Positions 1 to 64,000 of a stretch of DNA of 64,000 nucleotides are shown piece by piece; positions within the stretch are counted from its first letter, which is position 1, and each line of letters begins with the position of its first letter. The notes beneath the pieces are model-generated. The model did not search any database and was not told the DNA's origin. It was given only the letters and a program-made list of their open reading frames with translations. The translations under genes were made by a program, and so were the position numbers. The DNA comes from Escherichia coli. GTDB lineage: Bacteria > Pseudomonadota > Gammaproteobacteria > Enterobacterales > Enterobacteriaceae. The DNA lies in the NCBI RefSeq assembly GCF_044324785.1, contig NZ_CP172127.1. One strand, written 5' to 3'.

Positions 1-1
1 T

Positions 2-244
2 TTGACTATCGATCCAGAAAGTAAAGGGATTCGGATTATCACGCTGCGTTCGCCGCTGTATGTGCGTGGGACATTTAAAAATCCGCAGGCTGGGGTGAAA
101 GCCGGGCCGTTGATTGCCCGTGGTGCTGTTGCGGCGGCACTGGCAACGCTGGTAACACCGGCGGCGGCGTTACTGGCGCTGATCTCTCCTTCCGAAGGGG
201 AGGCTAATCAGTGTCGGACGATTTTGTTGCAGATGAAGAAGTGA
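2..244 (+). CDS. yhjG: 3' end of a gene running into the window; probably the AsmA-family protein YhjG C-terminus (partial, 5' end outside window)
   Basis: Open frame from window edge to TGA at 242-244, convergent with yhjE as in E. coli gene order; protein identity recalled from context, not verified. Confidence 0.45.
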   Translation: MTIDPESKGIRIITLRSPLYVRGTFKNPQAGVKAGPLIARGAVAAALATLVTPAAALLALISPSEGEANQCRTILLQMKK

Positions 245-250
245 TGATAA

Positions 251-413
251 TTGCCGGATGTCTGACATCCGGCAATTAAACAGATTTAGAGTGTTGGCAA
301 AGTGTGCTTTGTTCATGCCGGATGTGACGTGAACGCTTTATCCGTCCAACAAATCCTTGCGAATTCAATATATTGTATGGAAATTCAGGCCTGATAAGCG
401 TAGCGCATCAGGC
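251..413. repeat. REP-like palindromic units in the convergent yhjG/yhjE intergenic region
   Basis: Hairpin ttgccggatgtctgacatccggcaa at 251-275 and REP-like palindrome gcctgataagcgtagcgcatcaggc at 389-413. Confidence 0.4.
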
Positions 414-425
414 TTTTCACTCTTA

Positions 426-1748
426 TTACAACGATTGATGTCGCGTCTCATGGGTCAGCAGTAGGGCGATTAAGGTCAAGCCAGCCATCGCCGCCAGATA
501 TAACCCCACCGCACCTAACCCGTAGTTAGTCTGCAACCAGGCTGCGATATACGGCGCAACGGAAGCCCCGAGAATCGACGCTACGTTGTAAGAGAATGAT
601 GCTCCGGTGTAACGCACTTCTGTCGGGAACAGCTCTGGTAACAGCGCGCCCATCGGCCCGAAGGTCAGCCCCATCAGACTTAACCCCAGCAGCAGGAAGG
701 CAAAAACCAGAATCGGGTTGCCAGAACCGAGCAGCGGGTTAAAGGCGAACAGCGCGAACAGGATGATCAGCGTGGTGATAATTACCATGCTTTTACGGCG
801 ACCAAAGGCATCAGCCAGTAATCCGGCGACTGGCACCATCACGCCAAAACCAATAACTGCCATCATCAGCATCCACAACACTTCGTTACGCGGCAGGCCA
901 AGCCCAACTGGCGCAGCGGCGGTACTAAAGGTCATGGAGTAGACCGTCATGATGTAAAACAGCGTATAGGTTGCCAGCATGATGAAGGTACCGAGCACCG
1001 TGACGCGAACATGTTTGGTCAGCAGCGTACCCAGCGGGATCTTCACCTGTTTTTTCGCTTTAGCGACTTTCTCAAACACCGGCGACTCATGCAGCGACAC
1101 GCGAACATACAGGCCGATAATGACCAGCACCGCTGAGAAGATAAATGGCACACGCCAGCCCCAGCTCATAAACTGCTCGTCGGTCAGTAGCCAGGAAAGC
1201 AGTAAGAAAGTGCCGTTGGCAAAGAAGAAGCCAATCGGTGCGCCCAGCTGCGGGAAGGAGCCGTACAATGCACGTTTGCGCGGTGGGGCGTTTTCAGTCG
1301 CCAGCAGCGCCGCGCCGCCCCATTCACCGCCTAAGCCCAGACCCTGACCAAATCGAGCCAGTGCCAGCAGCAGCGGGGCGAAAATACCAATCGTGGCATA
1401 GCCCGGCAGCAGACCAATCACCACGGTCGAAATCCCCATCGTTAGCAACGAGGCGACCAGCGTCGCTTTACGCCCAACGCGATCGCCAAAATGACCAAAG
1501 ACGGCAGAGCCAATAGGGCGCGCGACGAAGGCGATGGCGAAGGTGGCAAGCGACTGTAGCGTTGCTGCCGTAGGATCGCCCTGCGGGAAGAAGATATGCG
1601 GAAACACAATAACGGCCGCAGTGGCGTAAATATAAAAGTCGAAGAACTCAATGGCCGTGCCAATGAGAGAGGCGACAAGGACTTTATTACGCGAGTTGAT
1701 CGGCGTGTATTCTTGCTCGTGGTCGAGTGTTGTGGCTGTTGCTTGCAT
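426..1748 (-). CDS. yhjE: MFS-family transporter YhjE (440 aa)
   Basis: Full-length ORF, multi-TM hydrophobic profile, recognised YhjE sequence and position next to yhjD. Confidence 0.9.
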   Translation of the reverse strand: MQATATTLDHEQEYTPINSRNKVLVASLIGTAIEFFDFYIYATAAVIVFPHIFFPQGDPTAATLQSLATFAIAFVARPIGSAVFGHFGDRVGRKATLVASLLTMGISTVVIGLLPGYATIGIFAPLLLALARFGQGLGLGGEWGGAALLATENAPPRKRALYGSFPQLGAPIGFFFANGTFLLLSWLLTDEQFMSWGWRVPFIFSAVLVIIGLYVRVSLHESPVFEKVAKAKKQVKIPLGTLLTKHVRVTVLGTFIMLATYTLFYIMTVYSMTFSTAAAPVGLGLPRNEVLWMLMMAVIGFGVMVPVAGLLADAFGRRKSMVIITTLIILFALFAFNPLLGSGNPILVFAFLLLGLSLMGLTFGPMGALLPELFPTEVRYTGASFSYNVASILGASVAPYIAAWLQTNYGLGAVGLYLAAMAGLTLIALLLTHETRHQSL

Positions 1749-2140
1749 AATCTTTTCTTATTTTTTGGCTAACGAATAGCCATATTACGCACAGCAAAAG
1801 TGATATTTCAATGTGTAACAAATCGCGGAAATGGTCAAAGATCAGGCAAAAAGGGGATAATGTTTAGGCCAGTGATTTTTCTTCTATGAAATGCTTCACA
1901 TAATTTTATAAATGGTGGATAAAACTGGTTTCAGGTTAAATAAAAGTTACCAACTGGATTTATATGCTGGGGTTATGAGTTGGAATGAAATTGTTTGCTC
2001 CTGAAGAGGATGTAGTTTCAGGTGGTTATGTGCATGTCGTTGCCTGGTCTCTGGCTGGCTTGTACCCCCTCACCCTAATCCTCTCCCCGAAGGGGCGAGG
2101 GGATCGACCGTGCGTTTATCAGGCATTATAACTCATTGAA

Positions 2141-3154
2141 TTACCGCTGCGTTTTCCCCGGCATTCGCGGGTCGTCTTTATATTCGGCGGTGGCAATCCA
2201 CGCCGCGCAAAACAGCGTCAAACGGGCGAAGAAGTAGAAAAATGCCATCAGCCCCAGCACGGAACCAAATGCTGCGCCAGAGGGGGATTTCATCAGCGAT
2301 GGCAGGGTGTAGGTCATCACGATTTTAATCACTTCAAAACCAATCGCAGCCAGAAATGTTCCGCGAATCAGGGCTTTTTTGCGCGGACGGTGGCGCGGCA
2401 AGCGCCAGAAGATCCAGAAGAAAAGCAGATAGTTGGCGAAGATGGAAATCGCCAGGCCAATCAACCGCCACGTCGGTTTCAGCCACTCAATGCTGTTCAG
2501 GTGCAGGGCGCTAATAATCATTTGCTGCGCCGAACCGGCAACCGAGGTGATCGAAAGCGTCACAATCAGTGCAATCAACAAACCAATCAGCGAAATAAAA
2601 TCACGCAGATATTTTACCCAGAACTTCTCCTGATCTTGCGGCGAGCGTTCCCAGACATCGCGTGACTGGGCGCGAATCGCTTCACGCAGGTTACCCATCC
2701 AGTTGATGCCGGAATAAAGCGCCACCGCCAGGCCGACAAGCCCTACGGTAGTACGCTGCTGAACGGCGGTGTTGATGGTGTTTTTCAACGTGGCGGCTAG
2801 CGTCGGATCGCTGATGTTTTGCAGAATTTTGTCGAAGATATCCTGTAGCAACATCGGATGGGAGGCCAGCACAAAGCCCCCTGCGGCAAACGACACCATC
2901 AAAATCGGGATCATCGACAAAAATGAGAAATAGGTGATAGCCGCACCAAACTGGTTACCCAGCCGATCGTTAAAGCGCTCTGTTGCGCGAATCAGGTGCG
3001 CAATAACCGGTTGGCGTTGGACTTTCTCGGCAGTAGTGGTGACGGTTTCCAGCGCCTGGCTAACTTTGCCGCCTTTCTCGCTATTATCCAACTGCTTAAT
3101 CGGCTCGTGCTCCAGATCCTGGGTGGGACGTTTGATCTCGTTTTCCTGCGTCAT
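2141..3154 (-). CDS. yhjD: Inner membrane protein YhjD (YihY/BrkB-like family)
   Basis: 337-aa ORF with hydrophobic TM segments; conserved E. coli gene order yhjE-yhjD-yhjC. Confidence 0.85.
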   Translation of the reverse strand: MTQENEIKRPTQDLEHEPIKQLDNSEKGGKVSQALETVTTTAEKVQRQPVIAHLIRATERFNDRLGNQFGAAITYFSFLSMIPILMVSFAAGGFVLASHPMLLQDIFDKILQNISDPTLAATLKNTINTAVQQRTTVGLVGLAVALYSGINWMGNLREAIRAQSRDVWERSPQDQEKFWVKYLRDFISLIGLLIALIVTLSITSVAGSAQQMIISALHLNSIEWLKPTWRLIGLAISIFANYLLFFWIFWRLPRHRPRKKALIRGTFLAAIGFEVIKIVMTYTLPSLMKSPSGAAFGSVLGLMAFFYFFARLTLFCAAWIATAEYKDDPRMPGKTQR

Positions 3155-3202
3155 CCGCTCTTTTGTCCTTCTGTCGTGGTCATTCTTAAAAAGTATAGTC
3201 GG

Positions 3203-4102
3203 TCAGTCCAGGTGCTCTTTCATTACGCCAGCCAGCCACTGCATAAACAGGTTTACACGCCGGGAAAGCTCCCGACGCTGCGGATAAATCAGCGAAAGGG
3301 AGAGCGGCTCGGCACGATAGCCAGGTAATACTTCAATAAGCCTCCCGGCACGCAGGGCTTCGCGCACGGCAATGCGCGGGATCTGAATAATCCCCAGACC
3401 GGCAAGACCGGCGGCGAGATAGTTTTCGCTACTGTTTACCGTCAACATGCCGCCAGACTTAAACCACTGGACGCCATTAACGCTGGCAACCTCAAAACCT
3501 AACGGATGTACACCCAGGTGCGGTGTGTAACGCACTATTGCGTGCGAAGTCAGATCGTCGGGGCTTTGCGGATAACCAAAGCGCGTCAGATAGTGCGGAC
3601 TGGCACAGTTGACCATGGTCAGTTTGCCGAGGGGACGGGCGATAACGCCATCTTCCGGTAACGCGCCAGTGCGTATCACGCAATCAAAACCATCATGAAG
3701 AATATCTACCGGACGGTCATGGCTACTCAGTTCCAGCTCAATTCCCGGATGCAGATAGAGAAATTCCGACAGGCGCGGCAGTAACAGGCTTTTCGCGATT
3801 CCTGGCGGGATGTCGATGCGTAATTTACCGCTGATACTGGTGGCATCCTGTTGAAACAGACCGTCCAGTTCGTTGAGATTACTCAACACATCTTTTGCCC
3901 GTTGATAATAGGTCATGCCTTCTGGCGTGAGTTTGACCCGTCGCGTAGTGCGCTGGAGAAGCTGGGTGCCAAGTTGATGTTCCAGTGCCTGTATCTGGCG
4001 CGAAACACTTCCCTTTGGCAAAGCAAAGAAATCCGCCGCGCGGGAAAAACTTTCCAGCTCCGCGACTTTGATGAACAACTGCATTGCGTGAATTTTATCC
4101 AT
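3203..4102 (-). CDS. yhjC: LysR-family transcriptional regulator YhjC (299 aa)
   Basis: N-terminal LysR-type HTH (MDKIHAMQLFIKVAELESFSRAA...); ORF-track start at 4174 trimmed to the MDKIH start. Confidence 0.85.
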   Translation of the reverse strand: MDKIHAMQLFIKVAELESFSRAADFFALPKGSVSRQIQALEHQLGTQLLQRTTRRVKLTPEGMTYYQRAKDVLSNLNELDGLFQQDATSISGKLRIDIPPGIAKSLLLPRLSEFLYLHPGIELELSSHDRPVDILHDGFDCVIRTGALPEDGVIARPLGKLTMVNCASPHYLTRFGYPQSPDDLTSHAIVRYTPHLGVHPLGFEVASVNGVQWFKSGGMLTVNSSENYLAAGLAGLGIIQIPRIAVREALRAGRLIEVLPGYRAEPLSLSLIYPQRRELSRRVNLFMQWLAGVMKEHLD

Positions 4103-4622
4103 TTCTTTGACCGATTGTTGTTCACAGCGAAACAGTAACGCGCATATCGCATTGTTTATTGTTTTTTCTAACATCTAATGCCGGGTTTCACAATGTTGTC
4201 ATGACGAATGTGGCGATTTCTCAGTAGGAAAAGGGCGGAATAGCTTTATGAGAAAGGTGAATTTCCCTAAACAGAGCGTTTTTTTTCAGCGATTCCCTTT
4301 AAAGTGAACAGAGGACGTGTTGGCTATTTGTGCTTATTTTTGTCTCATTGCCATTTGTTATTTTTGCTTGTGGTCGCGGAATTTCATTTTTAATTGCATG
4401 CGTACTAACCATCAATATAAGGAAATCCTCAAAATTGTTTTAAATAGTGCCCTCGACATGTAATTTCAGGCGTTTAGCTGTAACGATTTATATCGGTAAC
4501 TATTTTCTACGCGTCATCTCTGTAGAATGGCCACCGCCAAATGGCGAATTCTTATTTTTTCTCGCGGGTAATACCCTTCCACTACTTAAGTCTTTTTAAC
4601 GTATTCAGGTGGAGATTCAGTT

Positions 4623-5225
4623 ATGCAAATAGTCATGTTTGACAGGCAGTCAATATTTATTCATGGAATGAAAATCAGTTTACAGCAACGTATTCCAGGA
4701 GTGAGTATTCAGGGGGCCAGTCAGGCAGATGAGTTATGGCAAAAGCTGGAAAGTTACCCTGAAGCCTTAGTGATGCTCGATGGCGATCAGGATGGTGAGT
4801 TTTGCTACTGGTTGCTGCAAAAAACCGTGGTGCAATTTCCTGAGATTAAGGTGTTAATCACGGCGACGGATTGCAACAAACGGTGGTTACAGGAAGTTAT
4901 CCATTTTAATGTTCTGGCCATTGTGCCTCGTGATTCAACCGTTGAGACATTTGCGTTGGCGGTAAATAGTGCGGCGATGGGGATGATGTTTCTGCCTGGA
5001 GACTGGCGAACGACGCCGGAAAAGGACATTAAAGATCTCAAATCGTTAAGCGCCCGCCAGCGGGAGATTTTAACCATGTTAGCGGCGGGCGAATCAAATA
5101 AGGAGATCGGCAGGGCGCTGAATATCAGTACCGGAACGGTAAAAGCGCATCTGGAATCCCTTTATCGCCGTCTGGAAGTGAAAAATCGCACCCAGGCGGC
5201 AATGATGTTAAATATCTCCTCCTGA
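4623..5225 (+). CDS. yhjB: LuxR-family regulator YhjB (receiver-like N-domain plus C-terminal LuxR HTH)
   Basis: 200-aa ORF; C-terminal LuxR HTH signature (LSARQREILTMLAAGESNKEIGRALNISTGTVKAH). Confidence 0.85.
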   Translation: MQIVMFDRQSIFIHGMKISLQQRIPGVSIQGASQADELWQKLESYPEALVMLDGDQDGEFCYWLLQKTVVQFPEIKVLITATDCNKRWLQEVIHFNVLAIVPRDSTVETFALAVNSAAMGMMFLPGDWRTTPEKDIKDLKSLSARQREILTMLAAGESNKEIGRALNISTGTVKAHLESLYRRLEVKNRTQAAMMLNISS

Positions 5226-5275
5226 AGAGGATAATTTTACAGCCAGCAGGAAGTTAGCGGCTGGCTGTAAAAATA

Positions 5276-6955
<1,680 letters not shown>

Positions 6956-7208
6956 TTATCGGGCTTTTATTTAAGGGTAGTCATTCGCTCCGCCTGGTGG
7001 GCGACAAACCGTGCGGTGGATCACGTTTATTAACCTGTCAAAAAATATAACGCACTAATATCCATGGAATTTATAAAAATACAGATTTCGTGTTGTTTTT
7101 CATTTTCAGAACATTCAATCCTGCTCTCGCCGCAATCATGATATGCCATTCCTGATCTGGGTAATAGGCACAGGCTATCTTATTGATAGTTTATATTCAT
7201 GTAATTGA

Positions 7209-7222
7209 TTGATTCCTATCAA
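7209..7222. promoter_or_regulatory. FNR-type box TTGAT-N4-ATCAA upstream of yhjA
   Basis: Exact palindrome ttgattcctatcaa about 110 bp upstream of the yhjA start; yhjA is known to be FNR/OxyR controlled. Confidence 0.5.
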
Positions 7223-7329
7223 AAAGCGTATTTCCCTGTTTTTTATGATGGCTTTGTCTCGCAGAGACGTTTGCAGCATTCTGGAAAATTTTCTGGGTCA
7301 CAATAACTCACCACCGTGAGGGAAGAATA

Positions 7330-8727
7330 ATGAAAATGGTCTCACGTATTACCGCGATCGGCCTGGCTGGCGTCGCGATTTGCTATTTAGGGTTATCTGG
7401 TTATGTGTGGTACCACGATAATAAACGCAGTAAACAGGCTGATGTTCAGGCATCTGCTGTCAGTGAAAATAATAAGGTTTTAGGCTTTCTCCGCGAAAAA
7501 GGATGCGACTATTGCCACACGCCTTCGGCAGAATTACCCGCCTATTATTATATTCCTGGCGCGAAACAGTTGATGGATTACGACATTAAGCTTGGATATA
7601 AATCTTTTAACCTCGAGGCCGTGCGTGCGGCTCTGCTGGCTGATAAACCCGTTTCGCAAAGCGATCTGAATAAGATTGAATGGGTGATGCAGTATGAAAC
7701 CATGCCACCAACGCGTTATACCGCGCTACACTGGGCGGGTAAGGTGAGTGATGAAGAGCGGGCGGAAATACTCGCCTGGATTGCAAAACAGCGTGCGGAA
7801 TATTACGCCAGCAATGACATTGCTCCGGAGCATCGCAATGAACCGGTGCAGCCCATCCCGCAAAAACTGCCTACCGATGCGCAAAAAGTGGCGTTGGGCT
7901 TTGCGCTGTATCACGATCCCCGTTTATCGGCTGATAGCACCATTTCATGCGCTCATTGCCATGCGTTGAATGCGGGGGGCGTCGATGGCAGAAAAACATC
8001 GATTGGTGTTGGTGGCGCAGTGGGGCCGATTAACGCGCCGACGGTATTTAACTCAGTATTTAACGTTGAGCAGTTCTGGGATGGTCGTGCGGCAACATTG
8101 CAGGATCAGGCTGGTGGACCGCCGTTGAATCCGATTGAAATGGCGTCGAAATCCTGGGACGAAATTATTGCTAAGCTGGAAAAAGATCCGCAGCTTAAAG
8201 CGCAGTTCCTTGAAGTCTATCCGCAAGGTTTCAGTGGCGAAAATATTACTGATGCCATTGCTGAATTTGAGAAAACATTAATTACGCCGGATTCCCCATT
8301 TGATAAATGGTTGCGTGGAGATGAGAATGCGCTGACGGCACAACAGAAAAAAGGCTATCAATTATTTAAAGATAATAAATGTGCAACTTGTCATGGTGGT
8401 ATTATTCTCGGCGGACGTTCCTTCGAACCGTTGGGGCTGAAAAAAGACTTTAACTTTGGTGAAATTACGGCGGCGGATATTGGTCGTATGAATGTTACTA
8501 AAGAAGAGCGCGATAAATTGCGTCAGAAAGTACCCGGTTTACGTAACGTTGCACTAACGGCACCGTACTTCCATCGCGGTGATGTGCCGACGCTGGACGG
8601 GGCGGTGAAACTGATGTTGCGCTATCAGGTAGGCAAAGAGCTGCCGCAGGAGGATGTGGATGATATCGTAGCTTTCCTGCACAGTCTGAACGGGGTTTAC
8701 ACGCCGTATATGCAGGATAAACAATAA
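7330..8727 (+). CDS. yhjA: Di-heme cytochrome c peroxidase YhjA/Ccp (465 aa)
   Basis: N-terminal TM anchor and heme-binding CxxCH motifs (CAHCH, CATCH) visible in translation. Confidence 0.9.
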   Translation: MKMVSRITAIGLAGVAICYLGLSGYVWYHDNKRSKQADVQASAVSENNKVLGFLREKGCDYCHTPSAELPAYYYIPGAKQLMDYDIKLGYKSFNLEAVRAALLADKPVSQSDLNKIEWVMQYETMPPTRYTALHWAGKVSDEERAEILAWIAKQRAEYYASNDIAPEHRNEPVQPIPQKLPTDAQKVALGFALYHDPRLSADSTISCAHCHALNAGGVDGRKTSIGVGGAVGPINAPTVFNSVFNVEQFWDGRAATLQDQAGGPPLNPIEMASKSWDEIIAKLEKDPQLKAQFLEVYPQGFSGENITDAIAEFEKTLITPDSPFDKWLRGDENALTAQQKKGYQLFKDNKCATCHGGIILGGRSFEPLGLKKDFNFGEITAADIGRMNVTKEERDKLRQKVPGLRNVALTAPYFHRGDVPTLDGAVKLMLRYQVGKELPQEDVDDIVAFLHSLNGVYTPYMQDKQ

Positions 8728-8838
8728 TTAATTTAATCGCCCGAACAGGAATGTTTGGGCGATTTTCATTACGATAATAAAGTCTGTTTTTAATATTATC
8801 ATGTTAAATGTTTATATTATAAAAAGTCGTTTTTCTGC

Positions 8839-8858
8839 TTAGGATTTTGTTATTTAAA
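8839..8858. promoter_or_regulatory. GAD box (GadE binding site) upstream of gadA
   Basis: Sequence ttaggattttgttatttaaa matches the recalled 20-bp gad box, about 80 bp upstream of the gadA start. Confidence 0.55.
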
Positions 8859-8937
8859 TTAAGCCTGTAATGCCTTGCTTCCATTGCGGATAAATCCTAC
8901 TTTTTTATTGCCTTCAAATAAATTTAAGGAGTTCGAA

Positions 8938-10338
8938 ATGGACCAGAAGCTGTTAACGGATTTCCGCTCAGAACTACTCGATTCACGTTTTGGCGCAAAG
9001 GCCATTTCTACTATCGCGGAGTCAAAACGATTTCCGCTGCATGAAATGCGCGATGATGTCGCATTCCAGATTATCAATGATGAATTATATCTTGATGGCA
9101 ACGCTCGTCAGAACCTGGCCACTTTTTGCCAGACCTGGGACGACGAAAACGTCCATAAATTGATGGATTTGTCGATCAATAAAAACTGGATCGACAAAGA
9201 AGAATATCCGCAATCTGCAGCCATCGACCTGCGTTGCGTAAACATGGTTGCCGATCTGTGGCATGCGCCTGCACCGAAAAATGGTCAGGCCGTTGGCACC
9301 AACACCATTGGTTCTTCCGAGGCCTGTATGCTCGGCGGGATGGCGATGAAATGGCGTTGGCGCAAGCGTATGGAAGCCGCAGGTAAGCCGACCAACAAAC
9401 CAAACCTGGTGTGCGGTCCGGTACAAATCTGCTGGCATAAATTCGCCCGCTACTGGGATGTGGAGCTGCGTGAGATCCCTATGCGCCCCGGTCAGTTGTT
9501 TATGGACCCGAAACGCATGATTGAAGCCTGCGACGAAAACACCATCGGCGTGGTGCCGACTTTCGGCGTGACCTACACCGGTAACTATGAGTTCCCGCAA
9601 CCGCTGCACGATGCGCTGGATAAATTCCAGGCCGACACCGGTATCGACATCGACATGCACATCGACGCTGCCAGCGGTGGCTTCCTGGCACCGTTCGTTG
9701 CCCCGGATATCGTCTGGGACTTCCGCCTGCCGCGTGTGAAATCGATCAGTGCTTCAGGCCATAAATTCGGTCTGGCTCCGCTGGGCTGCGGCTGGGTTAT
9801 CTGGCGTGATGAAGAAGCGCTGCCGCAGGAACTGGTGTTCAACGTTGACTACCTCGGTGGTCAGATTGGGACTTTCGCCATCAACTTCTCCCGCCCGGCG
9901 GGTCAGGTGATTGCACAGTACTATGAATTCCTGCGCCTTGGTCGTGAAGGCTATACCAAAGTACAGAACGCTTCCTACCAGGTTGCCGCTTATCTCGCGG
10001 ATGAAATCGCCAAACTGGGGCCGTATGAGTTCATCTGTACCGGTCGCCCGGACGAAGGCATCCCGGCGGTTTGCTTCAAACTGAAAGATGGTGAAGACCC
10101 GGGATACACCCTGTATGACCTCTCTGAACGTCTGCGTCTGCGCGGCTGGCAGGTTCCGGCCTTCACTCTCGGCGGTGAAGCCACTGACATCGTGGTGATG
10201 CGCATTATGTGTCGTCGCGGCTTCGAAATGGACTTTGCTGAACTGTTGCTGGAAGACTACAAAGCCTCCCTGAAATATCTCAGCGATCACCCGAAACTGC
10301 AGGGTATTGCCCAGCAGAACAGCTTTAAACACACCTGA
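8938..10338 (+). CDS. gadA: Glutamate decarboxylase GadA (466 aa, PLP-dependent)
   Basis: Start at [12 protein letters not shown] with AGGAG RBS at 8927-8931 (ORF-track start 8875 trimmed); PLP-lysine motif SGHKFG; gadA rather than gadB because gadX follows. Confidence 0.95.
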
Positions 10339-10357
10339 TAACATAACGTTGTAAAAA

Positions 10358-10401
10358 CCGAATGCCCAACCTTTAAAAAACAGTTGGGCATTCGGTTGCT
10401 T
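10358..10401 (+). terminator. Rho-independent terminator after gadA
   Basis: Stem ccgaatgcccaac / gttgggcattcgg followed by a T-rich tract. Confidence 0.6.
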
Positions 10402-10697
10402 ATTAATAGCAATAATATATTGGCTGTCTATTCATCGTGTTGATAAGATATATGTTATATGAATGTTTATTCAATGTAACGGATACTTCCAATGTCACGG
10501 CAAGGGATTATTTGCTTACTATTAATTTCACTGCGTTCTTAAGCACGCCTTTTGTATTATAAATCCAGTCATCCTGCCCGTAGATTATCATCCTGTTTTC
10601 CCGCTTCGTTTAAATTTATTTATCAATCAATTTGACTTAAGAGGGCGGCGTGCTACATTAATAAACAGTAATATGTTTATGTAATATTAAGCCAACT

Positions 10698-11522
10698 ATG
10701 CAATCACTACATGGGAATTGTCTAATTGCGTACGCAAGACATAAATATATTCTCACCATGGTTAATGGTGAATATCGCTATTTTAATGGCGGTGACCTGG
10801 TTTTTGCGGATGCAAGCCAAATTCGAGTAGATAAGTGTGTTGAACATTTCATATTAGTTTCAAGGGATACGCTTTCATTATTTCTCCCGATGCTCAAGGA
10901 GGAGGCATTAAAACTTCATGCACATAAAAAAGTTCCTTCATTACTCGTTCATCACTGTACCAGAGATATTCCTGTTTTTCAGGAAGTTGCGCAACTATCG
11001 CAGAATAAGAATCTTCGCTATGCAGAAACGCTACGTAAAAGAGCATTAATCTTTGCGCTGTTATCTGTTTTTCTGGAGGATGAGCAGTTTATACCGCTAC
11101 TTCTGAACGTTTTGCAACCGAACATGCGAACACGAGTTTGTACGGTTATCAATAATAATATCGCACATGAGTGGACACTAGCCCGAATCGCCAGCGAGCT
11201 GTTGATGAGTCCAAGCCTGTTAAAGAAAAAATTGCGCGAAGAAGAGACTTCATATTCACAGTTGCTTACTGAGTGTAGAATGCAACGTGCTTTGCAACTT
11301 ATTGTTATACATGGTTTTTCAATTAAGCGAGTTGCAGTGTCCTGTGGATATCACAGCGTGTCGTATTTCATTTACGTTTTTCGAAATTATTATGGGATGA
11401 CGCCCACAGAGTATCAGGAGCGATCAGCGCAGGGATTGCCGAACCGTGACTCGGCGGCAAGTATTGTTGCACAAGGGAATTTTTACGGCACTGACCGTTC
11501 TGCGGAAGGAATAAGATTGTAG
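10698..11522 (+). CDS. gadX: AraC-family acid-resistance regulator GadX (274 aa)
   Basis: C-terminal AraC-type HTH domain; AT-rich; position downstream of gadA. Confidence 0.9.
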   Translation: MQSLHGNCLIAYARHKYILTMVNGEYRYFNGGDLVFADASQIRVDKCVEHFILVSRDTLSLFLPMLKEEALKLHAHKKVPSLLVHHCTRDIPVFQEVAQLSQNKNLRYAETLRKRALIFALLSVFLEDEQFIPLLLNVLQPNMRTRVCTVINNNIAHEWTLARIASELLMSPSLLKKKLREEETSYSQLLTECRMQRALQLIVIHGFSIKRVAVSCGYHSVSYFIYVFRNYYGMTPTEYQERSAQGLPNRDSAASIVAQGNFYGTDRSAEGIRL

Positions 11523-11538
11523 AGTTTTACTCAGAGAT

Positions 11539-11644
11539 AAAAAAAACCCGGCATAGGGGACCGGGAAGAGGATAGTCTGCCGTCTCCAGACTAATAAACC
11601 GTTATAACACTCCCTGTTGGCACGGGAAACTTTGTGCTCTCAGT
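11539..11644 (-). ncRNA. gadY: GadY small RNA, antisense to the gadX 3' end
   Basis: Minus-strand sequence actgagagcacaaagtttcccgtgccaacaggg...cccggttttttt matches recalled GadY and ends in a hairpin plus U-run; ends approximate. Confidence 0.7.
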
Positions 11645-11890
11645 AAGTTAAATATAACTTTTACTGGAAATAAGATCAGCCATTTTTTTATAAACATAAG
11701 CTATACGCTGTGCGAAAATATATTCGTGCTGCATTTACTTATTATCAATTAACTGTTATGCAAAACTACTTTGTGGATAAATTTTGGTCCTACCAAATCT
11801 GGCAGTTTTTGCGCTAAGAAACAGTCTGGCATCATTTCATTAGTATACTGAAATTGAAATAATCGCAGTAATGAAATATAAGGGATAGTC

Positions 11891-12619
11891 ATGACTCATG
11901 TCTGCTCGGTGATCCTCGTTCGTCGTTCATTTGATATTTATCATGAACAGCAAAAAATATCGTTGCACAACGAGAGTATCCTGTTACTGGATAAAAATTT
12001 GGCAGACGATTTTGCGTTTTGTTCACCGGATACGCGACGACTGGATATCGATGAGCTGACAGTTTGCCATTACTTACAAAATATTCGTCAGATACCACGC
12101 AATTTAGGGTTACATAGCAAAGACCGTCTGTTAATTAACCAGTCACCCCCCATGCCGCTGGTGACGGCGATTTTTGATAGTTTCAATGAATCAGGGGTAA
12201 ATTCACCGATACTGAGCAAAATGCTCTATCTTTCCTGTTTATCGATGTTTTCTCATAAGAAAGAACTGATCCCCTTACTTTTCAATAGTATCAGTACTGT
12301 TTCAGGAAAAGTTGAACGCCTTATTAGCTTTGATATCGCCAAACGTTGGTATCTGCGCGATATCGCGGAAAGAATGTATACCAGCGAGAGTCTCATCAAA
12401 AAAAAGTTGCAGGATGAAAATACCTGTTTCAGTAAAATATTACTCGCCTCCAGGATGTCGATGGCCAGACGATTACTCGAGTTACGTCAAATTCCTCTGC
12501 ATACTATTGCGGAAAAATGTGGATATAGCAGTACGTCGTACTTTATAAACACATTTCGACAATATTATGGTGTAACGCCACATCAGTTTGCGCAACATTC
12601 GCCAGGTACCTTTTCCTGA
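11891..12619 (+). CDS. gadW: AraC-family regulator GadW (242 aa)
   Basis: AraC-type C-terminal HTH; paralogous to gadX; conserved position. Confidence 0.9.
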   Translation: MTHVCSVILVRRSFDIYHEQQKISLHNESILLLDKNLADDFAFCSPDTRRLDIDELTVCHYLQNIRQIPRNLGLHSKDRLLINQSPPMPLVTAIFDSFNESGVNSPILSKMLYLSCLSMFSHKKELIPLLFNSISTVSGKVERLISFDIAKRWYLRDIAERMYTSESLIKKKLQDENTCFSKILLASRMSMARRLLELRQIPLHTIAEKCGYSSTSYFINTFRQYYGVTPHQFAQHSPGTFS

Positions 12620-12981
12620 CATATTTCGCATTTGAATATTGGTCAGGATCTCACACCTGCTTCATGTGAAACTCTTCCCTGATGATTTCTGCCGGGCTAC
12701 CGGCTAGTTCTCTTTCGCAGTTTGCCAGGCGGTATAGGTATTTTCAGGAGGAAAAGACTCGGCATGTTTGGGATTATTAAGCTGACAATTCATACGATTA
12801 CGGGAATGTGGGTCAGTATTGTGCTGTTCAAATTGATGACGAATGGCTGGAGTGGTTTCTACTTTCAGTGCTGTGTACTAAGCCTGGTATTCCTGACGGT
12901 TAGCTGGTTGTTGAGTGGTGAATGGTTAGCAGGAAAGAGTAAGGCTGAACCTTCACGTTCAACCTTACTCTCATTTACACG

Positions 12982-15900
12982 TTACGCTTTTTTAAAGCGG
13001 GCAAAGAGATGTTCCACTACAACGAAAAAGACCGGAACGAAGTAAATGGCCAGCACTGTTGCGGCAAACATCCCGCCCATCACGCCGGTACCTACCGCGT
13101 TTTGCGCGCCAGAACCGGCACCATGACTGATAACCAGCGGCAGCACGCCGAGAATAAAGGCCAGAGAGGTCATCAGGATTGGGCGTAAACGCATTCGCGC
13201 CGCTTCGATGATCGCCTCTATCGGCGTTTTCCCTTCTTTCTGCATCATCTCAACGGCAAATTCGACAATCAGGATGGCGTTCTTGGCAGAAAGCCCGATG
13301 GTGGTCAGCAAACCAACCTGGAAGTAGACATCATTACTTAAGCCGCGTAGATCGGTGGCCAGTAATGCGCCAACGACGCCTAACGGTACAACCAACATCA
13401 CCGAGAACGGAATTGACCAGCTCTCATAAAGTGCGGCGAGGGCGAGGAACACCACGACCAGTGAAATGGCATACAGCGCAGGAGCCTGGTTTGAGGATAA
13501 CGCTTCCTGATACGACAGTCCGGTCCATGAGTAGCCGACGCCTGCCGGAAGTTTAGCGACCAGGTCTGCCATAAATTTCATAGCGTCACCGGTACTTTTC
13601 CCGGCCGCCGCTTCACCTAAAATCTCCATTGACGGGATGCCGTTGTAGCGTTCCAGTCGCGGTGAACCATAGGTCCATTCGGTAGACGAGTAGGCAGAAA
13701 GCGGTGCCATCGTGCCAGAGGCGTTGCGTACATACCATTGGTTGATGTTATCCGGCAACATACGGAACGGCGTGCCTGCCTGGACATACACTTTTTTCAC
13801 CCGCCCCTGGTTGAGGAAGTCGTTCACGTAGCTGCTGCCGAAGGCGGTGGAAATTGTCTGGTTGATATCAGACAGCGCCACGCCCATTGCCTCGGCTTTC
13901 GCGGCGTTGACGTTCACTTTGAACATCGGCGTATCTTCCAGGCCGTTCGGGCGTACCCCGGTGACTTGATTTGGTGATTGCGCTGCCAGTGATAATAGCT
14001 CGTTTCGCGCCTGGGTCAGTTTTTCGTGCCCCAGGTTACCGTTGTCCAGCAGTTCCATATCAAAACCTGACGCGGTACCCAGTTCAGCCACCGCGGGTAA
14101 ATTGAACGGGAAGACGACGGCTTTATTGATACTGCTTAACGCAATCATTGCCCGCTGAATGATCGCGGTAACCGAGTTTTCCTCACCGACACGTTCAGAC
14201 CACGGCTTGAGACTGATAAACGCCAGGCCGTTGTTTTGCCCCTGGCCGCTGAAGCCAAAGCCGCCAACGGTAAATACCGACTGGACATTATCTTTCTCTT
14301 TAGTCAGATAATAATCCGTCACCTGTTGCAGCACTTTCGTGGTGTTAACCATGGTGGCACCGGAAGGTAACTGCGCGGTGGTCATAAATACCCCCTGATC
14401 CTCTTCTGGTAAGAAAGAGGTCGGCGTACGCAGGAACAGCACCGCCATCCCAGCGCAAATCAGCAGGTAGACCACCATGTAGCGACCGGTACAACGCAAC
14501 AGCGAGCGGGTGCTGTCGGTATAGTGCTGAGTTGATTTTTCAAACAGCGTGTTGAAGCGTGCGAACAGGGCGTTAGGTTTGTGACCGCCTTCCGGCGCGG
14601 CTTTCAGAATGGTGGCGCACAGGGCAGGGGTCAGGCTCATTGCCACAAATACTGAAAGCAGCATGGAGGAGATTAGCGTGATGGAGAACTGGCGGTAGAT
14701 CTCCCCGGTCGCACCGCTCATAAAGGCCATCGGCATAAACACTGCGGAAAGAACAACGGCAATCCCGACCAGCGCACGTTGGATCTGCCCCATCGATTTA
14801 TGCGTCGCTTCCTTCGGCGGTAGCTTATCTTCTGCAATGACACGCTCGACGTTCTCCACCACCACGATGGCGTCATCCACCAGTAACCCTATCGCCAGCA
14901 CCATCCCGAACATAGTTAACGTGTTGATGGTGAAACCGACCGCCGACAAGATCGCAAACGTCCCGAGAATAACCACCGGTACGGCAATCGTCGGGATGAT
15001 TGTGGCACGGAAATTCTGCAAAAACAGATACATTACCAGGAAGACGAGGATGATAGCCTCAACCAGTGTTTTAAAAACTTCCTGAATAGAAATTTCGATA
15101 AACGGCGTGGTGTCGTAAGGATAAACCGTCTTCAGACTTGCGGGGAAATAGGCTGATAAACGGTTCAGCTCCTCTTTGACTGCCCGCGAGGTATCCAGGG
15201 CGTTCGCTCCGGCAGCCAGTTTGATGGCGATCCCGGCCGCAGGTTTGCCGTTATAGCGCGCCACGGTGGAATAATCTTCCGCCCCAAGTTCGACGCGGGC
15301 GACATCACGCAGCAGCACTTGCGAACCATCTTGCTGAACTTTCAACAGGATTTTGCCAAATTCTTCCGGCGTTTGCAGACGCGTCTGCACAATGATCGAG
15401 GCGTTCAGTTGCTGGTCTGCCGCCTGTGGCATGCCACCCAGTTGACCACCAGAAATCTGGTTGTTTTGTACCTTAATCTGGGAAATAACATCGGAAGGTA
15501 CCAGGTTATATTTATTGAGTTTTTGCGGGTCCAGCCAGATACGCATGGCGTACTCGGAACCAAAGAGCTGTACGCTACCAACGCCCGCGGTACGGCTTAG
15601 CGGGTCTTTAATATTAGACGCTACATAGTCCGCGATATCGTACTGGTTGAGGCTGCCGTTATCAGAAATAAACGCCGCTACCATCAGGATATTACTGCTC
15701 GATTTATCGACGCTGATCCCCTGCTGCTGCACCGCTTCAGGTAATGAAGGCATAGCGAGTTGCAGTTTATTTTGCACCTGAACCTGTGCGATATCAGGAG
15801 ATGTCCCAGTCTCGAAGGTCAGAGTGATAGAGGCATTGCCCGCCGCATCACTGGTTGAAGACATGTACATCAGGCCATCAAGCCCATTCATATTTTGCTC

Positions 15901-16095
15901 AATCACCTGAGTGACCGAGTCTTCTACCGTTTGCGCATCGGCACCTGGATAGGTAGCGCTGACGGTAATGGTCGGTGGCGCAATCTGCGGATACTGCGCA
16001 ACCGGTAAGTTCATGATCGCCAGACCACCTGCAAGCATCATAATAATGGCAAGTACCCAGGCAAAAACCGGGCGATCAATAAAATAGTTAGCCAT
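12982..16095 (-). CDS. mdtF: RND multidrug efflux pump inner-membrane subunit MdtF (1037 aa)
   Basis: Full-length AcrB-like RND ORF; immediately downstream of mdtE. Confidence 0.95.
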
Positions 16096-16119
16096 GAAAG
16101 TCCCCTTAAGCCTGCAACG

Positions 16120-17277
16120 TTATTGTTTCGATTCGGTGCTGGCGTTTTCCTGGCTGGAGGAAATTGCTCGTGCTTTGATACCCGGACGAATGCGTTGCAA
16201 ACCGGAAACGATCACCCGATCGCCAGCCTGCAAGCCAGAGGTTACAACCCACTGGTCGCCGATGGCTTTGCTGGCTTCAATTTCGCGTAGCTGCACAACA
16301 TCGTCTTTATCCAGAATGAGCGCCGTTGCTTTACCCTGGGCGTTGTGGGTGACGCCTTCCTGCGGCACCAGTAATACATTCTGGCGGCTACCTTCATCCA
16401 CTAATGCCGTGACGTACATACCAGGCAGCAAGTCACCATTTGGGTTGGGGAAAATCGCCCGTAACGTCACGGAGCCCGTGGTTTCATCCACCGTCGGGTC
16501 GGAGAATTTCAGCGTGCCGGTCTGGCTGTAACGTTTACCATTTTCCAGATTGAGCTGTACTGGCGTACTGCCCTGAACCTGTTTGATTTGCCCACTGGCG
16601 ACCTCTTCTTTCATGCGTAAGAAATCTTGCACCGACTGCGTGAGATCGACATAAATCGGGTCCAGACGTTGTACGGTAACCAGCGAATCTGCCTGATTAG
16701 CGGTAACGAGTGCGCCGACGGTCACCGACGATTTCCCGCTGACGCCCGTAATCGGCGAGGTGACATTCGCGTATTGCAGATTGATCGTCGCCTGTTCAAC
16801 AGCCGCTTTGGCGACGGTGACATTGGCTTCTGCTTCATTCAACTGGGTGCGCGCGGTGTCGTAATCCTGACGGCTAACGTAGTTGGTCTTCAGCAACGAT
16901 GCCTGGCGGTTAAAGGTGATGCGGGCATTGCTGGCGGTAGAGAGCGCTTTCGCCAGCGTGCCTTTGGCGGAGTTCAGCTCGGCCTGTAAAGGTGCAGGAT
17001 CAATCTGATACAGCGAATCGCCCTGGTTCACTTTATCGCCTTCGATAAAGTTGCGTTTAATGATAATACCGCCCACCTGGGGACGTATCTCGGCAACTTC
17101 ATAAGGAACGGTTCTACCGGGCAATTCGCTCAATACATTGACCGAACCGGGGGAGAGTGTGACGACACCGACCTCAGGCGTCATGGCGGCGGCGTTTTCC
17201 GCCGATTTGTCATCGCAGGCGGTGAGCATCGCGCCGCAGAATAACAACGGTATTAACAGCTTTCTTCTTCTGTTCAT
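16120..17277 (-). CDS. mdtE: RND efflux membrane-fusion lipoprotein MdtE (385 aa)
   Basis: Signal peptide with lipobox (LTAC); AcrA-like periplasmic adaptor. Confidence 0.95.
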   Translation of the reverse strand: MNRRRKLLIPLLFCGAMLTACDDKSAENAAAMTPEVGVVTLSPGSVNVLSELPGRTVPYEVAEIRPQVGGIIIKRNFIEGDKVNQGDSLYQIDPAPLQAELNSAKGTLAKALSTASNARITFNRQASLLKTNYVSRQDYDTARTQLNEAEANVTVAKAAVEQATINLQYANVTSPITGVSGKSSVTVGALVTANQADSLVTVQRLDPIYVDLTQSVQDFLRMKEEVASGQIKQVQGSTPVQLNLENGKRYSQTGTLKFSDPTVDETTGSVTLRAIFPNPNGDLLPGMYVTALVDEGSRQNVLLVPQEGVTHNAQGKATALILDKDDVVQLREIEASKAIGDQWVVTSGLQAGDRVIVSGLQRIRPGIKARAISSSQENASTESKQ

Positions 17278-17615
17278 TTTAGTCCCTGAAAATTCTTGAG
17301 AAATAACGGTTCTTTAAATTGCGCGCGAGGAGAGATATGAGGGATTTACAGACCAGCGGCATAGTGGGGTTGTCAGCCAGTAAGGTGGGATACAGGCATA
17401 GTGATCGACATGGTGAGGTCAACGACAAAAAAAATGTTGCCGTTCTGCCAACAGTTCCTGCCAGCATTCGGGCAACGAAGGGTTCTACTGGTGGATACAC
17501 ATACCAGGGGAATAAAGTCGTTTTAACCTCTCCTTTAGTAATCACCGGGGGTAATGAAATCAGCATCTGCATCCCTCGTCATGCCAGCCATCAATTTCAG
17601 TTGCTTATGTCCTGA

Positions 17616-18143
17616 CTAAAAATAAGATGTGATACCCAGGGTGACGATGTCGCTCATACGTCTTAGTTTCAGCTTGTACATAATGTTGAATTTCTGAATC
17701 TTTAATGTTTGTTGCGAAATATTGAGCGTCGACGTGATATTGCTTTCATTTTTATTTTTCAGAATCAGTTGCATAATTTTGAACTGATTATGTGAAAAAC
17801 ATAATTGTGAATTCTTATGGGGCAAGTGTTTACCATAAGTAATCTCAAGAAGATTTTTGATACTTTCTTTGCGGCTAACAAAATAAATAGGCGCTTTAGC
17901 TTTTAGTTTACTGATGTGATAAGGTGCCAAAACAATAATTCTCTCGGCATCTAATTTCTCCAGAAATTTAATCGCTTCTTCATCAAGGATATGATTGTGA
18001 TAGGTATCAATGATAACCTTGAAGGGTTTATTGCCTACTTTTTTGATCTCTGACAGGGAATTGATTTTTATCATTTCGTGATTATCTTTCAACTGCCAAA
18101 AGCCCTGTAAAAGAAAAGAATCTTTCGTCATGAGAAAAATCAT
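17616..18143 (-). CDS. gadE: LuxR-family acid-resistance master regulator GadE (175 aa)
   Basis: Start at MIFLMTKDSF (ORF-track start 18221 trimmed); very AT-rich; preceded by a roughly 800-bp regulatory intergenic region. Confidence 0.9.
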   Translation of the reverse strand: MIFLMTKDSFLLQGFWQLKDNHEMIKINSLSEIKKVGNKPFKVIIDTYHNHILDEEAIKFLEKLDAERIIVLAPYHISKLKAKAPIYFVSRKESIKNLLEITYGKHLPHKNSQLCFSHNQFKIMQLILKNKNESNITSTLNISQQTLKIQKFNIMYKLKLRRMSDIVTLGITSYF

Positions 18144-18941
18144 AACTTGCTCCTTAGCCGTTATCGTTTCGAACATGTCATCCTTTTCATTATTTACATC
18201 CTTGTCAGAATCGTTGTTCAATATAGTAAACGCCTATAAGAACTTTGCCCTTCGTGAACTAATACGTCTATTAACACTAATCAATGCTTCAGATTTATCC
18301 ATCACGCACTCCATATATTGATCCTAAGTAAAATTCCTGGTTGTTATCAGTTTGTAAACAGCAAACAAAAACTTAACGTTTGCGGATTACTGCCCAAGAA
18401 TAAGTTATCAATAACCAGTTTGTGATCTCTGAAGAATATTACTAAAGTTAAAATGTAATCCGATTTAAATATCGAGTCTCCTTGTTTCGACTTAAGCTGG
18501 CAATTGGATTGCCAGCTTTCTTTTAACGCATTGAAATTACCTGAGTAAATAACTCATTCATGTCTTCAGGTTTTTATATAGCGTCTGGAGACACGGATAT
18601 TTATGCAATGTAATCAACGCCAGTTGCAAAAAAATGAACCCGGATTACTTATTTAACCGCCCATAGCATCAACGCTTACGGAACTCTTTGTTCACTTTCC
18701 CACAGCACTTTTAAAACATTAAACCTGACTACGGAAAATATCAGCCATGATAATGTTTGAAATGGCTAATTTGCCATGGAGTGAAAAAAATCATATGAAA
18801 TTCAGTAGGTTGAAATAATCATCAGCAGGTAATTATTTCAATGATAGTGCGCAATTGATCTATAACGCTGTGTAGCGGAGAGAGTATTAATCGGATCATA
18901 GTCACATCAAGTGACTATGATCCGGGTGATAACCGGGATAA

Positions 18942-19514
18942 TTATTGCTGCTTAACGAACAAACTGGCGAAGCTGAACAGGCTGGCGGCGCTAAATATCA
19001 GTTCAATACCCACCAGTGTGGAAACCAAAGTTACAGACACCATCGGCGTTGCACCAAGGAATATCCAGGCAATGACGATATCCAGCACACCAATAACGAG
19101 CTGTAGCCAGCTGCCTTTCATTGAACGCTGACGATACCAACTCATCAGGCGAATAACCCCTGCAACACAGAACAAACCGGCAATAAATGCCGCAATGGCA
19201 AAAATGCCCAGCTCCGGTGCGCGGATGAAGAAATAGCCGATCAATAAATAGGCGACTGCGACGAGGAAACCGGATAATACCGGCCAGAAATTATGACTGC
19301 GGTTGCTGAATAACCCGACAATAAGCGCAATGCCCGAGCAGATTAATAATGCACCCACTACTGTGCTTAAAATATCGCCAGAGACGAACGGGAAACTGAT
19401 ACACAGCAACCCGACGATAAACAGTAGCACGGCAATAAACTGGATTGCTCTGCGATGCTTTTTCAGCATCTCCAGATCAAACTTCAAAATTGTTGCCTTA
19501 TCTATATATAACAT
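18942..19514 (-). CDS. hdeD: Acid-resistance membrane protein HdeD (190 aa)
   Basis: Multi-TM ORF divergent from hdeAB. Confidence 0.9.
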   Translation of the reverse strand: MLYIDKATILKFDLEMLKKHRRAIQFIAVLLFIVGLLCISFPFVSGDILSTVVGALLICSGIALIVGLFSNRSHNFWPVLSGFLVAVAYLLIGYFFIRAPELGIFAIAAFIAGLFCVAGVIRLMSWYRQRSMKGSWLQLVIGVLDIVIAWIFLGATPMVSVTLVSTLVGIELIFSAASLFSFASLFVKQQ

Positions 19515-19768
19515 AGAACCACCCTATAAAATTAAGAAGAAAATCCCCTGCTATCAATCTATGCCAAAAACGCGTCTAAGAATGCAGTCGATTTAATAAA
19601 AATTTCCTAATTGCAGTATCTGATGCATCTGTAACTCATTGTATTGAAATAAAAATATCTGATTTTGATATTTTCCATCAACATGACATATACAGAAAAC
19701 CAGGTTATAACCTCAGTGTCGAAATTGATTCGTGACGGCTCTTTCACTTTATAGTTGAGGATATTACG

Positions 19769-20101
19769 ATGAAAAAAGTATTAGGCGTTATTCTTGGTGG
19801 TCTGCTTCTTCTGCCAGTTGTGAGCAATGCAGCGGATGCGCAAAAAGCAGCTGATAACAAAAAACCGGTCAACTCCTGGACCTGTGAAGATTTCCTGGCT
19901 GTGGACGAATCCTTCCAGCCAACTGCAGTTGGTTTTGCTGAAGCGCTGAACAACAAAGATAAACCAGAAGATGCGGTTTTAGATGTTCAGGGTATTGCAA
20001 CCGTAACCCCAGCTATCGTTCAGGCTTGTACTCAGGATAAACAAGCCAACTTTAAAGATAAAGTTAAAGGCGAATGGGACAAAATTAAGAAAGATATGTA
20101 A
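19769..20101 (+). CDS. hdeA: Periplasmic acid-stress chaperone HdeA (110 aa)
   Basis: Signal peptide (…VVSNA/ADAQ) and recognised HdeA sequence. Confidence 0.95.
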   Translation: MKKVLGVILGGLLLLPVVSNAADAQKAADNKKPVNSWTCEDFLAVDESFQPTAVGFAEALNNKDKPEDAVLDVQGIATVTPAIVQACTQDKQANFKDKVKGEWDKIKKDM

Positions 20102-20216
20102 TTCCGGGAATGCGTTACATCGTACTTCCTTGCATATTGAACAGGCCGGAATATCTTCTTTAAAAGCAGCTATTCCTCCTGTTCATATATAATCTCTATA
20201 TTGAATGGGTTACAAA

Positions 20217-20543
20217 ATGAATATTTCATCTCTCCGTAAAGCGTTTATTTTTATGGGCGCTGTAGCGGCTTTGTCACTGGTGAACGCACAATCTGCGCTG
20301 GCAGCCAATGAATCCGCTAAAGATATGACCTGCCAGGAATTTATTGATCTGAATCCAAAAGCAATGACCCCGGTTGCATGGTGGATGCTGCATGAAGAGA
20401 CAGTATATAAAGGTGGCGATACTGTTACTTTAAATGAAACCGATCTCACTCAAATTCCTAAAGTGATCGAATACTGCAAGAAAAACCCGCAGAAAAATTT
20501 GTATACCTTCAAAAATCAAGCATCTAATGACTTGCCGAATTAA
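20217..20543 (+). CDS. hdeB: Periplasmic acid-stress chaperone HdeB (108 aa)
   Basis: Start at MNISSLRKAF (ORF-track start 20205 trimmed); signal peptide. Confidence 0.9.
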   Translation: MNISSLRKAFIFMGAVAALSLVNAQSALAANESAKDMTCQEFIDLNPKAMTPVAWWMLHEETVYKGGDTVTLNETDLTQIPKVIEYCKKNPQKNLYTFKNQASNDLPN

Positions 20544-20606
20544 TGAGGTACAAGTAAAAAGGAGTAGCAAGTTGAGCCATCTTGCTGCTCCTTTTTGCAT
20601 TTTTAT

Positions 20607-21254
20607 ATGACAGCAGAATTTATTATACGTCTTATACTCGCAGCAATTGCCTGTGGCGCTATTGGCATGGAAAGGCAAATACGCGGCAAAGGAGCAGGGT
20701 TACGCACACATGTATTAATTGGCATGGGAAGCGCCCTGTTTATGATTGTTTCGAAATATGGTTTTGCTGACGTACTGTCTTTAGATCACGTCGGACTGGA
20801 CCCCAGCCGTATTGCTGCTCAGGTGGTGACGGGCGTCGGGTTTATCGGTGCAGGTAACATTCTCGTTCGTAACCAAAATATTGTAGGTCTGACGACGGCA
20901 GCGGATATCTGGGTGACCGCCGCTATAGGTATGGTTATTGGCAGTGGTATGTACGAACTGGGCATTTATGGTTCAGTGATGACCTTACTGGTGCTGGAAG
21001 TCTTCCATCAATTAACCTTCCGCCTGATGAACAAAAATTACCATTTACAGCTGACATTAGTGAACGGTAATACGGTATCAATGCTCGACTGGTTTAAGCA
21101 GCAAAAAATAAAAACTGATTTAGTTTCGTTGCAGGAAAATGAAGATCATGAAGTGGTCGCCATTGATATCCAGCTTCATGCCACGACGTCGATAGAAGAT
21201 CTGTTGCGATTATTAAAAGGTATGGCAGGGGTGAAAGGCGTTTCAATTAGCTAA
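20607..21254 (+). CDS. yhiD: MgtC-family inner membrane protein YhiD
   Basis: MgtC-like N-terminal TM region (start taken at MTAEFIIRL); conserved position after hdeB. Confidence 0.85.
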   Translation: MTAEFIIRLILAAIACGAIGMERQIRGKGAGLRTHVLIGMGSALFMIVSKYGFADVLSLDHVGLDPSRIAAQVVTGVGFIGAGNILVRNQNIVGLTTAADIWVTAAIGMVIGSGMYELGIYGSVMTLLVLEVFHQLTFRLMNKNYHLQLTLVNGNTVSMLDWFKQQKIKTDLVSLQENEDHEVVAIDIQLHATTSIEDLLRLLKGMAGVKGVSIS

Positions 21255-21274
21255 TCTGTATAGTTATTTATTCG

Positions 21275-21307
21275 CAGGAGTACCGGAGCGGTACTCCTGT
21301 TGGTTTT
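21275..21307 (+). terminator. Hairpin terminator between convergent yhiD and chuV
   Basis: Stem caggagtacc / ggtactcctg followed by ttggtttt. Confidence 0.6.
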
Positions 21308-22076
21308 AATGATCGAGGACGATCAGTGGTGAATGGTTGGCAGGATCTTTAAGTACGGTAATATCCGCGCCGTAGAGCATTGTCAGTGCCTGCTGTGTCA
21401 ATACATCCTGCGGTTTACCATTTGCGATAACCTTTCCTTTTTGCATTAATACAATACGGTCTGCATAACGTGCGGCAAGATTTAGATCGTGCAATACGCA
21501 GCAAACATTGAATTGCCGTTCGTGAACTAACTGGCGTAATAAACGGAACAAGTGCTGCTGATGGTGAATATCCAGCGCCGAAGTTGGTTCATCAAGAAAT
21601 AACCATTTCGGTGAGGGAGTAGGTTCCCAGAGTTGCACCAGCAGGCGCGCTAATTGCACGCGCTGTTGTTCACCACCGGATAATTGCCGATAGTCGCGGT
21701 TTGCTAACGCCTGACAGTCACATAACGCCATTATTTGTGCTGTTTCATTATCCTTATTACCAGTGCGATGCGGATGCCGCCCCATCTGGATAACTTCTTG
21801 TACGCTGAATGGAAACGCCATGTGGCTATTTTGACGCATCACGGCCCGGTGTTTCGCCAGTTCAGTAATCGACCATTTATTTAATGGCTTATTAAACAAC
21901 CGACATTCGCCGCTATCAGGTTGAAGATAGCCGGTTAACTGGCGAAGCAGCGTAGATTTTCCCGCACCATTAGGGCCGAGAATGGCAACAATTTCCCCAC
22001 CGGGAAAAGTCAGCGAGACATTATCAGTCAGGCGTCGCCCATGAAGGCTATAAACCAGATTCTGGGCGCTGATCAT
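21306..22076 (-). CDS. chuV: Hemin ABC transporter ATP-binding protein ChuV/HmuV (256 aa)
   Basis: Walker [13 protein letters not shown] signature LSGGEQQR, Walker B LFLDEP; start codon overlaps the chuU stop (ATGA) at 22073-22076. Confidence 0.9.
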
Positions 22077-23065
22077 GTGATCCTCCGGTTGCGCAGAATC
22101 AACCACATAAAATAAGGACCACCAAGCAGGCTGGTTAATAATCCCACGGGCATTTCTGCTGGCTGTACCAGCGTGCGGGCAAGCGTGTCTGCCATCAGCA
22201 ATAAACAGGCTCCGGCGAGGGCGGAGCAAGGGATTAGCCAGCGGTGATTTGCTCCGGTAGTCATGCGAATCAGATGCGGGATCACCAGGCCAATAAAGCC
22301 GATAATGCCGCTTACCGATACGGCAGCACCAACGAGCAGTGAGCTCACTAACAGTAATTGCTGGCGTTTACGCTTAACGTTCACGCCGAGGTAGTGGGCT
22401 TCTTCATCACCGAGCTGCAGTAAATTCAGCGTTCCGGCGAGACAAGTTGTTGCGATAATGGCCGGTAGGATGAATGAACTGGCAACCAATAACGTCGGCC
22501 ATTGCGCCTGTCCAAGATTGCCCATCATCCACAATGTGAGTTGTCGTAGCTGCTGCTCATCGCCGATATAGCTCAGGATGCCGATCGCTGCGCCGCACAG
22601 GGCATTGATGGCGATACCAGCGAGTAATAATTGCATCATGCTGCCATCGCGATGGCGCTGCGTGATGAGAAAAATGATGGTGCAGACCACTAAACTTCCG
22701 ACAATGGCAAACACCATTTGCTCATAGAGCACTAGCACCACTGGGAAGGAGAAGGGCAGCACAATAGCAACGCCAACCATTAATGCAGAACCGCTACTGA
22801 CGCCAAGTAATCCTGGGTCAGCCATTGGGTTGCGAAAAAGCCCCTGCATAATTACCCCGGCGGTTGCCAACGCTGCACCTACCAGCACCGCCAGCAAAAC
22901 CCGTGGTAGACGAATATTGAGCCAGATATCGCGGTATTCCTCATCAAAAAGGGCATCAAAACTGATCCTTAACGCTCCCTGACTGGCACCGAACAGCACC
23001 AGAGCGAGCAATAATAGTGATAGCCTCATAAAGACCCTGGCGGAAGAGAGTGAATCCTTGAGCAC
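22073..23065 (-). CDS. chuU: Hemin ABC transporter permease ChuU (FecCD family)
   Basis: Multi-TM FecCD/BtuC-like permease upstream of the ATPase; exact start uncertain. Confidence 0.9.
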
Positions 23066-23113
23066 GCAAAACTCCGTTACGACATTACGGCGCGGACATG
23101 CCGCGCCGGGGGA

Positions 23114-23737
23114 TCACGCCGGTTTCAGGTCCGGTTCAATCAGACTGTAGACCTGCTGGTTAAGTGCTGGCGCATTTGCCAGTTCATGGATATGTGCGGC
23201 GACATCGGTACGGTTAACAAAACCATGACACTCCTGATTTTGTATCCGTTGTGCTTTGCCCGTTGCCGCCCCATCAAGCAGACCGCCAGGGCGGAGAATG
23301 GCGTAATCAAGCTGGCTGGTTTGCAACCAGCTTTCCGCCAGCGTTTTTTCCCGTACCGCCTGACCAAACGCAGCCTTTGCTCGCTCCGATAAAAACGGCC
23401 AGCTATCGCCGCATCCCAAAGAGGTCACCAGAATCATGCGACTGATGCCGGCCTTTTCGGCCTCATCAATCACTGTTCTGTGCGCCAGATAATCCTGAGC
23501 TCCTCCCATTGTTGAGATGATAAGCGCATCCGGGCCAGCTGCGCGGCAAGCAGCCGCAACTACGCTGGCATCACAGGCGTCGCCTGTAAAAACCTGTACG
23601 CCTTGTTGCGCCAGTTTCGTGGCGGCATCGGCATGACGAACGACAGCAACGACCGGACGTTGCTCTGCCAGCGCCAGTTCAAGCGTTCTGGCACCCACAC
23701 CTTTTCCGCCTGCGCCAAAGAGTAGCCACGGCGTCAT
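23114..23737 (-). CDS. chuY: ChuY (heme-degradation-associated NAD(P)-binding reductase)
   Basis: 207-aa ORF in the chuTWXYUV operon position; start overlaps the chuX stop by 1 nt (TGATG). Confidence 0.8.
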   Translation of the reverse strand: MTPWLLFGAGGKGVGARTLELALAEQRPVVAVVRHADAATKLAQQGVQVFTGDACDASVVAAACRAAGPDALIISTMGGAQDYLAHRTVIDEAEKAGISRMILVTSLGCGDSWPFLSERAKAAFGQAVREKTLAESWLQTSQLDYAILRPGGLLDGAATGKAQRIQNQECHGFVNRTDVAAHIHELANAPALNQQVYSLIEPDLKPA

Positions 23738-34726: not shown

Positions 34727-35023
34727 ATGCAGTTGGAAGAAGTTGCTAAAGCGCTGAAAGAGCTAGGTCACCCGACCCGTTTGTTCATATTCAAACACCT
34801 GGTCAAAGCGGGGGAACAAGGTTTGCCGGTCGGTGAGTTGCAAAAGCAGCTTGGGATACCCGGCTCTACACTCAGTCACCATATTTCAGCACTGGTATCG
34901 GTAGGGCTGGTCAAACAAAACCGTGAGAGTCGAACGCTGATGTGTGTTTCGCAATACGCAATGCTGGAAGCGATAATTGAATTCTTACGCGAGGAGTGCT
35001 GCGTAAATAGCAAAATTGCCTGA
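34727..35023 (+). CDS. ArsR/SmtB-family metalloregulator (98 aa)
   Basis: Winged-HTH ArsR-like sequence (ELGHPTRLFIFKHL…LSHHISAL); start at MQLEEV with a G-rich RBS (ORF-track start 34664 trimmed). Confidence 0.7.
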   Translation: MQLEEVAKALKELGHPTRLFIFKHLVKAGEQGLPVGELQKQLGIPGSTLSHHISALVSVGLVKQNRESRTLMCVSQYAMLEAIIEFLREECCVNSKIA

Positions 35024-35145
35024 TGCGCTACGCGCTACAGATTTCATGCTATGCACGGTTTTGTACGTCGGATAAGACGCGTTAGCGTCGCATCCGACAT
35101 AAACAAAGCGCACTTTACCAACTATGGGCAGTGGATATCGCCGCT

Positions 35146-35571
35146 TTATTTCAACCGTTTACCCGCCTCATCAACCACTTTCTCGCCATCTTCCTTGGTG
35201 AACGCGCCTTGTTGCGCATTTGGCAGAATTTCCAGCACCACTTCTGAAGGGCGGCACAGGCGAGTTCCCAACGGCGTCACCACAATCGGGCGATTAATCA
35301 GAATCGGGTGCTGAAGCATAAAGTCGATTAACCGATCGTCAGTAAATTTATCTTCTGCAAGGCCCAGTTCCTCATACGGCTCGACGTTTTTACGCAACAG
35401 CGCGCGTACGGTAATCCCCATATCGGCAATGAGTTTGACCAGCTCATCGCGCGTTGGCGGTGTTTCCAGATAATAGATAATGGTCGGTTCTGTACCGCTG
35501 TTGCGGATCATCTCCAGCGTATTACGCGACGTACCGCAGGCCGGGTTGTGATAAATGGTAATGTTGCTCAT
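35146..35571 (-). CDS. arsC: Arsenate reductase ArsC (141 aa, glutaredoxin-coupled)
   Basis: Recognised ArsC sequence with catalytic Cys in HNPACGTSRN. Confidence 0.95.
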   Translation of the reverse strand: MSNITIYHNPACGTSRNTLEMIRNSGTEPTIIYYLETPPTRDELVKLIADMGITVRALLRKNVEPYEELGLAEDKFTDDRLIDFMLQHPILINRPIVVTPLGTRLCRPSEVVLEILPNAQQGAFTKEDGEKVVDEAGKRLK

Positions 35572-35583
35572 ATCAATATCTCA

Positions 35584-36873
35584 TTACAAAGTGAAAGAGA
35601 GACGTAGCGCCAGCGCAGCCAGCGTCACAAAAAGCACCGGCAGGGTCATGATAATCCCTGTACGGAAGTAATATCCCCAGCTGATAGTCATATTCTTCTG
35701 CGAAAGAACGTGCAGCCAGAGTAGCGTAGCCAGGCTACCAATTGGGGTAATTTTCGGTCCCAAATCGCAGCCAATCACGTTGGCATAAACCATCGCTTCT
35801 TTGATAACGCCAGATGCCGTGCTGCCATCAATGGACAACGCGCCAACCAGTACCGTCGGCATATTGTTCATAATAGAAGAGAGGAAGGCAGTGAGGAATC
35901 CGGTGCCGAGCGTCGCGGCCCACAGGCCGTTTTCAGCCAGCACGTTGAGTACGCCAGAAAGATATTCCGTTAGTCCGGCATTGCGCAGGCCATAAACCAC
36001 CAGATACATGCCGAGCGAGAAGATGACAATCTGCCAGGGCGCACCGCGCAGGACTTTACCCGTATTAATTGCATGACCGCGTTTAGCGACGGCAAATAAT
36101 ATCAGCGCGCCCACTGCCGCAATGGCGCTTACCGGAATGCCGAGCGGTTCCAGGACGAAAAATCCCACCAGCAGAAGCAGTAAAACAACCCAGCCAGCTT
36201 TGAACGTAGCAGGATCTTTAATCGCTTCTGCGGGAGATTTCAGCAGCGCCATATCGTAGTTCTGCGGAATATCTTTGCGGAAATAGAGATGCAACATCAC
36301 CAGCGTGGCAACAATTGCGGCGATATCCACCGGCACCATCACCGAGGCATATTCGCGAAAGCCGAGGCCAAAGAAATCTGCGGAAACGATATTCACCAGG
36401 TTGGAGACAATAAGCGGCAGGCTGGCGGTATCGGCAATGAATCCGGCCGCCATCACAAACGCCAGCGTCGTGCCTTTACTGAACCCTAAAGCCAGCAGCA
36501 TGGCGATGACAATCGGTGTCAAAATAAGCGCCGCGCCATCATTGGCAAACAGGGCGGCAACGGCAGCACCGAGCAGGACAATCCAGGTAAACAGCAAGCG
36601 ACCGCGTCCATTGCCCCAGCGTGAGACGTGCAGCGCCGCCCACTCAAAAAAGCCGGACTCATCCAGCAGCAGGCTGATGATAATGACGGCAATAAACGCC
36701 GCCGTCGCGTTCCAGACGATATTCCACACCACAGGAATATCACCCGGATGTACCACGCCCGTAACTAACGCCAGTACTGCGCCGAGTGTTGCACTCCAGC
36801 CGATGCCTAAACCTTTCGGCTGCCAGATAACCAATACGATGGTCAGGACAAAGATAGCGCCTGCCAGTAACAT
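35584..36873 (-). CDS. arsB: Arsenite/antimonite efflux pump ArsB (429 aa)
   Basis: 12-TM-like ORF; start at [10 protein letters not shown] (ORF-track start 36894 trimmed). Confidence 0.95.
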
Positions 36874-36927
36874 AATGCCTCCCGGAAAAAACACATGTGC
36901 AAATCCATATGTGTTTAGATAAATTTT

Positions 36928-37281
36928 TTAACTGCAAATGTTCTTACTGTCTTCGGAACAATTTTGTCGAGCCAGGTTGCGGACAATCACCTGAACCTTT
37001 TCCTGTTCGCATCGCCAGGCCTGCTCAATAATTTTCGCGGCCCATGATGGAATATGCGGTGATAAGCGGTAATGAACCCACTTACCCTGCTTGCGATCCA
37101 GCAATAGCCCACTTTCACGCAGCAATGCCAGGTGGCGGGATATCTTGGGCTGCGACTGATCGAGGGCAGTACAGAGATCGCAGACGCATAATTCTCCCAG
37201 CTCGCTGAGCAGTAAAACGATGCCCAGACGGGTTTCATCAGCAAGAATTTTGAACAGTTGGATGGGTAACAGAAATGACAT
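36928..37281 (-). CDS. arsR: Arsenic-responsive repressor ArsR (117 aa)
   Basis: ArsR HTH with metalloid-binding ELCVCDLC motif. Confidence 0.95.
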   Translation of the reverse strand: MSFLLPIQLFKILADETRLGIVLLLSELGELCVCDLCTALDQSQPKISRHLALLRESGLLLDRKQGKWVHYRLSPHIPSWAAKIIEQAWRCEQEKVQVIVRNLARQNCSEDSKNICS

Positions 37282-37433
37282 ATTGCGCTCCTGATTGTTG
37301 CAGGTAGTGTCTCTCTTCGAAGCGGATAAGTCAAAAACATATATGGTTTAACGAATGTGTATGTGCAGAGGAAGGTAATAGGTGTGAATTTTGAGTTGGC
37401 TATTCATTTGAAAGGAGGTCTGAATCAGGACGT

Positions 37434-37515
37434 AAAAAAACCGACTTTGCGTCGGTTTTTTACTTCCCAGCCCTGAGTTGGTGGCTCTGGCTGGAGTGAG
37501 AGAGCTCTTATCTAA
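37434..37515 (-). ncRNA. agrA: agr-type antisense sRNA, copy 1 (agrA-like)
   Basis: Minus-strand promoter (-35 TTGCAA, 17-bp spacer, -10 TAGTAT) and hairpin plus U-run terminator; about 30 nt of the RNA is complementary to the dinQ 5' region; ends approximate. Confidence 0.55.
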
Positions 37516-37667
37516 CAGCTCAATACTATTAGCCAGTGGCTAACATTGCAAGAATTAGCGATTTCTTCAGCTGGCGAAGGGACAGTTTGCTATACATGTT
37601 GGTGAAAGAGGATTTATATACTTTCATCGGGTCGCTGCCGTACCAAGCCTTGTCCGAATCCGGACGT

Positions 37668-37750
37668 AAAAAAACCGACTTCGCGTCGGTTTTTTACTTT
37701 CCAGCCCTGAGTTGGTGGCTCTGGTTGGAGTGAGAATGCCATCATCTAAC
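37668..37750 (-). ncRNA. agrB: agr-type antisense sRNA, copy 2 (agrB-like)
   Basis: Tandem duplicate of copy 1 with its own promoter (-35 TTGCAA, -10 TAGCAT) and identical hairpin terminator; ends approximate. Confidence 0.55.
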
Positions 37751-37814
37751 GCATCAATGCTAATACCATACTGAAACTATTGCAAGGACGTGCTGGTTTT
37801 ATAACCTGCATGTA

Positions 37815-37830
37815 CTGTATGATTATCCAG
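37815..37830 (+). promoter_or_regulatory. LexA (SOS) box upstream of dinQ
   Basis: ctgtatgattatccag fits CTG-N10-CAG with a TA-rich core. Confidence 0.6.
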
Positions 37831-38023
37831 TTAGCTCTGAGGCATTTTCACTCTGGTAATGCGCATAAACGCTTTCAAAGTCCTGGTCAGAAGTACGGGT
37901 GGTGCCGTTAACTGATGCTCTGGCCGGAGTGAGAGAGTTCTTATCTAACAATGAGACATGCGCCGTGACAGGCAGTGGATGAGTAAGCGGATGCATTCTC
38001 ACTCCATCGCATGGAGAAAACGG

Positions 38024-38107
38024 GTGATTGATAAAGCAATCATCGTTCTTGGGGCGTTAATTGCGCTGCTGGAACTGATCCGCTTTCTGCTTCAGCTTCT
38101 GAACTGA
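38024..38107 (+). CDS. dinQ: Type I toxin DinQ (27-aa single-TM peptide, GTG start)
   Basis: Translation VIDKAIIVLGALIALLELIRFLLQLLN* matches recalled DinQ; an in-frame ATG at 37991 would give a 38-aa variant. Confidence 0.75.
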   Translation: MIDKAIIVLGALIALLELIRFLLQLLN

Positions 38108-38125
38108 TAGCGGAAACGTAACTAA

Positions 38126-38155
38126 GGGCAAAGAGCACACCACTCTTTGCCCTTT
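38126..38155. terminator. Bidirectional hairpin terminator between dinQ and gor
   Basis: Stem gggcaaagag / ctctttgccc. Confidence 0.55.
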
Positions 38156-38160
38156 AACAT

Positions 38161-39513
38161 TTAACGCATGGTCACGAACTCTTCTGCCGCCGTCGGGTGA
38201 ATGGCGACGGTATTGTCGAAGTCTTTTTTGGTTGCGCCCATCTTCAGCGCCACCGCGAAGCCCTGCAACATTTCATCCATACCAAAACCAATGCCGTGAA
38301 TTCCGACAATCTTCTCTTCCGGTCCAACGCATACCAGTTTCATGCGGCACGGCTGGCGGTGAGTGGTGACTGCGGTATACATCGCGGTGAAAGAGGATTT
38401 ATACACTTTCACCTGATCGTCGCCGTACTGCTCGCGCGCCTGCGGTTCCGTTAAACCAACAGTCCCAATCGGCGGATGGCTGAAGACCACGGTCGGAATG
38501 TTGCTGTAATCCAGATGCTCATCCGGCTTGTTATTAAACAGGCGTTCAGAGAGACGGCGACCCGCTGCAACTGCTACCGGTGTCAGTTCCACTGCCCCCG
38601 TGTTATCGCCCACCGCGTAAATACCTTCAACGTTGGTATTTTGATATTTATCGACGACGATATAGCCTTTTTCGTTAGTTTTAACGCCAGCGGCTTCCAG
38701 GTTGATGTTGTCATTGGCAGGCTCGCGACCAATCGCCCAAATCAGGCAATCTACCGTTTCACTGCGACCATCTTCCAGCTCCAGCGTCAGGCTGCCGTCG
38801 GCATTTTTCACCACCGCTTTCGGGATGGCGTTGGTGTGCAGCTGCGGGCCTTCGGCGTTCATCACTTCGACCAGCGTTTCAGAGATCATCGGGTCGAAGC
38901 TGCGCAGCGGCGCATGTTTACGCACAAACAGATGCGTTTTCGCGCCGAGGCCGTTAATCACGCCCGCCAGTTCAACGGCGATGTAACCCGCGCCAACAAC
39001 CGCTACGCGCTCTGGCAGCGCCGGCAGGGCGAAGAATCCATCAGAATCAATACCGTATTCCACGCCCGGAATATCCGGGTGGCTCGGACGACCGCCGGTG
39101 GCGATCAGAATATGATCGGCCGTGATGGTTTCGCCGTTTACCTCCAGCGTTTTGGCATCAACGAAGCGGGCAAAGCCTTTGATTACATCAACGTTATTTT
39201 TACCGAGCACGTTTTCATAGGAAGTATGAATACGGTCGATATAGGCGATACGGCTGGCGATCAACGTTTCCCAGTTGAATTTATTGATAGTGGTATCGAA
39301 ACCATAATCCGGACCGTACATGTGGATCGCTTCACGGATTTGCGCCGCGTGCCACATCACTTTTTTCGGCACGCAGCCGACGTTCACGCAGGTGCCGCCC
39401 AGTTCTTTGGCTTCAATCAGCGCGCATTTCTGACCGTACATAGCCGCGCGGTTGATGGAGGCGATACCGCCGCTGCCGCCGCCGATGGCGATGTAATCAT
39501 AGTGTTTAGTCAT
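38161..39513 (-). CDS. gor: Glutathione reductase Gor (450 aa)
   Basis: FAD-binding GGGSGG motif and redox-active CVNVGC disulfide motif. Confidence 0.95.
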
Positions 39514-39584
39514 GACAGAGTGTCCTTATCGTTGATTACCGCGATTGTAGCGCGAGACGTAATAGGTGCCAGCAATGGCTGCAA

Positions 39585-40427
39585 TTACTCCGGCACGATC
39601 CAGCTTACGGTGGCGTGCCCGGTGCCAGCCGGAACCAGTTTGCTGTGCAGCCACGGCAGCACGTTATTCATCTGCTGTTCCAGTTTCCACGGCGGATTAA
39701 TCACAATCATGCCGGAAGCGGTCATGCCACGGCGATCGCTGTCTGGCAGCACCGCCAGTTCAATTTGCAGAATTTTGCGAATGCCAGTCGCTTCCAGGTC
39801 GTGGATCATGCGCTTAATTTGCTGGCGCAACACCACCGGATACCACAGTGCGTAAGTGCCAGTGGCGAAACGTTTATAGCCTTCTGCTATCCCGCTGACC
39901 ACCGCCTGATAGTCGGTTTTCATTTCATACGGCGGGTCGATAAGGATTAAACCACGGCGGGAAACCGGCGGCAGTTTGGCCTTAAGCTGCTGGAAGCCAT
40001 CGGCTTTTTCGACGCGCGCACGGCTGTCTTTCTGAAATTCAGAACGCAGCAACGGGTAATCGCTCGGGTGCAGTTCGGTCAGTTGCAGGCTGTCCTGTTC
40101 ACGCAGTAGCTGACGAGCAATCAACGGTGAACCGGGGTAGTAACGCAACTGACCGCTACGGTTGAAGTGTTTTACCACATTGATGTACGCCTCCAGCTCC
40201 GCAGGCAAATCGTCCTGCTGCCAGATACGGGCGATACCTTCGAGATATTCGCCGGTACGCTCGGCATGTTCGCTGCCTAACTGATAACGCCCGGCCCCTG
40301 CGTGGGTATCGAGATAGAGAAACGGTTTATCTTTCTCTTTCAGCGACTCGATGATCAGGCTCTGAACGGTATGTTTAAGGACGTCGGCGTGGTTGCCAGC
40401 GTGAAAGCTGTGGCGATAACTGAGCAT
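39585..40427 (-). CDS. rlmJ: 23S rRNA m6A2030 methyltransferase RlmJ (YhiR, 280 aa)
   Basis: Start at MLSYRHSFHAGNHADVLKH (ORF-track start 40478 trimmed); conserved position between gor and prlC. Confidence 0.9.
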   Translation of the reverse strand: MLSYRHSFHAGNHADVLKHTVQSLIIESLKEKDKPFLYLDTHAGAGRYQLGSEHAERTGEYLEGIARIWQQDDLPAELEAYINVVKHFNRSGQLRYYPGSPLIARQLLREQDSLQLTELHPSDYPLLRSEFQKDSRARVEKADGFQQLKAKLPPVSRRGLILIDPPYEMKTDYQAVVSGIAEGYKRFATGTYALWYPVVLRQQIKRMIHDLEATGIRKILQIELAVLPDSDRRGMTASGMIVINPPWKLEQQMNNVLPWLHSKLVPAGTGHATVSWIVPE

Positions 40428-40629
40428 GGGTAAAGGTGTTCCGGTAAGTAAAAATCGGCCCGTATTCGGGGCGCACAAAAGCCTATCAGGACAGTATACC
40501 GAAAAGAGGCCGCCGCCGCGAAAGCGTAACGTTTCTCATTGAAATTCACTACACTTAACCCCATGCTACAAACATTATGTAAAGCGCCTGTTGAGCGCTT
40601 CCTTAACCTCTTTAACCAGGACTGCGCTA

Positions 40630-42672
40630 ATGACGAATCCGTTACTGACTCCCTTTGAATTGCCTCCGTTTTCTAAAATTCTCCCGGAACATGTCGTTCC
40701 AGCCGTGACTAAGGCGCTGAACGACTGCCGCGAAAATGTGGAGCGCGTAGTAGCGCAAGGGGCACCGTACACCTGGGAAAATCTCTGCCAGCCGTTGGCG
40801 GAAGTGGACGATGTGCTGGGGCGTATCTTCTCCCCGGTCAGCCATCTGAACTCGGTGAAAAATAGCCCGGAACTGCGTGAAGCGTACGAACAAACCCTGC
40901 CGCTGCTGTCAGAATACAGCACCTGGGTAGGGCAACATGAAGGGCTGTATAAAGCATATCGCGACCTGCGCGATGGCGATCATTACGCCACGCTGAACAC
41001 GGCGCAGAAGAAAGCGGTTGATAACGCACTGCGCGACTTTGAACTCTCTGGCATCGGTCTGCCGAAAGAGAAACAGCAACGCTACGGCGAGATTGCCACT
41101 CGTCTTTCTGAGCTGGGCAACCAGTACAGCAACAACGTCCTCGATGCGACAATGGGCTGGACCAAACTCGTTACCGACGAAGCGGAGCTGGCGGGGATGC
41201 CAGAAAGCGCGCTGGCTGCGGCAAAAGCCCAGGCTGAAGCGAAAGAGCTGGAAGGTTATTTGCTGACGCTGGATATCCCAAGCTACTTGCCGGTAATGAC
41301 CTACTGCGACAACCAGGCTCTGCGCGAAGAGATGTATCGTGCTTACAGCACCCGCGCCTCCGATCAAGGCCCGAACGCCGGTAAGTGGGACAACAGCAAG
41401 GTGATGGAAGAGATCCTCGCGCTGCGTCACGAACTGGCGCAACTGCTGGGTTTTGAAAACTACGCCTTTAAATCCCTTGCCACTAAAATGGCAGAAAATC
41501 CGCAGCAGGTGCTTGATTTCTTAACCGATCTGGCAAAACGCGCGCGTCCGCAAGGTGAAAAAGAGCTGGCGCAACTGCGTGCCTTCGCTAAAGCCGAATT
41601 TGGCGTGGATGAGTTGCAGCCGTGGGATATCGCGTACTACAGCGAAAAACAAAAACAGCACCTCTACAGCATCAGTGACGAACAACTGCGTCCGTACTTC
41701 CCGGAAAACAAAGCGGTTAACGGCTTGTTTGAAGTGGTGAAACGTATTTACGGCATCACCGCTAAAGAGCGTAAAGATGTTGATGTCTGGCATCCGGATG
41801 TACGTTTCTTCGAGCTGTATGACGAGAACAACGAACTGCGCGGCAGCTTCTACCTCGACCTGTATGCCCGTGAAAACAAGCGCGGCGGGGCGTGGATGGA
41901 TGACTGCGTAGGCCAGATGCGTAAAGCCGACGGTTCGCTGCAAAAACCGGTCGCGTATCTGACCTGTAACTTCAACCGCCCGGTAAATGGTAAACCGGCG
42001 CTGTTCACTCACGACGAAGTGATCACCCTGTTCCACGAGTTCGGTCACGGCCTGCACCATATGCTGACCCGCATCGAAACCGCCGGTGTTTCCGGTATCA
42101 GCGGTGTGCCGTGGGATGCGGTCGAACTGCCGAGTCAGTTTATGGAAAACTGGTGCTGGGAGCCGGAGGCGCTGGCGTTTATCTCTGGTCACTACGAAAC
42201 CGGCGAACCGCTGCCGAAAGAGTTGCTGGATAAAATGCTGGCGGCGAAGAACTACCAGGCGGCGCTGTTTATTCTGCGCCAGCTGGAGTTCGGCCTGTTC
42301 GATTTCCGCCTCCATGCCGAGTTCCGCCCGGATCAGGGGGCGAAAATCCTCGAAACCCTGGCAGAAATCAAGAAACTGGTTGCCGTGGTACCGTCTCCGT
42401 CATGGGGCCGTTTCCCGCACGCTTTCAGCCATATTTTCGCCGGTGGTTATGCGGCAGGTTACTACAGCTACCTGTGGGCCGACGTGCTGGCGGCAGATGC
42501 CTTCTCGCGTTTTGAGGAAGAGGGCATTTTCAATCGTGAAACCGGACAGTCGTTCCTCGACAACATTCTGAGCCGTGGCGGTTCAGAAGAGCCGATGGAT
42601 CTGTTCAAACGCTTCCGTGGTCGTGAACCACAGCTGGATGCGATGCTGGAGCATTACGGCATTAAGGGCTGA
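40630..42672 (+). CDS. prlC: Oligopeptidase A PrlC (680 aa, M3 metallopeptidase)
   Basis: HEFGH zinc-binding motif ([10 protein letters not shown]); start at [14 protein letters not shown]. Confidence 0.95.
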
Positions 42673-42679
42673 TCATTCA

Positions 42680-43432
42680 GTGAAAATCTGCTTAATTGAT
42701 GAAACAGGCACCGGAGACGGTGCCTTATCTGTTCTGGCGGCCCGCTGGGGGCTGGAGCACGATGAAGACAACCTGATGGCGCTGGTGTTAACACCGGAGC
42801 ATCTGGAACTGCGCAAGCGTGATGAGCCAAAACTTGGTGGCATCTTTGTTGATTTTGTTGGCGGAGCGATGGCGCACCGACGCAAATTCGGCGGTGGTCG
42901 CGGTGAGGCGGTGGCAAAAGCGGTGGGCATTAAAGGCGATTATCTCCCGGACGTGGTGGACGCCACCGCAGGACTGGGGCGCGATGCCTTTGTGCTGGCT
43001 TCGGTCGGCTGCCGCGTGCGGATGCTGGAGCGTAATCCGGTGGTTGCTGCATTGCTCGACGATGGCCTGACGCGTGGTTATGCGGATGCGGAAATCGGCG
43101 GCTGGTTGCAGGAGCGGTTGCAGTTAATTCACGCTTCCAGCCTGACGGCGCTGACCGATATTACTCCGCGCCCGCAGGTGGTCTATCTCGATCCGATGTT
43201 CCCGCATAAGCAGAAAAGCGCGCTGGTGAAAAAAGAGATGCGTGTCTTTCAGTCGCTGGTGGGGCCGGATCTTGATGCCGATGGATTACTGGAGCCTGCA
43301 CGCTTGCTGGCGACCAAACGCGTGGTGGTAAAGCGCCCGGACTACGCGCCACCGCTGGCGAATGTCGCCACGCCAAACGCGGTTGTCACCAAAGGGCATC
43401 GCTTTGATATTTATGCAGGTACGCCGGTGTAA
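42680..43432 (+). CDS. rsmJ: 16S rRNA m2G1516 methyltransferase RsmJ (YhiQ, 250 aa, GTG start)
   Basis: ORF begins [10 protein letters not shown] at a GTG 8 bp after the prlC stop; ORF-track start 42575 overlaps prlC and was trimmed. Confidence 0.85.
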
Positions 43433-43480
43433 AAGTAAAGCAGGGTAGCGTTATCGCTACCCTGCTTTCTGCAAGAATAA

Positions 43481-44950
43481 TTAATGGCTTTCGGGCGTCG
43501 CAATCATTCGTTTCAGCCACGGCACCATCAGCAGCATCGCCACCGCAACGCCCAGCGTAACCAGGCCAATCTTACCAAACACGTTGGTATAGACGGGCAA
43601 CGTCTCAAGCGGATCGGTAATGTTGTCTGGTACTGCGGTAAATGTTGCCACATAGCCGCCCAGCAAGAACGCGGCAGCCTGCGTCAGGAACCACATCCCG
43701 AGAATAAAGCCCATCAAATGCTGCGGCACCAGGGCAGCAATCATCGCCAGACCCAGGGCGCTAATAAACAATTCACCCAGGCTCTGGAACAAGTAAACCA
43801 GCACGATAAACCACGGCGATGTCAGTCCTTGTGCATCAGCAAACCACATTCCCGCAGCGGCGGCTGTAAGAAAGCCCAGCGAGCACATAAACATGCCGAG
43901 AGTAAATTTCATCGGCATCGAGAGGTCTTTGCCTTTGTTACCCAGATGCGTGTAAATGCCTGCCAGTATTGGGCTGGCGAGTACCACCCAGAACGGGTTA
44001 AGCGCCTGGAAGCTGACCGGGTTGATGGAAAAGCCGAGAATTTCATGATGCACGTTGTTGATGGCAAAGAAGTTCAGCGACGTTGGCATCTGGGCGTAGA
44101 GAATGTAAAACACCACCGCTTCGAGCATCAGGACAAAGGCGACAAACATTTTATTGCGCCCGGTTTTATCCAGCTTGAATGCCTGACGAAAGAAAATGAT
44201 GGTGACGACGATGGAGAGAACAATCAGCACCAGATTGGCGACTTCTACGTTGTGCATCAGCCATGCACAGACGAAGATCATCACCACGCTGCCAAGTAAC
44301 ACGTACAACAGTTTGCTGAAGCTCATCGGCCGGAAGTCGGGTTCAGAACCAATGTCTTTCACCATTCCGCGACAGGCGATGTAAACCAATAGCGCGATAA
44401 TTAATCCCGCACCGCACAGGTTGTAGGTGACTGAATAGCCGAATCTATCAGCGATCACAGGGGCCAGCGATAACGCTATCAACGAGCCGATGTTGATCGA
44501 CATATAGAACAGGGTAAATGCGCCATCAAGCCGCGGATCTTTCGGCGGATAGCACTTCGAAAGCAAGCTGGCTGGGTTAGCTTTAAACAGGCCGTTACCG
44601 ACAGCGATAGTCCCCAGGGCGATGAAAATCAGGTCAGGCTTAAGTAGCGACAGGCCGGTCATGAAGTAGCCAATCGCCAGCACAAGTGCTCCGAGAACAA
44701 TGGTGCGTTTGGTCCCCAGCAGGTGGTCGCCGACATAGCCGCCAATGGAAATGAGGCCATAGACCAGCGCAGCAAAAGCACCAAAAGTGACAAAAGCCTG
44801 CTCTTGCGAGAATCCAAGCTGTTTAACGAAGAAAACCGCCAGTACGCCCTGCACGCCGTAGTAGCCGAATCGCTCCCATAACTCGACAAAAAAGATCATG
44901 AAAAATGGGCGAGGTTGCTGCAGCATCCCCATGGGTGTTGTTGTATTCAT
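43481..44950 (-). CDS. dtpB: Dipeptide/tripeptide permease DtpB (YhiP, POT family, 489 aa)
   Basis: POT-family multi-TM ORF in conserved position. Confidence 0.9.
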
Positions 44951-45204
44951 ATTTATTAACCTTCCAATACCATCCTGAAAAGTATGAACGCGTAAGGGAT
45001 AACGCGCGAAAAAGTTTACATCTGTCAGAGATTCTTAATATTGATGCGGTGAATAGATTAATACACTATTACAACAGAAAATAACCAGCTGATCACACTA
45101 ATGATGGAAAATATGATGGTGTTAAATGTTGTATTGGCTGGGGATTTTGATTGCGTACGCAGATCGTAGGCCAGATAAGGCGTTTACGCTGCAAGGTAAC
45201 AAGG

Positions 45205-45241
45205 CGCGCCAAAAAGCAAAACGCCCGCATATGCGGGCGTT
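45205..45241 (-). terminator. Rho-independent terminator of uspA
   Basis: Stem aacgcccgcatatgcgggcgtt followed on the minus strand by a U-rich tract. Confidence 0.65.
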
Positions 45242-45265
45242 CAGGAACACGTCGTAGAGGGAAGA

Positions 45266-45700
45266 TTATTCTTCTTCGTCGCGCAGCGGAACAATCAGCA
45301 TATCAACGTGAACGGTGTTGATCAGCTGACGTGCGGAAGACATCAGTTTGCTCCAGAAGTCCTGGTGGTGACCACAAACCACCAAATCCATATCGTATTT
45401 CTTGATTGCATCGACCAGAACCTGACCCAGGTCGCCGCTGCCGCTCAGGGTTTCAGTGATTGGGTAGCCTGCATTAGTGGAAAGCTCGGTCAGCGCATGA
45501 TGTGTCTCTTCAGAGATGCGTTTCTGCATATCACCCAGATTCACATCAATAAGCCCGGTGTATAGGTCAGAGTAGTTTACATCTACGTGGATCAGAGAAA
45601 CTTTCGCATTATAGGGGCGAGCCATAGAGACTGCTTTCTCTACCAGAACTTTGCTTTCCGGGGAGAGATCGACCGCGATGAGAATGTGTTTATAAGCCAT
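45266..45700 (-). CDS. uspA: Universal stress protein A (144 aa)
   Basis: Recognised UspA sequence ([23 protein letters not shown]…). Confidence 0.95.
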
Positions 45701-46090
45701 AGTGTTACTCCTTCCATAAAGTTGTCGATGACTGGCCAGCTAGCGTTTCTTGTGCCGTTACGTCACCCGCGTCCTGCGAACTACGTGCGCGGGGCTAACC
45801 CAGCCGTAAAGATTCAGTGTTAAGACCATCCTTACCTTATAGCGACCCGGATGATCCGTCAATCCGCCTTGCTTACCCGTTAGATAAACAAATTTTCGGC
45901 ATGAATATATTGATAGTGGTTAACCTTCTGGAAAAAAAACAACCTGATCTCCTACACTATCTATAGAGCCGCTCGGATGTTGGTCACCACAAAAGCGGTT
46001 TCTCCAGGACCTGGTGTTAACTGATTGGTAGCGTATCGGGAGCGGTAGCCCCGGGGTGGAACTCCGCGGGCAGGTCGCCGGGGAGGAGGT

Positions 46091-64000: not shown

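Follow-up and report, generated by a model that had tools for sequence, protein, structure and literature searches.

A perfect FNR box next to an OxyR-type site in the promoter of the Escherichia coli cytochrome c peroxidase gene ccp (yhjA)

The spacer between treF and ccp (yhjA) of Escherichia coli contains a perfect FNR box, and the question raised by this locus is whether that box is a working part of the ccp promoter and under which conditions it would be occupied. The preferred answer, to which a probability of roughly 0.9 is given, is that the box is the FNR site of the ccp promoter, a class II activator site that forms an AND gate with OxyR. The box is an already published and curated FNR site and its recognition adds no new biology; it explains why E. 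coli restricts its periplasmic peroxidase to conditions that combine a lack of oxygen with the presence of H2O2, an explanation already established in 2007 and 2017. The additions made by the present analysis are modest, and consist of an apparently ancient and rigid regulatory module, a 'silent' label attached to a functional site, and a second perfect box near chuT.

The DNA examined was a stretch of E. coli chromosome of 64,000 nucleotides (the window), and both the sequence of the box and how far it is unique were determined directly from it. Reading of the sequence and a pattern scan each gave an exact TTGAT-N4-ATCAA, TTGATTCCTATCAA, at positions 7209-7222, so that the perfect palindrome claimed by an earlier sequence-only reading was confirmed, with 10 of the 10 half-site bases matching the consensus. 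Two perfect boxes were present in the window, the second at 26623-26636. The number expected per 64 kb was 0.15 as estimated from dinucleotide-preserving shuffles of the window (n = 100), and two boxes were reached in 3 of the 100 shuffles. The gene order around the box is treF (- strand), a spacer of 404 bp, ccp (+ strand) and gadA, and the order in K-12 strain BW25113 is yhjB, treF (-), ccp (+) and gadA. The divergent spacer has a GC content of 39.6%, compared to roughly 52-58% in the flanking coding sequence. The centre of the box is located 114.5 nt upstream of the ccp ATG and its end 107 nt from the same codon, in agreement with the distance of about 110 bp that had been proposed. The ccp open reading frame encodes 465 amino acids with the N-terminus MKMVSRITAIG and is annotated in RefSeq as ccp, cytochrome c peroxidase. 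The protein contains Haem_bd, CCP_MauG (di-haem peroxidase) and Cytochrom_C domains together with three CxxCH motifs, and both the domains and the annotation bear out the earlier assignment of the downstream gene as yhjA. The features of the promoter and leader are given in Table 1.

Table 1. Positions of the features of the ccp promoter, leader and gene within the 64,000-nucleotide window
Feature	Position	Strand	Remarks
OxyR-type site ATAGgcacaggCTATcttattgATAGtttatatTCAT	7164..7200	+	Centre 7182, about -74 from the inferred transcription start
Exact IHF core consensus WATCAANNNNTTR (AATCAATCAATTA)	7202..7214	-	Overlaps the 5' half-site of the FNR box
FNR box TTGAT-TCCT-ATCAA	7209..7222		Half-sites 7209-7213 and 7218-7222, centre 7215.5
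-10-like hexamer TATGAT	7244..7249	+	21 nt after the FNR box; read from the sequence
Inferred transcription start, G	7256	+	7 nt after the -10 hexamer; from promoter geometry
Inverted repeat GTCTC-gca-GAGAC	7256..7268	+	Begins exactly at the inferred ccp +1; possible 5'-terminal hairpin
Hairpin CTCAC-cacc-GTGAG	7307..7320	+	3' arm reaches into the Shine-Dalgarno sequence GAGGGAAG; possible anti-Shine-Dalgarno stem
ccp (yhjA), regulated gene	7330..8727	+	Tri-haem membrane-anchored cytochrome c (quinol) peroxidase

A consensus scan of positions 6900-7360 did not detect a full sigma-70 promoter on the + strand. The ccp promoter is missing a -35 consensus, and the position where this element would lie is occupied by the 3' half-site of the FNR box. 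The missing sigma-70 match on the ccp strand is consistent with a promoter that depends on an activator, and is not taken to speak against a promoter there. Typically class II FNR sites have their optimum near -41.5. A transcription start at position 7256, the exact base being placed by promoter geometry, would give a leader of 74 nt and put the centre of the FNR box at -40.5. With the TATGAT hexamer at its observed distance from the box a class II site near -40.5 is implied, and the box would therewith sit at an activating position. The published transcription start is said to agree with the one placed here.

Two short local hairpins were found in the ccp leader, the fold of the whole leader being unremarkable (z -0.46), and an Rfam scan of positions 6900-7450 gave no family at E values up to 1. 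The inverted repeat at +1 has counterparts of different and compensating sequence at the equivalent position in Citrobacter (GTCT/AGAC, GTCC/GGAC and GTCTT/AAGAC), Trabulsiella, Providencia burhodogranariea, Hafnia and an enterobacterial metagenome-assembled genome. In Pluralibacter an inverted repeat is visible by eye at +1, and the computed fold put the stem elsewhere. Among the orthologous ccp leaders compared, the hairpin was absent from three Providencia and from Entomohabitans. The repeat may form a stabilising stem-loop at the 5' terminus of the transcript, and its position independently supports the inferred transcription start, if weakly. The second hairpin, next to the Shine-Dalgarno sequence, was flagged in the consensus scan as a stem on the - strand and was folded within the mRNA leader. 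Stems adjacent to the Shine-Dalgarno sequence occur in most orthologous leaders, as CUC.../...GAG(G), CUCU/GGAG or CCUC/AGGA, which suggests an element that damps translation or behaves like a thermometer.

The region directly upstream of the FNR box was compared with an OxyR arrangement of ATAGnt-N7-CTAT-N7-ATAG-N7-CTAT, four elements over about 37 bp. The site contains three exact tetrads at consensus spacing, and the fourth tetrad matches at two of its four bases. The window contains two matches to the pattern ATAG-N7-CTAT-N7-ATAG, where 0.19 would be expected. As a separate observation, the second exact match, ATAGGGTGGTTCTATGTTATATATAG, is located at 19502-19527 on the - strand, where hdeD begins and close to the spacer between hdeD and hdeA; the hdeD open reading frame (18942-19514, - strand) belongs to the acid-fitness island and carries this candidate OxyR pattern at its 5' end.

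The conservation of the site was determined directly, first of all within the species. A query of 601 bp around the box matched 5422 of 5426 complete E. coli genomes, in every case on the chromosome, with the annotations 'treF: alpha,alpha-trehalase' and 'ccp: cytochrome c peroxidase' at the matches. The 32-mer at 7196-7227 was identical in 5393 of the 5422 genomes, contained one mismatch in 29 and was disrupted in one, while the surrounding 601 bp were mostly 95-99% identical (98.2% between K-12 and the window). A common variant that appears within a slightly longer 34-mer, G7228A, is outside the box and is found in UTI89 and GTEN_97. In an alignment of six sequences the K-12 (BW25113) promoter differed from the window by one base, downstream of the box, with the box itself identical. 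A side observation concerns strain fS54a (NZ_CM176577.1), the one genome of 5422 in which the box is split by an insertion sequence. The box there reads ...TTGATTCCTA, the element, then CCTATCAAAAAG (locus L044, 1499-2720), and the element is IS5-like, of the ISKpn26 family, with a frameshifted transposase; the spacer of the box is duplicated and the half-sites are held about 1.2 kb apart. This insertion is a natural knock-out of the FNR site, or possibly a promoter change driven by the insertion sequence.

Beyond the species, a scan of a genome collection with the Ccp protein gave 40 loci, which were reduced to 31 non-redundant orthologous loci. A box with at least 9 of the 10 half-site bases and no more than 250 nt upstream of ccp was present in 28 of the 31, where the background for such a box, measured on these loci themselves, is 0.023 per 250 bp. 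More than nine genera are represented, including Escherichia, Citrobacter, Pluralibacter, Trabulsiella, Providencia, Hafnia, Enterobacillus, Buttiauxella, Entomohabitans and Yersinia. The half-sites are retained and the four-base spacer is variable (TCCT, TCTT, ACTT, AATT, AAAA, GAAT, CCTA and others), and when the promoters were stacked on the box the information content was highest at the two half-sites and at the OxyR tetrads. A -10-like hexamer (TATGAT, TATTAT, TATCAT or CATNAT) follows the box by 21-23 nt in most representative orthologues, the best match being further out, 25-26 nt after the box, in two of them. In 30 of the 31 loci the OxyR pattern, taken as at least 10 of 12 bases matched, begins upstream of the FNR box at a distance of exactly 45 nt, and the sole exception is Providencia burhodogranariea, where it begins 56 nt before the box and is displaced by one turn of the helix (11 nt). 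The fixed order and spacing of OxyR-type site, FNR box and -10 element are features of the aligned loci themselves, and on comparative grounds the module is ancient and geometrically rigid across the Enterobacterales.

The rigid offset of 45 nt and its 11-nt variant argue that OxyR and FNR have to be bound in a fixed rotational orientation to one another on the helix, and the 11-nt shift suggests selection on the helical phasing of the two sites. A further proposal would be that the two sites form one rigid composite, in which occupancy by FNR itself needs oxidised OxyR; this proposal is tentative and should be regarded as doubtful. Such dependence may arise through a direct stereospecific contact between the proteins, or through displacement of H-NS or IHF by OxyR. 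If the proposal were correct, recruitment at ccp would be a cooperative act of an oxygen sensor and an H2O2 sensor, not the sum of two independent contacts with RNA polymerase, and it would explain the lack of a ChIP-seq signal at a perfect and conserved box in anaerobic cultures free of peroxide.

The dependence of the gene on FNR and OxyR is taken from the literature. The regulation of yhjA by FNR and OxyR is the subject of Partridge, Poole and Green (2007, Microbiology 153:1499-1507). Among the entries of a RegulonDB curation paper are 'FNR yhjA Activator Anaerobiosis' and, for the second regulator, 'OxyR yhjA Activator'. Binding in vivo is likewise a published result: in the DISTILLER study of Lemmens et al. 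(2009), ChIP-qPCR with FNR-3xFLAG in microaerobic LB cultures validated yhjA and treF, with p values for yhjA of 0.009 and 0.041. According to reviews from the Imlay laboratory, Ccp is induced by OxyR in hypoxic cells, and H2O2 serves through Ccp as a terminal acceptor for the respiratory chain. Myers et al. (2013, PLoS Genet 9:e1003565) tabulated aerobic against anaerobic expression, with a ratio of 0.50 for yhjA. This was read as expression about 2-fold higher without oxygen, because that table gives values of 0.03-0.06 for the nik genes, which FNR activates. Neither yhjA nor treF is mentioned in the FNR ChIP-exo supplements of Federowicz (2014), which therefore lend no independent support. 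A literature search for a yhjA transcription start yielded only genomic-SELEX papers on the gadA-yhjA spacer. The anaerobic activation of ccp by FNR that the sequence-only reading had proposed is therefore supported by the published FNR dependence, by ChIP-qPCR and by a geometry compatible with a class II site.

The preferred mechanism can be set out as follows. In anoxia dimeric [4Fe-4S]-FNR would bind the TTGAT and ATCAA half-sites about 40.5 bp before the start, where it would stand in for the missing -35 element and recruit RNA polymerase to a promoter with the weak -10 element TATGAT; the class II contacts themselves are proposed from this geometry. FNR would not be sufficient alone, because the adjacent OxyR site makes the ccp promoter co-dependent on H2O2, and oxidised OxyR would also have to bind directly upstream, at a centre of about -74. 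A tetramer of OxyR would occupy the upstream site and supply a second contact. The promoter would then operate as an AND gate, open in the absence of oxygen together with the presence of H2O2. At other times H-NS, and possibly IHF, would cover the AT-rich spacer and probably keep the FNR site unoccupied. An AND gate of this kind matches the role of the enzyme, which uses H2O2 as a respiratory electron acceptor.

Several published observations bear on a competing explanation, namely that the box is a high-quality but silent FNR motif, permanently occluded by H-NS and IHF, and that the response of ccp to oxygen comes from OxyR alone or from another regulator, ArcA for example. Table S6 of Myers et al. 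(2013) includes the site, as TTGATAGGAATCAA at yhjA/treF with a PatSer score of 14.16, among the silent predicted FNR sites, and no FNR ChIP-seq peak was obtained there in anaerobic glucose minimal medium. The score is only mid-range because the TCCT spacer is not a preferred one. The enrichment of H-NS and IHF over the box is also taken from that study, in which the H-NS region over the site extends across 3661953-3667384 under anaerobic and 3661345-3668418 under aerobic conditions, and an IHF ChIP-chip region at 3667035-3667586 covers the FNR box. The table of FNR peaks in the hns/stpA deletion strain contains no coordinate near the box, yhjA is not named in the table of FNR-dependent operons, and the paper names only five silent sites for which regulation had been reported before, yhjA not being among them. 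The low GC content of the spacer and the IHF core that overlaps the 5' half-site point in the same direction. This core pattern was matched 10 times in the window where 4.1 matches were expected, an excess of about 2.4-fold that is weak when taken alone, and by eye the motif is retained only in Escherichia, most Citrobacter and Pluralibacter. The overlap with a candidate IHF site, which agrees with the IHF enrichment over the spacer, may contribute to the missing FNR peak.

Permanent silence is nevertheless very unlikely. A decoy would not be expected to keep its half-sites and its distances to the -10 element and to the OxyR site across more than nine genera, and FNR was found at yhjA by ChIP-qPCR in the microaerobic LB cultures. 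FNR is moreover a curated activator of the gene, and the ChIP-seq experiments were run without H2O2, so that the co-activator OxyR would have been inactive. The missing peak would fit the co-dependence of the FNR-OxyR promoter because those cultures received no H2O2. Occupancy of the ccp box by FNR is conditional, and the classification of a functional site as 'silent' on a genome-wide scale means that negative results in ChIP depend on the conditions used.

The box could alternatively serve the divergent gene treF, instead of ccp or besides it, as it is located within the spacer that the two genes share and ChIP-qPCR gave a signal for treF as well as for yhjA. The treF signal is however inseparable from that of the same site. 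The ATG of treF is 290.5 nt from the centre of the box, the treF strand has a single sigma-70-like match (6984-6955), about 265 nt away, and both distances are far outside the positions from which FNR is known to activate or repress. The comparison of genera also argues against this arrangement, since treF adjoins ccp on the upstream side in Escherichia and Citrobacter only. Where this neighbour is missing, as in Pluralibacter, Providencia, Hafnia, Yersinia and others, the OxyR-FNR module persists and holds its distance to ccp, and the box therefore belongs to ccp and not to treF, an association that was observed directly in the loci compared. As a target of the box treF was rejected on distance and on the loss of synteny, and a role there is barely credible.

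A chance palindrome or the site of another regulator such as CRP has practically no probability: AT-rich spacers often contain short palindromes rich in A and T, and CRP and FNR sites are related, but the number of boxes expected in 64 kb is far below one, a check for loss of the motif in orthologous promoters found it present there at a frequency far above background, this conservation of the half-sites across orthologous ccp loci rules out a chance origin, and the half-site has TTGA in place of the GTGA required by CRP. The CRP candidate was rejected on the same base, as TTGAT/ATCAA has a T where the core TGTGA-N6-TCACA requires a G.

The second perfect FNR box of the window, TTGATTTTTATCAA, is an observation in its own right. 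It is located in the chuA-chuT spacer of the chu haem-uptake island, carried by 2236 of 5426 E. coli genomes. The ATG of chuT, at window position 26515 on the - strand according to the O157 annotation, is 114.5 nt downstream of this box, and chuT is the first gene of chuTWXY, an operon for haem transport and anaerobic haem degradation. A paper on the Shigella shuT promoter places the transcription start 42 nt upstream of the ATG and a Fur box at +1 to +19. Transfer of this start to the window gives a transcription start at 26557 and a box centre at about -72.5, which would be approximately a class I-type position, upstream of a promoter of the form TTGAAT-17-TATAAC and the Fur box. Four divergent chu alleles show no variation in the box or the promoter. 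The shuT paper makes no mention of FNR or anaerobiosis, and its promoter-only reporter ends short of the box. From other work, ChuW, which is encoded in the chuT operon, degrades haem anaerobically, and FnrS represses the aerobic haem oxygenase gene chuS. A literature search found no paper linking FNR to the chuT box, and an FNR-type box at this position looks unreported.

The arrangement proposed for ccp can be compared with several known systems. The promoters of nirB and nrfA are class II promoters with FNR at -41.5 and NarL/NarP near -69.5 to -74.5. The ccp promoter would resemble them in that the FNR box replaces the -35 element and an activator specific for a second signal is placed one or two helical turns upstream, with logic of the AND type. 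One obvious difference is that the co-activator of ccp is OxyR, a LysR-type peroxide sensor, which takes up about 37 bp next to the box; a smaller one is the inferred position of the ccp box at -40.5 compared to -41.5. The ccp gene of Neisseria gonorrhoeae is FNR-activated and encodes a di-haem lipoprotein peroxidase that faces the periplasm. Anaerobic control by FNR is shared with E. coli ccp, while the promoter sequences are not known to be orthologous. The remaining silent sites of Myers et al. (2013) are mostly intragenic and without evidence of regulation, in contrast to the ccp box, which is situated in a promoter, is deeply conserved and belongs to a gene whose FNR dependence has been published. 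The yhjA promoter of E. coli K-12 (Partridge 2007; RegulonDB) is the same locus with the same activators, FNR and OxyR, and the window differs from it in strain and in nothing essential.

Follow-up and report, generated by a model that had tools for sequence, protein, structure and literature searches.

The window analyzed here is a 64,000-nt stretch of Escherichia coli DNA, in which the order gadA-gadX-gadW-mdtF agrees with that of annotated genomes. Between gadX and gadW, and on the strand opposite to both, lies a segment that is almost certainly the gadY small RNA gene of the E. coli acid fitness island, with gadX upstream and gadW downstream of it; gadA is located further upstream and mdtF downstream on the minus strand. 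The coordinates of the locus are collected in Table 1. The gadX ORF scored 594 bits against the GadX equivalog model (cutoff 500) and ends with a stop codon at 11520-11522; the same interval is annotated as gadX in E. coli strain N3, the closest genome, which shares 99.8% identity over 601 nt. The gadW ORF had NCBIfam matches only to AraC-family models, below the equivalog cutoffs, and it starts 246 nt from the start of gadY.

Table 1. Features of the gadX-gadY-gadW locus, in window coordinates.
Feature	Position	Strand	Basis
gadX, 274 aa, AraC-family acid-resistance activator; its mRNA is the GadY cis target	10698-11522	+	NCBIfam NF007432 equivalog
Spacer from gadX stop to GadY 3' end, 16 nt, not conserved	11523-11538	+	
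gadY small regulatory RNA, 106 nt	11539-11644	-	Rfam, identity to b4452, invariant block
gadY transcription start (ACUGAGAG...) and 3' end in the U-run	11644; 11539-11546	-	
Target site on the gadX-gadW transcript, reported cleavage region	11539-11644	+	Complementarity from sequence; cleavage from literature
GadY Rho-independent terminator (predicted), 6-bp GC-rich hairpin (11547-11565) and U8 (11539-11546)	11539-11565	-	
GadY stem-loop 2 (nt 52-72), 7-bp stem, loop GAGACGG	11573-11593	-	MFE and Rfam; invariant in all sequences compared
GadY 5' domain (nt 1-47), composite stem-loop of three stacked helices	11598-11644	-	MFE equal to Rfam consensus
Likely gadY -10 element, TATATT (-12 to -7)	11651-11656	-	Sequence inspection; putative function
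ATGGCTGA (-39 to -32), fitting the AppY motif ATGSCWGM	11676-11683	-	
gadW, 242 aa, AraC-family regulator	11891-12619	+	ORF; gadW in the K-12 and N3 annotations

A scan of the whole window with Rfam 15 identified a single GadY match (RF00122) at 11534-11647 on the minus strand, with a score of 147.1 bits (gathering score 45 bits; E = 4.3e-31), which covers the model at full length (positions 1-114 of 114). The reference copy in K-12 MG1655 is the ncRNA gadY (b4452), which occupies 106 nt at NC_000913.3 3664864-3664969. When the two were aligned, all 106 nucleotides were identical, the annotated ends of b4452 coincided with the boundaries of the window copy, and the distance from the gadX stop codon to the GadY 3' end was 16 nt in both. 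Such a match is far beyond chance, and the gene is an already known one, found in its canonical form and at its usual place. It has been known since the early 2000s and was formerly named IS183; isoforms of 105, 90, and 59 nt are said to have been described by Opdyke in 2004.

The original prediction had placed GadY at exactly this position, on the strand opposite gadX and gadW within their intergenic region, and had named divergence from K-12 gadY as the finding that would speak against it; the mapped coordinates and the alignment, which contained no divergence within the RNA, confirmed the placement. It had also described the RNA as antisense to the 3' end of gadX. This description holds for the gadX 3' UTR and the gadX-gadW spacer, but not for the coding end of gadX, with which GadY has no overlap, as it begins 17 nt past the stop codon. 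Over 421 aligned bases, the differences between K-12 and the window were a G/A at 11519, synonymous, in the final sense codon of gadX; a G/C at 11536, located 3 nt past the 3' end of GadY; and, beside the gadW start, one substitution and one single-base indel. The 369-nt gadX-gadW spacer differed from K-12 outside gadY by one substitution and one indel, plus the one base just 3' of gadY. No ORF of at least 20 aa was found inside the gadY transcript, and a 31-aa ORF at 11602-11697 on the minus strand begins upstream of the gadY transcription start.

Other parts of the window also contained RNA families. A full-length match to the ES205 small RNA (RF02754) was found at 17427-17498 on the minus strand (105 bits, cutoff 86), ending in a hairpin and U8. 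It is located between mdtE and gadE, where strain N3 has a "hypothetical protein" CDS running across it on the opposite strand (17337-17615, plus), and both E. whittamii and E. coli E69 carry the same RNA in their loci. The Rfam AgrB antisense RNA family was matched twice in tandem, at 37432-37515 and 37666-37749 on the minus strand (104.5 and 99.7 bits). Both copies are located between arsR and dinQ, a type I toxin gene (38037-38120, plus, in strain N3), and presumably represent the agrA/agrB pair of the dinQ locus. Additionally, yhiD and dctR of the acid fitness island are separated by the inserted chu haem-uptake cluster (approximately 21306-30257), and the window therefore derives from a non-K-12 lineage. 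The RNA thermometer of the shuA/chuA 5' UTR (RF02597) was identified at 27170-27201 on the plus strand, immediately upstream of chuA (60.1 bits, cutoff 58).

The DNA upstream of gadY, including its promoter region, is essentially identical to that of K-12. The likely -10 element has the same sequence as in K-12 and falls inside a run conserved across Escherichia (11648-11658). The octamer at -39 to -32 fits the AppY motif, which has been reported to overlap the gadY -35 region (PMC10057817). The motif is loose, with 35 occurrences in the window versus approximately 16 expected, so that what counts is where the match is located and not that it occurs. Owing to its weak -35, the gadY promoter was missed by a sigma-70 consensus scan of the window, which is unsurprising for a promoter reported as RpoS- and activator-dependent.

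Among RefSeq genomes of E. coli annotated with PGAP, no sampled record contained any feature at the position of gadY. This is a systematic annotation gap and not a biological absence, as the curated K-12 record includes b4452. The lack of a feature here in the PGAP annotations of nearly all E. coli genomes could also be read as the mark of a silent relic, whose sequence is kept but which is unexpressed or non-functional in this strain. That reading is improbable in the extreme: hardly any difference from K-12, where expression is documented, exists in the promoter region or anywhere in the spacer, the conservation of gadY far above its flanks implies ongoing purifying selection, and the missing annotation reflects the pipeline, given that the K-12 record annotates the gene. 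By its identity to the K-12 copy, gadY is probably transcribed in this strain.

The minimum free energy fold of the 106-nt RNA consists of three hairpins and equals the Rfam consensus structure. The 5' domain holds one GGA (nt 32-34), and in stem-loop 2 a GGA straddles the junction of stem and loop (nt 58-60). The fold was not significantly more stable than those of shuffled sequences (z = -0.73, with 42 of 200 shuffles as good), and the same was observed for the opposite strand (z = -0.49, not significant). A covariation test on six Escherichia sequences detected no compensatory change in any of the 28 base pairs; 26 of the pairs never vary in these sequences, and the other two vary only by cells that are unpaired. 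The only two substitutions found in other Escherichia break pairs of the 5' domain and are uncompensated, and covariation therefore speaks neither for nor against the structure. The three-hairpin structure is thus a prediction drawn only from the Rfam model and thermodynamics.

On the minus strand, the last hairpin reads CCCGGUCCCCUAUGCCGGG (11565-11547) and is followed by U8 (11546-11539), in accordance with the original claim of a hairpin and U-run just downstream of the gadX stop. The same claim held that gadX shares this element with GadY as a bidirectional terminator. In that case, the hairpin at 11547-11565 would be an intrinsic terminator ending both GadY and a convergent gadX mRNA, and the overlap of the two RNAs would be confined to a few terminal bases of a short gadX 3' UTR. 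The hairpin does form on both strands (-8.8 kcal/mol on the minus strand and -7.9 kcal/mol on the plus strand), it is located only 24 nt past the gadX stop, and sharing of a terminator between an sRNA and a convergent gene exists, as at sraG/rpsO (PMC5029454). However, a T-tract was found on one strand only. All 8 nt after the stem are T on the minus strand, whereas the gadX-sense strand has A8 before the hairpin and AAGAGGAU after it, with one T in eight. The plus-strand hairpin is also slightly weaker because a U-G pair becomes an A-C mismatch in the sense-strand stem. A terminator scan called one terminator-like site in the gadX-gadW spacer, namely the GadY hairpin, and on the minus strand only.

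This one-sided design is shared by all five Escherichia genomes examined, where the layout of A-run, hairpin, and a gadX-sense tail reading AAGAGGAT (1/8 T) is kept, while the distance from the gadX stop to the A-run ranges from 15 to 29 nt in other Escherichia and is filled with unrelated sequence. Furthermore, according to the literature, gadX and gadW are co-transcribed and GadY pairs over its full extent, with the sites of cleavage located inside the pairing region. A literature search for "bidirectional terminator" together with GadY returned no such claim for the gadX/gadY locus; in the papers mentioning GadY, the term was applied only to a synthetic terminator and to sraG/rpsO. Full-length pairing of GadY with the gadX-gadW mRNA implies that gadX transcripts must read through the hairpin. 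A terminator acting in both directions is accordingly very unlikely, and this part of the original prediction is not supported. The hairpin and U8 instead appear to form a unidirectional terminator that would act on the GadY strand only. It should be recorded as one-directional, with the gadX 3' end regarded as a probable product of processing rather than of termination.

The 106 nt of GadY were at least 99% identical in 5,412 of 5,426 complete E. coli genomes. In contrast, the adjoining 246-nt gadY-gadW spacer reached at least 99% identity in only 2,566 genomes and 95-99% in 2,828. Among the 14 complete E. coli genomes without GadY is strain KFu015 (NZ_CP147130.1, near position 250860), in which the match begins only near the gadW end of the spacer (approximately window position 11829) and continues from there, and in which gadX and gadY appear to be deleted.

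Beyond E. coli, a pattern with 18 specified bases, GGAGACGGCNGNCNNTCCTCTT, was searched in one genome per species of approximately 100,000 species, with exact matches required, so that diverged copies could be missed. Eleven loci were obtained. Only the five from Escherichia were recognized by Rfam as GadY, namely those of E. whittamii, Escherichia sp. E1V33, Escherichia sp. MOD1-EC7003, and two divergent "E. coli" lineages. The remaining six, from Mesorhizobium, Paenibacillus, and metagenome-assembled genomes, were not GadY according to Rfam, and approximately nine chance matches had been estimated for such a search (2 x 2.98e11 / 4^18). In all five Escherichia loci, GadY was found in the same arrangement beside gadX and gadW and on the opposite strand.

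Identity to the window differed greatly between GadY and its neighbors. In E. whittamii and E1V33, for example, GadY was 98.1% identical, versus 80-81% for gadX, 76-78% for gadW, and 75-77% for the gadY-gadW spacer. Similarly, strain E69 shared 80% identity in gadX and 99% in GadY, and over the divergent Escherichia genomes as a whole GadY remained 98-100% identical. The differences within the transcript were two substitutions shared by E. whittamii and E1V33 (G31U and U47C) and a single A inserted in strain E69. The probability of observing at most two differences in 106 nt ranged from 4e-11 to 4e-4, depending on the flank chosen for the expected rate, in a comparison that includes only three or four independent lineages.

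An alignment of five Escherichia genomes contained three invariant runs, 11538-11597, 11599-11613, and 11615-11644, and the resulting block of 11538-11644 departs from the annotated transcript by no more than one base at either end. The comparative data alone thus recover both ends of the transcript independently. On the gadX side, the short spacer next to the GadY 3' end had an identity of only 0.48 in this alignment, and the plus-strand region 11420-11537, which includes the gadX 3' end, was the least conserved part of the locus, with 41-68% nucleotide identity. On the other side, the 55 nt nearest the promoter were approximately 90% identical. The C-terminal 35 or so codons of gadX, which adjoin the invariant block, encode peptides that are unrelated across Escherichia, and the gadX ORFs range from 266 to 274 aa. 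In Escherichia sp. MOD1-EC7003 (locus L013, 1224-1901), gadX aligns only from nt 580 and is joined directly to the gadA-gadX spacer, so that the first 579 nt (the 5' two-thirds) of the gene appear to have been deleted; all 106 nt of GadY are intact in this genome.

Since the conservation of gadY lies far above that of its flanks, ongoing purifying selection on the gene is indicated. The complementarity of a cis-antisense RNA survives any substitution, and the invariance of loops and linkers therefore implies other constraints on GadY. We infer that its near-invariance, bounded by the transcript, reflects protein binding, trans pairing, or a function of both strands. The pattern fits constraints beyond cis pairing, such as those from Hfq, CsrA, and trans targets. 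Such a sharply delimited island of conservation, coinciding with the transcript and surrounded by a rapidly evolving regulatory locus, gives a clear comparative signal that suggests constraints beyond antisense pairing. It is the only aspect of gadY here that goes slightly beyond routine, and it agrees with what has recently been reported on CsrA binding and trans targets.

The same observations could be carried further, to a GadY that is above all a trans-acting or protein-titrating RNA. Its Hfq-dependent pairing with unlinked mRNAs or its role as a CsrA sponge would then fix the sequence, while the action in cis on gadX-gadW would rank second. The intact GadY beside the shortened gadX of MOD1-EC7003 would be readily accommodated, as would the invariant loops and linkers. 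Reports of high-affinity CsrA binding (PMC5694010), of CsrA titration affecting pgaABCD and biofilm (PMC10057817), of many Hfq-linked mRNA partners (PMC11230228), and of sdiA as a trans target (PMC11300174) point in this direction. However, the same DNA encodes the processing site of the gadX-gadW mRNA, and constraints on two strands could explain the conservation equally well. GadY was also found only beside gadX and gadW in every genome where it was detected, as expected of a cis regulator, the lineages compared number approximately three to four, and the gadX deletion in MOD1-EC7003 could be recent. A secondary place for the cis effect is possible but is regarded with some doubt, and the same tentative standing is given to a dominant selected function independent of gadX, for example titration of CsrA or Hfq or a trans pairing in which nearly the entire molecule takes part.

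The role that had been attributed to the RNA, in acid resistance and in the accumulation of gadX mRNA, agrees with the literature (PMC10057817, PMC2887942), and a mechanism for the window copy can be proposed from studies of the K-12 RNA. RpoS would direct the synthesis of GadY as the cells enter stationary phase, and the RNA would bind Hfq; RpoS dependence of gadY expression and binding by Hfq are stated in PMC11230228 and PMC11300174, respectively. The gadX-gadW co-transcript would read through the hairpin, and GadY would pair with its spacer over the full length of the RNA. The sense-strand RNA opposite gadY is perfectly complementary to it, and pairing along the whole length with the gadX-gadW intergenic mRNA is described in PMC5029454, PMC5694010, and PMC3919570. 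RNase III, together with at least one further nuclease, would then cleave the duplex. According to PMC5029454, PMC5694010, and PMC2887942, the monocistronic gadX and gadW mRNAs arise by GadY-directed cleavage, for which RNase III and another endoribonuclease are named in PMC5029454, PMC3919570, and PMC2887942; in one secondary source, the cleavage is ascribed to RNase E in the text and to RNase III in a figure legend.

The separate gadX and gadW mRNAs would subsequently accumulate to higher levels, and the expression of glutamate-dependent acid resistance genes that depend on GadX and GadW would be raised. PMC5029454 and PMC2887942 describe the cleavage products as more stable and as accumulating, which results in activation. 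Besides this cis role, GadY may bind CsrA with high affinity and act on trans targets; PMC5694010 places the CsrA binding at regions with GGA motifs. As a finding, the gadY of this window matters little, as the copy is identical to a characterized RNA, while a scan that recovers it fills a real gap in annotation.

Compared with known systems, the gene is closest to GadY of K-12 (RF00122, b4452), with which it shares all 106 nt, position, strand, the 16-nt distance to gadX, the promoter DNA, the predicted three-hairpin fold, and the U8 terminator. No difference occurs within the RNA; the loci differ in the G-for-C 3 nt past the GadY 3' end and the synonymous change in the last gadX sense codon, and the hosts differ in the chu cluster inserted in the acid fitness island. 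A likeness also exists to SraG at rpsO-pnp, where an sRNA is located between two same-strand genes, is encoded on the opposite strand and overlaps their transcript, and where processing involves RNase III and a further nuclease (PMC5029454). However, the sraG/rpsO terminator is described as bidirectional, whereas a U-tract flanks the GadY hairpin on just one side and the gadX transcript would continue into gadW. The pairs hok/sok, tisB/istR, zorO/orzO, and lambda OOP/cII-O are similar in that an extended or perfect duplex serves as an RNase III substrate, with residual cleavage in the absence of RNase III (PMC3919570). In these systems, cleavage inactivates the target, while for GadY the products of cleavage are reported to accumulate, with activation as the outcome.

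What the first reader, a model, noticed from the sequence alone, without database searches (positions are those of the whole stretch)
12764..13045. Candidate small membrane-protein ORF with strong SD between gadW and mdtF
An AGGAGG motif (12746-12751) precedes an ATG at 12764 opening a frame whose first about 60 residues form two hydrophobic segments (MFGIIKLTIHTITGMWVSIVLF…GFYFQCCVLSLVFLTVSWLL). The frame runs into the 3' end of mdtF on the opposite strand, so the true stop or length is doubtful. It is either an unannotated small protein or a chance ORF.
Basis: seen in the sequence. Interest (0 to 1): 0.3.

Follow-up and report, generated by a model that had tools for sequence, protein, structure and literature searches.

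The report
Acid-induced small membrane protein sORF15
The open reading frame between gadW and mdtF is a real but officially unannotated E. coli gene for a 93-residue two-helix membrane protein, already published in 2023 as the acid-induced candidate "sORF15"; comparison across Escherichia species now shows its protein sequence is under selection, but its function is still unknown.

Summary
AGGAGG lies at 12746-12751 and the ATG at 12764. The frame is 93 codons long, stops at 13043-13045, and overlaps the 3' end of mdtF by 64 nt.

The ORF is not new. It is "sORF15" of Schumacher et al. 2023 (mSystems, PMC10746267; NC_000913.3:3663464-3663745, minus strand), found by ribosome profiling at pH 4.4. 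Ribosome footprints rose by log2 4.2 and RNA by log2 4.0. A FLAG-tagged copy expressed from a plasmid was detected. It is still missing from RefSeq annotation.

- The frame is intact at 93 codons in seven further Escherichia lineages, including E. albertii, E. whittamii and E. marmotae, with no indels and with the SD and ATG conserved.
- dN/dS is 0.07-0.12 in this frame, similar to gadW; the two other sense frames scatter around 1.
- In 13 E. coli sequences, 9 polymorphic sites are synonymous and 2 are not.
- E. fergusonii has a divergent 54-residue homologue at the same position that keeps only the two-helix core.

Codons 58-70 lie over the likely mdtF terminator hairpin. Codons 74-93 are antisense to mdtF.

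Verdict: a real, already reported gene. Function is unknown. The most likely role is modulation of a membrane transporter during acid stress, which is inference only.

The parts
12746..12751 (+). Shine-Dalgarno AGGAGG, 12 nt upstream of the ATG. It sits in the best-conserved block of the intergenic region (17 of 20 columns invariant in 12740-12759).
12764..13045 (+). sORF15 coding sequence: 93 codons plus a TAA stop. This is the finding itself.
   Evidence: (identity with published sORF15)
12773..12829 (+). Predicted transmembrane helix 1, about residues 4-22 (AlphaFold2 helix 2-26).
   Evidence: DeepTMHMM result reported in PMC10746267
12842..12874 (+). Most conserved protein segment, N27-G-W-S-G-F-Y-F-Q-C-C37, covering the short loop and the start of helix 2. 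E. fergusonii retains GWSGF.F.CC. By the positive-inside rule it probably faces the periplasm.
12854..12931 (+). Predicted transmembrane helix 2, about residues 31-56.
12936..12971 (-). 16-bp hairpin starting 11 nt after the mdtF stop codon; probably the mdtF (gadE-mdtEF) terminator or 3' stabiliser. It lies inside sORF15 codons 58-70. It is more stable on the minus strand (-25 to -27 kcal/mol, z = -5.2), and one stem pair shows a compensatory change.
12982..13045 (.). 64-nt antisense overlap between sORF15 codons 74-93 and the last 21 codons (including the stop) of mdtF. Third codon positions of the two genes coincide, and all 5 variable sites fall on them.
11891..12619 (+). gadW, the upstream gene on the same strand. 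The published RNA-seq and Ribo-seq place sORF15 in its long 3' UTR, that is, in the same transcription unit.
12982..16095 (-). mdtF, the convergent RND efflux permease gene.

Best explanation
This is a real protein-coding gene, the published candidate sORF15. It encodes a 93-residue inner-membrane protein and is transcribed as the distal part of the gadW (gadXW) message when E. coli meets severe acid.

Shown:
- The ORF, its SD and its ATG exist and are conserved across Escherichia.
- The amino-acid sequence of the two-helix core (residues 1-52) is under purifying selection as strong as that on gadW.
- A shorter homologue holding only this core sits at the same place in E. fergusonii.
- Ribosome footprints and RNA rise about 16-fold at pH 4.4 (literature).

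Inferred:
- Topology is N-in/C-in, with a short periplasmic loop (TNGWSG) and a strongly basic cytoplasmic tail (net +9).
- The functional unit is the helical hairpin with its invariant GWSGF.F.CC segment.
- The protein works as most characterised small membrane proteins do, by binding and tuning a larger membrane protein. The partner I judge most likely is the neighbouring efflux pump MdtF (MdtEF-TolC), with GadC as the alternative. This partner assignment is a guess from gene position and precedent.
- Residues 53-93 are encoded over the mdtF terminator hairpin and antisense to the mdtF C-terminus. Their conservation may owe more to those overlapping features than to the protein's own needs.
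For: Identity with sORF15:
- Coordinates and sequence match, 92 of 93 residues identical. K-12 has C65 where the window has R65.

Translation and induction (literature):
- Ribo-seq log2FC 4.21 (padj 1e-38), RNA log2FC 4.03, translation efficiency unchanged.
- Even coverage across the ORF.
- FLAG Western blot from pBAD24.
- DeepTMHMM predicts two transmembrane helices.

Selection:
- The 93-codon frame is intact, with the ATG and TTTTCAGGAGGAAAA conserved and no indels in 282 nt, in K-12, two further E. coli-cluster genomes, E. coli E69, Escherichia sp. E1V33, E. whittamii, E. albertii and E. marmotae.
- Nei-Gojobori dN/dS over the 72 non-overlapping codons is 0.07-0.12 at dS 0.75-0.84. The two other sense frames scatter around 1 (0.65-3.1 in the three most divergent comparisons).
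- For the helical core, dN/dS is 0.04-0.12 with bootstrap upper bounds of 0.30 or less.
- Variable sites by codon position are 20/14/41 (chi-square p = 3e-4). This frame has no stops, against 3-9 in each of the other five frames.
- gadW gives dN/dS 0.07-0.10 for the same pairs.
- In 11 evenly sampled complete E. coli genomes plus K-12 and the window, the ORF is intact in all. Polymorphic sites are 9 synonymous and 2 non-synonymous (binomial P = 5e-5).

E. fergusonii homologue:
- P0050 is 54 residues, 49% identical over 41 residues, and lies between a GadW orthologue (62% identity) and mdtF.
- Differences by codon position are 22/10/38. pN/pS is 0.32, against 0.29 for gadW.

Population spread:
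- The region is present in 5414 of 5426 complete E. coli genomes.
Against: - The native protein has never been detected from the chromosome. The Western blot used an arabinose-induced plasmid construct.
- The SD-to-ATG spacing of 12 nt is longer than optimal. The E. fergusonii homologue has no SD and a GTG start.
- The ORF is absent from the Ribo-RET supplement of Stringer et al. 2021 as held, and from the PIRT-seq supplements. Those experiments were not done in acid.
- Rare natural disruptions exist: an IS66 insertion in an O121 strain and a 1-nt deletion allele giving a 76-residue protein. Loss is therefore tolerated at least in some backgrounds.
- No homologue, Pfam or NCBIfam family, solved structure or fold match gives any clue to function.
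- The proposed partner (MdtF or GadC) has no direct support.
- Low dN/dS in codons 53-93 is confounded by the mdtF hairpin and the mdtF coding sequence.
Confidence: 0.9

Rival explanations
1. The ORF is translated noise. Ribosomes load on the long gadW 3' UTR because it happens to carry an SD and an ATG, but the product has no function and the frame persists by chance.
For: Placing the observed substitutions at random leaves the frame stop-free with probability 0.24-0.40 per divergent lineage, so ORF survival on its own is only weak evidence. The SD spacing is suboptimal. Translation efficiency does not change with acid. Its neighbour sORF14, from the same study, is not conserved.
Against: dN/dS is about 0.1 in this frame only. 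Variation peaks at third codon positions. Polymorphism within E. coli is 9 synonymous to 2 non-synonymous. There are no indels, whereas the upstream spacer has several. The SD block is conserved. A syntenic homologue exists in E. fergusonii.
Confidence: 0.04
2. The conservation reflects non-coding functions of this DNA: the mdtF terminator and 3' end on the minus strand, and an antisense gadW 3' UTR that pairs with the mdtF mRNA (as GadY pairs with gadXW). On this view the act of translation matters and the peptide does not.
For: A stable, conserved hairpin with a compensatory change occupies codons 58-70 and is better formed on the minus strand. Codons 74-93 are antisense to mdtF, and every variable site there sits on the shared third position. 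No terminator-like site was found on the plus strand for 1.2 kb, so gadW transcripts probably run antisense into mdtF. GadY shows that antisense control operates in this island.
Against: These features cover only codons 58-93. Codons 1-52 lie in otherwise unconstrained spacer, yet they show the strongest codon-periodic constraint (dN/dS 0.04-0.12). The wobble-sharing antisense frame has 3 stops in every species. The E. fergusonii homologue keeps the helical core while lacking both overlaps.
Confidence: 0.05
3. It is a type I toxin-like membrane peptide, held in check by antisense pairing with the convergent mdtF transcript.
For: The product is small and hydrophobic with a basic tail, and the mRNA overlaps a convergent transcript.
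Against: At 93 residues with two helices it does not look like the usual toxins, which are under 60 residues with a single helix. No dedicated antisense sRNA is known or found: Rfam returns only GadY, which lies elsewhere. The antisense overlap is at the 3' end, not at the ribosome-binding site. The protein accumulated to detectable levels after 1 h of arabinose induction, and no toxicity was reported in the passages of the paper I read. It sits in a regulated stress operon.
Confidence: 0.02

Closest known systems
sORF15 of Schumacher et al. 2023 (mSystems 8:e01037-23, PMC10746267)
   Same: It is the same locus. The window ORF maps to NC_000913.3:3663464-3663745 (minus strand), has the same start, stop and length, and is 92/93 identical (R65 in the window, C65 in K-12).
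   Different: Nothing substantive. This report adds evidence absent from the paper: purifying selection across Escherichia, the short E. fergusonii homologue, and the overlap with the mdtF hairpin. The paper's listed homologues in Vibrio, Klebsiella, Salmonella and Enterococcus were not reproduced. A profile search of 1.84 billion representative proteins returned only variants and fragments of this same ORF family. Every hit whose source I could see or trace was Escherichia. Organism names are not available for most hits.
AcrZ, the 49-residue accessory protein of the RND pump AcrB
   Same: Both are small inner-membrane proteins of E. coli linked to an RND pump. AcrZ pulls down AcrB and, less strongly, MdtF (PMC11539335). 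This makes it a possible functional analogy.
   Different: There is no sequence relationship and no Pfam hit at E up to 10. sORF15 has two helices and 93 residues, against one helix and 49 residues. It is encoded convergent to the pump gene rather than regulated alongside it by MarA/Rob/SoxS (the latter from general knowledge). No binding data exist.
Other small membrane regulators of transporters and sensors (MgtS, MgtR, KdpF, SgrT, MgrB; general knowledge)
   Same: Small, hydrophobic, stress-induced and co-transcribed with regulators or transporters. They act by protein-protein contact in the membrane.
   Different: These are analogies only. No homology exists, and sORF15 is larger than most of them.
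GadY/gadXW antisense arrangement in the same island
   Same: Overlapping convergent transcription within the acid fitness island.
   Different: GadY is a non-coding sRNA. Here the overlapping RNA carries a coding sequence that is under selection.

Membership tests
sORF15 (published candidate small ORF of E. coli K-12) | Same genomic position, strand, start and stop as NC_000913.3:3663464-3663745 (-) | tested here: met
   The window-to-K-12 alignment has no indels. The ATG at 12764 maps to 3663745 and the stop end at 13045 maps to 3663464.
sORF15 (published candidate small ORF of E. coli K-12) | Same protein sequence | tested here: met
   92/93 identical. The single difference is R65C.
Bona fide protein-coding gene | Purifying selection on the encoded amino-acid sequence, in this frame only | tested here: met
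   dN/dS is 0.07-0.12 in this frame; the two other sense frames scatter around 1. Variable sites by codon position are 20/14/41. Within E. coli, 9 polymorphic sites are synonymous and 2 are not.
Bona fide protein-coding gene | Conserved start codon and ribosome-binding site | tested here: met
   The ATG and AGGAGG are invariant in all nine 93-codon sequences and in 11 sampled E. coli genomes. This does not hold in E. fergusonii, which has a GTG start and no SD.
Bona fide protein-coding gene | Ribosome occupancy of the ORF | not testable with these tools
   Taken from the literature: Ribo-seq log2FC 4.2 at pH 4.4, with even coverage (PMC10746267).
Bona fide protein-coding gene | Detection of the native protein from the chromosome | not testable with these tools
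   Only a pBAD24 3xFLAG construct has been shown.
AcrZ family (RND pump accessory small protein) | Sequence match to the AcrZ Pfam family | tested here: not met
   No Pfam or NCBIfam hit at E up to 10.
AcrZ family (RND pump accessory small protein) | Single transmembrane helix, about 50 residues | tested here: not met
   Two hydrophobic helices and 93 residues.
AcrZ family (RND pump accessory small protein) | Physical binding to an RND permease | not testable with these tools
   No data exist. The only hint is its position next to mdtF.
Type I toxin-antitoxin | Short (<60 aa) single-helix toxin with a dedicated antisense sRNA covering its translation start | tested here: not met
   93 residues and two helices. 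The antisense overlap is at the 3' end. No sRNA family was found apart from GadY, at 11534-11647.
Intrinsic terminator (of mdtF, minus strand, 12971-12936) | Stable GC-containing hairpin directly after the stop codon | tested here: met
   16 bp, -27.3 kcal/mol, z = -5.2, conserved with one compensatory pair.
Intrinsic terminator (of mdtF, minus strand, 12971-12936) | U-tract immediately after the stem | tested here: inconclusive
   The tail is CUCUUUCCUG, which is pyrimidine-rich but not a clean U-run. The consensus scan did not call it.

The most novel reading that the evidence does not exclude
sORF15 is a genus-specific, acid-induced accessory subunit that binds the MdtF permease (or GadC) through its conserved GWSGF.F.CC hairpin and changes transport during passage through the stomach. 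Its 40-residue basic tail differs between lineages because the ORF either reads through the mdtF terminator into the antisense strand of mdtF or stops before it. E. coli and E. albertii have the 93-residue form; E. fergusonii has the 54-residue core only. This would be a small, traceable case of a protein extending over a neighbour's terminator and coding sequence.
Probability: 0.2. Interest if true: 0.55.

Novelty: already known. Interest (0 to 1): 0.3.

Why it matters
E. coli K-12 is the best-annotated bacterium, yet this gene in its acid fitness island is still missing from RefSeq. The evolutionary evidence here, added to the published ribosome profiling, is enough to justify annotating it. 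It also justifies testing whether the protein modulates MdtEF efflux or the Gad acid-resistance system. In addition, the locus is a compact example of one stretch of DNA carrying a coding sequence, a neighbour's terminator hairpin and an antisense coding overlap. Because the ORF is already published, the value for a discovery scan is modest.

Tried and rejected
- Pfam and NCBIfam scans of the protein: no hit at E up to 10.
- Profile search of 1.84 billion representative proteins: only variants and fragments of this locus, plus the E. fergusonii homologue.
- PDB sequence search and Foldseek of the AlphaFold2 model against the PDB: nothing. The model is low confidence (pLDDT 64), so the fold search had little power.
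- Rfam on 11400-13300: only GadY, and no RNA family over the ORF.
- Promoter and terminator scans: no convincing promoter for the ORF itself, one weak GC hairpin at 12691-12704, and no plus-strand terminator for 1.2 kb beyond the ORF.
- Follow-up papers: none found, searching by name, peptide, coordinates and topic.
- Stringer et al. 2021 supplement and PIRT-seq supplements: the ORF is not listed.
- sORF14 (12666-12707) as a conserved partner peptide: rejected, because its stop, start and length vary between species.
- An upstream in-frame TTG start at 12722 (107 aa): rejected. The upstream spacer shows no codon periodicity (21/20/19), and the E. fergusonii homologue begins at the position equivalent to the ATG.
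- Modelling a fused MdtF-sORF15 complex: considered and not run, because the tool returns no inter-chain contacts or PAE and the result could not have been interpreted.
- ORF survival alone as evidence: the simulation shows it is weak, so the argument rests on dN/dS and polymorphism.
Full report
**1. The observation**

AGGAGG occupies 12746-12751. An ATG at 12764 opens a 282-nt frame that ends with TAA at 13043-13045 and encodes 93 residues. The spacer between AGGAGG and the ATG is 12 nt, which is longer than the usual optimum.

gadW is at 11891..12619 on the same strand. mdtF is at 12982..16095 on the opposite strand. The ORF therefore begins 144 nt after gadW and overlaps the last 64 nt of mdtF. 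GadY (Rfam, 147 bits) and gadX lie just upstream, so the window covers the E. coli acid fitness island.

Neither MG1655 RefSeq nor the PGAP annotations of the E. coli genomes shown list any gene between gadW and mdtF. The region itself is nearly universal: it is present in 5414 of 5426 complete E. coli genomes at 95% identity or more.

**2. It has already been described**

A full-text search led to Schumacher et al. 2023 (mSystems 8:e01037-23, PMC10746267). Their Table S7 lists "sORF15" at NC_000913.3:3663464-3663745 (minus strand), 93 aa, ATG start, TAA stop, flanked by mdtF and gadW. Those are the K-12 coordinates I had calculated for the window ORF from the indel-free alignment. The protein is identical except for residue 65, which is R in the window and C in K-12.

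The authors found it by inspecting the long gadW 3' UTR in ribosome-profiling data. Their results:
- At pH 4.4 versus 7.6, footprints rose by log2 4.21 (padj 1e-38) and RNA by log2 4.03, with translation efficiency unchanged.
- At pH 5.8 there was no induction.
- Coverage was even across the ORF.
- DeepTMHMM predicted two transmembrane helices.
- A pBAD24 construct carrying 15 native upstream nucleotides and a 3xFLAG tag gave a Western signal.

They suggested a link to GadC or MdtF but did not test it. I found no follow-up work in the held library. The ORF is not in the Ribo-RET supplement of Stringer et al. 2021 as held, nor in the PIRT-seq supplements. This fits expression that is specific to acid.

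**3.

A scan of one genome per species using GadW returned six loci: two further E. coli-cluster genomes, E. coli E69, Escherichia sp. E1V33, E. whittamii and E. albertii. E. marmotae came from a protein look-up.

In all of them the frame is intact at 93 codons. The ATG and the block TTTTCAGGAGGAAAA are conserved, and there is no indel anywhere in the 282 nt. The 144-nt spacer upstream, by contrast, has indels in several lineages.

Nucleotide identity to E. albertii by region:

| Region | Identity |
|---|---|
| gadW | 74% |
| Upstream spacer | 76% |
| Non-overlapping part of the ORF | 85% |

Selection over the 72 non-overlapping codons:
- Nei-Gojobori dN/dS is 0.07-0.12 against the three most divergent species, at dS 0.75-0.84.
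- The two other sense frames scatter around 1 (0.65-3.1 in those comparisons).
- The antisense frame that shares wobble positions also scores low, as expected. It has three stops in every species, so it cannot be coding.
- Variable sites fall 20/14/41 on codon positions 1/2/3 (chi-square p = 3e-4). In the spacer the split is 21/20/19.
- gadW gives dN/dS 0.07-0.10 for the same pairs, so the small ORF is as constrained as its well-known neighbour.

Within E. coli, I sampled 11 genomes evenly down the similarity ranking and added K-12 and the window. All have the ORF, SD and ATG intact. The 11 polymorphic sites are 9 synonymous and 2 non-synonymous, against an expected synonymous share of 22% (P = 5e-5).

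Survival of the open frame by itself is only weak evidence. A simulation gave a probability of 0.24-0.40 per divergent lineage. The case therefore rests on the substitution pattern.

**4. A shorter homologue in E. fergusonii**

A profile search of 1.84 billion representative proteins returned only variants and fragments of this locus, with one exception. That exception is a 54-residue protein, MIVGIIKLALLGITAISVCMVLLNLILHGWSGFFFHCCLICLGLLASCLVVNKN.

It is encoded in E. fergusonii ATCC 35469 at the syntenic position. It starts 19 nt after a GadW orthologue (62% identity) and ends 41 nt before mdtF, which is followed by mdtE, gadE and hdeD.

Its features:
- It is 49% identical to the E. coli protein over 41 residues.
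- Differences fall 22/10/38 by codon position, and pN/pS is 0.32, against 0.29 for gadW.
- It has only the two hydrophobic helices.
- It stops just before a strong bidirectional hairpin.
- It has a GTG start and no SD.

The conserved unit is therefore the helical hairpin. Its core is the segment G28-W-S-G-F-x-F-x-C-C37.

**5. Anatomy of the E. coli protein and of the DNA under it**

Hydrophobicity and AlphaFold2 (pLDDT 64, low confidence) agree on helices at about 4-22/2-26 and 31-56/31-58, plus a third, amphipathic-looking helix at 65-88. The segment from residue 52 onward has 11 Lys/Arg and a net charge of +9. By the positive-inside rule, both termini are probably cytoplasmic and the TNGWSG loop periplasmic. 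This topology is an inference.

The DNA for residues 58-70 (12936-12971) forms a 16-bp hairpin. It is more stable on the minus strand (-27.3 kcal/mol, z = -5.2; perfect stem with G-U pairs) than on the plus strand, which has one A-C mismatch. It starts 11 nt after the mdtF stop and is conserved in all species, with one compensatory pair in E1V33. It is most likely the terminator or 3' stabiliser of the gadE-mdtEF transcript. Its tail (CUCUUUCCUG) is not a clean U-tract.

Residues 74-93 are antisense to the MdtF C-terminus. The two genes share third codon positions there, and all five variable sites sit on those positions. The constraint on residues 53-93 therefore cannot be credited to sORF15 alone.

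The helical core gives dN/dS 0.04-0.12, with bootstrap upper limits of 0.30 or less. It lies in DNA with no other known function.

**6. How it most likely works**

Shown:
- It is a conserved, translated, acid-induced coding sequence in the gadW transcription unit.
- It encodes a hydrophobic two-helix core.

Inferred:
- It is an inner-membrane protein that acts by contact with a larger membrane protein, as AcrZ, MgtS, KdpF or MgrB do (general knowledge).

The only conserved neighbours across all species, including E. fergusonii (whose locus shows no gadX or gadA beside the gadW orthologue), are gadW and mdtFE-gadE. This slightly favours MdtF over GadC as the partner. I put about 0.2-0.3 on MdtF specifically.

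The protein is not a member of the AcrZ family. It has no Pfam hit and has two helices rather than one.

**7. Rivals**

- Translated noise is contradicted by the substitution pattern.
- A purely RNA-level explanation (mdtF terminator, antisense 3' UTR) accounts for codons 58-93 but not for codons 1-52 or for the E. fergusonii core.
- A type I toxin is unlikely, given the size, the two helices, the position of the antisense overlap at the 3' end, and easy accumulation on induction.

**8. Caveats**

- The native protein has not been seen.
- The SD spacing is long.
- Rare natural disruptions exist: an IS66 insertion in one O121 genome, and a 1-nt deletion allele giving 76 residues in about 20 contigs.
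- About seven of 5415 records lack a contiguous region.
- The 3' end of the plus-strand transcript is unknown. No terminator-like site occurs within 1.2 kb.
- My dN/dS values come from pairwise counting on nine to ten sequences, not from a phylogenetic codon model.

**9. Verdict**

The ORF is already in the literature as sORF15, so novelty is "already known". This analysis adds three things:
- evidence of purifying selection across the genus;
- the tail-less E. fergusonii homologue, which defines the functional core;
- the observation that the C-terminal 40% of the E. coli protein is written over the mdtF terminator hairpin and the mdtF coding sequence.

Interest is modest (0.3). The gene deserves annotation and a functional test, but it is not a surprise.

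Noticed in passing
window 12666-12707 (+): This is sORF14 (13 aa, GTG start) from the same 2023 paper. It is not conserved. In other Escherichia its TAG stop is AAG, its start is GTA in one lineage, and indels change its length from 6 to 38 residues. It is probably not a functional peptide.
   Followed up: partly
window 12936-12971 (-): A 16-bp hairpin starts 11 nt after the mdtF stop (-27 kcal/mol, z = -5.2). It is conserved, with a compensatory pair in Escherichia sp. E1V33, and lies inside sORF15 codons 58-70. Ribosomes translating sORF15 must unwind the plus-strand version of it.
   Followed up: yes
window 12982-13045: mdtF and sORF15 overlap antisense with their third codon positions aligned. 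All 5 variable sites in the overlap fall on that shared position, so both proteins are unchanged across species.
   Followed up: yes
window 12691-12704 (+): A small GC hairpin (GCCGG GCTA CCGGC) with a T-rich tail lies between gadW and sORF15. It is the only terminator-like call in the spacer, and its stem is partly kept in other species. It could attenuate read-through from gadW into sORF15.
   Followed up: no
L008 5244-6215 (E. fergusonii ATCC 35469, CU928158.2): At this locus E. fergusonii is more divergent from E. coli (GadW 62% identity) than E. albertii is (75%). Genome-wide, E. albertii is usually regarded as the more distant species (general knowledge). The small ORF there starts 19 nt after gadW and is followed by a strong bidirectional hairpin (GGCCGG..CCGGCC). 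No gadX or gadA is adjacent.
   Followed up: partly
L016 (E. coli O121 strain 201805972, NZ_CP119441.1), equivalent to window ~12804: An IS66-family element (tnpA/tnpB/tnpC) is inserted within sORF15 and separates gadW from mdtF. About 7 of 5415 matching records lack a contiguous region.
   Followed up: partly
L009-L012, equivalent to window 12932-12934: One A is deleted from the AAA run, which frameshifts the tail and gives a 76-residue protein (P0032). It occurs in about 20 contigs, three of the four read being on a K-12-like background. The helical core is unaffected.
   Followed up: partly
window 12950-14200 (+): No terminator-like site occurs on the plus strand beyond sORF15. Acid-induced gadW transcripts may therefore run antisense into mdtF for an unknown distance.
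   Followed up: no
protein hits P0044, P0045: Some database 'homologues' are chimeras of the sORF15 N-terminus with unrelated sequence. One, for example, carries a Pfam PF02527 hit. Such assembly artefacts may explain the homologues the 2023 paper reported in unrelated genera.
   Followed up: no
window 11534-11647 (-): GadY sRNA, full-length Rfam match (147 bits), lies between gadX and gadW as expected.
   Followed up: yes

Follow-up and report, generated by a model that had tools for sequence, protein, structure and literature searches.

Three conserved blocks and the antisense RNA ArrS in the 798-bp spacer that very probably controls the gadE-mdtEF operon of an Escherichia coli strain

The DNA analysed here, referred to throughout as the window, is a stretch of 64,000 nucleotides from an Escherichia coli genome (contig NZ_CP172127.1). 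It carries the acid fitness island of E. coli in reverse orientation, with the gene order mdtF-mdtE-gadE-spacer-hdeD-hdeAB-yhiD (Table 1). Using an ORF map together with tblastn, we found hdeD and gadE on the same strand, mdtEF after gadE, and the divergent hdeAB-yhiD genes before hdeD. The GadE protein matches K-12 b3512 at all 175 aa (100% identity), and HdeD is 100% identical to its K-12 counterpart, which together with the coordinates in Table 1 establishes the identity of the locus directly. Our subject is the DNA between these two genes, comprising all bases between the gadE ATG (18143, minus strand) and the hdeD stop codon (18942-18944, minus strand). A sequence-only reading of the window had placed about 800 bp of non-coding DNA here, and its boundaries proved exact, giving a spacer of 798 bp. 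Below, positions upstream of gadE are numbered from its start codon, such that position -n corresponds to window position 18143 + n.

Table 1. Genes, transcript ends and sequence features at the hdeD-gadE locus, in window coordinates
Feature	Position	Strand	Basis and remarks
mdtF	12982-16095	(-)	
mdtE	16120-17277	(-)	
gadE	17616-18143	(-)	
hdeD-gadE intergenic spacer, gadE control region	18144-18941	(-), reads towards gadE	ORF map and K-12 alignment
Block C (-200 to -1)	18144-18343	(-)	Alignment; P1 and upstream activator region, 124-nt T1 leader, ribosome-binding site
gadE Shine-Dalgarno AAGGAG (-12 to -7)	18150-18155	(-)	Read from sequence; invariant in 10/10 aligned sequences
5' end "T" (-21)	18164	(-)	Transferred, PMC3708157
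Two AAGGATG repeats (-64 to -54, -46 to -36)	18179-18207	(-)	Direct repeat; candidate CsrA sites
T1 start site of P1 (-124)	18267	(-)	Transferred, PMC3708157; 124-nt leader
Block B (-385 to -259)	18402-18528	.	Alignment; arrS, arrS promoter, T2 ends
arrS promoter candidate	18420-18448	(+)	-35 TTGTGA, 17-bp spacer, -10 TAAAGT; +1 G at 18455
arrS, 70-nt cis-antisense sRNA	18455-18524	(+)	K-12 ncRNA b4704, 3657985-3658054
T2 5' ends (-317, -324)	18460-18467	(-)	Transferred, PMC3708157; leader ~320 nt
ArrS intrinsic terminator	18494-18524	(+)	Perfect 11-bp stem, 3-nt loop, then TCTTTT
E. coli-only segment of T3 leader, ~95 bp (~-480 to -386)	18529-18623	.	Alignment
Block A (-640 to -545)	18688-18783	(-)	Alignment; distal P3 and first ~20 nt of T3 transcript
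T3 start site of P3 (-566)	18709	(-)	Transferred, PMC3708157; 566-nt leader
YdeO-box pair TGAAAT-N18-ATTTCA	18811-18840	.	Inverted repeat; -131 to -102 relative to T3
14-bp hairpin, 18-50 nt past hdeD stop codon	18892-18924	(-)	Fold and cross-species pairing; no U-tract
hdeD	18942-19514	(-)	
hdeA	19769-20101	(+)	
hdeB	20217-20543	(+)	K-12's annotated start; longest ORF from 20205
yhiD	20607-21254	(+)	K-12's annotated start; longest ORF from 20595

The length of the spacer stands out within its own neighborhood. Intergenic gaps were ranked in strain 19KM1831, the closest annotated genome, where over the same 64 kb the 798-bp spacer tops a list of ~50 gaps, followed by gaps of 683, 580, 541 and 518 bp. 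Its composition is less distinctive. The spacer was said to be very AT-rich, and its 35.8% GC against 48.0% for the whole window bears this out, however, the property is not peculiar to it: a low-GC tract (31-36% GC) spans ~17600-18900 and takes in the gadE coding sequence (31-34% GC), and other gaps of the island are similar, for example hdeA-hdeD at 33% GC. An H-NS-type compositional signal is therefore not restricted to non-coding DNA at this locus. The ORF map of the gap contains no ORF longer than 63 aa, the ORFs in the spacer gave zero matches to Pfam and NCBIfam, and the gap is free of annotated CDSs both in K-12 and in PGAP output.

Several other features of the window were recorded along the way. 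In the gadE-mdtE spacer, an Rfam ES205 match (105 bits) at 17427-17498 on the minus strand overlaps the K-12 sRNA GadF (b4718), which is derived from the gadE 3' UTR. Antisense to GadF runs a 98-aa ORF (17319-17615, plus strand), whose PGAP equivalent in 19KM1831 is the "hypothetical protein" WP_001205327.1; this ORF is probably a spurious call over the sRNA locus. Between yhiD and dctR, at ~21300-30260, lies the chu/shu heme-uptake locus, as in strain 19KM1831, with the Rfam shuA/chuA 5' UTR thermoregulator at 27170-27201 on the plus strand. This marks the source of the window as a chu-positive E. coli and not K-12. Two AgrB-family antisense RNAs on the minus strand (37432-37515 and 37666-37749) adjoin dinQ, in a gap that measures ~1.1 kb by a crude ORF call and 541 bp between annotated CDSs in 19KM1831.

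Aligned from end to end, the spacer is colinear with K-12 MG1655 3657568-3658365, with 97.6% identity, 19 substitutions and no indels. It shares its flanking genes and its 798-bp length with the K-12 gadE sensory integration region, which was reportedly the subject of Ma et al. 2004 and Sayed & Foster 2009. By this alignment, the spacer is the already known gadE "798-bp/750-bp sensory integration region" detailed in earlier K-12 work. The sequence-only reading had proposed alignment to the K-12 arrS and gadE leader annotations as a check, and the comparison both showed this colinearity and located arrS (b4704). Ten of the 19 substitutions fall in the variable distal 165 bp, and 13 lie outside the conserved blocks described below. 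Near the start sites there is just one, 19 nt upstream of T1, with the surroundings of T1 and T3 otherwise matching, and the last 30 nt of the gadE leader, including the ribosome-binding site, are identical to K-12. Two of the differences from K-12 lie close to the gene, where a substitution at -31 restores an in-frame ATG and another at -64 touches the first AAGGATG motif. The reading of the spacer as a multi-promoter control region of gadE agrees with what has been published for the colinear K-12 sequence, as Deng et al. 2013 described the hdeD-gadE spacer as unusually long and multi-promoter, and subject to more than ten regulators (PMC3708157).

The spacer is nearly universal in the species: of 5426 complete E. 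coli genomes, 5413 carry it, with identities of 90-99%. Only two of the 5426 reach 99%, and the genome with the best spacer match, NZ_CP151026.1, is just 98.2% identical to the window over 60 kb, suggesting that complete E. coli genomes cover the source lineage only poorly. Acid-fitness-island DNA of E. coli also turned up in two contigs filed under other organisms, NZ_JAUFQN010000010.1 (Flavobacterium paronense) and NZ_JARVKW010000110.1 (Streptomyces sp. DH24), which are almost certainly assembly contamination. The first of these contains 1-nt indels scattered along it, of the sort that long-read errors produce, and they bring its apparent GadE identity down to 73%.

The published gadE 5' ends lie at -21, -124 (T1), -324/-317 (T2) and -566 (T3) (PMC3708157), and we transferred them to the window by the conversion given above. 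The end at -21 is, in the opinion of Deng et al., perhaps a degradation product (PMC3708157). In K-12, P3 accounts for the bulk of anaerobic activity, with truncations lacking it leaving about one third, while P2/P4 alone have almost zero activity in lacZ fusions under anaerobic conditions; phosphorylated ArcA (ArcA-P) binds P1 and P3 by EMSA, and GadE autoactivates P1 through a GAD box (PMC3708157). Upstream of the T3 start, candidate P3 hexamers can be proposed from the letters, a -35 CTGATA at 18739-18744 and a -10 TAATGT at 18716-18721. The P3 core promoter is flanked by a 12-nt inverted repeat, TTTAAAACATTA / TAATGTTTGAAA, at 18710-18762, which is kept in all species aligned. A generic sigma-70 scan of the spacer returned 7 sites against 8.3 expected, with none at the published P1-P3 positions, and consensus scanning is of no use for promoters that, like these, depend on activators and on sigma-S.

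The sole K-12-annotated feature within the spacer is arrS, on the strand opposite gadE. It had been suggested from the sequence that the region may hold cis-antisense or leader RNAs, and both could be placed: arrS has exact coordinates, and the published starts give leaders of 566, ~320 and 124 nt. Because Rfam holds no matching family (Rfam 15 gave zero matches in the spacer even at E <= 1), ArrS was placed by way of the K-12 annotation. The window copy has 0 differences from b4704, with all 70 nt, the position, the strand and the terminator identical, and it is complementary to -381 to -312 of the long gadE leader. ArrS is reportedly known as a cis-antisense sRNA of the gadE T3 leader from the work of Aiso et al. 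in 2011 and 2014. Its predicted fold is stable (-20.2 kcal/mol, z = -3.84), and the terminator was recovered independently by a terminator scan, an inverted-repeat search and the fold, with a stem that contains GC and a UCUUUU U-tail, a 3' end of the type common in Hfq-binding sRNAs; the segment just downstream of arrS has a weak fold (z = -2.2). The hexamers of the arrS promoter candidate were read from the sequence and fall inside the second of the conserved blocks, block B.

The T2 5' ends lie inside the ArrS-complementary interval, a position that would fit processing of an ArrS-T3 duplex and does not prove it. Previous work in K-12 reported that ArrS is complementary to the longest gadE leader, that it is induced by sigma-S and GadE, and that its overexpression raises acid survival (PMC6755755). 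ArrS also binds Hfq and acts in trans, activating cfa by base pairing (PMC6755755, PMC5145812). This raises the alternative that ArrS is mainly trans-acting, with cfa as an example of a target and the overlap with the gadE leader incidental, and that T2 arises at a genuine P2 promoter and not through cleavage guided by ArrS. P2 has indeed been handled as a promoter region in truncation studies, however, P2/P4 alone were nearly inactive in the anaerobic lacZ fusions (PMC3708157). The perfect complementarity to the leader and the T2 ends within the duplex also argue against an incidental overlap, as does the RNase III cleavage site mapped in ArrS, which its authors read as agreeing with cis regulation of gadE mRNA (PMC6212723). 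We consider the alternative unlikely, though it deserves to be taken seriously, and the cis and trans roles of ArrS are compatible, since both can be true.

A similar arrangement exists elsewhere in the same island, where GadY (11534-11647, minus strand) lies between gadX and gadW. Like ArrS, GadY is a cis-antisense sRNA opposite the mRNA of an acid regulator; it is sigma-S-dependent, guides processing that raises expression of the regulator, and has an Hfq-mediated role in trans. Unlike ArrS, it overlaps the gadX 3' UTR and the gadX-gadW junction as opposed to a 5' leader, and the two sequences are unrelated.

To compare the spacer across Escherichia, gadE loci were taken from one genome per species and the spacers aligned (10 sequences). 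The closer relatives have spacers of 787-798 bp, and the four distant genomes have spacers of 745 bp (E. albertii), 721 bp (E. whittamii), 720 bp (Escherichia sp. E1V33) and 732 bp (strain E69), at 33-36% GC, so that the genus has kept both the length and the composition of the spacer. As a neutral yardstick we used the 4-fold degenerate sites of gadE and hdeD, which in the four distant genomes are 46-65% identical to the window. Three blocks rise well above this level. In block A the core bins (-618 to -559) are 95-97% identical to the four distant species, the 30-nt bins of block B are 85-99% identical, and those of block C 82-100%, with the bin around T1 (-138 to -109) 100% conserved. We conclude from the aligned sequences that blocks A, B and C are under purifying selection, as their conservation far beyond synonymous sites indicates. 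Two derived substitutions occur in block C, one at -64 seen only in the window and one at -143 that, among the aligned sequences, is common to 19KM1831 alone. Between and beyond the blocks, ~240 bp (-798 to -649 and -558 to -469) drift at a near-neutral rate, with identities of 0.38-0.68.

A further segment of the T3 leader, 18529-18623, is present in E. coli and absent from E. albertii, E. whittamii, Escherichia sp. E1V33 and strain E69. On the plus strand it adjoins the arrS terminator downstream. We looked at whether it might be a miniature mobile element and rejected this, as it is single-copy, occurring at 5416 places in 5411 genomes.

The last stretch of the leader, within block C, combines the gadE ribosome-binding site with two AAGGATG repeats, which resemble the CsrA SELEX consensus, RUACARGGAUGU. 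These repeats, in the last 65 nt of the leader, are likely to be CsrA contacts, to judge from their sequence. The apparent KD of CsrA for the gadE leader is 138 nM (PMC11210196). The minimum-energy structure of the T1 leader occludes the ribosome-binding site, with a z of only -1.5. In the same stretch, the window has an in-frame ATG at -33 (18174-18176, minus strand), 11 codons upstream of the annotated gadE start and with AAGGA ahead of it. It is created by a G at -31, where K-12 has ATA in place of the ATG. Of 5411 complete E. coli genomes, 3887 (72%) have exactly the allele of the window over -60 to -1, and the -33 ATG also occurs in the other Escherichia species, E. albertii and E. whittamii among them. 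It is conceivable, if improbable, that strains with this ATG make an N-terminally extended GadE, or that translation is controlled at this start, which overlaps the CsrA-like motifs.

Could coding sequence account for the length of the spacer, in the form of hidden small protein genes or an earlier gadE start? There are plus-strand ORFs of 63, 35 and 30 aa, an in-frame, TTG-started extension of gadE from 18221, and the -33 ATG behind AAGGA in the allele carried by 72% of E. coli genomes. Set against these, a 1-nt insertion near -68 in all four distant species would throw the 63-aa antisense ORF as well as the TTG extension out of frame, and the ORFs have neither a Pfam or NCBIfam match nor an annotated counterpart in K-12 or PGAP. 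The annotated gadE ATG, for its part, has a perfect AAGGAG 6 nt upstream, and a short ORF, even if real, cannot explain 798 bp. The ORF map, the family searches and the cross-species frameshift exclude a hidden gene in the spacer for practical purposes, and we regard coding sequence as a highly improbable explanation overall. The least credible explanation, that only the proximal ~200 bp function and the distal ~600 bp are neutral AT-rich filler from horizontal acquisition of the island, can draw on the ~240 near-neutral bp, the ~95 bp dispensable in other species and the 13 of 19 K-12 substitutions that fall outside the conserved blocks, but it conflicts with blocks A and B being far more conserved than synonymous sites, with the drop to about one third of activity on removal of P3 (PMC3708157), with arrS being an expressed, Hfq-associated sRNA (PMC5145812, PMC11230228), with YdeO binding at gadEp2p3 by ChIP and EMSA (PMC4222967), and with the altered gadE induction or acid survival already reported for equivalent K-12 deletion constructs.

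Motif searches contributed unevenly to the picture of silencing and activation. The high-affinity motif of H-NS, TCGATAAATT, had 100 matches with <=2 mismatches in the window against 83 expected, four weak ones lying in the spacer; the scan showed no enrichment and was uninformative. The GAD-box consensus TTAGGATTTTGTTATTTAAA reached at best <=13/20 in the spacer, which is chance level (~4 matches per shuffle); partial matches of 12/20 at -233 to -214 and 11/20 at -184 to -165 are also at chance level, and the published GAD box is not locatable in the spacer by this consensus alone. The hexamers of the YdeO box fared better, with five in the spacer against 0.98 expected (P ~0.002). A YdeO box consists of inverted ATTTCA hexamers in the range -131 to -1, and YdeO binds gadEp2p3 (PMC4222967); the pair in the spacer sits at the upstream limit of this reported range. 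As for H-NS, in K-12 an hns deletion raises PgadE-lacZ >10-fold (PMC3708157), and IPOD-HR found H-NS/StpA-dependent occupancy (an EPOD) across the stretch hdeAB-hdeD-arrS-gadE, where gadEp and arrSp show transcription-factor peaks (PMC11230228). Silencing of the spacer by H-NS would be compatible with its 35.8% GC, a view that rests on this K-12 literature and on AT-richness.

At the far end of the spacer, the hairpin past the hdeD stop codon has a very stable fold (-26.1 kcal/mol, z = -5.98), and 3 of its 13 consensus pairs are maintained through compensatory changes across Escherichia species. It is probably a 3'-end stabiliser or terminator of hdeD. Since it has no U-tract, a 3'-end stabiliser or Rho-associated end would be more likely than a classic intrinsic terminator. 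A more remote possibility is that it marks a processed 3' end not recognised so far, or that it insulates P3 against read-through from hdeD.

Taken together, we are close to certain that the 798 bp are a cis-regulatory hub of the gadE-mdtEF operon, silenced, multi-promoter and equipped with an ArrS feed-forward. The steps of binding, transcription and processing that follow are carried over from the K-12 literature by way of the 97.6% sequence identity. In uninduced cells, H-NS/StpA would coat and silence the AT-rich tract. The distal P3 would then give rise to an mRNA with a 566-nt leader, and is expected to integrate YdeO/EvgA (acid), GadX/GadW with sigma-S (stationary phase) and ArcA (anaerobiosis). 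The proximal P1 would serve autoactivation by GadE. GadE and sigma-S would also induce ArrS from the opposite strand, where the perfect pairing with -381 to -312 of the long leader is predicted to promote RNase III-dependent conversion of T3 mRNA to a shorter mRNA, making the ArrS-gadE circuit a positive feed-forward loop. In the last ~65 nt of the leader, CsrA would bind GGA motifs and lower expression.

Control regions of this general kind occur elsewhere in E. coli. Those of csgD, rpoS and flhDC are likewise long and H-NS-silenced, with several hundred bp, many inputs, and a long 5' UTR that acts as a post-transcriptional hub. They are not known to share sequence with the gadE spacer, and the gadE case differs from them in having an sRNA encoded within the leader on the opposite strand.

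Since K-12 studies have described both the region and ArrS over the past 15-20 years, our re-analysis mostly confirms a real feature that had been read correctly from the sequence. What is new is the cross-species footprint, in which ~420 of the 798 bp are constrained and ~95 bp are confined to E. coli; the exact coordinates of ArrS and of the published start sites in this strain are also added. K-12 proves to be atypical at leader position -31, and if the -33 ATG does act as an upstream gadE start, work in K-12 would have missed it, since K-12, on which most gadE studies have been done, carries ATA. GadE, the master regulator of acid resistance in E. coli, governs the glutamate-dependent form of it and, via mdtEF, drug efflux. 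As GadE controls acid resistance, its control region is decisive for whether E. coli comes through the stomach alive.

Follow-up and report, generated by a model that had tools for sequence, protein, structure and literature searches.

The short region between arsR and gor on the Escherichia coli chromosome raises the question of whether two similar antisense RNA genes lying next to one toxin gene both control it, or whether only one of them does so. We analysed this region in a 64,000-nucleotide stretch of E. coli DNA (the window), in which positions 37282-38160 (879 bp) form the arsR-gor intergenic region. Both flanking genes, arsR (36928-37281) and gor (38161-39513), lie on the minus strand and were recognized from the list of open reading frames (ORFs) and from the RefSeq annotation of E. 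coli strain N3, which is 100% identical to the window over 37282-38160.

Identity and setting of the dinQ-agrAB locus

An initial annotation, made from the sequence, had placed the toxin gene dinQ and the antisense RNA genes agrA and agrB in this interval. The assignment holds, as it agrees with synteny, with an alignment to the arsR-gor region of K-12 MG1655 (95% identity) and with RefSeq, NCBIfam and Rfam. The comparison with K-12 coordinates proposed at that stage was carried out and gave the same flanks, order and strands; the order annotated in K-12 is gor, dinQ (b4613), agrA (b4712), agrB (b4713) and arsR, and the window is syntenic with it. The agr genes are divergent from dinQ and all three lie between arsR and gor, as expected of a dinQ-agrAB locus. 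The presence of a 27-aa hydrophobic ORF together with an AgrB RNA that has extended complementarity to the dinQ leader gives the locus the structure of a type I toxin-antitoxin system. We put at roughly 93% the probability that this chromosomal locus of E. coli is dinQ-agrAB, a type I toxin-antitoxin system, configured much as in K-12.

This locus is already known and was re-identified here rather than newly found, since Rfam family RF02891, NCBIfam NF041472, the RefSeq annotation and two experimental papers cover it. The K-12 system was described by Weel-Sneve et al. 2013 and Kristiansen et al. 2016. The evidence available for K-12 dinQ includes Northern blots, primer extension, toxicity and membrane localization (PMC3567139), as well as SHAPE, in vitro translation and RNase III cleavage (PMC5066626). 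The earlier remark that the system is not visible among the ORFs is true of the bare ORF list only; RefSeq, Rfam and NCBIfam all contain it.

Sequence related to the interval was found in 5422 of 5426 complete E. coli genomes. The median of two places per genome in this search suggested a second dinQ-agr locus, a possibility that we rejected. The figure is probably due instead to the query agrA unit cross-matching the agrB unit of the subject genome through an exactly shared word of at least 28 nt. In strain N3, the two agr units share 24 nt only, and a single place was found.

The dinQ gene, its promoter and its leader

The predicted 27-aa DinQ frame was recovered on the plus strand at 38024-38107; it starts with GTG and encodes a single-pass membrane toxin, VIDKAIIVLGALIALLELIRFLLQLLN. 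The ORF matches NCBIfam NF041472 (toxin_DinQ, equivalog) over the whole 22-position profile with 54 bits (cut-off 30, E = 1.4e-14), and RefSeq calls the identical ORF of strain N3 ‘damage-inducible type I toxin DinQ’ (WP_001295215.1). A Pfam scan of the 49-aa ORF matched zero families. There is one synonymous difference between the dinQ genes of the window and K-12, and the peptides are identical. DinQ toxicity and its repression by AgrB would accordingly be expected in the window strain by analogy with the K-12 allele, with which it shares both peptide and target.

The LexA box announced ahead of dinQ was also found. It is a single box, TACTGTATGATTATCCAGTT (37813-37832, plus strand), in which the only CTG-N10-CAG of the dinQ promoter region is located and which agrees with the consensus TACTG(TA)5CAGTA in 15 of its 20 positions. 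The likely dinQ -10 element (TATGAT, 37818-37823) and the inferred +1 at 37830 both fall within it, as expected of an operator of the SOS regulon; the box is identical in K-12. LexA binding and UV induction of dinQ have been published for K-12, with HI values of 4.83 for the main operator and 13.82 for a second operator near the first (PMC3567139). The relaxed pattern CTG-N10-CTG is matched by TGCTGGTTTTATAACCTGCA (37791-37810, plus strand), a candidate second, weak LexA operator, and from its sequence we infer that these bases may be the second operator of that publication. No -35 element of dinQ was recognizable, either by reading the sequence or with a generic promoter scan.

Downstream of dinQ, an inverted repeat with 12-nt arms at 38124-38154 was matched by the terminator scan; serving both convergent genes, it corresponds to the terminator common to dinQ and gor described previously (PMC3567139). 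It lies beyond the stretch delimited by the initial annotation (37418-38107). Relative to K-12, this terminator has a compensatory A-T to T-A base-pair swap and one loop change, and the stem is kept. The dinQ leader is overlapped by a 59-aa minus-strand ORF (37823-38002) annotated as ‘hypothetical protein’ in some RefSeq E. coli genomes (for example, loci L010, L013 and L017), which is probably a spurious call.

The published numbering of the dinQ mRNA (PMC5066626) could be transferred to the window. Position 37830 was accepted as +1 because every landmark of that publication then falls on the expected base, giving a primary transcript of ~330 nt (37830-38158, plus strand). In this numbering, sequence 1 (U16-C28) is at 37845-37857, the +44 processing site at 37873, the AgrB target (G88-A119) at 37917-37948, sequence 2 (G94-G106) at 37923-37935, sequence 3 (U167-U178) at 37996-38007 and sequence 4 at 38011-38016, the last including the Shine-Dalgarno (SD) sequence GGAG (G184-G187, 38013-38016). 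All four switch sequences, for which the mutually exclusive pairings 1:2, 2:3 and 3:4 have been published, are present with one change, C28U in sequence 1, which leaves a wobble pair. When the +1 mRNA is folded, the minimum-energy structure (z = -4.7) contains the 1:2 duplex, as published, together with the SD hairpin (3:4). The minimum-energy structure of the +44 form has an open SD, but the pairing that opens it differs from the published 2:3 duplex, and the centroid keeps the SD hairpin. Thermodynamic modelling thus appears to reproduce the dinQ switch only partly. What the present analysis established directly comprises the identity of every element, the arithmetic of pairing and the predicted fold of the +1 mRNA.

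The two agr units and their pairing with the leader

Both agr genes are 84 nt long, lie on the minus strand and are full-length matches to the covariance model of the AgrB antisense RNA (RF02891; gathering score 40), with internal stem-loop and terminator hairpin both covered. They are named here by position. The arsR-proximal gene, agrB (37432-37515), occupies the slot of K-12 b4713 and scores 104.5 bits; its paralogue agrA (37666-37749) occupies the dinQ-proximal slot of K-12 agrA and scores 99.7 bits. In the predicted fold of the agr RNAs, the 5' segment is single-stranded and is followed by an internal stem-loop and by an 11-bp hairpin with A7/T7 flanks; the z-score is -4.2 for agrB. Other Rfam matches in the window are the GadY sRNA (11534-11647, 147 bits), the ES205 sRNA (17427-17498, 105 bits) and the shuA/chuA 5' UTR thermoregulator (27170-27201, 60 bits).

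The initial annotation had given each minus-strand unit its own promoter and a hairpin terminator, and both predictions agree with our reading of the sequence. The predicted agrB promoter (37523-37551, minus strand) has a -35 element TTGCAA (37546-37551), a 17-nt spacer and a -10 element TAGTAT (37523-37528), 7 nt from the first RNA base (37515), which is model position 1 of RF02891. The agrA promoter (37757-37785, minus strand) is arranged alike, with TTGCAA (37780-37785), a 17-nt spacer, TAGCAT (37757-37762) and 7 nt to RNA base 1. The A7/T7-flanked 11-bp terminator hairpins are at 37435-37461 for agrB and 37669-37695 for agrA, both on the minus strand. A generic promoter and terminator scan reported no agr promoter, no agr terminator and no dinQ promoter. 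Its thresholds explain this result, which we consequently do not count against the agr and dinQ elements: the scan demanded 9 of 12 hexamer matches (the agr promoters have 8 of 12) and a T-run outside the stem, so that the agr terminators, in which the T-run forms part of the stem, were missed. Support for the agr promoters and terminators comes from the Rfam model, from folding and from published mapping, in which consensus-like -10 and -35 elements and a mapped agr start were reported (PMC3567139).

The overall architecture of the initial annotation is real, with agrA clearly diverged in the pairing segment, but the units are not head-to-tail repeats of 140 bp. A repeat search found two copies of a 114-nt core with 87% identity and a start-to-start distance of 234 bp; identity drops to 78% over 148 nt, and ~90 nt of non-repeated spacer separate the units. 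The two RNAs are identical at 76 of 84 positions, distributed as 50 of 52 in the structured part and 26 of 32 in the 5' pairing segment. A motif said to recur three times proved to have two good copies, in agrB and in the dinQ leader. The degenerate 30-mer given for it has two exact matches in the 64-kb window (37487-37516 and 37920-37949), and no third site was found there even at three mismatches; shuffled sequence gave 0 matches. The agrA copy has 6 mismatches to the pattern over 30 positions. In the corresponding 34-nt repeat family, with the member at 37484 as reference, the agrA member at 37718 is 79% and the leader member at 37917 is 94% identical.

The spacer between the units contains a gor-like relic (37591-37643) in the same orientation as gor, 83% identical over 53 nt to gor positions 38376-38428 (E = 1e-9 within the window). 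It sits between the agrB promoter and the agrA terminator, and the short minus-strand peptide encoded there resembles a segment of Gor. Its register does not fit a simple tandem duplication including gor, the distance from the motif being 107 nt for the relic and 459 nt for the real gor segment. This gor-like spacer differs strongly from that of K-12 and is 4 nt longer in the window, and the K-12 relic is the more diverged.

The two RNAs differ in how well they pair with the dinQ leader. The 5' 32 nt of AgrB (37484-37515) form 30 Watson-Crick pairs and one G·U pair out of 32; over 33 nt there are 31 Watson-Crick pairs, one G·U and one mismatch, at -59.6 kcal/mol. For AgrA, the figures are 24 Watson-Crick and four G·U pairs over 32 nt, and 25 Watson-Crick pairs, four G·U and four mismatches over 33 nt, at -42.2 kcal/mol. 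The proposal that both RNAs pair with the leader therefore stands for AgrB, which is near-perfect, and does not extend to AgrA as an equivalent partner. AgrA is non-cognate for the dinQ leader of the window strain, and AgrB is its only near-perfect partner.

The same asymmetry is known from K-12, in which the 33-nt segment duplexes have energies of -59.6 (AgrB) and -44.1 kcal/mol (AgrA). K-12 AgrB binds +44 dinQ, closes the SD hairpin and blocks translation, and K-12 AgrA does not; it left SHAPE reactivity at the SD unchanged and +44 translation uninhibited (PMC5066626). Sensitivity to UV was observed for the agrB mutant only, deletion of agrA having no UV phenotype, and agrA has been called ‘partly degenerated’ and non-functional (PMC3567139). 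The window and K-12 have in common the DinQ peptide, the LexA box, the 33-nt AgrB target and the arsR-proximal position of the cognate copy. They differ in agrB by A11G and A50G and in the core of agrA, which is ATGCCATC in the window and TAGCCATC in K-12. Within the pairing elements, the substitutions relative to K-12 are agrB A11G and dinQ C28U, and both produce G·U wobbles (in the case of A11G, G·U instead of A-U with the leader).

It could be argued that both antisense RNAs work as redundant antitoxins in the window strain, as the initial description implied. Promoters, stem-loops and terminators are intact in both agr genes, deletion of agrA in K-12 raises full-length dinQ RNA about 3-fold (PMC3567139), and RNAduplex on the full RNAs gives AgrA an extended partial complementarity to the leader of -56 kcal/mol, against -75 kcal/mol for AgrB. 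However, the four mismatches and four wobbles of AgrA in the 33-nt target leave it close in energy to the K-12 AgrA, which lacks the SHAPE effect, the inhibition of +44 translation and the UV phenotype. We consider redundancy improbable.

A separate observation concerns a 14-nt perfect inverted repeat (37726-37739 and 37993-38006), by which the 5' segment of AgrA contains GCAUUCUCACUCCA, identical to a stretch of dinQ mRNA covering sequence 3. This stretch is located just upstream of the SD; K-12 AgrA shares about 9-10 nt of it only.

With AgrB as the cognate antitoxin, the locus would be expected to operate according to the published K-12 model (PMC3567139, PMC5066626). LexA, whose box overlaps the -10 and +1, would thereby keep the dinQ promoter off until DNA damage relieves the repression. 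The primary ~330-nt mRNA would be inert for translation, with sequences 1 and 2 paired and the SD GGAG locked in the 3:4 hairpin. Loss of the first 43 nt would free sequence 2 to pair with sequence 3 in the +44 form, opening the SD for translation of DinQ, a 27-aa inner-membrane peptide predicted to depolarize the membrane and lower ATP. The constitutive 84-nt AgrB would act in trans, as it is encoded about 430 bp upstream of its target on the opposite strand; pairing of its 5' 32 nt with leader nt 88-119 would re-close the SD hairpin and direct RNase III cleavage. AgrA would be expressed and, in the window strain, be too mismatched to repress like AgrB. Transcription, processing, toxicity and repression in this strain are thus expected by analogy with the K-12 experiments.

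The tisB-istR-1 system is not known to be related to dinQ-agrAB in sequence, lies at another genomic site and has a single antitoxin RNA; its mechanism involves a standby-ribosome site, unlike that of dinQ-agrAB. The two systems are alike in having a LexA-controlled toxin gene with an inert primary mRNA activated by 5' processing, a divergently encoded antisense RNA that acts in trans on the leader and brings about its cleavage by RNase III, and a small membrane-depolarizing peptide (PMC3567139).

A second alternative, that the window locus is a decayed, non-functional remnant, draws on what has apparently happened in some other E. coli. The left flank of the leader is missing from about 958 genomes (5422 - 4464), about 18%, and we put the share of complete E. 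coli genomes without an intact leader at roughly 13-18%. In one example, strain 9 (positions 505-640 of locus L005), a 199-bp deletion spans precisely the interval separating the agr motif from the leader motif, which are in identical register. The terminator and stem-loop of the agr unit are thereby joined to the dinQ leader in its 3' part; both promoters, that of agr and that of dinQ, are lost together with the LexA box, and RefSeq still annotates dinQ. The same direct repeats can thus delete the whole module in one step. In the window, however, promoters, LexA box, switch sequences, SD, ORF and terminators are all intact and near their K-12 form, and the sole substitutions in pairing elements preserve pairing as wobbles, which makes decay very unlikely.

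UTI89, ATCC 11775, APEC 16-1068 and strain 9 lack arsR and arsB and have arsC immediately next to agr/dinQ.

Allele variation and the cognate slot across Escherichia

Variation at the pairing segment was studied in 24 E. coli loci, the window included, which all have an intact leader and were not chosen at random. The repeat positions compared were 37484-37516, 37718-37750 and 37917-37949 in the window and their counterparts in loci L001, L003-L025, L026, L031, L035, L047 and L049. The 8-nt core of the target (dinQ nt ~106-113) has at least five alleles in E. coli, GAGTTCTT, ATGCCATT, ATACCATT, TAGTCGTC and TTGCCCAC. In all 24 E. coli loci, the leader core pairs with one resident agr copy with at most two non-pairs of 33, and the same is true of the six complete loci out of six from a scan of species representatives. 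The second agr copy, where present, usually has 3-6 non-pairs of 33.

Which copy is cognate depends on the leader allele. The arsR-proximal copy is cognate for GAGTTCTT and TTGCCCAC leaders (10 loci, window included). The dinQ-proximal ‘agrA’ slot is cognate for ATGCCATT, ATACCATT and TAGTCGTC leaders in every sampled locus (14 loci, 5 of them single-copy), and also in the species representatives E. albertii, E. whittamii and Escherichia sp. E1V33. A matrix of cross-energies separates cognate (-55 to -60 kcal/mol) from non-cognate combinations (-39 to -51 kcal/mol), with O157-type loci weaker at -48 kcal/mol. With the commonest leader allele not of the K-12 type, the AgrA core of the window, ATGCCATC, pairs almost perfectly (-55 kcal/mol).

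Allele frequencies were counted with 56-nt allele-specific queries against complete E. coli genomes. An intact dinQ leader was found in 4464 genomes, with 1755 exact matches to GAGTTCTT, 1916 exact matches to ATGCCATT plus 313 near-matches, and 419 to TAGTCGTC. The TTGCCCAC allele is rare, and its count is an upper bound only, since the band of at least 99% identity is inflated by partial matches at 68% coverage. Together, the ATGCCATT, ATACCATT and TAGTCGTC classes account for about 59% of the 4464 genomes.

The view in the literature that AgrA is degenerate and non-functional derives from K-12 only. The comparison made here suggests that the agrA slot supplies the working antitoxin in most E. 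coli lineages and in the sister species, and that target and antitoxin exchange alleles in concert. We slightly favour the view that AgrA is not a decayed duplicate but occupies the ancestral antitoxin slot, and that the locus is a specificity-switching system. If the AgrA slot is ancestral, the K-12/N3 arrangement with an arsR-proximal cognate copy would be derived. Co-conversion among the three direct repeats is the probable cause of the core swaps, judging from a modest sample of sequences; gene conversion is favoured over independent compensatory mutations because the changes common to leader and sRNA are clustered and multi-base. If true, this would be a compact natural example of a trans-acting antisense pair changing specificity without losing control of the toxin.

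We found no paper in the literature describing lineage-specific agr/dinQ swapping, and T1TAdb notes only that, where there are two candidate antisense RNAs, it takes the more stable one. That the ‘spare’ copy in the agrA slot usually matches the toxin mRNA across Escherichia is the sole potentially new element of this work.

The remaining alternative, that the repeats are leftovers of a segmental duplication devoid of RNA function and complementary to dinQ through shared ancestry, is scarcely credible: the weak alignment of the dinQ leader with the whole agr unit, the gor-like relic in the spacer and an agr copy number varying from 1 to 3 indicate that the region did arise by duplication, but the sRNA body outside the 8-nt core hardly varies among Escherichia species and the core changes along with the leader, a pattern not to be expected of neutral decay, and transcripts and phenotypes have been published for K-12 (PMC3567139).

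One agr unit is present in PapRG-06-3, APEC 16-1068, UTI89 and ATCC 11775, two in K-12 and N3, and three in OkiPb01706, where they comprise two agrB-type units and one agrA-type unit.

Related genes, named dql, are found on chromosomes and plasmids of Enterobacteriaceae; they resemble dinQ in having a related 5' UTR with four switch sequences and a related peptide (PMC5066626). The window copy differs from them in being the true dinQ at the arsR-gor site and not a dql paralogue. A motif scan of the genome collection gave 33 loci, of which about 20 outside Enterobacteriaceae were set aside, since each is a lone match of the kind that chance can produce with 16 specified bases. A single GGAGTGAGA-N8-ATCTAAC motif occurs in Citrobacter amalonaticus, Serratia sp., Pantoea and another Enterobacteriaceae genome (locus handles L043, L046, L055 and L056); in Serratia, a dinQ-like ORF follows the motif after about 110 nt. 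These single-motif matches may be dql-type loci.

Follow-up and report, generated by a model that had tools for sequence, protein, structure and literature searches.

A gor-derived fragment between agrB and agrA probably marks an ancient tandem duplication at the dinQ/agrAB locus of Escherichia coli

The dinQ/agrAB locus of Escherichia coli raises the question of how a piece of gor, the gene of glutathione reductase, came to lie between two small RNA genes, and whether it does anything there. The window discussed below is the whole analysed stretch of 64 kb (64,000 nucleotides) of E. coli DNA from contig NZ_CP172127.1. Over the region, strain N3 of E. coli agrees with it at 100% identity, and most other E. 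coli at 92–96%. The locus in the window is the known dinQ/agrAB type I toxin–antitoxin locus (PMC3567139), with arsR, agrB, agrA, the LexA-controlled dinQ and gor in the order published by Weel-Sneve et al. 2013 (PMC3567139) and Kristiansen et al. 2016 (PMC5066626). Along the plus strand, the order is arsR, agrB, the gor fragment, agrA, the dinQ promoter, dinQ and gor. The fragment between agrA and agrB has no mention in the dinQ/agrAB literature that we searched, and it is unannotated in K-12 and in the other RefSeq records examined. The features of the locus are as follows.

36928–37281, minus strand: arsR.
37411–37644: repeat unit 1, 234 bp, pruned, comprising the agrB terminator and gene, the agrB promoter and the gor fragment.
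37432–37515, minus strand: agrB small RNA gene, the antitoxin in K-12 (Rfam RF02891, 104.5 bits; K-12 annotation b4713).
37523–37551, minus strand: putative agrB core promoter, read from the sequence relative to the Rfam and K-12 5′ end.
37570–37644, core 37591–37643, minus strand (the orientation of gor): gor-derived fragment.
37645–38429: repeat unit 2, 785 bp, intact, comprising agrA, the agrA and dinQ promoters with the LexA box, dinQ, the dinQ terminator and the last 269 nt of gor.
37666–37749, minus strand: agrA small RNA gene (Rfam RF02891, 99.7 bits; K-12 annotation b4712).
37815–37830, plus strand: LexA-box-like CTGTATGATTATCCAG in the dinQ promoter (window sequence).
37917–37950, plus strand: 34-nt repeat, third copy, located in the 5′ UTR of dinQ (repeat search).
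38024–38107, plus strand: dinQ coding sequence for the 27-aa toxin (RefSeq annotation of the identical strain N3).
38161–39513, minus strand: intact gor, glutathione reductase, 450 aa.
38351–38429, minus strand: parental segment of the fragment inside the intact gor coding sequence.

Both agr genes score far above the gathering score of 40 of the AgrB family (RF02891), which was the only family found in an Rfam search of positions 37250–38250. They are antisense RNA genes with terminators, and they diverge from dinQ. The DinQ reading frame is placed between arsR and gor behind a promoter with the LexA-box-like CTGTATGATTATCCAG at 37815; it is supported by RefSeq and by Pfam PF28061, which matches a 49-aa product at dinQ. 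The gene is under LexA control, and the repeat in its 5′ UTR is the target of the Agr antisense RNAs (PMC3567139). The putative agrB promoter consists of a −35 element TTGCAA (37546–37551) and a −10 element TAGTAT (37523–37528) with a spacer of 17 nt; it was missed by a consensus promoter scan. The gor fragment starts about 18 nt upstream of this −35 element.

The similarity of the fragment to gor is far above chance. Positions 37591–37643 align with gor positions 38376–38428 in direct orientation and without gaps, with 44 identities in 53 positions (83%). The local alignment score of 35 lies about 20 standard deviations above that of 500 shuffled sequences (9.1 ± 1.3, maximum 15). The 26-mer GGTGAAAGAGGATTTATATACTTTCA, with up to three mismatches allowed, occurs at only two sites in the 64-kb window, one in the fragment and one in gor, and none is expected by chance. 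When gaps are admitted, the homology pairs 37570–37644 with 38351–38429, with 57 matches in 79 columns, so that the counterpart of the fragment is nt 1085–1163 of gor, codons 362–388. The left extension has a p of about 0.38 when the window allele is taken alone, and it is clear in the alleles of K-12 and BL21, of E. whittamii, and of a further locus labelled E. coli (L015). Relative to agr transcription, the agrA 3′ end is 22 nt upstream of the fragment, which itself occupies the positions 55–129 nt upstream of the agrB 5′ end.

These results bear out the preliminary description of this DNA, which had noticed a gor-like segment upstream of an agr copy and in the orientation of gor. It had put the match at 37601–37644, which is the right place for a somewhat longer match, and had called it nearly identical to gor; the resemblance is close, but an identity of 83% is below near-identity. 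The segment does adjoin the second agr copy, which is agrA; however, the agr genes are on the minus strand, and the segment is thus downstream of agrA and upstream of agrB. Two other origins were considered and rejected. Positions 37565–37585 match the dinQ stop region at 15 of 21 nt and might have been a remnant of a second dinQ; the match is at chance level, and the gapped alignment favours gor (GCTGGCG...). A dispersed intergenic repeat of the REP or ERIC kind does not agree with only two sites in the 64-kb window. A 151-nt query found one place per genome in nearly all E. coli.

The position of the fragment is tied to the agr repeats. The two agr copies form a direct repeat with a spacing of 234 bp, in which 37418–37531 is 87% identical to 37652–37765. 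The homology to gor ends at 37644, and the homology between the agr units begins at 37645, which matches 37411. The fragment and its parental segment are offset by 785 bp, which is the length of unit 2 (37645–38429). Because the boundaries coincide at 37644/37645 and the offset equals the unit length, the site has the form of a tandem-duplication junction, in which the fragment is the tail of unit 1, and unit 2 ends in the intact gor. The fragment thus shows significant similarity to its parent, the same orientation, an end that abuts the next unit and an offset of one unit, as duplication-junction fragments do. The sequence left of unit 1 (37282–37412), compared with dinQ through the 3′ part of gor, contains nothing gor-like (score 10.0 against a shuffle mean of 10.0, p ~0.52), as expected if it is the original flank. 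The proposal of the preliminary description that the agr duplication carried a piece of gor, or that such a piece belongs to the repeat unit, is therefore upheld in part. The piece is derived from gor and linked to the duplication by its boundaries, the 785-bp offset and the junction in E. albertii described below, but it occurs once and is not a recurring part of the unit.

Related genomes were sought by scanning species-representative genomes once for the agr motif, which gave 15 species-level hits and thus a small outgroup sample. The scan recovers only repeats retaining GGAGTGAGA..G.....ATCTAAC, so that its failure to return E. fergusonii, E. marmotae, E. ruysiae or Salmonella is uninformative about them. 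Escherichia albertii (L009) has one agr, and the identical junction ...GCCGTACT|AAATTTTGTCCGAATC is found directly left of its agr terminator. Collinear gor-like blocks precede it: 17 of 19 nt match at the junction, about 16 of 20 nt match about 100 nt from the gor stop, and 25 of 30 nt match in a block that starts exactly at the stop codon. The chain of blocks scores 97.9, compared with 56.6 ± 6.0 for shuffled sequences (z ~6.8). The block at the stop codon means that the original copy comprised no less than the terminal 269 nt of gor, and a junction common to E. coli and E. albertii means that the event predates the split of the two species. It is very unlikely that a nucleotide-identical junction arose twice. 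A single ancestral event therefore placed a copy of the final 269 nt of gor, or more, beside agr, and E. coli and E. albertii have kept different scraps of it. Escherichia whittamii and E. coli E69 contain the fragment along with all three repeats, and on its left the deletion ends at the same boundary as in the window. The locus L015 has lost agrB and retains a remnant of the agrB −35 element and an 82-nt fragment, and it too shares this left boundary. Escherichia sp. E1V33 has a single agr, whose left flank is marginally similar to that of E. coli agrB (p ~0.02), and we do not rely on this similarity.

Based on the homology and orientation of the fragment, the coinciding boundaries and the junction observed in E. 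albertii, a history of the locus can be proposed. The fragment is probably a non-functional piece of the 3′ part of gor, left where the two copies of an ancient tandem duplication meet. This duplication would have comprised agr, dinQ and the 3′ 269 nt of gor, and its first copy would later have been pruned. In the ancestor of E. coli and E. albertii, a block of about 0.8 kb would have been duplicated head to tail to give agr–dinQ–gor′ followed by agr–dinQ–gor. The block would have extended from just outside the agr terminator, through agr, the divergent agr and dinQ promoters, and dinQ with its terminator, to nt 1085 of gor. In the E. coli lineage, a deletion of about 0.55 kb in unit 1, between the agr −35 region and nt ~1163 of gor′, would then have taken the second dinQ promoter, the second dinQ and the 3′-terminal ~170–190 nt of gor′, and shortened the unit from 785 to 234 bp. 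The remainder of unit 1 would be agrB, its promoter and a gor′ stub of about 75 nt abutting agrA. Gene agrB would accordingly be the surviving antitoxin of a lost toxin copy, and agrA would be the copy still beside dinQ. We infer both the single-event origin of the agrB repeat copy (R1, unit 1) together with the fragment, and the former second dinQ. The second dinQ is not seen, and it is deduced from contiguity, since the block reached into gor. The single-event origin falls short of proof, because E. albertii has only one agr. The authors who described the locus presumed that the agr genes were "tandemly duplicated" (PMC3567139), which agrees with a duplication.

An alternative that we consider unlikely, although it fares best among the rivals, is that the gor fragment is older than the duplication of agrA and agrB and independent of it. 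For example, a dinQ–agr cassette with the 3′ end of a donor gor could have arrived by one-sided homologous and illegitimate recombination, and the displaced 3′ end of the resident gor could have decayed, with agrB made later by a small duplication or by an insertion into the decaying gor copy. Such a course fits the presence of the fragment beside a single agr in E. albertii, and dinQ-like modules at other sites and on plasmids (Serratia sp. H1w, L018; plasmid H30; the dql genes, PMC5066626) point to a mobile cassette. It also fits the lack of a trace of a second dinQ in the E. albertii flank. Beyond the gor′ stop codon, agr-repeat or dinQ similarity was not significant (score 11.5 against 12.1 ± 1.5; terminator arm p ~0.09), and no second dinQ or near-complete unit 1 was found among the 15 species-level hits and the E. 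coli samples. However, a two-step origin needs more events, and under it only coincidence would make the left end of the agrB/agrA homology (37411, 37645) fall precisely where the gor homology stops. Furthermore, a second tandem duplication that included the fragment should have left a piece of gor on the left side of agrB, where no gor homology was found. We therefore retain the single tandem duplication with later pruning as the probable origin.

The surroundings of the module in these genomes are variable. The agr module has a replacement hotspot on its left side: the window has arsRBC there (35146–37281), the loci L003, L004 and L015 have arsC only, with arsR and arsB deleted, and L030 has arsR–arsD–arsA. 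A HigB-like toxin gene is found in this position in E. albertii, and slp is directly adjacent, with no ars genes, in Escherichia sp. E1V33. The Serratia sp. H1w locus contains a dinQ-like reading frame with one agr-like repeat and terminator, away from gor. The plasmid match H30 (NZ_CP077439.1, E. coli O111) is a 43-nt agr-like stretch. Both are consistent with the mobile "dql" relatives (PMC5066626). Two other matches resemble contamination or mis-binning: a 424-nt contig of Acinetobacter haemolyticus (L011), which aligns to window positions 37202–37552, and a Lachnospiraceae metagenome-assembled genome (L013) carry E. coli arsR–agrB or agrA–dinQ sequence.

Within E. coli, the fragment is variable and dispensable. 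It is present in 3,841 of 5,426 genomes and lacking from about 1,585 (~29%), which still keep a matching agr–dinQ pair. The genomes without it lost it through recombination among the agr and dinQ repeats. A 234-bp deletion between agrB and agrA, which leaves one hybrid agr (loci L002, L003 and L029 have one agr), accounts for ~750 genomes, and a 453-bp deletion between agrB and the dinQ repeat (locus L004 has no agr) accounts for ~830, both counts being inferred from coverage classes and a few sequenced examples. With the 453-bp deletion, the promoters of agrA, agrB and dinQ are lost together with the LexA box, and a promoterless dinQ remains behind an agr terminator.

The genomes that carry the fragment fall into two allele classes. 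In 810 of them, including O157:H7 and O55:H7, it is 95–100% identical to the window, and in 3,029, including K-12 and BL21, it is ~82–83% identical; no intermediate allele occurs among the 3,841 genomes. The two classes differ at 21 of 71 sites (29.6%) and by a 4-nt indel within 75 nt, whereas the adjacent 38-nt agrB promoter has no differences (0/38) and all other flanks differ by 1–5%. An allele divergence of 30%, so far above that of the flanks, is not explained by simple drift within the species, which counts against the proposed reading. Since the K-12-type allele is only 5 of 71 sites (7%) from that of E. whittamii, the window-type allele must be either very old or a short-patch import from a distant lineage. 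Both E. coli classes share 7 changes and a 2-nt deletion relative to gor. Gene conversion from gor was rejected as the source of the window allele: about 8 sites and the indel lean towards gor, and about 11 sites favour the K-12 allele, which is a balanced result. The fragment of strain AW1.7 has a further deletion of ~11 nt. The frame-breaking indels, high divergence and dispensability indicate relaxed constraint.

The fragment thus appears to be an inert scar, a spacer between the agrA terminator and the agrB promoter that drifts freely. Sequence analyses and genome comparison gave no sign of a present function, and a promoter and terminator scan found no signal inside the fragment.

The three copies of the antisense repeat vary in a way of their own. 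The repeat has the form GGAGTGAGA-N8-ATCTAAC and lies at 37484–37517, 37718–37751 and 37917–37950 in the window, with a variable core of 8 nt. At least four types of core occur, GAGTTCTT, ATGCCCAC, ATGCCATT and TAGTCGTC (loci L002–L009, L015, L019, L020 and L023–L033), and in each genome the type co-varies between the dinQ 5′ UTR and one agr copy. In K-12 and in the window, agrB matches the dinQ repeat at 31–32 of 34 positions. In E69, L024, L030 and L031, agrA is the better match (29–30 of 34, compared with 27 of 34 for agrB). Since the better-matching copy differs between strains, the cognate antitoxin copy seems to be strain-dependent. A perfect 14-nt inverted repeat connects TGGAGTGAGAATGC in the agrA copy (37726–37739) with GCATTCTCACTCCA inside dinQ (37993–38006). 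The dinQ arm is one arm of the published intramolecular duplex of the 5′ UTR, and dinQ alleles with a target core of the ATGCC type would lengthen this self-pairing from ~10 to 14 bp.

We speculate, with considerable doubt, that the fragment may be the fixed landmark of a system of three repeats, in agrB, agrA and the dinQ 5′ UTR, that continue to exchange sequence. Gene agrA would then hold a reserve antitoxin specificity and not be degenerate, and the dimorphic alleles of the fragment would mark two ancient haplotypes, or a functional element upstream of agrB under diversifying selection.

Co-option of the fragment for cis-regulation is improbable. It could serve the agrB promoter (about −55 to −129) as an upstream activating or UP-like region or as a site of protein binding, or it could insulate agrB from the agrA terminator side. 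Its position immediately upstream of the agrB −35 element and its A/T-rich centre GATTTATATACTTTCA, which is kept in most alleles, would suit such a role, and two sharply distinct allele classes with none between them could reflect selection. However, the 30% divergence and the 4-nt and ~11-nt indels lie beside a core promoter that is fully conserved, the matching agr–dinQ pair persists without the fragment in about 29% of E. coli genomes, and the fragment contains no promoter- or terminator-like signal.

An action of the fragment on gor, by RNA pairing with gor mRNA or as a partner of the gor 3′ end in recombination or conversion, is less probable still. The preliminary description had suggested that the segment could form an RNA antisense to gor or mediate recombination, and neither suggestion is supported. 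The fragment and gor share 83% identity over 53 nt at a distance of 785 bp, but they are in direct orientation. Because the fragment and the agr genes share the strand and orientation of gor, an RNA reading through from agrA would be gor-sense, and no promoter-like site was found on the opposite (plus) strand in 37280–37800. Efficient RecA-dependent exchange in E. coli needs a minimum of ~23–27 bp of identity. The longest identical run between the fragment and gor is 18 nt, compared with 24 nt for the agrB and agrA repeats, which do recombine. Deletion products between the fragment and gor are absent from the 5,426 E. coli genomes, in which the only deletion classes are those between the agr copies and between agr and the dinQ repeat. 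At one polymorphic site, GCC[G/A]TA, the fragment and gor co-vary in most of the sampled genomes, which favours an action on gor; however, the co-variation is broken in E69, and the balance of ~8 against ~11 sites is unlike conversion.

That the fragment encodes a small protein is the least credible reading, although the window-type allele has an ATG-initiated 32-aa reading frame in the frame of gor (37529–37627, minus strand) and one RefSeq genome, of strain CH4793, has a 71-aa product annotated across agrA and the fragment (WP_000968019.1): the 32-aa frame overlaps the agrB promoter without an evident ribosome-binding context and is broken by the 4-nt deletion in the K-12-type allele (3,029 genomes), the 71-aa frame is closed in the window, and the coding look is inherited from gor. 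In the case of WP_000968019.1 (L008, 895–1110, minus strand), the gor-like coding signal has most likely given rise to a false annotation.

With the tandem duplication as its probable origin, the fragment adds to the published account of dinQ/agrAB. It provides direct sequence evidence on the origin of the two antitoxin RNAs AgrA and AgrB. It indicates that the duplicated unit held part of gor and hence presumably dinQ, as a block reaching 269 nt into gor would almost certainly have spanned dinQ too. It also suggests that agrB, and not agrA, is the copy whose toxin was lost, so that the functional antitoxin of K-12 would be the orphan of a deleted toxin copy. In addition, the fragment accounts for a gor-like reading frame to which some annotations assign a hypothetical protein, and it can be used for typing structural variants of the locus.

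The fragment reveals no new mechanism; it adds a further case to a familiar class, that of gene fragments at duplication junctions. Like other such fragments, it copies part of the gene next to it without a change of orientation, ends exactly at the next unit and is offset by one unit. It also resembles them in having no conserved frame, evolving fast, and being polymorphic for presence and absence. Two things set it apart from typical junction fragments: it is very short, since the later pruning of unit 1 would have left about 75 nt of at least 269 nt, and different pieces persist in E. coli and in E. albertii. Among the type I modules of E. coli that are duplicated in tandem are zorO–orzO/zorP–orzP, the ldr/rdl long direct repeats, and ibs/sib. 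Copy-number variation in zor/orz as well as in tis/istR has been discussed (PMC11264685). As in zor/orz, ldr/rdl and ibs/sib, a module of toxin and antisense RNA would have been duplicated head to tail at dinQ/agrAB, and copy number varies by recombination between the repeats. Those modules usually keep both copies of toxin and antitoxin, whereas at dinQ/agrAB the putative second toxin is gone and the extra antitoxin has been kept. The dinQ/agrAB duplication also differs from them in that a piece of a housekeeping gene, gor, was carried along.
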